Virus genome (UHGV): UHGV-1364111
Source: a virus
Length of the DNA stretch: 40,203 bases
Strand: one strand, 5' to 3'
Part shown: positions 1 to 40,203 of the stretch, piece by piece
Numbering within the stretch: position 1 is the stretch's first letter
Layout of the letters: every line of letters begins with the position of its first letter
Notes under the pieces: model-generated
Database searches by the model: none
The model's input: the letters and a program-made list of their open reading frames with translations, nothing else
What the model was told of the DNA's origin: nothing
Made by a program: the position numbers and the translations under genes

Positions 1-4
1 AAAC

Positions 5-547
5 ATGGAATGCAAAGTGAGTGAGTTGGTGAAGCTTGGGCATGAACGTGCTGCCGACCTGAGAGCAGCATGTGGCACGATTGCTGTGGCGAAGTTGATA
101 AGCGATTTGGCTACGCAGTTGGATGTGCAACTAGCTCGCAGTAATGCGCTGGCTGCGGAGAATGCGGGGCTGAATGCGTTCGTCGATGCGTTGCTCTCTA
201 TCGCTTGGCAAGGTGGCTCCGCTGATGGTGCGGAAATACAGGAGCTGGCACTGAAGCATGGACTGCTTCGTCAGGAGGTCTACTCTGCTAATGAGCACGA
301 AACACTGGTCGATGACCCTGGTAACTTTGAGGACGGCGATCCGGTTTACTTCCGTGTTGAAACCCCGGCTACCGACGCTTTCCTGGCTGAAGTGTGGGCG
401 CAGGGTGTGGAGATGTTTGCCGCACATAAGCGAGAACGACAGCAGGCTCTGCGTAGCCGAAGCATGAGGATGTCTGAAGAAGCTGCTGGCATGGCCGCTG
501 ATGCTGAGAACTTCGCCGACGAGCTTCGCAAGGGAGTGCAGTCATGA
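5..547 (+). CDS. hypothetical phage protein (180 aa)
   Basis: Complete ORF starting at the ATG at position 5. RBS-like GGGGGT lies across the circular junction (window end ...gcgggggtaaacATG). No recognisable motif. Stop overlaps the next start (ATGA). Confidence 0.45.
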   Translation: MECKVSELVKLGHERAADLRAACGTIAVAKLISDLATQLDVQLARSNALAAENAGLNAFVDALLSIAWQGGSADGAEIQELALKHGLLRQEVYSANEHETLVDDPGNFEDGDPVYFRVETPATDAFLAEVWAQGVEMFAAHKRERQQALRSRSMRMSEEAAGMAADAENFADELRKGVQS

Positions 548-864
548 GCACTTCAATTAGCTATATCGATGATTGCCACCTGAGTGTGCGTGTGGATGAA
601 ATTGCATCATCCGTACCTACTTTCCCAACAAAAAATGCAGCAGTTAGTGCAGGCGCGCCATTCGGATGGAGAACCGCAATTCGTCTTAATCGACGATTCG
701 AAAATGTGTGGGTAGTTGGTAAGAAATGCTTCCAGGGCGATCACTCTGCTGGGCTTAACTTTGAAGCATATCGATTCCCACTATTACGATGGGAGAAAGA
801 CGGTGGCGTTACAAAATGCCCGGTTCTCTCTGTGCGCAGGTTCAATCCGGAGGCAGAACAATGA
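544..864 (+). CDS. hypothetical protein (106 aa)
   Basis: ORF translationally coupled to the upstream gene by an ATGA overlap. No recognisable domain. Confidence 0.35.
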   Translation: MSTSISYIDDCHLSVRVDEIASSVPTFPTKNAAVSAGAPFGWRTAIRLNRRFENVWVVGKKCFQGDHSAGLNFEAYRFPLLRWEKDGGVTKCPVLSVRRFNPEAEQ

Positions 865-1292
865 TCAACATCGACAAACGCGCATTACGGGAAGCGGCGG
901 TTCGCGCAGGTGGCGTGAAGTGGCAATACATGCGCGCGACGCAACATTCGAAAGCATACATAACGGACGATAAAGGTTCGACAGTCGTCAACTGCACTGA
1001 TGGTGATGTTCCAGCCAAATGCGCCGGATTTCTAGAGTCCGCCAACCCTGCCGCCGTGCTGGCGCTGCTGGATGAGCTGGAAGCTATGCATAAATACGCC
1101 AAAGACCGTGATGCAGAAAATGAAGGCTTGATGATCACGGTTGGCCGGTTGCGTGTCGAGAAGGAAGCCGCAGAGAAGCGGATTGCTGATTATCAGGAGC
1201 TTATCAGTGGATTGGTTGGTGTCTCGTCTTCCATTCTGCGCGAAGTGGAGCGCATCAACGTCTCCGCAGCCTGTAAAGGAGAAGCATCATGA
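861..1292 (+). CDS. Ead/Ea22-like family protein
   Basis: Internal ATG at 861 preceded by GGAGG. Protein MINIDKRALREAAVRAGG...AAVLALLDELEAMHKYAKDRDAENEGL plus a coiled-coil C-terminus, matching my recollection of the Ead/Ea22-like prophage family. Confidence 0.5.
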   Translation: MINIDKRALREAAVRAGGVKWQYMRATQHSKAYITDDKGSTVVNCTDGDVPAKCAGFLESANPAAVLALLDELEAMHKYAKDRDAENEGLMITVGRLRVEKEAAEKRIADYQELISGLVGVSSSILREVERINVSAACKGEAS

Positions 1293-1891
1293 GCACTATG
1301 ACAAAAGAACGCGCAGCACAAATTGCAGCAGGCGGCGGATTTAACTTTGATGAGATTGCGGTGTTGGCGCGTATCGCTCTGGAATCGATCGAAGCGGAGC
1401 CTGTGGCGTATGTTATGGCGGATGATTTGAAGGATAGCAGCATCATATCAACGCCAGCATATCGTGATTTAGGTGAGGCAATGGAGAGGGCTGTTGGGGA
1501 TGTGGTTGCGCTATACGTCTCCACGCCAGCGCCGGAATCTATGAAAGACCATCAGATTCGTGAGCTGGTAAATGAGCTGCGCGATATCGCTGTTGAGTAC
1601 CACGGAACGCAGCAGCTGCGCGAACGCATTGCCAGAACAATCCGCGCCGCCATGCTTCAGGGCGCAGAACCTGTAAGTAATCGTGATGAGTTGACCGATG
1701 GTTGGGTGGCTTGCAGTGAGCGGATGCCGGAACAGTTTGTTGAGGTTCTGGTTTGCACGGAAGACGGTAGCAGATATGTTGCAGCTCTTAACCAAAGCAT
1801 GAATTGGGATGATGGGGATTTCTTCGATGACATTCAGTACGTCACCCACTGGATGCCACTGCCAGCAGCACCGCAGCAGGAGGTGACGTGA
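1289..1891 (+). CDS. DUF551 domain protein
   Basis: C-terminal GWVACSERMPEQFVEVLV...THWMPLPAAP resembles the DUF551 signature (W..RLPE....VLV...THWMPLP). Start ATGA-coupled to the previous gene. Confidence 0.55.
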   Translation: MSTMTKERAAQIAAGGGFNFDEIAVLARIALESIEAEPVAYVMADDLKDSSIISTPAYRDLGEAMERAVGDVVALYVSTPAPESMKDHQIRELVNELRDIAVEYHGTQQLRERIARTIRAAMLQGAEPVSNRDELTDGWVACSERMPEQFVEVLVCTEDGSRYVAALNQSMNWDDGDFFDDIQYVTHWMPLPAAPQQEVT

Positions 1892-2136
1892 TGGAAATCA
1901 TCCAGGGGACTTGCAGTTGTGGTGAGGTCATCAGCATCGAGTTAAACGCCGATCCAAATTCATGCGGCCGCACCGACAGGAAGAGACCGTTTTATCCGGA
2001 TGAGAACGTTGAGCCCGAGGTGATAGGTCAGTTTGTTTATTCGCAGGATGGTGTAACTGTTTTTCGGTGCAGAAAATGCTCCGGCTGGATTGCAGATACA
2101 GTTCCTGAAGCGGCGCTGGAGGTGCGGGATGCCTAA
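1888..2136 (+). CDS. small zinc-ribbon protein (82 aa)
   Basis: CSCGE...C...CRKCSGW cysteine pattern (CxC...C...CxxC). Coupled start (GTGATG overlap). Confidence 0.4.
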   Translation: MMEIIQGTCSCGEVISIELNADPNSCGRTDRKRPFYPDENVEPEVIGQFVYSQDGVTVFRCRKCSGWIADTVPEAALEVRDA

Positions 2137-2193
2137 CCCATTCGACGTGGTGATGTTCGTGCTGCTGGCAATCGGCGCAATTCAGCAAATGGG

Positions 2194-2475
2194 GTGGCTG
2201 CCATGGTGAGCAAACTCAAACAGCGGCGCCTGCGCCGCCTTAAAGCCGACGTTGCCTGGTGGAAAGGTGAAGCCTCGGACCTGTACGCCAGAGTCATGGA
2301 GCAGGCCGACGAAATAGCCGAACTCCGCAGGCTGGTCATCCGCGTTCCGATGCCGGTGGTGGTTCCGGCTGATATCATCCAGGGTATTAACGTGAAGGGC
2401 GCGTTTGCGATGGGGATCGAACGCTATGGTGATGCGATGCTGAAGTTAGCGAAAAAGGAGGAAGGCAATGGCTAA
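2194..2475 (+). CDS. hypothetical protein (about 90 aa)
   Basis: ORF with a GTG at 2194 or an ATG at 2203 as start. Basic N-terminus (KQRRLRRLK). Confidence 0.35.
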   Translation: MAAMVSKLKQRRLRRLKADVAWWKGEASDLYARVMEQADEIAELRRLVIRVPMPVVVPADIIQGINVKGAFAMGIERYGDAMLKLAKKEEGNG

Positions 2476-2806
2476 GACAGCGGCAGAACGTAAAGCAGCG
2501 CAGCGCGCCCGCCAGGCGGAAGCTGGTGAACGCAAACTGGAGCTGGTGCTCGACGAGCAGGAAATGGAGATGCTGGCGCGTAACTGCGCGGAGCGTCGCC
2601 CGGGACGCGAACCATACGAAATGAGCGAGTACATTGCTCTGCTGATCCGCCAGGATGATGCCAGGGTGCGCGGTCGCATCAAAGCTATCAGCGCCAACCA
2701 GTGCGGCAAGTGTGGCGACAGCCTGCCGGTGAAGTCCTGCCCGTGCGCCGGTGATTCGATCTGCTGGGTAACGCAGGGCTGGCATGAAACGAAACTTGCG
2801 GTGTGA
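2468..2806 (+). CDS. hypothetical Cys-rich protein (112 aa)
   Basis: Strong RBS AAGGAGGAAGG 5 nt before the ATG. C-terminal CGKCGDSLPVKSCPCAGDSICW metal-binding-like cluster. Possible regulator. Confidence 0.45.
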   Translation: MAKTAAERKAAQRARQAEAGERKLELVLDEQEMEMLARNCAERRPGREPYEMSEYIALLIRQDDARVRGRIKAISANQCGKCGDSLPVKSCPCAGDSICWVTQGWHETKLAV

Positions 2807-2820
2807 CGGGGCACGGCGTA

Positions 2821-2863
2821 TTGACTAAATCCTCACATGATTATACTGTTTAAATGTACAGTA
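2821..2863 (+). promoter_or_regulatory. sigma70-like promoter with embedded LexA (SOS) box
   Basis: TTGACT (2821-2826), 17-bp spacer, then TACTGT. A perfect CTGT-N8-ACAG box TACTGTTTAAATGTACAGTA (2844-2863) sits 20 bp upstream of the 2884 start codon. An 8-bp inverted repeat CCTCACAT/ATGTGAGG (2831-2838 and 2869-2876) flanks the box and includes the SD. Confidence 0.6.
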
Positions 2864-2883
2864 TTTTTATGTGAGGTTCCATT

Positions 2884-3213
2884 ATGGGCTTTCCATCTCC
2901 GGCAAAAGACTACGCAGAATCACGCCTTACCATCACCAGCATGTGCGGCTACGACGGAAACTGTCGAACCGTTGAGACGTCGGCTGGTTACGCAATCATC
3001 AACGTCGCAAATAAACCACATCCGGGCGATACCGTGCTGATTTCGTATTGCGGCCGCACGGAGTTCGCCATCGTGCAGGGGCGGGCGCTTATTGTTCCGG
3101 AGGGGGAGTACATCGAAGGTGAAGCGCTGGACGACACAACGGTGCTGGGAGTGGTTACACATTTCCTCAACCGTGCCGGCAGCCAGGAAGACGATCCGAT
3201 ACCAGTCATGTAA
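2884..3213 (+). CDS. UmuD'-like (pre-cleaved S24 peptidase-fold) protein lacking catalytic Ser/Lys
   Basis: MGFPSPAKDYAESRLTIT aligns with UmuD residues 25 onward (GFPSPAADYVEQRIDLN), i.e. exactly the UmuD' N-terminus. The C-terminus ...LGVVTHFLNRAG aligns with FGVVIHVVKAM. The SGDSM serine and the Lys of the dyad are replaced (ITSMCGYDG and VQGRAL). Confidence 0.55.
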   Translation: MGFPSPAKDYAESRLTITSMCGYDGNCRTVETSAGYAIINVANKPHPGDTVLISYCGRTEFAIVQGRALIVPEGEYIEGEALDDTTVLGVVTHFLNRAGSQEDDPIPVM

Positions 3214-3233
3214 CATCTGCGCGGGCGTGATAG

Positions 3234-3270
3234 TATTACCTGCATGGTAATAAAGTTACTCAGGTGGTAA
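3234..3270. promoter_or_regulatory. two tandem operator-like palindromes upstream of terS
   Basis: TATTACC-tgca-TGGTAATA (3234-3252, TTACC-N5-GGTAA core 3236-3250) and TTACT-caggt-GGTAA (3256-3270). Centres are 20 bp apart. Confidence 0.4.
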
Positions 3271-3869
3271 TGATGCCCGCGACACCAAAAACCCACAAAC
3301 GCAAATCAACGCAATATAAACCTCTTACAGCGATGCAGGAGGCTTACTGCCAGTCCTACATTAAGACACCCGAAAACCAGTCTCAGGCAGCGATTGACGC
3401 AGGATTTTCGCCTAATACGGCAGCCGTCAAAGCCAGCGTGATGATGCGAGACGAAAGAATCCAGAAACGAATCGCTGAGCTGATGGAGGAGCGCAATAGG
3501 CGTATGCGCGTCAGCGCTGATTACGTACTCATGCGACTGGTGGAGATCGACCAGATGGATGTGATCGACATACTCAACGATGATATGAGTATCAAACCGG
3601 TTTCGGAATGGCCTAAGGTCTGGCGCCAGTATCTTACCGGTTTCGAACTGGCCGATATGTTTGAAGGTCGTGGCGACGAGAAAGAACTGGTTGGCATCCT
3701 CAAAAAAATCAAATGGCCGGACAAGGTGAAGAACCTCGAGTTGATTGGTAAGCACGTCGACGTCAACGCGTTCAAAGAGCGCCTGGAGGTTTCCGGTACC
3801 GTCACCATTGCCGACCGCATGGCAGCCGCGCGCCGCCGCGTCAAAGAGCAGGCTGGTGGTGAAGAATGA
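3264..3869 (+). CDS. terS: terminase small subunit
   Basis: About 200-aa protein immediately upstream of, and ATGA-coupled to, the large terminase. Basic N-terminus and a helix-turn-helix-like segment QAAIDAGFSPNTAAVKASVM typical of TerS. Start ambiguous (GTG 3264, ATG 3270 or 3273). Confidence 0.65.
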   Translation: MVMMPATPKTHKRKSTQYKPLTAMQEAYCQSYIKTPENQSQAAIDAGFSPNTAAVKASVMMRDERIQKRIAELMEERNRRMRVSADYVLMRLVEIDQMDVIDILNDDMSIKPVSEWPKVWRQYLTGFELADMFEGRGDEKELVGILKKIKWPDKVKNLELIGKHVDVNAFKERLEVSGTVTIADRMAAARRRVKEQAGGEE

Positions 3870-5341
3870 CAGCCGCAGCCATGTCGCCGGAAGAGCAGCT
3901 CGTCGAGGATATCGCCTCGTTCACGTATGACCCGCTGGGCTATGCGCTTTATGCGTTCCCGTGGGGCGAAGATGGCACAGAGCTGGCACACGCCACCGGG
4001 CCGAGAAAGTGGCAGGCTAATGCATTCCGCGAGATACGCGATCACCTCCAGAACCCCGCGACGCGTCACCAGCCGCTGATGCTGGCCCGCGCATCCGGCC
4101 ACGGTATCGGCAAATCCGCTTTCATCTCGATGCTCATCAACTGGGGCATGTCCACCTGCGAGGACTGCAAGGTGGTGGTTACCGCCAACACCGACAACCA
4201 GCTGCGCACCAAGACCTGGCCGGAAATCATCAAATGGTCGAACCTGGCCATAACGAAAGAGTGGTTCACCTGCACCGCCACGGCGATGTACAGCAACGAT
4301 CCTGGGCACGATAAACGCTGGCGCGCTGACGCAATCCCGTGGTCTGAGCACAACACCGAAGCGTTCGCTGGCCTGCACAACGAGCGCAAGCGCATCATCG
4401 TGGTATTCGATGAAGCGTCCAATATTGCCGATCTGGTGTGGGAGGTTGCCGAAGGTGCGCTGACGGATGAAGACACAGAAATCATCTGGGTGGCGTTCGG
4501 GAACCCGACGCGCAACACCGGGCGTTTCCGCGAATGCTTCCGAAAATATAAACACCGCTGGAAGTGTGCGCAGATTGACAGCCGTACTGTCGAAGGCACG
4601 AATAAGCAGCAGCTCCAGAAATGGGTGGACGACTACGGCGAGGACAGCGACTTCGTGAAGGTCCGTGTGCGGGGGATCTTCCCTGACGCGTCAGAGCTTC
4701 AGTTTATACCGACCGGTCTCACTGACGAGGCGATGAAGCGCGTAGTGACCGCTGCACAGGTCGCGCACGCCCCGGTGATTATTGGCGTCGACCCGGCGTA
4801 TTCCGGCGTGGATGACGCGGTGATATACCTGCGCCAGGGGCTGCACAGCAAAGTGCTCTGGACCGGCAACAAGACCACCGACGATCTGATTATGGCGAAG
4901 CGCATCGCCGACTTTGAAGACCAGTACCAGGCTGATGCGGTATTCATCGACTTCGGTTACGGTACCGGGCTGAAGTCTATCGGTGACGGATGGGGCCGGA
5001 CATGGCAGCTAATCCCGTTCGGCGGCGGCTCGACCGACCCTCAGATGCTCAATAAGCGCGGCGAGATGTTCAACAGCTGCAAAACGTGGCTGAAGCTCGG
5101 CGGCGCGCTGGATGACCAGGAGACGGCGGATGATCTGTCGGCGGCAGAGTACAAAGTCAGGGTGGACGGGAAGATCGTCATTGAGCCGAAGGAAGATATC
5201 AAAGAGCGCTTAGGCCGTTCGCCTGGCAAGGGTGATGCGCTGCTGCTGACGTTTGCTTTCCCGGTCACGAAGCGCCTGCACATTCCAGGGCAGGAGAGTC
5301 AGCAAGGCAAGGCAGTTACAGAATATGACCCGTGGAAATAA
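3866..5341 (+). CDS. terL: terminase large subunit
   Basis: 491-aa protein with a Walker A-like ARASGHGIGKS, an ATPase acidic motif IIVVFDEAS and a C-terminal nuclease-like region. Position after terS. Confidence 0.85.
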   Translation: MTAAAMSPEEQLVEDIASFTYDPLGYALYAFPWGEDGTELAHATGPRKWQANAFREIRDHLQNPATRHQPLMLARASGHGIGKSAFISMLINWGMSTCEDCKVVVTANTDNQLRTKTWPEIIKWSNLAITKEWFTCTATAMYSNDPGHDKRWRADAIPWSEHNTEAFAGLHNERKRIIVVFDEASNIADLVWEVAEGALTDEDTEIIWVAFGNPTRNTGRFRECFRKYKHRWKCAQIDSRTVEGTNKQQLQKWVDDYGEDSDFVKVRVRGIFPDASELQFIPTGLTDEAMKRVVTAAQVAHAPVIIGVDPAYSGVDDAVIYLRQGLHSKVLWTGNKTTDDLIMAKRIADFEDQYQADAVFIDFGYGTGLKSIGDGWGRTWQLIPFGGGSTDPQMLNKRGEMFNSCKTWLKLGGALDDQETADDLSAAEYKVRVDGKIVIEPKEDIKERLGRSPGKGDALLLTFAFPVTKRLHIPGQESQQGKAVTEYDPWK

Positions 5342-5503
5342 CAAAGCTATTTCTGTAGCTTTGGATTTTTCAATGAAATAAATGGGCGCAGAATTGCGCT
5401 GGGTGTGCCGCAAGCAAATGCGTGGTAGTTGCGGATTATATTCAGTGTATTTCTATAAGATATTGATTTAGTTCCAGAATACATTATTGTCCTCTGGACA
5501 GAT

Positions 5504-5530
5504 AAAACAAAGCCCGCACATCGGCGGGCT
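5504..5530 (-). terminator. rho-independent terminator (minus strand) after the moron cassette
   Basis: AGCCCGC-acatcg-GCGGGCT stem, followed on the minus strand by UUUGUUUUAUC. Confidence 0.6.
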
Positions 5531-5573
5531 GATTGTGACATGTCACGGCGTTAAAAGCCGTCGAATTCGTCTT

Positions 5574-5969
5574 TCATTTCTCGCTCAGTTTCTGCTTCAG
5601 CAGATAACCTTCCAGCATCCAGATTTTATTCACCGCGTTTTCGCGGGCGATCTTGCGACCGATCTCCGGGTCGAAGTTTTCCTGGCTTGCGCACGCGCTC
5701 TCGCCGGTTACGGTGAATCCGTTGCGCAGCACCAGGACGCAGAACGTCAGCAGAGAAAGTGATTCGTGCGGCTGGTAGTTTACCTCTCCGCCAGTATGTT
5801 TCGCTTTTATGGCTACGCCAAAGGCACCATCTTCTGCTGTGAAATATGCCTCCTGAGCAATAATACTTTCGATATGGTCTGGCGTAACGCGCGGAGCGGT
5901 TAAGCCTTTGGCCTGAATTTCCTGCTCGATAGCCAAGCAGGATGGTGCTGGAGATGCGGTTGATAACAT
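5574..5969 (-). CDS. phage protein, possibly N4 Gp49/Sf6 gene 66-like family
   Basis: 131-aa ORF. Segment GFTVTGESACASQENFDPEIGRKIARENAVNKIWMLEGYLL matches my memory of the Gp49/gene66 family signature. Assignment tentative. Confidence 0.4.
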   Translation of the reverse strand: MLSTASPAPSCLAIEQEIQAKGLTAPRVTPDHIESIIAQEAYFTAEDGAFGVAIKAKHTGGEVNYQPHESLSLLTFCVLVLRNGFTVTGESACASQENFDPEIGRKIARENAVNKIWMLEGYLLKQKLSEK

Positions 5970-5980
5970 GGTTGCTTACC

Positions 5981-6166
5981 TCAAAAAGTAATCTTATCAA
6001 ATGCGGCGTTGATCGCTTCTGCACTGCGTTCAGCGTCGTTTTTATCAACGAACGACTGACGGCCAAGAACCTCTGCCAGGCACTGCAACTTCGTGTGGTA
6101 GAGGTTCTCGCGGCGAATCTCTTCGGCAGGAGATTGTTTCTGAACATTAACGACTGTCTGGCTCAT
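5981..6166 (-). CDS. small hypothetical protein (61 aa from ATG 6166; ORF track extends to GTG 6175)
   Basis: SD AAGGTG 6 nt upstream of the ATG. 11-bp gap to the downstream 131-aa gene. No recognisable motif. Confidence 0.4.
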   Translation of the reverse strand: MSQTVVNVQKQSPAEEIRRENLYHTKLQCLAEVLGRQSFVDKNDAERSAEAINAAFDKITF

Positions 6167-6178
6167 GATTTTCACCTT

Positions 6179-6204
6179 AAAAAAATGCCCGGGCGAACCG
6201 GGCG
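6179..6204 (-). terminator. intrinsic terminator hairpin immediately 5' of the 61-aa gene SD (minus strand)
   Basis: Minus-strand RNA: GCCCGG-uucgc-CCGGGC, then U7, then AAGGUG and AUG. Confidence 0.55.
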
Positions 6205-6283
6205 AACTGGAAGCAATGACTACGGAGTGCCTTCCTTGGCAGTTACGGGTTTACAGCGCAACGTCATCGGGATGGCGTTCTGC

Positions 6284-6327
6284 TGTAAAAAGGGCGGTGG
6301 TCAGAAGTGGGAGCAACTGCCACCGCC
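6284..6327 (-). terminator. second minus-strand intrinsic terminator
   Basis: GGCGGTGG ... CCACCGCC 8-bp stem with a 19-nt loop, followed on the minus strand by CUUUUUAC. Confidence 0.5.
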
Positions 6328-6329
6328 AA

Positions 6330-6760
6330 AACTACACGCATTGCCTGGTACTGCCGTATCACGGTCCTAAGGCGTGATTGGGTTGTGGTGGCCGGTGCGC
6401 CGGCGATAGCGTTTGTCGCATGCTAATAGCAACTTTCACCACAACGGAAAGAGCACTGCATGGTTTTACCATTACATCCGAGGATTTATCTGGTGTAGTC
6501 AATGCTCTTACCTGTTATGGCCTCGTCTCTTCCGAGGTGTCACACCGTATCGCCACGATGGTGAGTCGTCATGTCCGTGCATACCGAGAGCATTGACTTG
6601 CACATTCCGGCTACCTGCTCGGGGGAAGTAGCATCAAGGACCCCGCCAGACCGCTGCGACACATGTGCCATATGCCGTACTGCTCACACCTGGAAGCGCA
6701 CTCACCAGTTTTGATTTAGCGACAAGACCTCACCGAACCGATATCAAAGTGCGCTTTCAT
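6330..6760 (-). other. structured non-coding region (candidate leader or ncRNA, strand uncertain)
   Basis: No convincing ORF with an RBS in either strand. Multiple nested GC-rich stems, e.g. GTTGTGGTG...CACCACAAC enclosing GCCGG-tgcg-CCGGC. Ends at two tandem minus-strand terminators. Confidence 0.25.
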
Positions 6761-6766
6761 GTTGTG

Positions 6767-6781
6767 TTACCTGAAGGGTAA
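6767..6781. promoter_or_regulatory. operator-like palindrome TTACC-tgaag-GGTAA
   Basis: GTGTTACC tgaag GGTAATAAT between the non-coding region and the gene preceding portal. Confidence 0.35.
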
Positions 6782-6871
6782 TAATTACAGTCCATTATGT
6801 CAATACACTACGTAAAATAATCCGTATATGGTTAAATTGGTAATAATTTAATCGTGTGTGAGGTTATCGCT

Positions 6872-7078
6872 ATGTGTATCGGCAGCAAGCCATCAGTGCC
6901 AGCGGCACCAGAAGTTCAGGCCGCACCTCAGGAGCAGGACGCCGCTGTTGTCAGTGCGCGCGATGACGAAGAGCGCCGCCGCCGTGCTGCCGCCGGTCGT
7001 AACTCGACCATGCTCACCGGTGCCCAGGGCGACACTTCCGCCGCAAATACCAGCGGTAAAACGCTGCTCGGTCAGTAA
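6872..7078 (+). CDS. small Ala/Pro/Arg-rich hypothetical protein (68 aa)
   Basis: ATG at 6872 with GAGGT 7 nt upstream. Low-complexity sequence. ORF track lists 6854 as the start. Confidence 0.35.
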   Translation: MCIGSKPSVPAAPEVQAAPQEQDAAVVSARDDEERRRRAAAGRNSTMLTGAQGDTSAANTSGKTLLGQ

Positions 7079-7092
7079 CGGAGCGCGCAGAG

Positions 7093-8763
7093 ATGGTGGA
7101 AACCGAAAAAGAGCGGCTGCTGAAGCAGCTTGCACAGCTGAAGAGTGAGCGCACATCGTTTGAGCCGCACTGGCGCGACCTGAGCGACTTTATCAATCCG
7201 CGCGGTTCCCGATTCCTGCCGTCTGACGTTAACCGTGACGATCGCCGCAACACCAAGATTGTTGACCCTACCGGCTCACTCGCTCAGCGCATTCTCGCCA
7301 GCGGCATGATGTCCGGCATCACCAGTCCGGCCCGTCCGTGGTTCAAACTGGCAACGCCTGACCCTGACATGATGGATTACGGCCCTGTGAAGGTCTGGCT
7401 GGAAGTCGTGCAGCGCCGCATGAACGAAGTGTTCAACAAGTCGAACCTTTACCAGTCTCTTCCTGTGATGTACGCCAGTCTGGGTACTTTCGGTACCGCC
7501 GCTATGGCTGTGCTGGAAGATGACCAGGACGTGATCCGCACAATGCCTTTCCCGATTGGCAGCTACTACCTGGCGAACAGCCCGCGCGGCAGTGTCGATA
7601 CCTCTTTCCGCCAGTTCTCCATGACCGTGCGTCAACTGGTGCAGGAGTTTGGTCTGGACAACGTGAGCACATCCGTTAAGGGCATGTGGAAAAACGGCAC
7701 GTATGAAGCGTGGATCGAGGTTAACCACTGCATCACGCCAAACATCAACCGCGACAGCGGAAAGATGGATAGTAAGAACAAGCCGTTCCGCTCTGTGTAC
7801 TTCGAGACCGGTGGCGACTCCGACAAGCTGCTGCGTGAATCTGGTTTCGACGAATTCCCGATCCTGGCTCCGCGCTGGGAAGTTAACGGCGAAGACGTTT
7901 ATGCGTCCTCCTGCCCTGGCATGCTGGCGCTGGGCCAGGTTAAAGCGCTTCAGGTTGAGCAGAAACGTAAAGCTCAGCTGATCGACAAGGCCACTAACCC
8001 GCCGATGGTCGCGCCGACGTCGCTGAAGAATCAGCGAGTCTCCCTGCTACCTGGTGACGTGACCTATCTCGACGTGCTGAGCGGTCAGGACGGTTTCAAG
8101 CCTGCTTACCTGGTCAACCCGAATACTGCAGATCTGCTGGCTGATATTCAGGACACCCGGCAGACCATCAACAGCGCCTACTTTGTCGACCTCTTCATGA
8201 TGCTGCAGAACATCAACACCCGCTCTATGCCGGTGGAAGCAGTGATCGAGATGAAGGAAGAAAAGCTGCTGATGCTTGGCCCGGTACTGGAACGCCTGAA
8301 CGACGAGGCTCTCAACCCGCTTATCGACCGCGTGTTCTCCATCATGGCGCGCAAGAACATGCTTCCTCCTCCGCCGGACGTTATGCAGGGAATGCCACTG
8401 CGCATCGAGTACATCTCCGTTATGGCGCAGGCGCAGAAATCTATCGGCCTCACCAGCCTGTCGCAGACCGTTGGCTTTATCGGCCAACTCGCACAGTTCA
8501 AACCTGAAGCGCTCGACAAGCTCGATGTGGATCAGGCTATCGACGCGTTCTCTGAAATGTCCGGCGTATCGCCAACCGTCATCGTTCCTCAGGAGCAGGT
8601 GCAGGGTATTCGCCAGGACAGAGCCAAACAGCAGCAGGCAGCTCAGGCAATGGCTATGGGTCAGGCCGCGGCGCAGGGGGCGAAAACGCTCAGCGAGACT
8701 CAGACCGCAGACCCTAGCGCACTGACTGCCATCACCAACGCAGCAGGAGCGCCGCAGCAATGA
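7093..8763 (+). CDS. portal (head-to-tail connector) protein, T7 gp8-like
   Basis: 556 aa. C-terminal Gln/Ala-rich tail ...RAKQQQAAQAMAMGQAAAQGAK resembles the T7 gp8 C-terminus (QQKMAQQSMQMGMDNGAAALAQG). Position between terminase and scaffold. Confidence 0.75.
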   Translation: MVETEKERLLKQLAQLKSERTSFEPHWRDLSDFINPRGSRFLPSDVNRDDRRNTKIVDPTGSLAQRILASGMMSGITSPARPWFKLATPDPDMMDYGPVKVWLEVVQRRMNEVFNKSNLYQSLPVMYASLGTFGTAAMAVLEDDQDVIRTMPFPIGSYYLANSPRGSVDTSFRQFSMTVRQLVQEFGLDNVSTSVKGMWKNGTYEAWIEVNHCITPNINRDSGKMDSKNKPFRSVYFETGGDSDKLLRESGFDEFPILAPRWEVNGEDVYASSCPGMLALGQVKALQVEQKRKAQLIDKATNPPMVAPTSLKNQRVSLLPGDVTYLDVLSGQDGFKPAYLVNPNTADLLADIQDTRQTINSAYFVDLFMMLQNINTRSMPVEAVIEMKEEKLLMLGPVLERLNDEALNPLIDRVFSIMARKNMLPPPPDVMQGMPLRIEYISVMAQAQKSIGLTSLSQTVGFIGQLAQFKPEALDKLDVDQAIDAFSEMSGVSPTVIVPQEQVQGIRQDRAKQQQAAQAMAMGQAAAQGAKTLSETQTADPSALTAITNAAGAPQQ

Positions 8764-9056
8764 CGGATTTCGACGAAGAGGAGCTGCGCATTCAGAACGA
8801 GCGTAAGAAGCACGATCTGGAGCAGCGCGAAAAGGACGACATCAAGTTCGTCATGGATAGCGAGCAGGGCCGCCGCGTCGTCTGGGGGCTGCTGGAGAAA
8901 GGTCAGGTGTTCAGTACCTGCTTCAACGTGGACCCGAACATCACCGCATTCAACGAAGGGCAGCGCAACCTGGCTCTGGTTCTGTTTCAGCGCGTCATGA
9001 CGCACTGCCCCGATCAGTATCTGAAGATGGCCGCAGAGGCCAGTGAACAGGAGTAA
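8760..9056 (+). CDS. hypothetical acidic protein (98 aa)
   Basis: ATGA-coupled to portal. Sits between portal and scaffold. Confidence 0.45.
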   Translation: MTDFDEEELRIQNERKKHDLEQREKDDIKFVMDSEQGRRVVWGLLEKGQVFSTCFNVDPNITAFNEGQRNLALVLFQRVMTHCPDQYLKMAAEASEQE

Positions 9057-9058
9057 CC

Positions 9059-9769
9059 ATGAATTTATTTGATCGTTTGCTGCATCGCCGTCTTTGCAAT
9101 GAACAACCTGCTGATGGTGGCGCTGCACCGGCACCATCTGACCCAGCCGCACCTGCTACCGATGCTGCTGCGCCTGCTGCTGACCCGGCTAAACCAGAAG
9201 GCGATAAGCCACAGCCTGGCACTGAAGGTGAAAAGCCTCAGGACGACAAGCCTGCCGATGGTGATAAGCCAGCAGACAAGTCTGACGACAAAGAGCAGAA
9301 GCCAGAAGGCGCGCCGGAAAAATACGAGTTCAAGCCTGCTGAAGGTCAGGAGCTTGATACTGCAGCGCTGGAGCAATTCGAGCCTATCGCGCGTGAGCTG
9401 AACCTGACTAATGAACAGGCTCAGAAGATGGTCGACCTGTACGGCACGAAGATCATGCCAATGGTGCAGAAGCAGCAGGCGGAAGCCTGGCAGAAAACCA
9501 CTGAGCAGTGGGCTGCTGATGTGAAGGCTGACAAGGAGATCGGCGGCGACAAGTTGACCGCGAACCTCAGTGCTGCGCAGCGTGCACTGGAACAATTCGG
9601 CGATCCAGAACTGAAAGAATACCTGGATTCAACCGGTCTTGGTAATCACCCGGCGCTTGTTAAAGCGTTTATCAAAGTCGGCAAGGCAATGTCAGAAGAC
9701 AAGGTTGTCACCGGCGGTCATGAAAGCGGCGGCAGTGACCTTATCTCCGCCTTCTATCCTAAAAAGTGA
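9059..9769 (+). CDS. scaffolding protein
   Basis: 236 aa. N-terminal Pro/Ala/Asp/Lys low-complexity repeats (DKPADGDKPADKSDDKEQKPEG), then a helical region. Located between portal and major capsid. Confidence 0.55.
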   Translation: MNLFDRLLHRRLCNEQPADGGAAPAPSDPAAPATDAAAPAADPAKPEGDKPQPGTEGEKPQDDKPADGDKPADKSDDKEQKPEGAPEKYEFKPAEGQELDTAALEQFEPIARELNLTNEQAQKMVDLYGTKIMPMVQKQQAEAWQKTTEQWAADVKADKEIGGDKLTANLSAAQRALEQFGDPELKEYLDSTGLGNHPALVKAFIKVGKAMSEDKVVTGGHESGGSDLISAFYPKK

Positions 9770-9779
9770 GGTATGAAAA

Positions 9780-10787
9780 ATGGCTTTAATCGGTCAAACT
9801 CTGCCATCGTTGCTTGACATCTACAATCGTACTGACAAGAACGGGCGAATCGCGCGCATCGTGGAGCAGTTGGCGAAAACCAACGACATCCTGACCGATG
9901 CGATCTATGTGCCGTGTAACGACGGCTCAAAGCACAAAACCACCATCCGCGCAGGTATTCCTGAACCGGTATGGCGCCGCTATAACCAGGGCGTTCAGCC
10001 AACCAAAACCCAGACCGTGCCAGTGACCGATACCACCGGTATGTTGTACGACCTGGGCTTCGTTGATAAGGCTCTGGCGGACCGTTCCAACAACGCCGAC
10101 GCGTTCCGTGTTTCCGAAAACATGGGCAAGCTCCAGGGTTTCAACAACAAAGTCTCCCGCTATGCCATCTACGGCAACACTGATGCTGAGCCTGAAGCTT
10201 TCATGGGCCTGGCGCCGCGCTTCAACACGCTTAGCACCAGTAAAGCCGCAAGCGCAGAAAACGTATTCAGCGCCGGTGGTAGCGGCTCTACAAATACCTC
10301 TATCTGGTTTATGTCATGGGGTGAGAACACTGCTCACATGATCTATCCGGAAGGCATGGTCGCTGGTTTCCAGCATGAAGACCTTGGTGACGACCTGGTA
10401 AGTGACGGTAATGGCGGCCAGTTCCGTGCGTATCGTGACGAATTCAAGTGGGATCTTGGTCTGAGCGTGCGTGACTGGCGTTCAATTTCCCGCATCTGCA
10501 ACATCGATGTGACCACGCTGACCAAAGACGCATCAACTGGTGCTGACCTGATCAGCATGATGGTTGATGCATATTATGCCCGCGACGTGGCGATGCTGGG
10601 TGATGGCAAAGAAGTTATCTATGCCAACAAAACCATCCACGCATGGCTGCACAAACAGGCTATGAATGCCAAAAACGTAAACCTTACCATCGAAGAGTAC
10701 GGCGGTAAGAAGATCGTTTCCTTCCTGGGCATTCCTATCCGTCGTGTGGATGCAATCCTCAACACTGAATCTGCCGTAACGGCGTAA
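9780..10787 (+). CDS. major capsid protein
   Basis: 335-aa ORF with a strong RBS (GAGGT), immediately after scaffold. Followed by a small decoration-like gene and a strong terminator. Confidence 0.7.
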   Translation: MALIGQTLPSLLDIYNRTDKNGRIARIVEQLAKTNDILTDAIYVPCNDGSKHKTTIRAGIPEPVWRRYNQGVQPTKTQTVPVTDTTGMLYDLGFVDKALADRSNNADAFRVSENMGKLQGFNNKVSRYAIYGNTDAEPEAFMGLAPRFNTLSTSKAASAENVFSAGGSGSTNTSIWFMSWGENTAHMIYPEGMVAGFQHEDLGDDLVSDGNGGQFRAYRDEFKWDLGLSVRDWRSISRICNIDVTTLTKDASTGADLISMMVDAYYARDVAMLGDGKEVIYANKTIHAWLHKQAMNAKNVNLTIEEYGGKKIVSFLGIPIRRVDAILNTESAVTA

Positions 10788-10799
10788 GGAGAGAGAATC

Positions 10800-11192
10800 A
10801 TGTTGCTTGATCAACAGGCTTTGTTCTCCGCGGCTCAGGCCATTACGGCCACCGCGGCATCAACCAACGTTATTGACACCGGCTCCAGTAAGGATGTCGG
10901 TAAATATGGCGATATCCCGCTGCTGATTCAGGTTGTTGAGGCATTCAACACTCTGACCAGCCTGACCGTAACGGTGCAGACTGATGACAACTCGTCTTTC
11001 AGCTCTGCAACAGATGTGATCTCCATGGTCATTCCTCTGGCATCCCTGACCGTTGGTTACAAAACGCCGGTCATCACGCTGCCGATGAAGCTGGAGCGCT
11101 ACATCCGACTTAACTACACCGTCACCGGTACCGCGCCGACCACTGGCAAAGTAACCGCTGGCATTGTTGGCGGGGTGCAGACCAATGTCTAA
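10800..11192 (+). CDS. virion structural protein (possible capsid decoration)
   Basis: 130 aa, Thr/Val-rich beta-type composition. RBS AAGGAGAGAG. Confidence 0.4.
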   Translation: MLLDQQALFSAAQAITATAASTNVIDTGSSKDVGKYGDIPLLIQVVEAFNTLTSLTVTVQTDDNSSFSSATDVISMVIPLASLTVGYKTPVITLPMKLERYIRLNYTVTGTAPTTGKVTAGIVGGVQTNV

Positions 11193-11469
11193 ATATCGCG
11201 TCAAAGAGCGCTCTTTCATTAACGGCAAGCTCTGCGAGCCTGGCGATATTGTGGAGTTTTCCGGGGAGGCTGGCAAAAACCTGATCCCTCATAACGACGG
11301 TGATGTCGTGGTGAAGGAAGACACTCTGCCAACCAATGAAGAGCTTCAGGAACTGGACCAACTTCGTACCATTTACGAAGAGATGTTCGGCGAAGCTCCG
11401 CATAAAAACACCAGCGCAAAAACTCTCAAAGAGAAGATTGACGCCCGGCGTAAAGAACTGGGCGTGTAA
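11185..11469 (+). CDS. hypothetical protein (94 aa)
   Basis: ATG at 11185 (MSKYRVKERSF...) overlapping the end of the previous gene. Followed by a terminator. Confidence 0.4.
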   Translation: MSKYRVKERSFINGKLCEPGDIVEFSGEAGKNLIPHNDGDVVVKEDTLPTNEELQELDQLRTIYEEMFGEAPHKNTSAKTLKEKIDARRKELGV

Positions 11470-11492
11470 GCGCTCAATAAAGTGCTAAAAGC

Positions 11493-11517
11493 CGGGGCCA
11501 TTCGGCCCCGCTTTTCT
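11493..11517 (+). terminator. rho-independent terminator after the capsid gene block
   Basis: CGGGGCC-attc-GGCCCCG stem followed by CTTTTCT. Confidence 0.7.
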
Positions 11518-11533
11518 ATGCGGAGACCTGAGA

Positions 11534-11869
11534 ATGAAAACTGTAAACATGAAAACAGGCACCGACTCATTTGTTGGTGAAGATGGAAAACCAGAAACCA
11601 AAGATCAGTATCCGTGGGGTCTGCGCATCACGCTGGATAACGAATCTCTGCAACGTCTCGGCCTGAATGCAAAATCACTGCCAGCGGTAGGTGATAGCGT
11701 TTCAGTTATGGCAATGGCTAACGTATGTTCTGTGTCTACCCGCACCACAGATCACGGTGAAGACAACTATGTTGAGCTGCAGATCACCGATATTGGCCTG
11801 GCTCCACAGAAACGTGATGATGCCAAAGAGCTGAAAGATGCTTTCTACCCAGGCGGGGAGGATGATTAA
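11534..11869 (+). CDS. hypothetical virion protein (111 aa)
   Basis: RBS GGAGA. Acidic. No recognisable motif. Confidence 0.4.
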   Translation: MKTVNMKTGTDSFVGEDGKPETKDQYPWGLRITLDNESLQRLGLNAKSLPAVGDSVSVMAMANVCSVSTRTTDHGEDNYVELQITDIGLAPQKRDDAKELKDAFYPGGEDD

Positions 11870-12474
11870 TGGCCTCCGTTATCGAGATCTGCAACCGCGC
11901 GCTGAGCAATATCGGGAACAGCCGCAGCATTAACAGCCTGACCGAGGCCAGCAAAGAAGCCGGTCAATGCTCCCTGCATTTCGATTCCTGCCGCGATGCC
12001 GCCCTGGCTGACTTCGACTGGAACTTTGCCACCAAACGCCTGGCGCTAGCCGACACCAACAATCCGCCGCCGGACTGGGCTTATTCCTACCAGTATCCGA
12101 CTGACTGCCTGCGCATCACCGAAATTATGGTGCCCGGCATCCGCAACCCTACGGCCGCCATGCGCATCAACTATGAGGTTGGGGCAGATACAGACGGTAC
12201 CGGAAAGCTGATCTACACCGACCAGCCTGCCGCATGGCTGAAGTACATCGCACGCGTCACCGACGTGAACATGTTCGATGCCATCTTCATGGAAGCGCTG
12301 TCCTGGCGCCTGGCGGCCGCCATCAACATGCCGCTTACCGGCAGCGCAGATCTCGGTAACAACGCACTGACTATGTACCGCAGCGTAATACTGAGCGCTG
12401 GCTCGCACAGCCAGAACGAATCTCAGGAGCCGCAGCCGCCAGTCGATGAGTTCACCGCAGCGAGGATGTCATAA
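11869..12474 (+). CDS. tail tubular protein A-like (T7 gp11-like adaptor)
   Basis: 201 aa. N-terminal ICNRALSNIGNSRSINSLTE...DFDWNF pattern parallels the T7 gp11 N-terminus (DILASIGEPPVSTLEGD...RGWTFN). Followed by an 825-aa gp12-like gene. Confidence 0.5.
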   Translation: MASVIEICNRALSNIGNSRSINSLTEASKEAGQCSLHFDSCRDAALADFDWNFATKRLALADTNNPPPDWAYSYQYPTDCLRITEIMVPGIRNPTAAMRINYEVGADTDGTGKLIYTDQPAAWLKYIARVTDVNMFDAIFMEALSWRLAAAINMPLTGSADLGNNALTMYRSVILSAGSHSQNESQEPQPPVDEFTAARMS

Positions 12475-14951
12475 TGGCTTTCAGTTGGATACAGCCGAGC
12501 TTTGCCGGTGGTGAGATTGGCCCGTCACTGTACGGACGCATCGATATGTCGAAGTATCAGGTGGCGCTGCGCAAGTGCGATAACTTCATCGTGCGCCAGT
12601 ATGGCGGGGTGGAGAATCGCCCTGGCACGCGCTTCGTCGGCGAAGCCAAATACCCGACGCGCAAATGCCGCCTTATCCCTTTCCAGTTCTCGACCGTCCA
12701 GACTTATGCGCTGGAGTTCGGGCACAACTACATGCGCGTTATCAAAGATGGTGCGTATGTGCTGAACAGCAGCAATGTGATCTACGAGCTGGCTATGCCG
12801 TATGCTGAGGCCGACCTGTTTCGCATTAAATTCACGCAGAGCGCCGACGTGCTTACACTGGTTCACCCGGCCTACCCGCCGAAGGAGCTGCGCCGTTACG
12901 CGCACGACAACTGGCAGATCGTTGATGTCACCACAAAAAACGGACCGTTCGAAGATATCAACGTTGACGAGTCAGTGAAAGTATACGCCAGCGCCAGTAC
13001 CGGGACCATTACGCTGACGGCCAGCTCTGCCATCTTTGGCTCTGAGCAAGTCGGTAAGCTGTTTTATCTCGAACAGCCGGCGGTTGATTCCGTTCCCGTA
13101 TGGGAGACCAGTAAGACCACCGCTATCAACGATGTGCGCCGCGCCGACAGCAACTACTACCGTGCCAATACTTCCGGCAAGACCGGGACCTTGCGGCCGT
13201 CTCACACAGAAGGGATGTCGTGGGATGGGTGGGGCGGAACCGGTGATAGTGATACCGGAATCCAGTGGGAATACCTGCACAGCGGTTTCGGAATTGCGCG
13301 CATCACTGCGGTATCCAGCGACGGCCTGACCGCCACTGCTACGGTGGTTAGCTACATTCCGTCCCAGGTTGTCGGATCGGCGAATGGCAGCTACAAGTGG
13401 GCACGGTACGCATGGAACAGCGTCAACGGCTACCCGAGCACGGTTGTTTACTATCAGCAGCGCCTGTATTTCGCCGCGTCCACCGCGTACCCACAAACGA
13501 TCTGGGCGAGCCGGACCGGCGACTATAAAGACTTCGGCAAGAGCAACCCTATTCAGGATGACGATCGCATCATCTACACCTACGCCGGGCGACAGGTGAA
13601 TGAGATCCGCCATCTTATCGACGTCGGCAACCTGGTCGCGCTGACATCCGGCGGGGAATATACGATATCCGGAGACCAGAATAAGGTCCTCACGCCGTCG
13701 GCGTTTTCGTTCAGTTCGCAGGGTAACAACGGCTCCAGCAATGTGCCGCCGATCGCGGTGGCAAACATCGCACTGTTCATCCAGGAGAAGGGGAGTGTGG
13801 TGCGTGATCTGGCCTACTCTTTCGACGTCGACGGATACCAGGGTACTGACCTGACCATACTGGCAAACCACCTGTTCCAGAAGCGCAGCATTGTCGACTG
13901 GTCATTCTGCATCGTGCCGTACAGCAGCGCGTTCTGCATCCGAGATGACGGCAAACTTCTGGTGCTGACCTATCTGCGCGATCAGCAGGTGTTCGCCTGG
14001 GCGCCGCAGTCCAGCACCGGAAAGTACGAAAGCACCTGCTCCATCAGCGAAGGCAGCGAGGACGCTGTTTATTTCGTGGTTAACCGGACCATCAACGGAC
14101 AGACGAAACGTTATATCGAGCGCCTGTCCAGCCGCCTGTTTACCAGTGATGAAGATGCATTCTTTGTCGATTGCGGGCTGAGCTATGACGGACGAAATAC
14201 CTCAACACGTACTATGACCATCAGCGGCGGAACCGGCGACTGGAGCTATCAGGTCGACTACCCGGTGACGATAAGCGGCGGGGCGTATTTCGTTGGCACC
14301 GACGTTGGCGCGCAGATCCAGTTCCCGTACTCAGAAACGGATCCTGATACCGGCGAAGTGGTGGCGAAAGAATTGCGTGGCGACATCATCTCCGTAACGA
14401 GTAATACCGCCGTGGTTGTTCGCTTCAACCGTAACGTACCCGCGTTACTGCGCACTGCGGCCACAACTAACTGGCAGATGGCCCGCCAGACTTTCAGCGG
14501 CCTGTCACACCTCGAAGGCCAGACAGTCAACATCCTCTCCGATGCCAGCGTAGAGCCACAGAAAATCGTAACCGGTGGCGCTGTCACGCTGGAGTCACCT
14601 GGCGCGGTGGTGCATATCGGGCTGCCGATCACCGCTGAATTCGAAACGCTGGACATCAACATTAACGGGCAGGAAACGCTGCTGGATAAAAAACAGGTGA
14701 TACCCACTGTCACGATGGTGGTCAACGCCAGCCGAGGCATCTGGGCAACCACACCAGGTGGTGAGTGGTACGAGTATCCGCAGCGGGAATTCGAGTTCTA
14801 CGACGATCCGGTTGATGACGCTACCGGGAAGGTGGAAGTGAAGCTCGACAGCAACTGGGACAAGAACGGACGCGTTAAGGTGCGCCAGCTCGACCCACTG
14901 CCGCTTTCTGTTCTGGCGGTCCTGCCGCGCATGACTGTCGGGGGATTCTGA
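12474..14951 (+). CDS. tail tubular protein B-like (T7 gp12-like)
   Basis: 825 aa. N-terminus MAFSWIQPSFAGGEIGPS resembles T7 gp12 MALISQSIKNLKGGISQQP. Size and position match. Confidence 0.55.
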   Translation: MAFSWIQPSFAGGEIGPSLYGRIDMSKYQVALRKCDNFIVRQYGGVENRPGTRFVGEAKYPTRKCRLIPFQFSTVQTYALEFGHNYMRVIKDGAYVLNSSNVIYELAMPYAEADLFRIKFTQSADVLTLVHPAYPPKELRRYAHDNWQIVDVTTKNGPFEDINVDESVKVYASASTGTITLTASSAIFGSEQVGKLFYLEQPAVDSVPVWETSKTTAINDVRRADSNYYRANTSGKTGTLRPSHTEGMSWDGWGGTGDSDTGIQWEYLHSGFGIARITAVSSDGLTATATVVSYIPSQVVGSANGSYKWARYAWNSVNGYPSTVVYYQQRLYFAASTAYPQTIWASRTGDYKDFGKSNPIQDDDRIIYTYAGRQVNEIRHLIDVGNLVALTSGGEYTISGDQNKVLTPSAFSFSSQGNNGSSNVPPIAVANIALFIQEKGSVVRDLAYSFDVDGYQGTDLTILANHLFQKRSIVDWSFCIVPYSSAFCIRDDGKLLVLTYLRDQQVFAWAPQSSTGKYESTCSISEGSEDAVYFVVNRTINGQTKRYIERLSSRLFTSDEDAFFVDCGLSYDGRNTSTRTMTISGGTGDWSYQVDYPVTISGGAYFVGTDVGAQIQFPYSETDPDTGEVVAKELRGDIISVTSNTAVVVRFNRNVPALLRTAATTNWQMARQTFSGLSHLEGQTVNILSDASVEPQKIVTGGAVTLESPGAVVHIGLPITAEFETLDININGQETLLDKKQVIPTVTMVVNASRGIWATTPGGEWYEYPQREFEFYDDPVDDATGKVEVKLDSNWDKNGRVKVRQLDPLPLSVLAVLPRMTVGGF

Positions 14952-15415
14952 TGATTAAAGCTCAGATCGTACCGGCAGCCCAGGAACATATCGAAGCCAT
15001 GATCCCGCATGTCCGCCAGGCTGACGTTGATGAATTTCTGGCGACAAACGGGTGGAGCCCGCGCCGCGTGCTTGAAACTGGTCTGCGCACGTCAACTTTC
15101 GCCTGCGCCGGGCTTATCAACGGGGAGGTGGTGACCATCTTCGGCGTGGCCCCGGCATCAATGATCGGCGGCAACGGTATCCCGTGGCTGGTGGGCACCA
15201 ATGCGCTGGAGAAATACCAGCGCACTTTTCTGCGCCGCTGCGGGAAAGTGGTCAATGCAATGCTGGCTGTTTACCCGTATCTTGAAAACTATGTTGATGC
15301 CCGCAACCACACAGCGCGTATCTGGCTGCACTGGCTGGGATTCACCATTGAAGAACCACAGCCGTACGGCGCTGACGGTCTTCTGTTTCATCGCTTCCAC
15401 ATGGAGAAAAAATAA
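14951..15415 (+). CDS. virion-associated protein (154 aa)
   Basis: ATGA-coupled. Position equivalent to T7 gp13. Confidence 0.35.
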   Translation: MIKAQIVPAAQEHIEAMIPHVRQADVDEFLATNGWSPRRVLETGLRTSTFACAGLINGEVVTIFGVAPASMIGGNGIPWLVGTNALEKYQRTFLRRCGKVVNAMLAVYPYLENYVDARNHTARIWLHWLGFTIEEPQPYGADGLLFHRFHMEKK

Positions 15416-15954
15416 TGTGCGAACCCACCACAATCTTAGCCGGTGCGACGCTCGCAGCAGGCGCGCTGTCAGCCTACAACCAGTATGAGGCAGGGAAATA
15501 TTCTGCCGCTGTTGCTGAGCAGAATGCGGATGTGGCAGAGGCTCAGGCGCAGGACTCGATTAACCGTGGCAATGCCCAGGCCGAGGAAGTGCGCCGCCGC
15601 AATCGCCAGGCAGCAGGCACCCAGGCGGCAACAATGGGTGCCACCGGCGCTGACCTCTCAACCGGTAACGCTCTGGATATCTTCGGAGATACCGCTCAAT
15701 TCGGCACGCTGGATGCCCTGACGACCGTTAACAACGCCCAGCGCGAGGCTTACGGCTATCAGGTGCAGTCTGCAAACTATGACGCCCAGGCGGTATCCGC
15801 GCGTAAACAGGGGAATATGGGGGCGATGACAACGCTGCTCACAACACCGCTACAGGCTTACGGAGCTTATCAAATGGCTGGCGGGACGTGGTCGCCATTC
15901 TCCCAGAAGGCCGCACCTATCAGCGCCGCCGTCGGCACGCCAACCGGTCGATAA
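15415..15954 (+). CDS. internal virion protein (gp14-like) with N-terminal TM segment
   Basis: 179 aa, hydrophobic N-terminus TTILAGATLAAGALSAY, Ala/Gln-rich. Confidence 0.45.
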   Translation: MCEPTTILAGATLAAGALSAYNQYEAGKYSAAVAEQNADVAEAQAQDSINRGNAQAEEVRRRNRQAAGTQAATMGATGADLSTGNALDIFGDTAQFGTLDALTTVNNAQREAYGYQVQSANYDAQAVSARKQGNMGAMTTLLTTPLQAYGAYQMAGGTWSPFSQKAAPISAAVGTPTGR

Positions 15955-15966
15955 GGAGATATCGAA

Positions 15967-18495
15967 ATGCCAACAGTACCAACAGTCAGCGGGCGCCAGG
16001 TTGAAAGCCGCGGATTCCAGTCTCCGGGTTTTCAGGCGTTCGAACAACCGAATGTCGGAGACGTCATTTCTCAGGTCGCGCCAAAGGCGATCGACATGTT
16101 CGCGCAGGCCAAGCAGCGGGCGGATGTCGCCCAGGCGCAGGATGCATCGCTGCAACTGAGTCAGGTATCGAGTGATCTGCTGACGAACCCTGATACCGGC
16201 CTGCTGAACCTTCAGGGAAAGAATGCGCTGGGCAAGGGGCAGGAGTACACCCAGCAGTTTGATTCTCAGGCAGAACAGATCGCCATGACCCTGCCTGAAG
16301 GGGCCCGCGCTGGTTTCATGCAGCAGGTGCAGCAGCAGCGCATTCAGTTCACGACGCAGGCCGGACGCCATGAGATCAACCAGCTCAACGCCTACGAAGA
16401 GGGGCAGTTCCAGGCGACGCTGGCGAACAACGGGAAACTGGCAGCATCTGCGTACGGCGATAACGCCAACTACGTGCTGTACAACCAGCAGACCTTTCAG
16501 CAGATCGAAACCTATGGCGCCGCGCATGGCTGGAGCGCTGAGCAGATTCAGGCGAAAAAGACCGAATTTAAAGAGAAGGTCGCTGATACGGCTCTTTCTC
16601 AGTGGTCTGCTAACAACTCTATCGAGTTCATTCAGAGCAATGGCGAGCTGAGCGACACGGCTGTTGGATCACGTCGTGCGGTAACTGAAGGCGGTTCCGG
16701 TGACAGTGCTCGAGGCATTCGAAATAACAACCCAGGAAACCTCGAATACAGCAAAACTAATCCATGGGTTGGTCAGACCGGTGATGATGGGCGATTTGCT
16801 AAATTCGAAACTCCGGAGCATGGCATTCGCGCGCTGGGCCGCAACCTGCTGTCTTACCAGCGCCAGGGTATCGATACCGTCAGTGACATTATCAACCGCT
16901 GGGCGCCGCCGTCTGACAATAACAACACCGATGCTTACATTCAGGCAGTATGTGCTCAGCTCGGCGTAACTGCGGATCAGCAGCTTGACGCATCAAACCC
17001 TGACACGCTGAAGGCCCTGTGTGCTGCAATAATCCAGCATGAGAACGGTAGCCAGCCATACAGTGACCAGCAGCTAGCCACCGGAGTCAGCGCGGCTATT
17101 GGCCTGTCTCAGCTGCCGACCAGCACCAAACGGTACACCGGCAATGCTGCATTCGATGCTGCCTCCCCTGAAGCGCAGGCGACCTTCCTCCGACAGGCTG
17201 ACCAAATTCGCAAGCAGCAGCAGGCGGAGTATCGCACCAGTATCGACAGCCGGGTTCGCGATGCCAGCGCGGCATACATGCGTGGTGTGGATTTCCCGAA
17301 CGCTCCGACTCAGACCGATTTCCTGGCGGCCTACGGGGTGCGGGAAGGCAATCTCCGTTACACCGAGTTCAAAAACACGCAGATCGCCGGGCAGTACATT
17401 GGCTCATTCCGCAACATGCCGACGAGCAGTATCACAGCCTACGTCAATCAACTGAAGCCAGGAACCGAAGAAACAGGCGAGGGGTATGCATCCCGCGCTG
17501 AATTATTCGATCAGGTATCGGCGGCGGCTTCGAAGGTGATCAGCCAGCGCCAGAATAATCCGTTCAATGCTGCGGTTGAGATTGGTGCCTATAAGCCGAT
17601 CGCCAGCAACAACCCTAACGACATCACAGCTGAGGTGGCTAACCGTTTCTCTTCACAGGAAAGCCTGCGCGCACTGGGCATCAATGCGCCTATCCTGTCC
17701 AGTGAGGAGGCTGCTGCACTGTCCGAACAGGTGCGCGGCACCAAAGACGTAAACCAGACAATCAGCCTGTTACAGAGCATGGGTGAGACGTTGTCTGCTC
17801 CGGCAATGCGGCAGGTAGCGTCTGCCATTGCGCCGAACAACGCAGCGACTGCATATTCCGCGCTGCTGCTGGGCACACCGGATAACCAGTACGACAACAA
17901 GAAACCAACCATCGCATACAGTCAGTTCATTGGCTACAAGCCGACCATGAATAAATACGACGTGTCGAAGGTGATCCTCGCTGGCGATCAGTTGCTCAAT
18001 CCAACGAAGGCAATGAAAGAAGCTGGTATAACTCCGGTGCAGTTGCCGAGCGAAGATAAGCTGAAGCGAGCATTCGACGATCAGGTGGGTAATGCATTCG
18101 CCAATAACGCGCAGGCGCGCCAGCTCAGTTACAACCTTTTCAAGGCAGCTTACGCCGGGATCGCTTATCAGTCAGGTGATGCCTCCATGACGCGCACTGA
18201 TGCAGCCAACTCCGACGTAGTGGAAAAGGCGGCGCAATACGCCACAGGCGGCGTGTACAAGGGCTTTAATGGTGGAGATGTGGTAATGCCGTTCGGCATG
18301 GATAAGTCCACCTTCAAGGACCGCTACACCGCATCCGCACAGCAGGCGCTGAAAGATGCCGGTCTGAACGTAAACGCCGCATCAAACTTCACGCCAGTCA
18401 ACATTGGCAACAACCAGTATCGGCTGGTAAGCGGCAGCGGGCGCTGGGCTACGGATCCGAAAACCAATGAAGCTATTGTCGTGAGGGTCGAATAA
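15967..18495 (+). CDS. internal virion/ejection protein with putative peptidoglycan-hydrolase domain
   Basis: 842 aa. Segment RGIRNNNPGNLEYSK...FAKFETPEHGIRALGRNLLSYQ...IINRWAPPSDNNNTDAY resembles phage muralytic domains. Confidence 0.5.
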   Translation: MPTVPTVSGRQVESRGFQSPGFQAFEQPNVGDVISQVAPKAIDMFAQAKQRADVAQAQDASLQLSQVSSDLLTNPDTGLLNLQGKNALGKGQEYTQQFDSQAEQIAMTLPEGARAGFMQQVQQQRIQFTTQAGRHEINQLNAYEEGQFQATLANNGKLAASAYGDNANYVLYNQQTFQQIETYGAAHGWSAEQIQAKKTEFKEKVADTALSQWSANNSIEFIQSNGELSDTAVGSRRAVTEGGSGDSARGIRNNNPGNLEYSKTNPWVGQTGDDGRFAKFETPEHGIRALGRNLLSYQRQGIDTVSDIINRWAPPSDNNNTDAYIQAVCAQLGVTADQQLDASNPDTLKALCAAIIQHENGSQPYSDQQLATGVSAAIGLSQLPTSTKRYTGNAAFDAASPEAQATFLRQADQIRKQQQAEYRTSIDSRVRDASAAYMRGVDFPNAPTQTDFLAAYGVREGNLRYTEFKNTQIAGQYIGSFRNMPTSSITAYVNQLKPGTEETGEGYASRAELFDQVSAAASKVISQRQNNPFNAAVEIGAYKPIASNNPNDITAEVANRFSSQESLRALGINAPILSSEEAAALSEQVRGTKDVNQTISLLQSMGETLSAPAMRQVASAIAPNNAATAYSALLLGTPDNQYDNKKPTIAYSQFIGYKPTMNKYDVSKVILAGDQLLNPTKAMKEAGITPVQLPSEDKLKRAFDDQVGNAFANNAQARQLSYNLFKAAYAGIAYQSGDASMTRTDAANSDVVEKAAQYATGGVYKGFNGGDVVMPFGMDKSTFKDRYTASAQQALKDAGLNVNAASNFTPVNIGNNQYRLVSGSGRWATDPKTNEAIVVRVE

Positions 18496-20060
18496 TGTCT
18501 GATGTATTTTCTCTGGCTCCGGAAGGCCAGGCGTGGACCGAAGATAAAGCAGCAGCCAATCCGGCACGGCCAGAAGATTATGAGCCGACATTCTTCCAGG
18601 GCTCGATTGCTGCGCCGGTGCGCGGCGTGGCGGAAGGTACTCTCGGCCTGGCTCAGTCTGCCGTCGGATTCAGTAAACGCCTGATCAGCGATCCGGCATT
18701 CACCGCAGACGTGGCGCCAACGGTCAATATCTTCCGCGTTATGTTTCCAGATGCCGACAAAGCGCTGAATGAAACATACGACACGATTGGCAAACAGTTG
18801 CAGGATGCTCGCGGGTATGTGAAGCCGGATGCTGGTAGCCAGGGCACCGCTGCCGAGGTTCTTTATGGCCTCGGTCAGTTCGTGCCGGCCATTGGTGCGA
18901 CCATTGTCGGCGGCCCTGCGGTCGGTGCTGCTACGGCATTCAGCTCAACGTATGAACAGTCCTATCAGGATTTCAAAGGGAAGGGTGTAGACGAGTCGAC
19001 GGCTCGCAACCTGGCAACTCAGCAGAGCCTTTTCAACGCAGCGGGCATGGCCTTACCTGCTGCCATCGGCACAACACTGGCAACGCGCATCGCCTCAGGT
19101 GTGGCAATCAACACCGGTTTCGGTGGCCTGAACCGTTATTCCGTCGGCGAAACACTGGAGGAGAAAGGCTACACCGAAATGGCGAAACAGTACCGGGTAT
19201 TCGACGGCCAGGCGATGCTGGTGGATGCAGTGCTGGGTGGCGCCTTTGGTGGTGCCCATCACCTTGCCGCGCGAAATGCTGACGCGCCACCTCCAGCAGA
19301 TACTGAAGCGCCGATCCCGGCGGCGGAAGTGCAGAGCGCTCCTGATGCAACCGCAGAGCCATCGCCTGTGGTCGAAGTTGCGCCAGTGACTGATGCGCCG
19401 GGTGCACCGTTGCGATCTGATGCTCAGGCACCAGTGACAGAGCCTGCCGCCGCACCAGATATTCCTGCCATCAAACCGAGCGACATCGATGCAGCCCACA
19501 CTCTGAATGAGGGGCTCTATTACGATCTGGAATCCTCCCCGGTTCTGCATGCCAGCAACGAGAGCATCAACAGCCATGTGGCAGCCATGGATGAAGCGTA
19601 CCGACAACTGAATGACGGCCAGCCTGTTAACATCGGGATGATGGCGCGCGGGCTGGATGGTCCGGCCCGGCCTGGCATGCTGGAATCTGCAAACGAGCAG
19701 TACCATGCAATGCAGCAGGTTTTCGAAGAGAATGGTGTCAGGTATGAAACGCCGTCAGAACTGGCTGGAGAGGCTCCGGCGCCGCGCGCCGAAAGTGCAT
19801 TCACTGCGGCAGACGAAACTGGCGGCCAGGTCAGTGTGGATCCCGACACCGGCCAGGCAATTTCATCCAACAGTTACGACCTGATGGCGGCGCGCGATAT
19901 GGCGACCACTAATCCGGATCTGACAATTACGCATCCCGACACCGGGCAGCCTGCGAAACTCTCCGATGTTCTGGCTGAATTTGATGAGCAAATCCAGACA
20001 GTGCAGAACGAATCGAAAGTTTATTCAGTCGCCGCCGCGTGCTTCCTGAGGAATCCATAA
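18495..20060 (+). CDS. internal virion protein (521 aa) with Pro/Ala-rich linker
   Basis: ATGA-coupled start. Gly/Ala-rich N-terminal half. PAPxxAP low-complexity region. Confidence 0.45.
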   Translation: MSDVFSLAPEGQAWTEDKAAANPARPEDYEPTFFQGSIAAPVRGVAEGTLGLAQSAVGFSKRLISDPAFTADVAPTVNIFRVMFPDADKALNETYDTIGKQLQDARGYVKPDAGSQGTAAEVLYGLGQFVPAIGATIVGGPAVGAATAFSSTYEQSYQDFKGKGVDESTARNLATQQSLFNAAGMALPAAIGTTLATRIASGVAINTGFGGLNRYSVGETLEEKGYTEMAKQYRVFDGQAMLVDAVLGGAFGGAHHLAARNADAPPPADTEAPIPAAEVQSAPDATAEPSPVVEVAPVTDAPGAPLRSDAQAPVTEPAAAPDIPAIKPSDIDAAHTLNEGLYYDLESSPVLHASNESINSHVAAMDEAYRQLNDGQPVNIGMMARGLDGPARPGMLESANEQYHAMQQVFEENGVRYETPSELAGEAPAPRAESAFTAADETGGQVSVDPDTGQAISSNSYDLMAARDMATTNPDLTITHPDTGQPAKLSDVLAEFDEQIQTVQNESKVYSVAAACFLRNP

Positions 20061-22816
20061 TGAAACAGGCATGTGTTGAAGCCATTGCGCAGACACTGGG
20101 CCGCCAGCCAAAGGCTGACGAGCTGAAAGGTATTGAGGACCGTATCAAAGAGGCCGTGCGACAGGTACATAAAAAAAATGCCAGAGAAGGCAAGACTGGC
20201 ATCCCTGATGCGCAGACGTACATGGAGGCAGCCGATCTTGTGCGCCAGCGCGTTGTGCATGACGTTTATAAGAAGCGCCAGCGCGTCGCTCAGAACGCGA
20301 TCGCCATTAGCAGGGTGACTGACACCCTCGACGCCAATATCCCGCCAGAGCAGCAAACACCCGCCAATTTGCAGCAGTTTATCTTCGCAGGTCGGCGCAC
20401 AACTGATGGTAAGGATATTGCCGTGACCTCGGCAGAGGAACTGGCAACCGGAGCATATCAGGACTGGTCACGCCAGCTCAGTGCTGAACTGCTCAAAGCC
20501 GGTGATGATGTACGAAAATTTTTCGAGCAGAGTAAAGCGCTCGGCGAGCAGCGTTTCCGCAGTCTGTTCGACCAGCAGGCGGCAAAGTCAGCACAGTTCC
20601 AGATCCTGAAAGAGTTATATGGCGAGGACACCGGGAACCCTCAGGCGAAAAAAATCGCCCAGGTATGGAATGACGTCACCAGCCGGGCCCGGCAGGAAAT
20701 GAACGACAACGGGTTTGATATCGGCCTGCGAGACGACTGGCATCTGCCCTATGTGGACGACGCTGATTTTATTCGCAACGCCGGACGAGATGAATGGCTG
20801 GCATCATTGCCGGTGGCAGAACAGGCCAAAGCTAGATTGTCAGGCCGCCAGCCGCCGATAGAGTTTGCCCGCCAGGCGTGGGTGGACGACGTTTACAACA
20901 CGCAGGATCGCAGCAACTACGTTAATACGGACGGCAGCCCGATGAATGACATCGAGTATCGCCAGGCGCTGGAAGCGATCTTTGAAACGAAGGCCACCGA
21001 CGGCGCCAACAAAATCGACCCTGGCGCGTTCATGGGCACCGGCGGGATAAAAAACCGTGGCTCACAGAGCAGGGTGATGGCGTTCAAGGATGCACAATCA
21101 CACTTTGCCTACATGGAACGCTATACGCAGCAGCCTGTGGTGGGCGTGATGATGTCCCACCTGCAATCCTCCTCTCGTGATCTGGGTGTCGTTAAAGCCT
21201 TCGGCCCGGATGCTGCGCGCAACTTTACCCTGGTTCTTGACCGGGTGTATCAGCGTGCAGTCACAGGTGGGAAGCCCGTGGGGCACATGAACGAAGAACG
21301 CAAGATGGTCGAGCGGATGTTTAACTCTATGGCCGGGCTTAACGGTGTGGCCACATCGAGCGTGTTCACTTCTGCTGTTGGCGGTCTACGTAACCTGATG
21401 ACGAGCGCGATGCTCGGTACCAGCGTACTGACGGCAACCAGCGACCAGGCTATTATGCGTGCCAATGCCCAGGCGCTCGGTTTCACGCGAGACGGCATGC
21501 GCCTGTCGGCTAACACCATAAAAAACCTGTTCAGCGGTGATGCGAAACGAGCCAATGCAGAACTCGGCTTGCTGGTGGATTCGCATGCCGCTGTAGTCTC
21601 GAAGATGGGCGGCTTTGACCTGTCGCGCGGAATCACCGGATGGTTCGCAGAAAAAACGTTGAAATGGTCCGGTCTGATCGCCATGGACCGTGCCAACAAG
21701 GCGGCTTTCGGTCTGCTGATGTATAAAAACATTGGCGAACTGACCCGCAAATTTAAGACGCTGGATGACGTTAAAGGGTCAGATAAAACCATCCTGGCTA
21801 ACAAAGGCTGGAGCAATGAAGACTGGGCGATAATGGCAGCGGCAGACCTACAGCCAATGACTACCTCCGGTCACATGGGTATGACTCCTGATGCGATCTA
21901 CGCCGTTCCCGATGACGTGATCACCGGCATCATGTCGGACCGTATTGCACAGGTGCGCGCCGGTAGCGAAGCAGCACTGGCGGCGCTTGGAGATCTACCT
22001 CCTGAACGTCTGAAGCGGATGAAAGAAGCATTTGATGCAGAATCAGAGCAGACCATCAATCGTATGGTTCGCAATGCCCGCGCCGAAGCCGCTCAGAAAT
22101 TGCTGGGTATCACACACGGCGAGATGACCAGCGCTGTAACGACCGCCACCGGGCTTGACACTTACGCCCGCGACGACGCCGGGCAGCTGATTAAGAGCTT
22201 CATGCTTTTCAAAACCACGCCATTCGCCGGGTTCCGCCAGCTGGTAAACCGGGCTAATGATCTGGACACGGTGCCTGCGCTTAAATTCCTCGCTTCATAC
22301 ATTGCAGGCACGACACTGGCCGGGATGTTTGCAAACCAGATGAATAGCCTGTTGACCGGCAATGACCCACTGGATATGACAAAGCCAACTACATGGGTGC
22401 AGGCTCTACTGAAAGGCGGATCATTCGGTATCTACGGCGATTTCCTGTTCCAGGACCATACGCAATATGGCTCAAGTATCGCGGCCACCATCGGCGGGCC
22501 GGTGCTCAGCTTTGCTGAACAGTTAACCAAGCTGCTGATCACGAACCCGCAGAAGGCATTACAGGGGGAAGAAACTTCTTTCGGTGCCGACGCGCTTAAG
22601 ACGGCTCGAATGATCACCCCTTTCGCAAACCTCTGGTATGCAAAAGCCATTACCAATCACCTGATCCTGCAACAGCTACAGGAGATGGCAAACCCTGGGT
22701 ACAACGATCGGGTAAGGGACCGCGCGCAGCGGGAATTTAACACAACGAGCTGGTGGGAGCCCGGCGAAACAGCGCCGCGCCGTGCCCCAGATCTCGGGAA
22801 GGCGGTGGGCCAATGA
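20060..22816 (+). CDS. large internal virion/ejection protein (918 aa)
   Basis: ATG at 20060 with GAGGAA RBS (ORF track lists 20039 as the start). Size and position analogous to T7 gp16. Confidence 0.5.
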   Translation: MKQACVEAIAQTLGRQPKADELKGIEDRIKEAVRQVHKKNAREGKTGIPDAQTYMEAADLVRQRVVHDVYKKRQRVAQNAIAISRVTDTLDANIPPEQQTPANLQQFIFAGRRTTDGKDIAVTSAEELATGAYQDWSRQLSAELLKAGDDVRKFFEQSKALGEQRFRSLFDQQAAKSAQFQILKELYGEDTGNPQAKKIAQVWNDVTSRARQEMNDNGFDIGLRDDWHLPYVDDADFIRNAGRDEWLASLPVAEQAKARLSGRQPPIEFARQAWVDDVYNTQDRSNYVNTDGSPMNDIEYRQALEAIFETKATDGANKIDPGAFMGTGGIKNRGSQSRVMAFKDAQSHFAYMERYTQQPVVGVMMSHLQSSSRDLGVVKAFGPDAARNFTLVLDRVYQRAVTGGKPVGHMNEERKMVERMFNSMAGLNGVATSSVFTSAVGGLRNLMTSAMLGTSVLTATSDQAIMRANAQALGFTRDGMRLSANTIKNLFSGDAKRANAELGLLVDSHAAVVSKMGGFDLSRGITGWFAEKTLKWSGLIAMDRANKAAFGLLMYKNIGELTRKFKTLDDVKGSDKTILANKGWSNEDWAIMAAADLQPMTTSGHMGMTPDAIYAVPDDVITGIMSDRIAQVRAGSEAALAALGDLPPERLKRMKEAFDAESEQTINRMVRNARAEAAQKLLGITHGEMTSAVTTATGLDTYARDDAGQLIKSFMLFKTTPFAGFRQLVNRANDLDTVPALKFLASYIAGTTLAGMFANQMNSLLTGNDPLDMTKPTTWVQALLKGGSFGIYGDFLFQDHTQYGSSIAATIGGPVLSFAEQLTKLLITNPQKALQGEETSFGADALKTARMITPFANLWYAKAITNHLILQQLQEMANPGYNDRVRDRAQREFNTTSWWEPGETAPRRAPDLGKAVGQ

Positions 22817-23007
22817 TGGACATTTTTTTCAGTATTGGATTGATGTTGATCTGGTTTGCTGTCGTAGTTGTATGCGGTACTGCCTATTTGTGGGTGATTA
22901 TAATTGTCATCAGGAAAAAGTGGTTAGGAGAGAGGTCGGCGAAGGTCGTTTACTTCTCGACCTTCGTCATCATTGCCGCAATAATCTTTAAACTTCCCTT
23001 GCTGTGA
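22813..23007 (+). CDS. small two-TM membrane protein (64 aa)
   Basis: MMDIFFSIGLMLIWFAVVVVCGTAYLWVIIIVIRKKW...FVIIAAIIF: two hydrophobic helices. ATGA-coupled. Stop codon lies inside the palindrome GTGACATGTCAC. Confidence 0.45.
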   Translation: MMDIFFSIGLMLIWFAVVVVCGTAYLWVIIIVIRKKWLGERSAKVVYFSTFVIIAAIIFKLPLL

Positions 23008-23017
23008 CATGTCACGA

Positions 23018-23040
23018 GGCCGCGCGTGCGGCCTTTGATT
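23018..23040. terminator. GC-rich hairpin terminator between convergent genes
   Basis: GGCCGC-gcgt-GCGGCC followed by TTTGATTT on the plus strand. Also closes the minus-strand 86-aa gene. Confidence 0.5.
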
Positions 23041-23300
23041 TATGTCGTTTCCTGCTTCAACTTTTCTACGCAGTAATCAAGATGCATTTGCAGATCTTTC
23101 ATGGACATCTGCGAGCTGGTGACATAGTTAACCAGAGCAGTCAGCTCAGCCATAGGACCATCAACGTTAAAACCATCCTCACCAAGCTGGCGCAGCAACG
23201 TCATCAGGTGAGAATCTTCAACAAGGGAGCGGACGCCTCCCGGCGTGTGTATTCGTTCGGCAAATCCTTTTTCCAGCGGGTGATGATACTGACGTTGCAT
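23040..23300 (-). CDS. LexA-controlled small protein, candidate antirepressor (86 aa from the ATG with a GGAG RBS; ORF track lists 23318)
   Basis: Minus-strand ORF MQRQYHHPLEKGFAERIHTPGG.... Its 5' region carries a near-consensus SOS box. Function inferred from context only. Confidence 0.4.
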   Translation of the reverse strand: MQRQYHHPLEKGFAERIHTPGGVRSLVEDSHLMTLLRQLGEDGFNVDGPMAELTALVNYVTSSQMSMKDLQMHLDYCVEKLKQETT

Positions 23301-23319
23301 CTGATAATCTCCATGCATT

Positions 23320-23339
23320 CACTGTATATATGTACAGTA
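23320..23339. promoter_or_regulatory. LexA (SOS) box CACTGTATATATGTACAGTA
   Basis: CTGT-N8-ACAG with an AT-rich spacer. Matches the consensus TACTGTATATATATACAGTA at 18 of 20 positions. Overlaps a putative -10 TACTGT of the minus-strand promoter. Confidence 0.6.
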
Positions 23340-23376
23340 GCAAAAGTTCGAAATACTATCCAGCACGAATTGCTAT

Positions 23377-23391
23377 TTACCCAAAAGGTAA
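23377..23391. promoter_or_regulatory. operator-like palindrome TTACC-caaaa-GGTAA between the divergent 86-aa gene and tailspike promoters
   Basis: TATTTACC caaaa GGTAATAA. An extra GGTAATAA half-site lies at 23437-23444. Confidence 0.35.
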
Positions 23392-23495
23392 TAACTTTTC
23401 TGATTGTTATTCATTCAATTCATATAAGGTTTGCCAGGTAATAAACTGTCCTGATGATGCACGCGCGACGGGCGCTGCTTAACTGGAGACAGGCC

Positions 23496-25664
23496 ATGAC
23501 GGTATCAACCGTAGTTGACCATAACGATTACACCGGGAACGGCGTTACGACATCCTTCCCGTATACCTTCCGCATTTTCAAGAAAACAGATCTCGCTGTA
23601 TCAGTTGTCGACCTGAGCGAAAACATCACGGTGCTGGTACTTGACACGGACTATACAGTTACGAACGCCGGTGGTTACAATGGCGGTAGTGTGGTGCTGA
23701 CCACTCCGCTTGCGAATGGCTGGCAGATCTCAATTTCTCGTGAACTTGAGCCAACACAGGAAACCGACCTTCGCAACCAGGGTAAGTTCTTCGCTGAAGT
23801 GCATGAAGATGCCTTTGACAAGCTGACTATGCTGATCCAACAGGTCGCCAGCATGTTTCGTCTGGCATTGCGTAAACCGTCCAGTATCGCGAACTGGTAC
23901 GATGCCCTGAATAACTACATCCGCAACCTGAAGGACCCCAGAGACCCGCAGGATGCGGCCACGAAAAACTATGTCGATACGCTGGCAAATAGCAATTTCA
24001 CACGAACCCTGCGCGTCCCGGAGCCTATTCCACAGCTTCCAGACGCGGTAACACGCGCAAACAAAATCATTGCATTCGACAGCGCAGGAAACCCGATTGT
24101 TGTATTGCCTCCTTCTGGTTCAGCTTCTGATGTTTTTATTGAGCTGGCAAAACCTACCGGGGCAACGAAAATTGGGACCAACCACAGGGGGTTACTGTCA
24201 TCAGATCTTGATGCTATAGATCGCAGGCCTAGTGGGTATGGAGATTCCATCTCAGCAGTTCTCTCAAATGGCCAGGACGTAGAAATCGAAAAAACATATT
24301 TACGTTCGAGCCCAATATTGCCAACAGACTACCAGCTTATCGATGGCAAAGGCGGGAATCTGCAAATGTCAGCGATTGCACGAGCCATATCTGTAGTAAG
24401 CAAAAAAGGGGTTACTATCAGGAATATACGTTCTGTTGGAACGGTTGTTAACGGTCCTTCTACCGGAAACGTAGCTTATGGCGTGGTTGCTGAAGACAGC
24501 ACAAATTTGAAAATTTACGGCGTTGATGCTAGCAAATTTTCAGGTGCAATTGAGCTGCTACGGTGCACGGAATTCGTTATTCGGGATGTATATGCGAGAA
24601 ACGAAAGGTATCATTCAGATGTGGCAGCTGGCGGTTACGGTGTTTTATTGGAAGGTTGTCAGAGGGGTGTTGTTGACGGAATTAATTTCCTGGCAAGTGC
24701 TTCTGATGGTGACCTTGGCAGGCATGCTTTATATATATCTGTCGATTCATCTGGCAATTTCTGTGAAGACATAATGGTAAGTAACCTCATCGCCAGATAC
24801 GTCAATATAGACAACCGTGATATGCCAGCTGCGGTAGTTAGAAGATCAAACAGATGTGCCATTGATGGTTTTAATATAAACGGTTCAAACAATGGCATTG
24901 GTCTAAATGCTTCTAACGGAACGATACAGGATTTTCAGATCAGAAATGGTCATATGAAAATCTTCCAGTATGACGATAACGCTGTTTACGGTGTATCAGG
25001 TGGAGTGGATAACACCCCAGCAACAGTTATCGGGCTTCGTGTTGATAATGTTACAGTTGAGTTGGAAGTAAAAACTGGCGTCACTCCGACAACGGTAAGG
25101 CTTCATGCCTTAAATGTCACATGCCGGGATAGTCAGTTCTCAAACCTCAGGTTTAAAAGCCATGGTTCTTCAAATCCAATACTGATTGCGGCTGGGGCTT
25201 TCAACCTGCTTATTGATGGGGTTGAAGATTTTGTTACTGCCGGTAGTGCTTCAACATCTGCCCTGATAAGATTCCAGGGTAGTAACAGCAACATTAGTGT
25301 TCTGAATGTGAAAACTGCTCGAGCAGTTTTTGTTGGCCTGGATAACGTCACCGATCTTACAGTTAACTGGGAAAGGTTCGCTCGCGTTGTAAGTGCCAAC
25401 GGCACGGTAACAACAACAGACACAGACTCACTGATCAATACCGTATCTGCAACTGGTACCGGTGAGTTAACTGTTTCATTCAAACCACATGTTACCTCTG
25501 ATGCGGTGAGAAAATGCACAGTTACTCCTGCAAGTGTCGCAGGTTTGGTGATTCTTCCTGAAGTATCAGGTAAAAAACTGATACTTAGATTCTATAACGG
25601 GAGTGGCGTACTTGTGCCATTGGGCTCATCTATCGTTAGTGCTGACATAAGGTTACACTCATAG
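23496..25664 (+). CDS. tailspike protein: T7 gp17-like N-terminal adaptor plus beta-helix depolymerase-like body
   Basis: ATG at 23496 with GGAGACAGG RBS (ORF track lists 23454). N-terminus MTVSTVVDHNDYTGNGVTTSFPYTF...VLDTDY...GW parallels T7 gp17 MANVIKTVLTYQLDGSNRDFNIPFEY...INTDY...AW. Remainder is Asn/Gly/Val-rich repetitive (NGSNNGIGLNASNGTIQDF), typical of a right-handed beta-helix. Confidence 0.7.
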   Translation: MTVSTVVDHNDYTGNGVTTSFPYTFRIFKKTDLAVSVVDLSENITVLVLDTDYTVTNAGGYNGGSVVLTTPLANGWQISISRELEPTQETDLRNQGKFFAEVHEDAFDKLTMLIQQVASMFRLALRKPSSIANWYDALNNYIRNLKDPRDPQDAATKNYVDTLANSNFTRTLRVPEPIPQLPDAVTRANKIIAFDSAGNPIVVLPPSGSASDVFIELAKPTGATKIGTNHRGLLSSDLDAIDRRPSGYGDSISAVLSNGQDVEIEKTYLRSSPILPTDYQLIDGKGGNLQMSAIARAISVVSKKGVTIRNIRSVGTVVNGPSTGNVAYGVVAEDSTNLKIYGVDASKFSGAIELLRCTEFVIRDVYARNERYHSDVAAGGYGVLLEGCQRGVVDGINFLASASDGDLGRHALYISVDSSGNFCEDIMVSNLIARYVNIDNRDMPAAVVRRSNRCAIDGFNINGSNNGIGLNASNGTIQDFQIRNGHMKIFQYDDNAVYGVSGGVDNTPATVIGLRVDNVTVELEVKTGVTPTTVRLHALNVTCRDSQFSNLRFKSHGSSNPILIAAGAFNLLIDGVEDFVTAGSASTSALIRFQGSNSNISVLNVKTARAVFVGLDNVTDLTVNWERFARVVSANGTVTTTDTDSLINTVSATGTGELTVSFKPHVTSDAVRKCTVTPASVAGLVILPEVSGKKLILRFYNGSGVLVPLGSSIVSADIRLHS

Positions 25665-25671
25665 TAAAAAA

Positions 25672-25687
25672 GGCCGGAATTCCGGCC
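25672..25687. terminator. bidirectional terminator
   Basis: Perfect palindrome GGCCGGAATTCCGGCC flanked by A6 upstream and TTCATTTTATTTT downstream. Serves tailspike (+) and gtrC (-). Confidence 0.65.
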
Positions 25688-25693
25688 TTCATT

Positions 25694-27175
25694 TTATTTT
25701 AAAATCCTAAATCCCATTTCATCGTTTAATCGATAAATCATGATCAGCCTGTCAGAATAAACAACGGTGCTGGAATTCATCCTCTTATCCCTGTCCCAAA
25801 AGTCTTGTCCTGTTGGTGGGGATGAGACGATGCCGTATTGCTTCATGAGGCTGTGTTTGAATCTTCCATTTGCAAAAGAGGAGTAAACAAAGTCCTTGAG
25901 GAATGGTCTGGCTGAAAGTGATCTGTCCACGCTTGGTGGGTATGAAGGCCCACCAAAGATATAAACCTTCATGCCCTTCTTGTAACCATTCTCATAAAGT
26001 TTTTCTGCTGCATAGGACGCGACAAATCTATCAAGCCTTTGCATGTCATTTACAACACCAGACACTGTAGATGACAACGAGAATGAGCAAAGCACTAAAG
26101 TAATCGGTAATATCATCTTTAACCTGAATGGGTATTTATCCAGCAACCAGCAAAAATAAATTAATACGAACCCAAAGGCGATCATGACGCGGGAGGATGC
26201 GACTGGATTTTGCAAGATAAGCATTATCCCAGCCGTTAATGAGAAAAGCGCTACTGGGGTGATTGTGATCACAATTAATGATGGTAAGTTTAGTCCGCGC
26301 CTTTTTGACAGGAAGCCTCCAAGAACAATAGATGCAGACATAACCAACCAAGTGACAACACCATTGAATCCCTTCATCGCATCTCTGAATATGGCATAGA
26401 AGTTACTTGAATTCTCTCCGATCCGTTTAATGCCATTCATATCGAAAGACACCAGGCTTTCGTGGCTCTGAGTATACTCACTTAGGGATATAACATGCTT
26501 CACACATAGTTTATAAAGTACTGCGGAAATAATCAGTGAAATAGCGCACCTTATAACATAAGGGGCCTGCTTTTTGACATGCTCTCCAGAATATAAATTA
26601 GAGCATATTATCAATAACATCGTTGAGAATATGACGTTAACTGATGCCTGGTATGTAGTAAAAACCACAAATCCTAATGCTACACCCCAAAAATATCTCT
26701 TTGGTCCGGAGTTTAAAAGAACAATTGAAAAACAAACAGCAGACAATGCAGAGAGACCCATGATGAATGAGTCATGTCTGAATAGCATGTTCCCGATCCA
26801 AAAAGGACTTGTTAGAAGAGAAATCGATGAAATTGCAACAAGAACATTTGAACGTATAGAAATCCTCTCTACGACAATCAATGCAGCAAGAACAATGCAA
26901 AATGTTGACGCTATCAAAGTGAATGGGAAAGTGTCCAGCAGAACCCCGTCACCAAAGAACCTGAATCCAGACGTGCTGAGGGAGAACAGCCACATAATCA
27001 CACTGGCAAGTGGCCTAGCGTTATCCTCCCAGGCTGTAACTCCAGTATCAGATCTAAGCCAGTCATCAATAATGTAATTTTCATGAATGATAAATGGTAA
27101 AATATAAATCAATGACATGAAAGCTACTGCCGCCAATGCCCACCGATAATTCCATAAAAAAGATTTGCTAATCAT
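25694..27175 (-). CDS. gtrC: GtrC-like serotype-specific O-antigen glucosyltransferase (polytopic membrane protein)
   Basis: 493 aa with many hydrophobic helices and a C-terminal soluble domain. Third gene of a gtrA-gtrB-gtrC arrangement, ATGA-coupled to gtrB. Confidence 0.6.
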
Positions 27176-28092
27176 TGTTTTTTGCCTTTCAGTACATATC
27201 GAGGTCTATTCTTAACTTCAACATAAATCCTGCCTATATACTCACCCAAGACTCCAATCCCGATCAGCTGTATGCCGCCAAGGAAAAGAATGGAGACGAG
27301 GAGGGATGGGTAACCTCGCACAGCATTACCAAAGGCGAGAGTGTCTATAATCATCCACGCTCCATAAAGGAAAGCCACGCCGGCAACCAGTAAGCCTATG
27401 TAGGTCCACATGCGAAGAGGGAAGGTTGAAAAGCTCGTGATCCCCTCAAGGGCAAGGTTCCATAGCTTCCAGCCGTTGAATTTCGTGCTTCCTGCCACAC
27501 GTTCTGCGCGAGCATATTCAACAACATCAGTATTGCCGCCAACCCAGCTCAGGACGCCCTTCATAAACAAGTTACGCTCTGGCATGAGCTTAATGTTTTC
27601 CACCACCTGGCGAGACATCAGGCGGAAATCACCAACGTTTTCCTCGATCTGTGGGTTACTGATTTTATTATGCAGCTTATAGAACCACTCAGCGGTCTTG
27701 CGCTTCAATCTGCCATCTGTAGAGCGATCAGAGCGTTTAGCCAGAACCATATCAGCACCGGCCTGCCATTTCTCGATAAGGTGAGGAATAACTTCGATAG
27801 GGTCCTGCAAGTCTACGTCGATCGGGATAATCGCTTCACCGGACGCGTGATCAAGGCCGGCGAACAGAGCTGGCTCTTTACCAAAGTTACGAGTGAACGA
27901 CAACGGCACAACAAGCGGGTCTGCAACAGCAAGTGCGTTAATAATTGATTCTGTCGCGTCTTTGCTACCGTCATTTATGAAGACTATCTCGACTTCATGC
28001 TGCTGAAGGCCTTCAAATTCACGAACGGTTTTATAGAAGATAGGAATTGCTTCTTCTTCATTAAATACCGGAACGACCAGAGAAATTTTCAT
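27172..28092 (-). CDS. gtrB: bactoprenol glucosyltransferase GtrB (GT2 family)
   Basis: [17 protein letters not shown]...INDGSKDAT...: GT2 DxD/DGS motifs, two C-terminal TM helices, 306 aa. ATGA-coupled to gtrA. Confidence 0.85.
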
Positions 28093-28463
28093 TTCGCATC
28101 CCTAAAGACAATGAACTTTGAATAGATGAACCCGCACACCAGACTGATGGCAGAAAAAAGAATGAGAGTTACGATCGGAGCCATGCCAGACTTATCAGCG
28201 CACCATCCAACAATCGCACTCAGTGAGCCCATGAACCCAACATAAAGCATGTAACGCATGGTTGTAGTGGAAGACTTGAACGTGAACCTGGCGTTTGCAA
28301 AGAAGCTGAATGACACCGCCACGACGAACCCGGCAAAGTTGCCAAGTGCCTGTCCAGTGTGAAACGCATAAATGCAAATAGCGAACACAACCCAGTGAAT
28401 GAGAGTGTTTATAACGCCGATCGATGTGTACTTTGCGAATAACTTAAGCACTTTTACGTCCAT
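28089..28463 (-). CDS. gtrA: GtrA-family bactoprenol-glucose flippase
   Basis: 124 aa, four TM helices, [19 protein letters not shown]... typical of the GtrA family. First gene of the operon. Confidence 0.8.
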
Positions 28464-28484
28464 AAAATGTAAAACATTACTTTA

Positions 28485-28499
28485 TCACCTTTAAGGTAA
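28485..28499. promoter_or_regulatory. imperfect operator-like palindrome TCACC-tttaa-GGTAA between divergent gtr and lysis promoters
   Basis: TTATCACC tttaa GGTAATTT. Left half resembles the lambda half-site TATCACC. Confidence 0.3.
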
Positions 28500-28595
28500 T
28501 TTCGTTAAGAGTTATCCGATCAAATTTAATCCACATATGGTTTATTGTGTATGATGAACTCACCAACTAAGGGGGTTCTTTATGCACATTAAACG

Positions 28596-29009
28596 GTGGT
28601 CACTATGTCGCACACGTTAACCACGGAATCGCTGAATCAGGGGCTTAGCCTGAGCGCGCTAATGTCTGTGGTCGCGGGTGTGCCGCCGGAGGTGGCTTTA
28701 GGGGCGCTCGCTGGTGCGGTAATTTTTGTTACCTCAGCGGTGGAGTATCCCATAAAGCGGCGGTTACTTCTGGCGTTCCTAAGCTTCTTTTGCGGCCTTC
28801 TCTTCTACAAAGCGACAGCATCCATTCTTATCGGTATTGCCAGCATGATCCCCACGATTACGCAGGATTCCTTTGAAAAGGGAATTGTGTTTTCTGCCGG
28901 GGCATTCGTGTCGGCAATCGTCGCTGTGCGCATTGGCATCTGGCTGTATCACCGTTCTGAAAATCCGCGCGACCTGATCCCGGGGAGAAAAGACGATGAC
29001 CAGTCCTGA
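28596..29009 (+). CDS. putative holin (3 TM)
   Basis: 137 aa, three hydrophobic segments, charged C-terminus (RKDDDQS). GTG at 28596 or ATG at 28605. A 12-codon mini-ORF with a strong SD AAGGGGG (ATG 28582) overlaps the start. Confidence 0.5.
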   Translation: MVTMSHTLTTESLNQGLSLSALMSVVAGVPPEVALGALAGAVIFVTSAVEYPIKRRLLLAFLSFFCGLLFYKATASILIGIASMIPTITQDSFEKGIVFSAGAFVSAIVAVRIGIWLYHRSENPRDLIPGRKDDDQS

Positions 29010-29289
29010 GCTGCTTCTCATCCTGAACGCCGTTATCTGCGGCGGAATTGCTATCCGAGTCCTTCTGTTCCGCCGTGACGGGTCACGCCATCGCTGGTGG
29101 GGCGGATGGCTCGCCTACCTGCTGATCGTAGTGGCCGCCAGCGTACCTATCCGGACGTTCTACGGGTATTACGTCAGCGCCGACTGGTCAGAAGTCATCA
29201 TCAAAGCTGTGTTCCTGGCTGCTCTCATCAAGACAAAAGGGAACGTGGTGCAAATTTTCAAGATAACGAGGTCCCAGCATGGACATTAA
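28996..29289 (+). CDS. second holin/antiholin-like membrane protein (97 aa)
   Basis: Two or three TM segments. Overlaps the ends of the neighbouring lysis genes. Confidence 0.45.
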   Translation: MTSPELLLILNAVICGGIAIRVLLFRRDGSRHRWWGGWLAYLLIVVAASVPIRTFYGYYVSADWSEVIIKAVFLAALIKTKGNVVQIFKITRSQHGH

Positions 29290-29905
29290 CCAATTCCGCC
29301 GCGCCGCCGGCATTACCGAGCAACTGGCCGCGCGCTGGTTCCCGCATATCACCGCCGCCATGAAAGAGTTTGACATTGAAGCGCCAGTGCACCAGGCGAT
29401 GTTTATAGCGCAGGTGGGGCATGAGTCAGGCGGCTTTACCCGACTTCAGGAGAACTTCAACTACAGCGTGACCGGGCTGGCAGGATTCGTCCGTACCGGG
29501 CGTCTCACTCAAGGCCAGGCCAACGCGCTGGGCCGCCGTGCTGGTGAGCCATCGTTACCGCTGGAGCGCCAGCGTGCGATCGCCAATCTGGTGTACAGCA
29601 AACGCATGGGGAATAACGGGCCGACCGACGGCTGGTTTTACCGAGGCCGCGGGCTTATCCAGATCACCGGCCTGAACAACTACCGCGACTGTGGCAACGG
29701 CCTGAAGGTGGATCTGGTTAAGCAACCTGAGATGCTGGCGCAGGACGAGTACGCGGCCCGCAGCGCGGCGTGGTTCTTCGCAACCAAAGGCTGCATGAAG
29801 TACACCGGAGACCTTGTGCGCGTCACGCAGATCATCAATGGCGGCCAGAACGGTATCGACGACCGGCGCGCGCGGTACATCACCGCCAGCAAGGTGCTTT
29901 TATGA
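29279..29905 (+). CDS. endolysin, glycoside hydrolase family 19 (chitinase-like)
   Basis: MFIAQVGHESGGF...YRGRGLIQITGLNNY...INGG motifs typical of GH19 lysozymes. No signal peptide. Confidence 0.75.
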   Translation: MDINQFRRAAGITEQLAARWFPHITAAMKEFDIEAPVHQAMFIAQVGHESGGFTRLQENFNYSVTGLAGFVRTGRLTQGQANALGRRAGEPSLPLERQRAIANLVYSKRMGNNGPTDGWFYRGRGLIQITGLNNYRDCGNGLKVDLVKQPEMLAQDEYAARSAAWFFATKGCMKYTGDLVRVTQIINGGQNGIDDRRARYITASKVLL

Positions 29906-30384
29906 TCTGGGCATTCGCCAAAGCGTACTGGAAACAGTTGCTTATCGTCTTGATGCTTGCTGCTCTGGTCATCTGCGGAGTGGTTGCCTGGTATGTACAC
30001 GGCAGCCGCCAGTACGATGCCGGGTATGCACAGGCACAGGCAGACCGCAAAGCCGAAGATGATAAAGCTCGTCAGCAGGACGAACAGGAGAAAGCGACCA
30101 ATGAACGTGAAGCGCAGCAGAGGATCGACCAGGCGCGCAATGATGCTCTTGATGCTGCCGCTCGCGCTGGCCGGTTGCAGCAACAGCTCGTTGCCATCCG
30201 TGAGCAGCTCAGGCAGTATAACGCCACTGTCGGCGCTGGGACGTCAGCCGCAGACACCGGAGTTTTGCTTGCCGACGTGCTCAGCAAATCTCTCGAGCGA
30301 AACCGACAACTGGCAGAGTACGCTGACCGGGCCGCAGAAGCCGGAAGAGTCTGTGAAAAGCAGTACGATTCACTGACCCGGTGA
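29902..30384 (+). CDS. i-spanin Rz
   Basis: ATGA-coupled. N-terminal TM helix (LLIVLMLAALVICGVVAWYV) then a long coiled-coil rich in Q/A/R/E. Confidence 0.65.
   Translation: MIWAFAKAYWKQLLIVLMLAALVICGVVAWYVHGSRQYDAGYAQAQADRKAEDDKARQQDEQEKATNEREAQQRIDQARNDALDAAARAGRLQQQLVAIREQLRQYNATVGAGTSAADTGVLLADVLSKSLERNRQLAEYADRAAEAGRVCEKQYDSLTR
30101..30376 (+). CDS. o-spanin Rz1 embedded in the +1 frame of Rz
   Basis: AGGAG 10 nt upstream of the ATG at 30101. Lipoprotein signal MMLLMLPLALAGC (lipobox LAGC), Pro/Ser-rich mature part. Confidence 0.5.
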   Translation: MNVKRSRGSTRRAMMLLMLPLALAGCSNSSLPSVSSSGSITPLSALGRQPQTPEFCLPTCSANLSSETDNWQSTLTGPQKPEESVKSSTIH

Positions 30385-30700
30385 CATGGCATTTTTCATG
30401 GTACTGATTTCCGGTGACGGTATATAAAACGGTACGGTGAAAATAAGTTTTCAGAAACTTGTTATCAGTCAATTGGTTATGCATGACGTAAATAATTGAG
30501 TGGGAATGATGTATAGCTAGTTCATAGCACATCATATCTATTCAATGTCATCTATAACCCTCTGTAATTGCAGAGGGTTTTTGTTTATAGCTACTCATAT
30601 CTATTCACTCTACACCACATTTTTCGACGGTACAGGTGACGGTATTACCCGAAAGGTATACTCTCATACCGACAAAACATGGATGCATTACGGGTGAATT
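30385..30700. other. AT-rich attP-like region with direct repeats
   Basis: Between lysis and int. Contains TCATATCTATTCA twice (30532-30544, 30595-30607), GGTGACGGTAT twice (30413-30423, 30635-30645) and a terminator. Core site not identifiable without a host sequence. Confidence 0.35.
30556..30588 (+). terminator. rho-independent terminator of the lysis operon
   Basis: AACCCTCTG-taattg-CAGAGGGTT followed by TTTTGTTTAT. Confidence 0.65.
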
Positions 30701-31954
30701 TTGCTTACCGATACCAAACTGAAAAACCTGAAGCCGCAGGAGAAACTGTACAAGGTTTCCGACCGTGACGGGCTGTATGTCGCCGTGCTCACGTCAGGCT
30801 CTGTCTCGTTCCGCTACGACTACCGCATTAATGGCCGCCGGGAAACGCTGGTGATCGGCCAGTACGGTCGTGACGGTATCAGCCTGGCGGAAGCGCGCGA
30901 GGAACTCATTGCCGCCAAAAAGCTGCTGAAGTCAGGCCAGTCGCCTGCTGCGGCAAAACGTGACGGTATAAGGCAGATCGCCGGCGCCGAAACATTCGCG
31001 GTATATACCGACACCTACATGAAACACGTCACCCTGGCCGACAGCACCCGCGCCATGAAGCAGGCAGTGATCGACAGGGATATCCTTCCCGCCCTCGGCA
31101 ACAAGATGATGACTGAGATAACCACCAGGATGGTGCGCGACCTTTGCGATCGTATCGTCGAGCGTGGCGGCCGGGCGACGGCGATTCAGGTAAGGGAGAT
31201 AATCAGCAGCGTCTACCGGTACGCCAACGACCGCGGGCATGGTCTGTTCAATCCTGCTGCCGACATTAAGCCATCATCGATCGCCATGTTTAAGCCGCGC
31301 GAGCGCACACTGTCGCCTGAGGAAATTGGCATATTCTTCCGTGCGCTGGATGACGTCGGTGCGATGGGCACCATGAAGATGGCGCTGAAGCTGGTACTGC
31401 TAACGCTGGTTCGCAAAAGCGAATTTACATACGCGACGTGGGCAGAGATCGATTTCAGGAACTGGACATGGACGATCCCCGCCGACCGAATGAAGGCCAG
31501 GCGCGCGCATGTGATTTACCTGCCGAAGCAGGCGCAGGATCTGCTGGTCGGACTGCAAATGTGCGCTGGTGGCAGTGAATATCTGGTGCCTGGGCGCTAC
31601 AACTTCCGCAAGCCATTGTCGAACGCCGCGCTGAACTCGCTGATAGACCGGACCGTGGAAACCATAAACAAAGACGGCGAGAAAATACAGGATTTCACCG
31701 TACATGACCTGCGCCGGACGGCCAGCACGCTGCTGCATGAAGCGGATTATCCTTCAGACTGGATAGAAAAGGCGCAGGCGCATGAGCAGAAGGGCGTGCG
31801 CGCTGTGTACAACAAAGCTGAGTATGCCCGGCAGCGCGCCTATATGTTGCAGCAGTGGGCGGATATGGTTGATGCCTGGATTAACGGGGAGCACACCGAT
31901 CTGGTGCCGTTCTCCCCGTCTAAATTTGAGAAGTGGTTGGAAGGAAAGGATTAA
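30701..31954 (+). CDS. int: tyrosine integrase (P4-type, DUF4102-like N-terminal domain)
   Basis: 417 aa. N-terminus LTDTKLKNLKPQEKLYKVSDRDGLYVAVLTSGSVSFRYDYRINGRRETL typical of P4-like integrases. C-terminal catalytic region with HDLRRT and an RAYML-type Tyr region. Apparent TTG start. Confidence 0.85.
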   Translation: MLTDTKLKNLKPQEKLYKVSDRDGLYVAVLTSGSVSFRYDYRINGRRETLVIGQYGRDGISLAEAREELIAAKKLLKSGQSPAAAKRDGIRQIAGAETFAVYTDTYMKHVTLADSTRAMKQAVIDRDILPALGNKMMTEITTRMVRDLCDRIVERGGRATAIQVREIISSVYRYANDRGHGLFNPAADIKPSSIAMFKPRERTLSPEEIGIFFRALDDVGAMGTMKMALKLVLLTLVRKSEFTYATWAEIDFRNWTWTIPADRMKARRAHVIYLPKQAQDLLVGLQMCAGGSEYLVPGRYNFRKPLSNAALNSLIDRTVETINKDGEKIQDFTVHDLRRTASTLLHEADYPSDWIEKAQAHEQKGVRAVYNKAEYARQRAYMLQQWADMVDAWINGEHTDLVPFSPSKFEKWLEGKD

Positions 31955-32502
31955 GCTGCATCCCGTCTTGCCAGGCGGGAGTTGCCATATGCCATAAGAG
32001 TATCGCGTTCTACCGTTGTAAACTCGCAATGGGTTCTCGGATATGGCTTCCAGATGAGCAGTAAGGATCCTTTGTTGTTGCCGCTTACTGGTTTCCCTGT
32101 GAGCGGGTTGATAAATGCCAGCCGCCCGGCGGTGATGAAGCGCACCTCGCTGGCGGTCTGGATTGCCTCTTTGAACCAGCCAACCGATGTGTCTGCCGGA
32201 ACCAGCATGACGGTGCCGATCTGATTGGCGCTCTCGGCGGAGGCTTTCTTAACGAATGGCATAATGTCACTATACGGTGGATTCATCCAGACGTAGCCTG
32301 GCACATTCAGGTAATCAGCCCATGGAGTTTCCAGTGTGTTCTGCTCGGCAGTGATGAACTTGCGGCACAGCGCGTTATGTGGCGCTGCGGCTGCATCCAA
32401 CTGGAAGCAGAACTCGGCATCTAGCGCTGAGAAGATAGCTGGTGGCGTGCGCCATAAATCACGCTGATCAGCTGGCGTATTACTTCCTGCGAAATCAGTC
32501 AT
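31951..32502 (-). CDS. phage N6-adenine DNA methyltransferase (Dam-family)
   Basis: 183 aa with the NPPY catalytic motif (VWMNPPYSD). Resembles the phage Dam MTase family. Stop overlaps the int stop by 4 bp (convergent). Confidence 0.7.
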   Translation of the reverse strand: MTDFAGSNTPADQRDLWRTPPAIFSALDAEFCFQLDAAAAPHNALCRKFITAEQNTLETPWADYLNVPGYVWMNPPYSDIMPFVKKASAESANQIGTVMLVPADTSVGWFKEAIQTASEVRFITAGRLAFINPLTGKPVSGNNKGSLLLIWKPYPRTHCEFTTVERDTLMAYGNSRLARRDAA

Positions 32503-32690
32503 GCTTCACCGCCTTCCGACTTCTCATCTTCTACAGCAAGAGACTCCAGCTTATCCATAAACATTGCGGACAGCATTGCGTACTCCGCGTCTGTGGCTGC
32601 TGGCATTGGAACAAATCGGATGCCGAACGAGGCGAGCATATTTGCAGCCTCGAGGCACTTTCTTAAATCTGCTGGTGATGCTTTATTCAT
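32499..32690 (-). CDS. small hypothetical protein (63 aa)
   Basis: ATGA-coupled to the upstream micro-ORF. Acidic C-terminus. Confidence 0.4.
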   Translation of the reverse strand: MNKASPADLRKCLEAANMLASFGIRFVPMPAATDAEYAMLSAMFMDKLESLAVEDEKSEGGEA

Positions 32691-32843
32691 GCCGCCACCT
32701 TCTTGCTGTTCATCAGCTCAGCCAGGCGCTGAGCCTTCAATGGGTTTCTGATAATGTCGCCGCTCGGTGCTACCCATCCACGGCGATTGATGGAATAGGG
32801 CAGCGTGACACTGCCCACGGTGATCCCGTCGTGCGGATTAGTC
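32688..32843 (-). CDS. micro-ORF (51 aa), translationally coupled
   Basis: Not in the ORF track (under 60 aa). MTNPHDGITVGSVTLPYSINRRGW.... Start ATGACTAA overlaps the upstream stop. Its stop overlaps the downstream start (ATGA). Confidence 0.3.
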
Positions 32844-33134
32844 ATACACCACCCCGCGACATCCGATCCCGCTGTAGTCCAGGTGCGGTGTGCGGTTACC
32901 TTTGGTTATGCACTGCTGGCGGCGCACCGCGATGCGGGCGCGCTCCACTTCGCCTACAGCTGCGTCCAGGCACTGTAGCCAGAGGCGGGCCGCGATGCGA
33001 TAATGACCGCGTCGCTCGCGCTCGATGGCCCGGCTTTCGATCTCCATGGCTTCCGGGGTTACTGCCACAACTCTTTCAACACGGCGCTGCGAGACGTAGT
33101 CTTCGTGATAGCGCTCAAGTTTCGTCTTTTTCAT
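32838..33134 (-). CDS. PerC-family-like transcriptional regulator (about 99 aa)
   Basis: MKKTKLERY...AMEIESRAIERERRGHYRIAARLWLQCLDAAVGEVERARIAVRRQQCI resembles the PerC signature (A..LE.KGL.RRAA.RW.EV...R). ATG at 33134 with a GAGAGG RBS. ORF track shows a longer frame reaching 33257. Confidence 0.45.
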   Translation of the reverse strand: MKKTKLERYHEDYVSQRRVERVVAVTPEAMEIESRAIERERRGHYRIAARLWLQCLDAAVGEVERARIAVRRQQCITKGNRTPHLDYSGIGCRGVVYD

Positions 33135-33148
33135 TTGATCCAGACCTC

Positions 33149-33247
33149 TCAACTGATTACCGCCGCCAGCCACATCAGGTAGGCGATCACGGCCAGATAC
33201 AGGTACACATCTGACCATCTGCCGATATGCTTCTTCAGCGCTGTCAT
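33149..33247 (-). CDS. 32-aa hydrophobic micro-peptide (single TM)
   Basis: MTALKKHIGRWSDVYLYLAVIAYLMWLAAVIS. ATGA-coupled to the alpA-like stop. Its stop lies 12 nt before the PerC-like start. Confidence 0.25.
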   Translation of the reverse strand: MTALKKHIGRWSDVYLYLAVIAYLMWLAAVIS

Positions 33248-33492
33248 GCTGCCGCACTCACCGGGCGATACACGCGGCGGTCAACTGGCGGCTTTTTTCC
33301 GGTGAACGTCGCCGGGCTTGCCGCCTTACGTTTATCCAGCCAGGCTTCAACTTCGCTCTGGTCCCACGCGCAGCGGCGATCGGTGATCCAGAAACGGGAC
33401 GGGAATTCTCCAGCCTGTTCCAGGCGGTCAATCGTGCTCCATGACAGTGGCACCACCGCCAGGAGTTCCTTCTTACCAAATGCACCTTTCAT
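33244..33492 (-). CDS. AlpA-family phage regulatory/excisionase-like protein
   Basis: 82 aa. LLAVVPLSWSTIDRLEQAGEFPSRFWITDRRCAWDQSEVEAWL matches the AlpA family (MerR-like winged helix). Confidence 0.6.
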   Translation of the reverse strand: MKGAFGKKELLAVVPLSWSTIDRLEQAGEFPSRFWITDRRCAWDQSEVEAWLDKRKAASPATFTGKKPPVDRRVYRPVSAAA

Positions 33493-33540
33493 AAATACCT
33501 CTCTTGGTTGCAGGCGTGGCGCCGTGGCGCCACGGTGGTG

Positions 33541-34563
33541 TTATTCGAATTCAGGACGCATATCGTTAAGCGTCGTCATGAATACCTGGTGGTATTCCTC
33601 ACCGAGCTTTTCAGCCATGGCGTTGATCTCATCTTCGGCACGCTTAAACATCGCCTTGGCATCTGCTGCGGATGAATCGAGGCTGTTCAGAATTGCGCTG
33701 ACGTATTCCCGAGCCTCTTCGCGATCAGAGTCAGAAACCACCGTCAGGCTCTGCTGCTCATCATCAACAACGGAATACTCGCCGGTGATAACTGCTGCGT
33801 TATCCTGGCTCAGGCCAGCTTCCGCGCGTTCATCCATCACAACAGCTTTTTGCAGTTCGATAGAGACAGGCAGGTATTTGAACAGGCGGCGGATCACCGT
33901 CTTTTTCGCCATTTCGTCGAAGTGGTCAACCCATGGGCCACTGCTGCCGGCTTTGCTCAGGGCCCGTACTTTTTCAACGTCTGCCCGGCTCATAACTTCG
34001 AACTGGACTCCGCCATCTTTCAGGCGGGCCACGGCGTAAACATGGGTCAGTTCGCCGCGGTCACCGGTTTCGCAAGGTGAGTGCTCGAGCGTTTCTTCCA
34101 GGCCGTATGAGTAGCTGAATTTGTCGTTTGCATGGACGGTGCGCGCTGAGATGCTCAGGATCTGCCCGGAGCGGCGGGCAAGGTCAATCATCCCGCGATA
34201 GCCGATTATGAGCTGAGCTTCGGTCGATACCGTTTCCCAGCGGCCATTAACTTTCTGGCGCTTGTCGAACGGTATGAGGTATGCGTGGCCAAGTGCGCCG
34301 CCCGGCTCAAGCCCGAGCTGAGCGCACTGCATAATTGCCCCGAGGAAACTGGCCTGGTCGCATGCGGCTAGTTTCGGAACCTTGCGGATCTCGGTAGTGG
34401 CGATGCGCGCCAGGCGGTCAGCTGTCATGTGCTTTGGAAGAGCCAGTGCCATCTGAGCCTTAATTTTTGGATCCGCGAGCAAACCGGCCAGCGTGGTAGG
34501 TTTCTCGTTATGCTGTGCAACCTGATTGCCGGTCGCTGCTGCCTTAAGTGCGTTGGTAGACAT
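33541..34563 (-). CDS. recT: RecT-family single-strand annealing protein
   Basis: 340 aa. Conserved RecT core (ACDQASFLGAIMQCAQLGLEPG...AYLIPF...YRGMIDLARRSG), acidic C-terminus. Confidence 0.85.
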   Translation of the reverse strand: MSTNALKAAATGNQVAQHNEKPTTLAGLLADPKIKAQMALALPKHMTADRLARIATTEIRKVPKLAACDQASFLGAIMQCAQLGLEPGGALGHAYLIPFDKRQKVNGRWETVSTEAQLIIGYRGMIDLARRSGQILSISARTVHANDKFSYSYGLEETLEHSPCETGDRGELTHVYAVARLKDGGVQFEVMSRADVEKVRALSKAGSSGPWVDHFDEMAKKTVIRRLFKYLPVSIELQKAVVMDERAEAGLSQDNAAVITGEYSVVDDEQQSLTVVSDSDREEAREYVSAILNSLDSSAADAKAMFKRAEDEINAMAEKLGEEYHQVFMTTLNDMRPEFE

Positions 34564-34572
34564 TTTTTCTCC

Positions 34573-40203: not shown

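Follow-up and report, generated by a model that had tools for sequence, protein, structure and literature searches.

Orphan UmuD′ homologues of phages

UmuD′ of Escherichia coli (PDB 1UMU/1AY9), a subunit of Pol V, is produced when UmuD cuts itself between Cys24 and Gly25 under stimulation by RecA*, and its gene forms an operon with umuC. Orphan homologues of this protein have been known in phages since HumD of P1. The P1 GenBank record annotates HumD as functionally complementing E. coli UmuD′, and PMC11541004 cites McLenigan et al. 1999, who reported it. HumD lacks a pro-segment, starts with MGFPSPA and is encoded without an adjacent umuC, three traits that recur in the protein described here. 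The homologues encoded by N15 (gp26), phiKO2, HK639 and HK140 are grouped with P1 HumD as the nearest system.

The window, that is the whole stretch of DNA analysed, is a complete phage genome of 40.2 kb that belongs to Uetakevirus and is 94.5% identical to Enterobacter phage BUCT554. The phage is epsilon15-like and temperate, and the gene at 2884–3213 is an accessory (moron) gene. A first-pass annotation had read it as a gene under the control of a LexA box, encoding a born-processed, catalytically dead UmuD′ look-alike without a umuC partner, and sequence comparisons support this core reading.

A LexA box within the promoter

The region upstream of the gene contains the following elements:

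2821–2826, plus strand: -35-like hexamer TTGACT of the gene's own promoter, recognized from the sequence and the promoters of homologues
2831–2876, plus strand: extended inverted repeat, or RNA hairpin, around the LexA box, whose 3′ arm holds the Shine-Dalgarno sequence
2844–2863, no strand: predicted LexA (SOS) box of 20 bp, TACTGTTTAAATGTACAGTA, with the left half TACTGT (2844–2849) as presumed -10
2873–2876, plus strand: Shine-Dalgarno sequence GAGG, recognized from the sequence

The predicted operator agrees with TACTG(TA)5CAGTA at 17 of 20 positions, has an intact CTGT-N8-ACAG core and overlaps promoter elements. This core occurs just twice in the window, and a search with the 20-mer consensus allowing up to three mismatches returned the same two sites, with no match in any of 100 shuffles; the other site lies upstream of the ant gene of the phage. 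The annotation had placed the box over the -10 of a TTGACT promoter, an arrangement that is borne out by the 17 bp between TTGACT and the box and by the conservation of this pattern in homologues. A generic promoter scan called no promoter at 2821–2849, because its rule demands at least four matches out of six in the -10 and TACTGT offers three. Across homologues, TTGACx or TTGATC is found 16–17 bp upstream of the TACTGT half-site in 37 of 43 distinct single-gene promoters and at the same distance from the LexA half-site in 20 of 21 operon promoters, which argues that the left half of the box serves as -10.

The operator is kept in 73 of 75 distinct homologous viral loci (71 strict and two of the relaxed form CTG-N10-CAG). 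In 46 of the 75 the box lies 38 to 44 nt before the start codon and in 25 further loci at about -280 nt. Among species-representative genomes, 72 of 80 loci show a CTG-N10-CAG box at either typical distance, and the umuD operator TACTGTATATAAAAACAGTA recurs unchanged in front of some family genes. The box of the window gene is located 40 nt upstream of the ORF start, and the annotated LexA site of P1 humD, at 39 nt, has the same spacing. The gene is thus probably under LexA control.

The hairpin at 2831–2876 has a predicted folding energy of -28.1 kcal/mol (z = -5.35). The Shine-Dalgarno sequence is predicted to pair with sequence 5′ of the box in 43 of 47 distinct upstream regions, that of P1 humD among them, and the longest complementary run between the flanks of the box averages 8.1 for cognate versus 5.7 for non-cognate flanks. 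The hairpin may occlude the Shine-Dalgarno sequence in read-through transcripts.

A minimal UmuD′-like protein

The coding sequence and its parts are as follows:

2884–3213 including the stop codon, plus strand: coding sequence of a minimal HumD/UmuD′-like protein of 109 aa, ATG at 2884
2884–2925, plus strand: N-terminal arm MGFPSPAKDYAESR, equivalent to UmuD′ Gly25-Arg37
2986–2991, plus strand: Gly35-Tyr36 junction, where the S24 active-site loop is absent (UmuD D59-D70, including the nucleophile Ser60)
3067–3069, plus strand: Ala62 codon, at the aligned position of the UmuD general base Lys97; A62 is nearly invariant
3100–3135, plus strand: family-specific acidic loop EGEYIEGEALDD, with the family consensus DGEAIEGEALDD in the family alignment
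3178–3210, plus strand: acidic C-terminal tail GSQEDDPIPVM, predicted to be disordered, with residues 99–101 and 103–109 at a pLDDT under 50

The first residues, MGFPSPAKDY, reproduce the N-terminus of cleaved UmuD, and the arm aligns to UmuD 25–37, as the annotation had maintained. An alignment of 28 family sequences, down to 49% identity, contains 15 invariant and 13 near-invariant positions, and the arm is its best-conserved region: M1, F3, P4, S5, P6 and D9 are invariant and G2, A7, Y10 and E12 nearly so. In 27 of the 28 members the ORF starts one residue before the glycine (M-G-F-P-S-P-A), and the window protein has no cleavable (Ala/Cys)-Gly site after an N-terminal segment. Methionine aminopeptidase removes a methionine that precedes glycine; in the window protein this trimming would leave the very N-terminus of UmuD′.

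The two catalytic residues have met different fates. Both had been described as substituted, which is correct for Lys97, replaced by Ala62 in three concordant alignments with UmuD, but not for Ser60, which is deleted: a gap of 11–12 residues opens at Gly35-Tyr36 in every alignment with UmuD, HumD and N15 gp26. The window protein has neither the serine nucleophile nor the lysine general base, and the family alignment shows no conserved Ser or Lys in their place.

Two acidic segments complete the protein. Neither UmuD nor HumD has an equivalent of the loop at 3100–3135, in which G74, E75 and E78 are invariant and G79 nearly invariant. The tail ends in proline followed by one or two hydrophobic residues in 92 of 102 full-length family members, with an acidic residue just before in 91 of 102. 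An acidic tail is common to P1 HumD and N15 gp26 (…EFDDCPVI/L) and missing from UmuD. The C-terminal tip of SSB (SSB-Ct) carries the motif DDDIPF (PMC5872125), which the tail resembles in part: the window protein has DDPIPVM, and among the 102 members D[DE]DIP occurs in five and a PF end in three.

Homology and distribution

A Pfam search with the single sequence returned no family at E ≤ 10, the gathering score of Peptidase_S24 (PF00717) not being reached, whereas P1 HumD and N15 gp26 match this family with 36 bits (cutoff 23.3). phmmer with the single sequence against PDB aligned only the first 21 residues, with an E value of 0.24. Single-sequence searches are nearly blind here, and a family profile is required for homology detection. 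Searched against PDB, the family profile matched UmuD/UmuD′ end to end (E 2.5e-6); hhalign scored 96% against UmuD and 98.4% against HumD, again end to end (E 7.7e-15), which places the window protein closer to HumD than to UmuD. The relationship to S24/UmuD proteins proposed by the annotation has therefore withstood profile searches. NCBIfam NF051876, the HumD equivalog, aligned 1–109 to 1–129 with 37 bits (E 2.8e-9), far below its cutoff of 120 bits. In PHROGs the family is already listed under the name 'UmuD-like protein', and the target matches UmuD-like PHROGs only.

An AlphaFold2 model of moderate confidence (pLDDT 73) found UmuD′ as its best match in a fold search, in line with the fold that had been anticipated, and places the protein in the predicted LexA/UmuD (S24) β-barrel fold. 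With its born-processed N-terminus, a LexA box close upstream and no umuC, the gene is of the HumD type.

Clustered at 50% identity, the family falls into 340 groups, and it is widespread in prophages of Enterobacterales, including Enterobacter, Klebsiella, Citrobacter, E. coli, Pantoea and Erwinia. Its dN/dS ratio of 0.13–0.24 indicates that it is under purifying selection. Some relatives look degraded, for instance one protein (P0103) and truncated ORFs at two loci (L042 and L047). P0103, which has a UmuD-like pro-segment, was set aside as uninformative, as it lies in a non-phage context, has no LexA box and carries a degraded C-terminus.

Genomic neighbourhood

That no umuC partner lies nearby, as first noted, holds for the complete window: tblastn gave no UmuC match, and a PHROGs scan assigned each of the large ORFs it covered to another family. 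Nor did any UmuC homologue turn up within 6 kb on either side of the family gene at 80 viral loci or within 3 kb on either side at 80 genome loci; a weak tblastn match at one locus (L023) proved to be a cytosine methyltransferase.

A frequent companion is a 79-aa protein, phrog_3893, whose gene is co-transcribed with that of the family in 56 of 80 species genomes, a hint of a function beyond plain replacement of UmuD′. The 79-aa protein has no relative in Pfam, NCBIfam, PADLOC or PDB and resembles neither the SPC32H-type Ant nor the presumed GfoA ORF of Gifsy-1. Furthermore, a dinI homologue is encoded divergently from the same LexA-box region in 17 of the 27 viral loci of the operon form, some of them in lambdoid phages, and in one single-gene locus. 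DinI binds RecA filaments (PMC9926225), but this adjacency is not specific to a role in the RecA/Pol V pathway, because LexA-controlled dinI operons of Gifsy prophages carry antirepressors too (PMC3121763).

In lambdoid phages the slot 3′ of the tail-fibre gene is occupied by a full umuDC in PHB10, by an orphan humD-type gene in N15 and by the short form, mini-HumD, in mEp390. The phages that carry mini-HumD have unrelated immunity systems, Rep/Ant in the window phage and an S24-type CI in mEp390, which points to a target in the host.

A proposed ready-made UmuD′ for host UmuC

The preferred reading, tentatively held and falling a little short of an even chance, is that of a minimised protein of the HumD/UmuD′ lineage which, by analogy with HumD, would act on host UmuC as an SOS-induced, ready-made surrogate of UmuD′. 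In the lysogen, host LexA bound to the box that doubles as -10 would keep the gene off. Upon DNA damage LexA would be cleaved and transcription would start from the gene's own promoter, at around 2855–2857, yielding the one transcript that lacks the 5′ arm of the hairpin (2831–2840) and in which the ribosome-binding site would be free. After removal of the methionine the product would start GFPSPA…, identical to RecA-processed UmuD′, and as it begins in the processed form no activation step would be needed. The protease loop, the catalytic lysine and the residues that dock in the RecA groove for cleavage may all have been lost because self-cutting was never required. The most likely target is the host translesion subunit UmuC, engaged through the conserved UmuD′-type arm, and a surrogate available at the onset of the SOS response would help the replication of the damaged, induced phage genome. 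Both the choice of UmuC as partner and an activating effect are inferred. The surrogate role is the one shown experimentally for P1 HumD, and would extend to the window protein by analogy.

The arm is central to this interpretation. In an AlphaFold-based model of Pol V the UmuD′ arm inserts beside the UmuC active site, and without this arm UmuD′ reportedly shows a mutagenesis defect (PMC11791011). Every UmuD′ position modelled as holding the C-terminus of UmuC (PMC11791011) is changed in the window protein: Ser60 is deleted, Glu93 is replaced by Arg58, Thr95 by Glu60 and Lys97 by Ala62. UmuD Tyr52, Val54, Phe94, Asp91 and Glu93 bind the basic patch and the L2 loop of RecA and are needed for RecA-mediated cleavage according to mutagenesis (PMC9926225); their counterparts are Thr29, Glu31, Thr59, Cys56 and Arg58. 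Against a surrogate stand these losses on the UmuC-docking and RecA surfaces, the score of 37 rather than 120 bits and the missing Pfam S24 match, and further the family's own invariant acidic loop, the co-transcription with phrog_3893 and the pLDDT of 73.

Other readings of the gene

The same observations can be assembled differently. The protein might be no working UmuD′ at all and have been repurposed as an SOS-induced decoy or adaptor, its arm plugging into UmuC beside the active site; the RecA and UmuC C-terminus surfaces would have been shed, the acidic loop and the partly SSB-tip-like tail gained, and phrog_3893 would be a dedicated partner in most genomes. The hairpin would add a regulatory layer that restricts translation to the LexA-controlled transcript. 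This proposal is a minority possibility; were it true, temperate phages would switch off or redirect host error-prone synthesis during induction.

A dominant-negative modulator is also unlikely. Through its arm, or as a heterodimer with host UmuD or UmuD′, the protein would block or retune Pol V and would not function as UmuD′; it would then be an anti-mutator, or would release the replication slow-down imposed by UmuD2C, and the replicating phage genome would be protected. The retention of the arm alongside the loss of the residues for UmuC C-terminus docking and RecA contact, the family-specific acidic loop and tail, the distance from the HumD equivalog cutoff and the LexA-box region shared with dinI at some loci are all in keeping with such a role. 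On the other side, HumD, the nearest characterised relative, is annotated as complementing UmuD′ and not as inhibiting it. Loss of the catalytic serine reportedly does not eliminate the function of UmuD′ in mutagenesis (Nohmi and colleagues, 1988). In addition, dinI neighbours are not pathway-specific, as the Gifsy operons illustrate.

An occupant of the RecA* groove, comparable to UmuD, LexA and DinI, could instead tune the co-protease activity and with it, for instance, how readily competing prophages whose repressors can be cleaved are induced. The modelled fold is that of proteins that bind in the groove, dinI is a neighbour at some loci, and HumD is said to bind RecA filaments (McLenigan and colleagues, 1999). 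This RecA-groove competitor is nevertheless improbable and was down-weighted because the published contact residues are not kept, with one charge reversal among the replacements, whereas HumD retains those UmuD residues or conservative replacements.

Fainter still is the case for an antirepressor or decoy, in which the dead S24 domain would pair with the S24 C-terminal domain of the repressor of its own or a co-resident prophage and inactivate it. Enterobacterial prophages commonly encode small LexA-controlled antirepressors at sites away from the immunity region, and these can act in trans on other phages (PMC3121763). The phage, however, already has an ant gene with its own LexA box (23040–23300, minus strand), whose product shares 80% identity with SPC32H Ant, and a Rep that is 45% identical to SPC32H Rep and contains HTH domains only, with no S24 domain to pair with; an antirepressor role of the window protein is unlikely on this account. 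SPC32H, reportedly SOS-inducible through Ant according to Kim and Ryu in 2013, possesses the Ant/Rep pair and the LexA box at ant but no mini-HumD gene. The window protein shows similarity neither to Ant nor to the ORF presumed to encode Gifsy-1 GfoA, and it is not the only LexA-controlled candidate of the phage; the family accompanies unrelated repressor types, and the strict conservation of the UmuD′ arm would be left unexplained. Among the roles listed by the annotation this is the least likely, and it was rejected.

Finally, a decaying, functionless remnant of humD or umuD, suggested by the lost catalytic loop, the lack of a Pfam match and the degraded relatives, is hardly credible in view of the low dN/dS, the invariant and near-invariant positions, the many clusters and the conserved operator, -35 element and hairpin.

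Significance

The mini-HumD family represents a natural minimal UmuD′, consisting of the N-terminal arm and the β-barrel, with neither protease loop nor RecA-docking residues. If it supports Pol V, it would define the parts of UmuD′ required for mutagenesis, and lysogens of clinically important Enterobacterales could become mutable sooner after exposure to DNA-damaging antibiotics. If its effect is to block Pol V, it would count as a naturally occurring anti-mutator. Surrogate or blocker alike, the protein would extend known biology and not constitute a new type of system.

Comparison with known systems

Several small phage proteins invite comparison. LexA-controlled antirepressors such as SPC32H Ant, Gifsy GfoA/GftA, 186 Tum and N15 AntC are likewise small and encoded outside the immunity region; the LexA box overlaps their promoters as it does at the window gene, and the spacing from box to ATG is ~39–40 nt at both the window gene and the phage's own ant, but no relationship in sequence or fold connects them with the window protein. 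SOS modulators of the DinI/PsiB type, which phages and plasmids carry, are likewise small acidic accessory proteins with a link to the SOS response. The DinI fold is unrelated, and DinI targets RecA filaments, whereas the window protein is devoid of the RecA-contact residues of UmuD. The C-terminal domain of phage 186 CI and Streptococcus pyogenes SipA, both catalytically inactive proteins of the S24/S26 fold, act with other partners and in other contexts and have neither a UmuD′-type arm nor LexA control.

E. coli UmuD′ shares the arm GFPSPAxDYxExR and LexA regulation with the window protein, which differs in being born processed and orphan, in lacking the catalytic dyad and in possessing the additional acidic tail. 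HumD is closer, with a common S24 β-barrel and an acidic tail ending in P-V-I/L/M. HumD, however, is 129 aa long, belongs to Pfam Peptidase_S24 and retains Ser60 and Lys97 and, at the RecA-contact positions, the UmuD residues or conservative replacements, whereas the window protein of 109 aa has lost the serine loop and these residues, and its family has a conserved DGEAIEGE loop of its own that HumD does not have. Across the born-processed phage homologues the catalytic pair thus shows a gradation, from Ser and Lys in HumD through Thr in place of Ser in N15 gp26 to neither residue in the mini family, which is consistent with relaxed constraint in proteins of this kind. The design is already known from P1 HumD, and the window protein is a shortened relative that extends this known biology.

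A divergent protein of the UmuD′/HumD lineage

Searched as a single sequence, the 109-aa product of the gene at 2884-3213 (mini-HumD) shows UmuD-like similarity limited to its first 21 residues and returns no match in Pfam, and PHROGs places it in phrog_3469, 'UmuD-like protein' (4.8e-43). A profile of the 28-sequence family alignment finds UmuD and UmuD′ in the PDB with end-to-end matches (2.5e-6 and 8.6e-6); hhalign pairs this profile with UmuD at 96% probability and with P1 HumD, over the full length of both, at 98.4% (E 7.7e-15). The NCBIfam HumD equivalog is hit at E 2.8e-9, yet the score of 37 bits falls well short of the 120-bit cutoff. On the profile and structure evidence the protein is thus a genuine, though divergent, representative of the UmuD′/HumD lineage and has the S24 β-barrel; the UmuD′ relationship proposed in the first-pass annotation is upheld.

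Every alignment contains a gap of 11-12 residues that removes UmuD D59-D70, the nucleophile Ser60 included, and in all of them a near-invariant Ala62 faces the general base Lys97. The protein is therefore predicted to be catalytically dead through deletion plus substitution; both catalytic residues had been described as substituted, which holds for the lysine, whereas the serine has been deleted.

Operator, promoter and gene start

Features at the gene, read from the sequence
2468-2806, last early-right gene, phrog_536 regulator, 5′ neighbour
2821-2826 (+), TTGACT, −35-like hexamer
2844-2863, predicted LexA box TACTGTTTAAATGTACAGTA, after a 17-bp spacer
2873-2876 (+), GAGG, Shine-Dalgarno
2884-3213 (+), mini-HumD ORF, ATG at 2884, N-terminus MGFPSPAKDYAESR
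From ~3270, small terminase, 3′ neighbour

CTGT-N8-ACAG occurs at just two sites in the 40.2-kb window, and a search for the 20-mer LexA consensus allowing at most three mismatches retrieves the same two only (0 of 100 shuffles match). A generic promoter scan called no promoter at the mini-HumD box, because TACTGT agrees with TATAAT at just three of six positions. Among homologues, TTGACx or TTGATC nevertheless precedes the TACTGT half-site by 16-17 bp in 37 of the 43 distinct single-gene promoters and in 20 of the 21 operon promoters; the left half of the operator is therefore the presumed −10. The suggested overlap of a LexA box with the −10 of a TTGACT promoter is thus confirmed by the sequence and by comparison.

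The box also lies within a longer inverted repeat (2831-2876) whose 3′ arm includes the Shine-Dalgarno sequence, with a predicted RNA fold of −28.1 kcal/mol (z −5.35). Hairpins pairing with the Shine-Dalgarno, their arm sequences differing, are predicted in 43 of 47 distinct family promoters, P1 humD included (loci L003-L085), and cognate arms match better than non-cognate pairs. Such a hairpin may mask the ribosome-binding site of read-through RNA and restrict translation to the LexA-controlled transcript.

Family distribution and gene neighbourhood

Clustered at 50% identity (E ≤ 1e-3), the family falls into 340 clusters; its members occur in prophages of Enterobacteriaceae and Erwiniaceae. 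Comparisons with the window gene give dN/dS of 0.13-0.24, which shows that selection maintains the gene. Of 75 distinct upstream regions in viral contigs, 46 show a strict LexA box 38-44 nt ahead of the start; in 25 others the box stands ~280 nt upstream, before a translationally coupled 79-aa ORF (orf79, phrog_3893), and two have near-consensus boxes. In an independent set of 80 loci, one genome per species, CTG-N10-CAG is found at either typical position in 72 and the 79-aa partner in 56. No UmuC homologue was found within 3-6 kb of the family gene at any locus of the viral or the species-genome set. At L071, L073, L074 and L079 the operator, ~276-280 nt upstream of the gene, is TACTGTATATAAAAACAGTA, the very sequence that PMC3009722 lists for the E. 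coli umuD (and sbmC) operator.

In most genomes mini-HumD is the second gene of a putative LexA-controlled operon, after orf79. This arrangement is seen at 56 of 80 genome loci and 27 of 80 viral loci, including mEp390 (L062 5762-5998), where orf79 (MPRxSDI…NWHFS…ANxWIERY…) has been left unannotated; no relatives of orf79 were found in Pfam, NCBIfam, PADLOC or PDB, and the window phage lacks it. A dinI homologue adjoins the family gene at 18 of 80 viral loci (for example L083 3409-3675, − strand); it and the orf79/mini-HumD operon are transcribed divergently from one short LexA-box region that they share. The result is a compact SOS module within the moron region, with the tail-fibre genes on one side and attP on the other. 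The lambdoid slot downstream of the tail-fibre gene holds a full umuDC operon in PHB10, the orphan full-size humD-type gene gp26 in N15 and the dinI/orf79/mini-HumD module in mEp390. The umuD-umuC operon of Escherichia phage PHB10 (L088 2501-4191) follows cor and the tail-fibre gene.

One relative, P0103 (L170 2958-3383), joins the loop-deleted body to a UmuD-like pro-segment with the Cys-Gly site (…FIRPAELREIIALTLFSDSMQCGFTSPA…). Its surroundings are not those of a phage, it has no LexA box and its C-terminus is degraded; it probably arose by recombination or is a copy in decay. In P0133 the 79-aa partner and mini-HumD seem to be fused.

Conserved arm, lost contacts and proposed mode of action

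The N-terminal arm is the most strictly kept part of the family: M1, F3, P4, S5, P6 and D9 show no variation, and G2, A7, Y10 and E12 almost none. Methionine before glycine is normally removed, and therefore the mature N-terminus should equal Gly25 of UmuD′; the noted match to cleaved UmuD stands. [quoted passage not shown]

Residue equivalences in the hhalign register (UmuD residue; role; window protein). RecA contacts are from a RecA-UmuD cryo-EM and mutagenesis study (PMC9926225), UmuC contacts from the in-silico Pol V model (PMC11791011)
Tyr52; RecA L2-loop pocket; Thr29
Val54; RecA L2-loop pocket; Glu31
Phe94; RecA L2-loop pocket; Thr59
Asp91; acidic patch facing RecA; Cys56
Glu93; acidic patch facing RecA, modelled UmuC C-terminus contact; Arg58
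Ser60; nucleophile, modelled UmuC C-terminus contact; deleted
Thr95; modelled UmuC C-terminus contact; Glu60
Lys97; general base, modelled UmuC C-terminus contact; Ala62

The best-supported reading, held tentatively, is that of a LexA-repressed, damage-induced, ready-made UmuD′-type protein acting on host UmuC/Pol V. In the lysogen LexA would keep the promoter shut until DNA damage opened it; the product would require no RecA-dependent activation and would act through its arm, as the P1 record has it for HumD. The likely benefit to the phage would be earlier lesion bypass on its damaged, induced genome.

The loss of UmuC-tail and RecA contacts, a new acidic loop (invariant and family-specific, consensus DGEAIEGE) and a dedicated partner protein point towards unproductive binding of the same target, or a heterodimer with UmuD, that would damp Pol V or the UmuD2C brake; this is the main rival, though an unlikely one. 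Competition for the RecA groove is improbable, as the RecA-contact residues have been lost.

The C-terminal tail (3178-3210, …DDPIPVM; relatives DDDIPIM, EFDDCPVI) is partly like DDDIPF, the C-terminal tip of SSB. Of 102 full-length members, 92 have an acidic, disordered tail that ends in P-V-I/M; D[DE]DIP occurs in just five of the 102, and most end in P-V-I/M rather than P-F, so that mimicry of SSB is a tentative reading.

The phage and its induction circuit

The window holds the complete genome of a temperate podophage of the epsilon15-like type (Uetakevirus), with 94.5% identity to Enterobacter phage BUCT554. Relatives, among them epsilon15 and SPC32H, lack the mini-HumD gene, which is therefore an accessory insertion.

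Other features of the genome
23040-23300 (−), ant homologue, 86 aa, 80% identity to the annotated antirepressor Ant of SPC32H
23320-23339, second LexA box, 39 nt upstream of the ant homologue
23454-25664, tailspike gene
25694-28463 (−), GtrC-like/GtrB-like O-antigen conversion module downstream of the tailspike, assigned from the ORFs other than the third (28089-28463)
36066-36656 (−), repressor homologue, 45% identity to SPC32H Rep
37392-38726 (+), 444-aa ORF, early-right region, phrog_424 match, 'phosphoadenosine phosphosulfate reductase'

The ORF tool begins ant at its first ATG, but translation probably starts at the second (MQRQYHH…). The Ant and Rep homologues, with a LexA box at ant, indicate that the phage already possesses the LexA→Ant→Rep circuit of its relatives, and mini-HumD would be an additional SOS-controlled gene, apart from that circuit. 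No UmuC homologue was found in the window, the large ORFs scanned against PHROGs all belonging to other families, in keeping with the reported absence of a umuC partner. The window has no detected tRNA genes; SPC32H, by contrast, has tRNA-Arg.

An antirepressor role, raised in the first-pass annotation, is accordingly disfavoured and slightly less probable still than RecA-groove competition: the phage has its own Ant, its Rep homologue consists of HTH domains with no S24 domain, the family accompanies unrelated immunity types such as the S24-type CI of mEp390, and no similarity of mini-HumD to Ant or to the presumed GfoA ORF was found. LexA-controlled dinI operons of Gifsy phages carry antirepressors (PMC3121763); adjacency to dinI is suggestive, not specific evidence. 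That the gene is a dead remnant is excluded by its conservation and scarcely credible.

Relation to known systems

A LexA-controlled, born-processed, orphan phage UmuD′ is the concept of P1 HumD (1999) and not new, and the label 'UmuD-like protein' is already attached to the family. In P1 a LexA site is annotated 39 nt before the start of humD, and HumD and N15 gp26 share the acidic tail, which UmuD lacks. What appears undescribed is a minimised subfamily that has lost the protease loop, the lysine and the residues contacting RecA and the UmuC tail, and that has its own acidic loop, a frequent partner ORF and an operator embedded in a predicted hairpin pairing with the Shine-Dalgarno. Among born-processed homologues HumD retains both Ser and Lys, N15 gp26 carries Thr in place of Ser, and the mini-HumD family lacks both residues; judged from these sequences, the series would be the expected product of relaxed constraint on an unused protease site.

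Follow-up and report, generated by a model that had tools for sequence, protein, structure and literature searches.

What kind of genetic unit runs against the structural genes between terL (3866-5341, plus strand) and the portal gene (7093-8763, plus strand) of this phage? The window, by which we mean the whole 40,203-nucleotide stretch of virus genome UHGV-1364111, belongs to a temperate phage that identity and synteny comparison identify as epsilon15-like (Uetakevirus). The minus strand between the two genes, from 6803 to about 5501, carries ORFs of 61 and 131 amino acids behind a non-coding span of about 482 nucleotides from the putative transcription start to a first terminator, T1, and about 590 nucleotides to a second, T2. 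An earlier note, made from the letters of the sequence, had described a two-gene moron behind a GC-rich, structured riboswitch- or attenuator-type leader, or else an sRNA gene read into a regulated cassette. The two-gene cassette, the long structured region and the two intrinsic terminators, the second running straight into the Shine-Dalgarno sequence (SD) and ATG, are all present (Table 1), and the whole non-coding region folds more stably than its shuffles (z -3.2; sub-elements z -2.6 to -2.9). Compared with its surroundings it is not rich in GC, its content of 0.50-0.58 lying below the 0.58-0.61 of the flanks, and in place of one single leader we find several separate conserved RNA modules that are shared with relatives; the alignment to phiV10-type phages is full-length, at about 68% identity. 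We read 6803-5501 as one transcription unit, in which a repressor-type promoter would drive an array of RNA modules with read-through to anti-defence cargo, and we give this reading a probability of roughly 0.7.

Table 1. Features of the minus-strand unit in the order of transcription (window coordinates; T1-T3, terminators; SD, Shine-Dalgarno sequence).
Feature	Position	Strand	Details
Sigma-70-type promoter	6775..6803	-	-35 TTGACA (6803-6798), 17-nt spacer, -10 TACCCT (6780-6775)
Operator-type palindrome TTACCTGAAGGGTAA	6767..6781	.	Overlaps -10 and putative start site
Long imperfect hairpin H, ~82 nt	6685..6766	-	Fold -28.2 kcal/mol, z -2.9
Module X, ~160-nt conserved pseudoknotted RNA	6519..6679	-	nhmmer E 1.7e-41, single copy in window
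X helix P1	6677-6657	-	
X helix P2	6653-6647 with 6617-6608	-	
X invariant stretch GGUAGCCGGAAUGUGCAAG	6615-6597	-	
X helix A	6569-6566 / 6558-6555	-	
X pseudoknot helix B	6563-6560 / 6546-6543	-	
X helix P6	6537-6521	-	
Decayed tRNA slot (apparent)	6379..6445	-	9-bp acceptor-like stem GUUGUGGUG/CACCACAAC plus CCA, fold z -2.9
Small hairpin AUCACGCCUUAGGACCGUGAU	6358..6378	-	Between tRNA slot and sRNA1; kept in 8 of 9 relatives (alignment A4)
Putative sRNA1 (5' end uncertain)	6287..6352	-	Ends in T1: stem 6327-6293, U-tract 6292-6287
Putative sRNA2, three hairpins	6179..6286	-	Last hairpin is T2: stem 6203-6187, U-tract 6185-6179
SD AAGGUG and 61-aa ORF	5981..6178	-	SD 6178-6173, ATG 6166, stop 5983-5981
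131-aa Acb4-family protein (PF13876, N4 Gp49 / Sf6 gene 66)	5574..5969	-	
Terminator T3	5530-5511 (element 5501..5530)	-	Terminator scan: 7 pairs, 6 G-C, tail UUGUUUUAUC

The unit has boundaries of its own. At its upstream end, the -35 TTGAC and the spacing of the promoter are unchanged in nine Uetakevirus relatives (alignment A5), and the -10 is weak, agreeing with the consensus at three of six positions, which is why the consensus scanner passed over it. Transcription would start near 6768, and neither inspection of the sequence nor the consensus scan gave a promoter-like site between T1 and the ATG. At the downstream end, T3 ends the cassette ahead of terL. The palindrome over the -10 is invariant in relatives, and the epsilon15 record labels the homologous site 'repressor; lysogeny'. 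Its pattern, TTACC-N5-GGTAA, occurs at 12 sites in the window, where 0.48 would be expected. It is strongly enriched at the boundaries between genes, the cI/cro-like intergenic region among them, and four of the sites (35932, 35994, 36712 and 36760) surround an HTH repressor gene (36066-36656). A palindrome common to the -10 and the immunity region suggests that the promoter is under repressor control. Given this shared operator-type element and the anti-defence cargo described below, the unit resembles an early lytic transcription unit more than a gene for lysogenic conversion.

The two terminators before the first ORF appear to be the 3' ends of two tandem small RNAs of the Hfq type, sRNA1 and sRNA2. 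In T1, 6327-6320 pairs with 6300-6293 and is followed by CUUUUU (fold -23.4 kcal/mol, z -2.6); the terminator scanner skipped it because its loop is long. T2, which the scan did report, has six G-C pairs followed by A and U7 (6186-6179) and then directly the SD. Both thus carry the hallmark of Hfq-dependent sRNAs, a long U-tail at an intrinsic terminator. The hairpins of T1, T2 and sRNA2 are conserved among relatives with compensatory changes, the T1 stem covarying, and no part of the leader is better conserved than sRNA2 (alignments A4 and A6). In cmscan searches against 4227 Rfam families, the sole weak match in the region was that of sRNA1 to DicF (RF00039; 22 bits, E 0.085, 6292-6340, minus strand), below the gathering score of 48, which none of the 14 relatives scanned reached; sRNA1 was therefore rejected as a member of the DicF family and is DicF-like in shape only.

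Hfq binding is known for the homologues of both RNAs in the enteropathogenic E. coli (EPEC) strain E2348/69. There, the homologous T1 U-tract ends at 2837265/6, where a RIL-seq RNA2 end lies at 2837266, and the homologous T2 U-tract coincides with RNA2 ends at 2837363-5. The sRNA1 homologue forms chimeras with lpp and bfpP, and the sRNA2 homologue, candidate 'E2348C_2757.EST5UTR' (2837269-2837365), with cfa and perC; each is always the second RNA in Hfq chimeras, with 5-6 interactions (PMC8550237). These candidates of prophage PP10, E2348C_ncR36.E2348C_2757.IGR and E2348C_2757.EST5UTR, are direct homologues of sRNA1 and sRNA2, with the same terminators in the same place before a cargo ATG, but in another prophage and with other cargo. 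Pearl Mizrahi et al. (2021) gave them as unnamed candidates, without northern blot validation (PMC8550237), and as published they were not tied to an upstream RNA array or to anti-defence genes. Because the EPEC homologues of both terminators end Hfq-bound sRNAs, and the cargo lies directly behind the second, the idea of an sRNA gene read into a regulated cassette proves essentially right. The EPEC sRNA PasB came into consideration for its place 'inside a structural operon' and was rejected, as it belongs to a different prophage, PP6 (1466261-1466343).

The EPEC data also bear on whether the unit is a classical lysogenic-conversion moron, with a promoter constitutive in the prophage, a palindrome that is not the repressor's operator, and sRNAs and cargo that serve the lysogen. 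The term moron is apt in that a promoter and a terminator belong to the unit itself, its direction is against that of the structural genes and its cargo varies, and in an EPEC lysogen the homologous sRNAs form pairs with mRNAs of host and virulence genes (lpp, cfa, perC and bfpP). In its strict sense the term is doubtful here: the palindrome covers the -10 and recurs at gene boundaries as set out above, the conserved RNA module X (below) lies elsewhere in early, repressor-controlled operons, and sponges of the Acb4 and Tad2 kinds help the infecting phage, not the lysogen. We consider a lysogenic-conversion role unlikely. One observation does count against the reading of the locus as a repressor-controlled early unit: an operator over the -10 predicts a silent lysogen, yet the EPEC prophage gives Hfq-bound sRNAs in ordinary culture, so some transcription does take place in the lysogen. 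Either repression is leaky, or the EPEC prophage is deregulated, or the palindrome is bound by another protein.

Upstream of the sRNAs, the array holds what appears to be the remnant of a tRNA gene. Its acceptor-like arms enclose two unrelated hairpins, D and T arms are absent, and neither ARAGORN nor Rfam (RF00005) detects a tRNA in the window. In phiV10-, SPN1S- and KPC3phi13.3-type phages, the same flanking arms enclose a genuine tRNA-Arg(UCU) at the aligned position (68-73 bits), and elsewhere they hold other inserts (alignment A4). At the head of the array, hairpin H is kept in most relatives and occurs at other positions in mEp390, where the modules stand in shuffled order. The epsilon15 record annotates a stretch overlapping it as 'RNaseIII', and H is probably a processing site, with that enzyme as the candidate by which the transcript would be cleaved. 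The Tandem Repeats Finder (TRF) gave just trivial two-copy repeats, the T2 stem among them; with no repeat array upstream of the ORFs, a type III toxin-antitoxin system with a ToxI-type RNA, which the note had already dismissed on this ground, is out.

Module X, between hairpin H and the tRNA slot, is the new part of the locus. It appears to be an undescribed RNA family, structured and pseudoknotted, with no Rfam match at E<=1 in the window, in 14 relatives or in the ban region of phage P1, and it is unannotated in all records examined, including that of the model phage P1. Across 45 representatives, 89% of cells are paired in the proposed helices, versus 32-43% when the partners are slid, and compensatory changes are seen in P1, P2, helix A (three of four pairs), helix B and P6 (four of five pairs). 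The strand of X is fixed because its U-G pairs are invariant, and near-invariant nucleotides are also found among the unpaired positions. Inspection of covariation led us to replace the 'P5' hairpin first proposed by RNAalifold with helix A and the pseudoknot, and we do not claim a long-range stem, P3, closing the 3' domain in the window, as it is paired in 54% of cases across relatives. A tRNA-like cloverleaf for the 3' domain, and likenesses to selC, 6S RNA and the fluoride riboswitch, which were judged to be chance, had no supporting model and were dropped.

To see in what company X travels, we considered its other occurrences. X matches 1985 of 5426 complete E. coli genomes, about a third, and is present in more than 120 IMG/VR contigs. 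As found here, its range is confined to the Enterobacterales, in lambdoid, P1-like, Uetakevirus and Lastavirus genomes, and its positions include, besides the present one, the PL leaders of lambdoid phages and the ban operon of P1. The order X, slot, T1, T2 recurs in the PL leader of the lambdoid Stx2a_1447, and a tRNA lies on the same strand within 600 nucleotides at 48 of 157 X loci. In about 70 of 153 distinct contexts X stands directly downstream of a cI-like gene, the putL/nutL position, and in this phage, Stx2a_1447 and mEp390 it lies 30-90 nucleotides downstream of repressor-controlled early promoters. What follows X varies by phage (a tRNA, an ORF start, a hairpin or ban), and in some contigs it is a boxA-like GCTCTTTAACAA. 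One terminator scan of our own was too strict for reliable frequencies, and no claim here is based on it.

Such mobility might be expected if the region were the decaying remains of a phage tRNA island that acts as a recombination 'linker' for cargo swaps, with RNA function in the terminators alone. The tRNA has indeed decayed in this phage, modules are shuffled among phages, and in one case (L029) two X copies bracket an insertion. The maintenance of five X helices by compensatory changes, the strand-specific invariant G-U pairs, the conservation of X across four kinds of phage genome and the binding of the EPEC sRNA homologues by Hfq make a mere linker highly improbable.

The same evidence bears on the riboswitch or attenuator of the earlier note, in which the region would respond to a ligand or to translation by switching the terminators and so set the expression of the two ORFs. 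Such a device would look like what is seen here: ahead of terminators and genes stands a conserved 5' RNA that has a pseudoknot and invariant nucleotides at its junctions, and the fold is more stable than those of shuffled sequence. Rfam, however, yields no aptamer family at E<=1, and X lies 190-340 nucleotides upstream of the terminators, with the 190 nucleotides that part it from T1 holding a tRNA gene in relatives. Past P6 the sequence varies, so that there is no conserved competing terminator/antiterminator pairing, and X, which other phages couple to quite dissimilar sequences on its downstream side, thus lacks a fixed expression platform. Moreover, the ORF list contains no leader peptide ahead of T1 or T2, and the terminators themselves seem to act as sRNA 3' ends. 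We regard sensing of this kind as very improbable indeed.

A third possibility is that X is a cis-acting processive antiterminator like the put RNA of phage HK022, which suppresses downstream terminators in cis via the zinc-binding domain of the RNA polymerase beta' subunit. X would then fold on the nascent transcript and bind RNA polymerase, which would pass T1 and T2 and reach the cargo (in lambdoid phages, also the early-left genes); this is in keeping with our reading of the unit as a whole. Like the put elements of HK022 and HK639, X is a structured RNA that heads an early operon just past a repressor-controlled promoter, frequently at the putL/nutL position itself, and ahead of terminators before which no protein factor such as an N-like ORF is encoded; its near-invariant unpaired nucleotides and Enterobacterales-only range suggest a conserved host partner. 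However, put is about 70 nucleotides long with two stems, whereas X is more than twice that size, has a pseudoknot and is not always upstream of terminators: in P1 the dicF-like terminator precedes it, and ban follows directly with no further terminator in the interval. The X profile has no match in HK022 or HK639, including the annotated putL-like RNA of the latter, and the folds differ without obvious structural similarity; our search of the literature on put-like elements found nothing relevant. The boxA-like element after X in some contigs suggests that N/Nus antitermination coexists with it, and were X an efficient antiterminator the EPEC sRNA 3' ends at T1 and T2 would be missing. Antitermination by X is conceivable but doubtful.

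Our best guess is that X acts independently, as a processed RNA with a conserved host component for its binding partner. More specifically, and only tentatively, we propose that X represents a new class of phage RNA whose target is a conserved enterobacterial machine, and that lambdoid, P1-like and epsilon15-like phages carry it as a movable unit at the start of their early operons. If the partner were RNA polymerase, X would add a third, structurally unrelated type to the RNA antiterminators; if it were a component concerned with translation, tRNA or defence, X would be an early-expressed RNA decoy.

Behind the array, the larger cargo gene is, as the note had it, Gp49/gene66-like. It matches PF13876 with 120.1 bits against a cut-off of 27 over the full length of the domain (1-82 of 82), and it aligns with the solved core of 'anti-CBASS 4' from SPO1 (PDB 9E4W; E 0.006). 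PF13876 has been equated with Acb4, and all eight homologues assayed bound 3'3'-cGAMP (bioRxiv 10.1101/2024.12.30.630793). The 131-residue protein exceeds the 97-residue SPO1 Acb4 by about 35 residues at the N-terminus, and is a probable cyclic-dinucleotide sponge against CBASS. The 61-residue protein is predicted to form a two-helix hairpin (AF2 pLDDT 78.7) and matches phrog_4846, labelled function unknown. Its 75 homologues are all enterobacterial and none carries a Pfam domain. Against Pfam it matched no family even at E<=10, PF21825 included; Foldseek gave no significant fold match in the PDB, and PADLOC and PDB sequence searches were uninformative. We rejected it as a Sequestin (PF21825), as the likeness extends just to size, helical fold and an adjoining Acb4 gene.

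The cargo is exchanged, and the junction before it is not. One relative carries a Tad2-like gene in the same slot, and at 43 loci an Acb4-like, a Tad2-like or another small gene comes after the same T2-SD junction; further cargos in relatives encode 143, 138 and 292 amino acids. On comparison of these sequences, the junction looks like a conserved docking site at which anti-defence cargo is exchanged.

The closest analogs of this arrangement are found in two other phage operons. In the dicBF operon of the E. coli Qin prophage, a DicA-repressed promoter is followed by the DicF sRNA with its own terminator and then by dicB. Both units have a repressor-controlled prophage promoter, a long untranslated or processed transcript, an Hfq-type sRNA with an intrinsic terminator at its 3' end within the operon, and a small accessory gene reached by read-through (the repressor control, processing and read-through being predicted in our case), and sRNA1 weakly matches the DicF model. 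They differ in that the present array has two tandem sRNAs plus X and the tRNA slot, that sRNA1, at 22 bits, falls short of the DicF gathering score of 48, and that the cargo is an anti-defence sponge, dicB being a division inhibitor. The P1 ban leader (Oban/Op72) likewise has an early promoter, controlled by the C1 repressor, then an annotated 'dicF-like region' ending in a terminator, then trnA, trnT and trnI. This 'dicF-like region' gave no match to Rfam DicF at E<=1. Between trnI and ban we find a copy of X (71023-71196, 108 bits), absent from the annotation of the record; unlike the copy in our window, it follows the terminator and the tRNAs, and the payload is a DnaB-like helicase.

Taken as one unit, the locus might work as follows. 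The operator-embedded promoter would drive about 590 nucleotides of non-coding RNA, an array of independent modules with no sensor: the long hairpin as a probable processing site, then X, the tRNA remnant and the two tandem Hfq-type sRNAs. Polymerases that pass both terminators would express the 61-residue protein and the Acb4-family sponge, and the latter would mop up CBASS cyclic-nucleotide signals. T1 and T2 would thus do two jobs, producing the sRNAs and throttling the cargo, as in dicF-dicB and the P1 ban operon. Given the apparent strength of T2, with its six G-C pairs and U7, passive read-through to the cargo may be very low, and the cargo level may need termination to be suppressed by X or by a phage factor.

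The locus joins topics that are usually kept separate, namely prophage sRNAs with a reach into host and virulence networks, phage tRNA genes and anti-defence sponges such as Acb4 and Tad2. The T2-SD junction could serve to discover further anti-defence genes, candidates being the 61-residue protein and the cargos of 143, 138 and 292 residues. X, for its part, heads early operons that decide lytic development.

The sequence is a nearly complete genome of an epsilon15/phiV10-like podovirus of the genus Uetakevirus, and its nearest record is Enterobacter phage BUCT554. As in relatives, the gap between terL and gp3/portal holds a unit on the opposite strand. The earlier note's description of this unit holds except for its remark on a GC-rich leader, as the region is not GC-rich compared with its flanks. 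Both minus-strand ORFs are present, both proposed intrinsic terminators (T1 and T2) are well formed, T2 runs directly into AAGGUG and the ATG of the 61-aa ORF, and the leader has no tandem repeats. The minus-strand fold of the region exceeds that of shuffled sequences (z -3.2 overall; z -2.6 to -2.9 for three sub-elements), with T1 folding at -23.4 kcal/mol (z -2.6). On the plus strand, a conserved gp3-like ORF with no Pfam match lies between the cassette promoter and portal, and starts inside the conserved divergent promoter region.

Features of the unit and its surroundings, in window coordinates
Feature	Position	Strand	Remarks
terL	3866-5341	+	
T3, end of unit	5530-5511	-	
131-aa ORF	5969-5574	-	
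61-aa ORF	ATG 6166, stop 5981	-	
T2	stem 6203-6187	-	six G-C pairs, then A + U7
T1	outer stem 6327-6320 / 6300-6293	-	8 bp, G-C-rich; small hairpin inside; then CUUUUU
sRNA1-sRNA2 block	6352-6179	-	putative small RNAs ending at T1 and T2
tRNA slot	6445-6379	-	arms around 65-nt remnant
X, pseudoknotted RNA module	6679-6519	-	contains invariant 19-nt stretch GGUAGCCGGAAUGUGCAAG, 6615-6597
H, long hairpin	6766-6685	-	
Promoter	TTGACA 6803-6798; TACCCT 6780-6775	-	spacer 17 nt
Palindrome	6767-6781		TTACCTGAAGGGTAA
TTACC-N5-GGTAA copies	3236, 3256, 6767, 23377, 28485, 30645, 35932, 35994, 36712, 36760, 39607, 39669		
gp3-like ORF, 73-74 aa	6854-7078	+	homologous to epsilon15 gp3; phrog_831
portal	7093-8763	+	
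HTH repressor gene	36066-36656		Pfam HTH_3

Sequence comparison indicates that the leader is conserved, non-coding and modular. All 691 nt of it (6170-6860) can be aligned with phiV10-type phages, with an identity of only about 68%, and epsilon15/SPN1S types match it in blocks of 80-90% identity. Relatives differ by arbitrary lengths and by swapped whole blocks, which is not the behavior of a frameshifted gene, the alternative that had been raised. In several relatives the leader includes a genuine tRNA-Arg(UCU), encoded on the cassette strand in a slot flanked by constant acceptor-like arms (GUUGUGG ... CCACAAC-C-CCA, alignment A4). The window keeps these arms around a remnant lacking a D or T arm, and neither ARAGORN nor Rfam calls a tRNA there. 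An aberrant tRNA-like RNA of 113-115 nt, labeled by PGAP as a pseudogenic tRNA-Gly, fills the slot in E. coli prophages (L004, prophage PP10 of EPEC E2348/69, 3280-3392; L005, 3540-3654). Its acceptor, D and T arms are ordinary and its CCA is encoded, but the 'anticodon' loop has 11 nt and the extra arm is long; it may be an unusual yet functional tRNA, or else a decoy. The same two prophages, along with L001 and L003, also have about 130 nt of additional structured sequence inserted immediately 3' of the operator, before H (L004 about 2850-2990; alignment A5, columns 107-236), which is absent from the window and appears to be another portable RNA module.

The best-conserved part of the leader is the sRNA1-sRNA2 block, in which T1, the sRNA2 hairpins and T2 are kept across 32 variants, with compensatory changes. 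A homologous leader lies in EPEC PP10, where Hfq RIL-seq identified a candidate sRNA described as "EPEC-unique" and as "upstream and overlapping E2348C_2757" (NC_011601 2837269-2837365(+)), and a second interacting RNA ending at 2837266 (PMC8550237). Mapped on the E2348/69 sequence, the U-tracts of T1 and T2 end at 2837265/6 and 2837363/4, so both terminators coincide exactly with RNA2 ends in the chimeras, at 2837266 for those with lpp and bfpP and at 2837363-5 for those with cfa and perC (PMC8550237). Both RNAs are the second chimera partner every time, a signature of Hfq sRNAs. T1 and T2 of the window would likewise be sRNA 3' ends, and the suggestion of a small RNA in the leader is thereby borne out in the EPEC homolog. 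Compared with Rfam DicF, sRNA1 scores a weak 22 bits, below the gathering score of 48, and is not classed as DicF.

Module X extends well beyond this genus. Exact copies of GGUAGCCGGAAUGUGCAAG are present in more than 120 IMG/VR contigs and in 24 species-representative genomes, all Enterobacterales but two MAG bins. Of 5426 complete E. coli genomes, 1985 match X by blastn, 505 of them over 80% or more of its length; every listed E. coli match lies in unannotated sequence, and Rfam gives no match at E<=1 in the window or in P1. Across 45 non-redundant representatives, the proposed structure has 89% of cells paired versus 32-43% with slid partners, and its covariation score was reached by none of 500 shuffles. 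Compensatory changes occur in stem P1 (A-U/G-C, 18 sequences), stem P2 (C-G/U-A, 12), helix A (3 of 4 pairs), stem P6 (4 of 5 pairs) and helix B (C-G/A-U, 4). Pairing of the helix A loop with a downstream GGUG creates helix B, which forms an H-type pseudoknot with helix A. Because of invariant U-G pairs, the structure is possible on the cassette strand only. A long-range stem in the window's own fold was dropped, being 54% paired across relatives.

Among 153 distinct contexts, X lies directly downstream of a same-strand cI-type repressor gene in about 70 and in the Uetakevirus gap in about 40. In both Stx2a_1447 and mEp390, the cI stop is followed by a terminator and an operator/promoter, and X lies 30-45 nt past the inferred start, which puts it at the head of the early-left (PL) transcript. 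Matching slot arms, a T1-like terminator, a second terminator and the first ORF follow in Stx2a_1447; H and a T1-like sRNA follow, in a different order, in mEp390. Elsewhere in Stx2a_1447 (L010 130-318), Rfam C4 antisense RNA (83.6 bits) and IsrK (67 bits) adjoin the antirepressor gene. Phage P1 (NC_005856) has an un-annotated X at 71023-71196 (108 bits), between trnI and ban inside the C1-controlled ban operon, where the record already annotates a "dicF-like region" and tRNAs. Behind this copy, within 71023-71294, lies a mini-ORF of 14 codons that overlaps the ban ATG with its stop. P1-like D6 and Lastavirus SopranoGao also carry X. A same-strand tRNA lies within 600 nt at 48 of 157 X loci: tRNA-Arg(UCU) 70-133 nt downstream in 28, and tRNA(CAU) 15 nt upstream in 18. 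Downstream of cI in L029 (3998-4959), two same-strand copies, the second degenerate, flank an inserted membrane-protein ORF on the opposite strand; X may provide an anchor at which insertions recombine. A boxA-like sequence, perfect or nearly so (GCTCTTTAACAA / GCTCTTTAATAA), lies directly 3' of X in lambdoid L091 and L035 (alignment A3, columns about 285-325) and hints at a nut site.

The riboswitch reading of the leader is not sustained in its classical form, since no fixed partner follows X. Lying behind early promoters and before terminators, X would be well placed to act as a put-like cis antiterminator. This role is unlikely given that X shows no relation to the put RNAs of HK022 and HK639, that the P1 copy comes after a terminator, that a boxA-like sequence immediately follows X in some contigs, and that EPEC transcripts clearly terminate at T1 and T2. 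Shuffled order, tRNA association and near-invariant unpaired nucleotides best fit a self-contained, processed RNA that would bind a conserved host component, to which we assign a probability of about 0.45. What these two readings leave over falls to a possible stabilizing or processing role in cis, or a role at the DNA level.

The promoter is kept in nine relatives, and a palindrome encloses its -10 and start region. The TTACC-N5-GGTAA pattern occurs 12 times in the window versus 0.48 expected. The stretch between the HTH repressor gene and a divergent cro-like gene holds two copies, and another two follow closely behind the repressor gene. Nearly all the others also lie at gene boundaries, among them a pair directly upstream of terS; the epsilon15 GenBank record labels the homologous site "repressor; lysogeny". 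This suggests that one regulator controls many promoters through this sequence, like P1 C1 operators or L5 stoperators. From such a dispersed-operator scheme, as with P1 C1, we infer that the unit promoter is early and repressible, although predicted repression conflicts with expression in the EPEC lysogen.

The 131-aa protein, previously called Gp49/gene66-like, is a full-length PF13876 member (120 bits) and aligns with PDB 9E4W, "anti-CBASS 4". PF13876 corresponds to the Acb4 family, whose members are tetrameric cyclic-dinucleotide sponges, and all eight homologs tested bind 3'3'-cGAMP (bioRxiv 10.1101/2024.12.30.630793). The 61-aa protein, a predicted two-helix hairpin confined to enterobacterial prophages, has no match in Pfam, PADLOC or PDB; it recalls Sequestin (PF21825) in size and in its place beside Acb4, but gives no PF21825 match. 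After the conserved T2-Shine-Dalgarno junction, 43 loci carry Acb4-like proteins (10), the 61-aa family (at least 9), Tad2 fusions (4) and several unknown small proteins; Klebsiella phage ST512-KPC3phi13.3 has a Tad2-like (anti-Thoeris) domain protein in this slot. Proteins of 143 aa (phrog_18493; L004 3599-4030) and 138 aa (phrog_11227; L007 2184-2600) and a 292-aa coiled-coil membrane protein (L013), also found at this junction, are candidate anti-defense or exclusion genes.

Taken together, the unit would be an early, probably repressor-controlled non-coding RNA array of H, X, the tRNA remnant, sRNA1 and sRNA2, in which T1 and T2 would make the sRNAs and limit read-through into exchangeable anti-defense cargo. 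Judged by its sequence, T2 is a strong terminator, and read-through into the cargo is presumed. Among known architectures, the unit comes closest to those of the dicF-dicB operon and the P1 ban operon. Acb4 sponges, prophage sRNAs and phage tRNAs have all been described before; what is new is X as a putative family, a modular leader common to three unrelated temperate phage groups, and the coupling of this leader to an anti-defense slot.

Follow-up and report, generated by a model that had tools for sequence, protein, structure and literature searches.

A probable LexA-controlled antirepressor gene, ant, between the late structural operon and the tailspike gene of an epsilon15-like (Uetakevirus) phage genome

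A small gene that is read against its neighbours inside the virion gene block, with a LexA (SOS) box directly in front of it, raises the question of whether it encodes the antirepressor by which a prophage is released from a repressor that cannot cleave itself. The gene lies in UHGV virus genome UHGV-1364111, a stretch of 40,203 nucleotides that was analysed as a whole and is called the window below. A sequence-only reading of this DNA had proposed such a role. The answer given here, with a probability of about 0.92, is that the gene is ant of a Uetakevirus temperate phage, controlled by LexA and acting on a repressor, Rep, without self-cleavage. Seen directly are the box, the gene, the orthology of both proteins to the crystallised pair of phage SPC32H, the synteny and the conservation of the regulatory region. 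Binding of LexA to the box and SOS inducibility of ant are expected from the orthologue.

The window is a Uetakevirus (epsilon15-like) phage genome. Local BLAST gave approximately 94% identity to Enterobacter phage BUCT554 in the shared regions, comprising most structural and immunity genes, and BUCT554 is classed in Uetakevirus, the epsilon15-like podoviruses. Because an integrase gene lies in mid-window and the 40,203 bases match a whole genome, the window represents a complete phage-type genome and not a prophage with host flanks. For 22800-23500 alone, the identity to BUCT554 is 96%. Mosaic replacement relative to BUCT554 was detected by local BLAST in the tailspike C-terminus, gtrC and some early genes. 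At 24175-26993 the C-terminal part of the tailspike gene and the adjacent gtrC-like gene are unmatched in BUCT554, with flanks of 86-94% identity; this is a mosaic swap of a receptor-binding and O-antigen-modification module. BUCT554 does share the gtrA/gtrB-like genes (minus strand, approximately 27172-28463).

The features of the locus are as follows.

23016-23035, plus strand: GC-rich hairpin terminator common to the convergent late operon and ant (terminator scan and fold)
23040-23300, minus strand: putative antirepressor gene ant, 86 aa, stop codon included (homology to SPC32H Ant)
23309-23312, minus strand: ribosome-binding site GGAG, 8 nt before the ATG (read from the sequence)
23320-23339, no strand assigned: LexA (SOS) box in a conserved register
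23334-23342, minus strand: putative extended -10 element TGcTACTGT of the ant promoter (conserved TGnTAC(T) block, 9 phages)
23357-23362, minus strand: putative -35 element TGGATA, inside the GCTGGATAG block and 17 nt upstream of the -10
23376-23392, no strand assigned: Rep-operator-type palindrome, 13 nt upstream of the putative ant -35, between the ant and tailspike promoters

The open reading frame of ant runs on the minus strand from the ATG at 23300 to a TAA stop codon at 23040-23042. A longer, 92-aa reading from the in-frame ATG at 23318 was rejected: this start abuts the LexA box, has no ribosome-binding site and is used neither in any homologue nor in the crystallised 86-aa protein. 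The GGAG core of the ribosome-binding site is invariant, and a longer block, GCATGGAG, is common to eight of the nine aligned phages. Relative to BUCT554 the gene carries 9 synonymous and 0 non-synonymous codon differences, which indicates that it is under purifying selection.

The gene sits between the late structural operon and the tailspike gene (plus strand, 23496-25664). The plus-strand genes on its other side encode a 925-aa gp17-like protein (20039-22816) and a 64-aa hydrophobic protein (22813-23007), probably a membrane protein. The orientation of the small gene against the flanking structural genes, as read from the letters alone, is thus correct. The further claim that the gene is bracketed by terminators holds for its 3' side and fails on its promoter side. 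At the 3' side the hairpin at 23016-23035 folds with -23.3 kcal/mol (z -3.9), and epsilon15 has an equivalent hairpin that its record lists as a rho-independent terminator. The T-tract is found on the plus strand only, where it serves the convergent plus-strand operon, and there is no U-tract on the ant strand. At the promoter side the terminator scan found no terminator and the fold was weak (z -1.4 to -2.3).

Next to this hairpin lies a perfect 12-bp palindrome, GTGACATGTCAC, which occurs in the window at 5535-5546 and 23004-23015 (2 copies, 0.05 expected). Both copies are placed between a stop codon and a GC-rich T-tract hairpin, in the same order along the terminated transcript. The palindrome also adjoins terminators in SPC32H (3 copies), epsilon15 and BUCT554, and is absent from the ant loci of phiV10, Tyrion, TL-2011b and BUCT711. 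In phages phiV10 and Tyrion a second gene, of the Bro-N type and named 'anti-immunity/anti-repressor', comes immediately after ant, with ATTACC-type palindromes before it (phiV10, retrieved segment L005, 1165-1446; Tyrion, segment L006, 1179-1458). At this position the window has the 64-aa membrane-protein gene and the terminator instead.

The 86-aa protein is 80.2% identical to SPC32H Ant over 86 of 86 residues (tblastn), and the gene of SPC32H and SPC32N is annotated as 'ant: anti-repressor protein' (SPC32H record KC911856). A phmmer search matched the protein to PDB 5D50_E, 'Anti-repressor protein' (E 2.6e-44, residues 1-86 on 1-86); PDB 5D50 is SPC32H Ant crystallised with its repressor. 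The match to PHROG 450 (E 5.8e-43) is to a family labelled 'unknown function', and searches of Pfam and NCBIfam yielded no meaningful family or model. Residues 33-82 additionally match the C-terminal positions 176-225 of the 232 positions of PHROG 1760, 'anti-repressor' (E 2.7e-6), a hint that some longer antirepressors have the Ant fold as their C-terminal domain.

When 50,697 phage records were searched by tblastn with the protein, 35 records were returned: epsilon15, phiV10, SPC32H, BUCT554, Tyrion and BUCT711 (Uetakevirus), TL-2011b, and other Escherichia, Salmonella and Klebsiella phage or prophage records. A scan of species-representative genomes added only 5 further ant loci, all with the same architecture; among such genomes the family looks narrow and confined to Enterobacterales prophages. 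The orthologues epsilon15 gp19 and phiV10 p24 are 77-79% identical to the protein and BUCT554 QQM14184 is 100% identical, all at the same locus and with the same LexA box. The orthologues of BUCT554, epsilon15 (gp19), phiV10 and TL-2011b are annotated as 'hypothetical protein', and in the Tyrion record the CDS starts 96 nt too far downstream. The ant orthologues in the retrieved segments are listed below.

Segment L001, 12382-12642: ant orthologue
Segment L004, 601-861: ant orthologue
Segment L005, 595-852: ant orthologue
Segment L006, 697-861: ant orthologue
Segment L008, 598-855: ant orthologue

The LexA box at 23320-23339 reads CACTGTATATATGTACAGTA on the plus strand and TACTGTACATATATACAGTG on the ant strand. 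It differs from the 20-nt E. coli LexA consensus, TACTGTATATATATACAGTA, at 2 positions, with both the CTGT and the ACAG core intact, and is separated from the ant ATG by exactly 19 nt; the near-consensus box that had been placed about 20 bp before the small gene is therefore real. A search for the LexA consensus with at most 3 mismatches found 2 sites in the window (23320-23339 and 2844-2863) versus 0.00 expected, the expectation being taken from 100 dinucleotide-preserving shuffles of the window. The bare CTGT-N8-ACAG motif was not significant in this comparison (2 found, 0.64 expected; 16 of the 100 shuffles reach 2).

For the regulatory region, the 170 nt before ant were aligned from 9 phages, and 5 further prophage loci (Erwinia, Citrobacter, Superficieibacter, Klebsiella) were examined. 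Going upstream from the ATG, the conserved order is GGAG, the LexA box (after a gap of 17-19 nt), TGnTAC(T), GCTGGATAG and the ATTACC-N5-GGTAAT palindrome. The LexA box, the ribosome-binding site, the putative extended -10 and the upstream Rep-operator palindrome are kept in 14 homologous loci. The box stands in the same register in BUCT554, SPC32H, epsilon15, phiV10, Tyrion, TL-2011b and 3 prophages, and is weakened in 4 further loci. Ten of the 14 loci have an intact box at a distance of 19 nt from the ATG; in three the left half-site is ATGT and the gap to the ATG is 17-18 nt; the remaining locus is that of SPC32N, which has a point mutation in the box. Over the 1458 nt that were compared, only 2 positions distinguish SPC32H from SPC32N, and at one of them, within the ACAG half of the box, SPC32N has A in place of C. 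Kim and Ryu (2013) reportedly found that a single change of the LexA site makes Ant constitutive and SPC32N lytic, and the C-to-A change agrees with that mutation, which we take it to be. Sequence conservation and the SPC32N box mutation are the support for LexA binding in the window.

The Ant loci of Klebsiella and Superficieibacter have ATGT in place of CTGT as the left half-site, together with a better overlapping -10, TATAT. A weaker box is presumed here, and LexA control may be looser in this lineage. Their positions in the retrieved segments are as follows.

Segment L007, approximately 560-585: ATGT-type box
Segments L015 and L016, approximately 2460-2485: ATGT-type boxes

The putative extended -10 of ant overlaps the left half of the LexA box, so that the box begins right after TG-n. 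The putative -35 and -10 match the consensus at 4 of 6 and 3 of 6 positions, respectively, plus the TG extension, and the GCTGGATAG block that holds the -35 is conserved across the aligned phages. A sigma-70 scan called no minus-strand ant promoter at its threshold, so the promoter is proposed from conservation. The box lies inside the 195-nt intergenic region between ant and the tailspike gene, with a Rep-operator palindrome between both genes, and might accordingly be thought to control the divergent tailspike gene, with or without ant as a second target. This is very unlikely: the box stands 157 nt before the tailspike ATG and beyond the conserved TATAAG block (23423-23428) that would be the tailspike -10, its distance to the ant ATG is fixed at 17-19 nt in all loci, and the box mutation seen in the SPC32N sequence is reportedly associated with constitutive Ant. 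Control of ant itself by LexA is the reading followed below.

The inferred target of Ant and the operator-type sites of the window are as follows; the palindromes come from a motif search.

36066-36656, minus strand: rep, 196-aa prophage repressor, candidate target of Ant (match to PDB 5D50_A)
3235-3251: operator-type palindrome
3255-3271: operator-type palindrome
6766-6782: operator-type palindrome
23376-23392: operator-type palindrome, the site beside the ant promoter
28484-28500: operator-type palindrome
30644-30660: operator-type palindrome
35931-35947: operator-type palindrome
35993-36009: operator-type palindrome
36711-36727 and 36759-36775 (within 36711-36775, no strand assigned): two operator-type palindromes between rep and the divergent early gene
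39606-39622: operator-type palindrome
39668-39684: operator-type palindrome

Rep matches PDB 5D50_A, 'Repressor', over its full length (E 6.1e-48, residues 1-192) and the C-terminal construct 5D4Z with E 1.2e-22. Pfam found HTH_3 twice in Rep and no Peptidase_S24 domain, in agreement with the earlier description of a repressor with two HTH regions and no autocleavage domain. Rep is 46% identical to SPC32H Rep, and its C-terminal region aligns without gaps with the Ant-binding domain of the latter. Since the identity is only 46%, cognate contact between Ant and Rep is proposed by analogy with the orthologous pair. Release of Rep from operator DNA is likewise expected from that pair.

The palindrome ATTACC-N5-GGTAAT occurs at 12 sites with at most 2 mismatches, or 28 strand hits versus 5.1 expected in the window, and most copies are intergenic. 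The same palindrome is enriched in SPC32H, although Rep is only 46% identical between the two phages. The epsilon15 record annotates the motif as 'protein_bind: repressor, lysogeny', including the site that corresponds to 23376-23392, and every homologous locus has kept one such palindrome in the stretch between the promoters of ant and the tailspike gene. The ATTACC-N5-GGTAAT palindromes are likely to be Rep operators. The two copies at 36711-36775 would be sites bound by Rep and vacated through the action of Ant; two further palindromes lie just downstream of rep. Among the repressor sites annotated in epsilon15, none is in the intergenic region between rep and the early gene, and the nearest is downstream of rep.

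Because the palindrome always stands 13 nt upstream of the ant -35, its position could mean joint control by LexA and Rep of the ant promoter or of the divergent ant/tailspike pair. An example would be a feed-forward latch, in which Ant could remove Rep from its own promoter region. A separate proposal is that Ant acts across heteroimmune Uetakevirus prophages; Ant is far more conserved than Rep (80% versus 46%), which would allow such cross-action, as in Gifsy crosstalk. Both are speculative and, on present evidence, unlikely.

The same difference in conservation between the window and SPC32H, together with the cross-acting antirepressors known in Gifsy phages, could be taken further, to the view that the Ant orthologue is uncoupled from induction in this phage and acts on the repressors of co-resident prophages or has some other role. 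The gap-free alignment of the C-terminal region of Rep with the Ant-binding domain of SPC32H Rep, the purifying selection on ant and its intact promoter speak against this view, which has very little probability. The preferred reading remains that Ant serves the induction of its own prophage through Rep.

The closest characterised system is the antirepression switch of SPC32H, reportedly worked out genetically by Kim and Ryu in 2013 (J Virol 87:11775) and structurally by Kim et al. in 2016 (PNAS 113:E2480). SPC32H is also a Uetakevirus. Ant has 86 aa in both phages, and the Rep proteins match over their full length and lack an S24 domain. The order of a small membrane-protein gene and terminator, ant on the opposite strand and the tailspike gene, outside the immunity region, is common to both, as are a LexA box, 19 nt from the ATG and overlapping the promoter, and an ATTACC-N5-GGTAAT operator upstream. 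The gene order around ant is the same in SPC32H, epsilon15 and BUCT554. The two phages differ in host (Enterobacter-like for the window, Salmonella for SPC32H), in the limited identity of Rep, in the box (2 mismatches in the window, 3 in SPC32H) and in the neighbouring small membrane protein, which is a different gene. These differences leave the kind of system unchanged. With a full-length orthologue of SPC32H Ant, an orthologue of Rep and the box in the same register, the idea of a LexA-regulated antirepressor, advanced from the sequence alone, was right; it is not new, as the system is already known from the same phage genus.

For the orthologous pair of SPC32H, PMC7380047 describes production of Ant after LexA self-cleavage and inhibition of the repressor by protein-protein contact. 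The DNA-bound form of SPC32H Rep is a tetramer, which is broken up by an Ant tetramer that engages two Rep dimers (PMC9638917); the C-terminal domain of Rep is assigned both tetramerisation and Ant binding in PMC9986798. A conformational mechanism, in which the DNA-binding surface is not occluded, is put forward in bioRxiv 10.1101/2025.11.27.690993. By analogy, in a lysogen of the present phage host LexA would occupy 23320-23339, overlapping the extended -10, and keep ant silent. After DNA damage, active RecA would promote LexA self-cleavage, ant would be transcribed and the 86-aa protein made. Ant would then bind Rep (36066-36656), with its two HTH regions and no self-cleavage domain. If the SPC32H model applies, tetrameric Ant on the Rep C-terminal domains would split the Rep tetramer into dimers, which would come off the ATTACC-N5-GGTAAT operators, and the release of Rep would allow expression of the lytic genes.

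The sequence-only reading had cited Gifsy prophages, coliphage 186 Tum and N15 AntC as precedents. The analogy stands for the regulatory logic, in which LexA controls a small antirepressor encoded away from the immunity region (PMC3121763), and does not extend to the sequences, among which BLASTP detected no similarity; the three appear to be functional analogues only. No alignment of the window Ant at E <= 100 was obtained with 186 Tum, with the LexA-boxed 75-aa ORF of N15 or with the 73-aa Gifsy-1 ORF that follows dinI, the last a presumptive antirepressor ORF picked from the operon order in PMC3121763. In 186 a LexA-repressed promoter, p95, likewise drives an antirepressor that blocks binding of CI to DNA; Tum differs in its 146 aa, its DinI-like C-terminal half and its family, PHROG 189 versus PHROG 450. 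The Gifsy-1, -2 and -3 antirepressors GfoA, GftA and GfhA are also small, LexA-controlled and encoded outside the immunity region, and bind a non-self-cleaving repressor (PMC3121763, Lemire et al. 2011). Their genes differ in belonging to a dinI-led operon of siphoviruses, and no dinI homologue was found beside ant in the window. The Gifsy complex is likely an A2B2 heterotetramer, as against an Ant tetramer with two Rep dimers in SPC32H.

The AntC protein of N15, which Mardanov and Ravin reportedly described in 2007, is similarly an antirepressor of the SOS regulon. N15 differs in its CB, a LexA-family regulator according to the record annotation. The right arm of N15 has a single LexA box; the 75-aa ORF compared here follows it, matches PHROG 6301 and PHROG 10889 'anti-repressor', and is presumably AntC, judged by its position. 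The N15 RefSeq record annotates neither of the following two features.

Segment L011, 15563-15582, plus strand: LexA box CCCTGTGTTTATATACAGTA of N15
Segment L011, 15605-15832, plus strand: 75-aa ORF of N15

Descent of the window protein from the Tum (DinI fusion), Gifsy GfoA/GftA or N15 AntC family, which the common arrangement of a LexA box before a small antirepressor outside the immunity region (PMC3121763) might suggest, is already refuted at the level of sequence by the BLASTP results, by the different PHROG families (450 for the window Ant, 189 for Tum, 6301/10889 for the N15 ORF) and by the 35 tblastn records, none of which is 186, N15 or Gifsy-1.

The second LexA box of the window, TACTGTTTAAATGTACAGTA at 2844-2863 with 3 mismatches, lies 20 nt before another small ORF.

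2884-3213, plus strand: 109-aa ORF starting MGFPSPAKDY (PHROG 3469 'UmuD-like protein', E 4.8e-43)

This ORF is located just upstream of the small terminase gene. It matches NCBIfam HumD with E 2.8e-9, below the cut-off of the model, and like P1 HumD it seems to be a UmuD' analogue in pre-processed form. BUCT554 carries the same TACTGTTTAAATGTACAGTA box; the segment of SPC32H that was examined showed no equivalent. The counterpart of the ORF by position in epsilon15, gp49, carries the note 'similar to N15 gp46', and BLASTP detected no similarity between the 109-aa ORF of the window and N15 gp46.

The value of the assignment is mainly in annotation. In BUCT554, epsilon15, phiV10, TL-2011b and others ant is labelled 'hypothetical protein', and PHROG 450 is marked 'unknown function' despite the crystal structure and the genetics behind the family. 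Recognition of ant predicts that this Enterobacter phage or prophage would be SOS-inducible through an antirepressor and not through cleavage of its repressor. It is also predicted that the phage would become effectively virulent through a G to T change at plus-strand position 23324, the SPC32N mutation (C-to-A on the ant strand), and this predicted one-base step to virulence would matter if such phages were considered for therapy or biocontrol.
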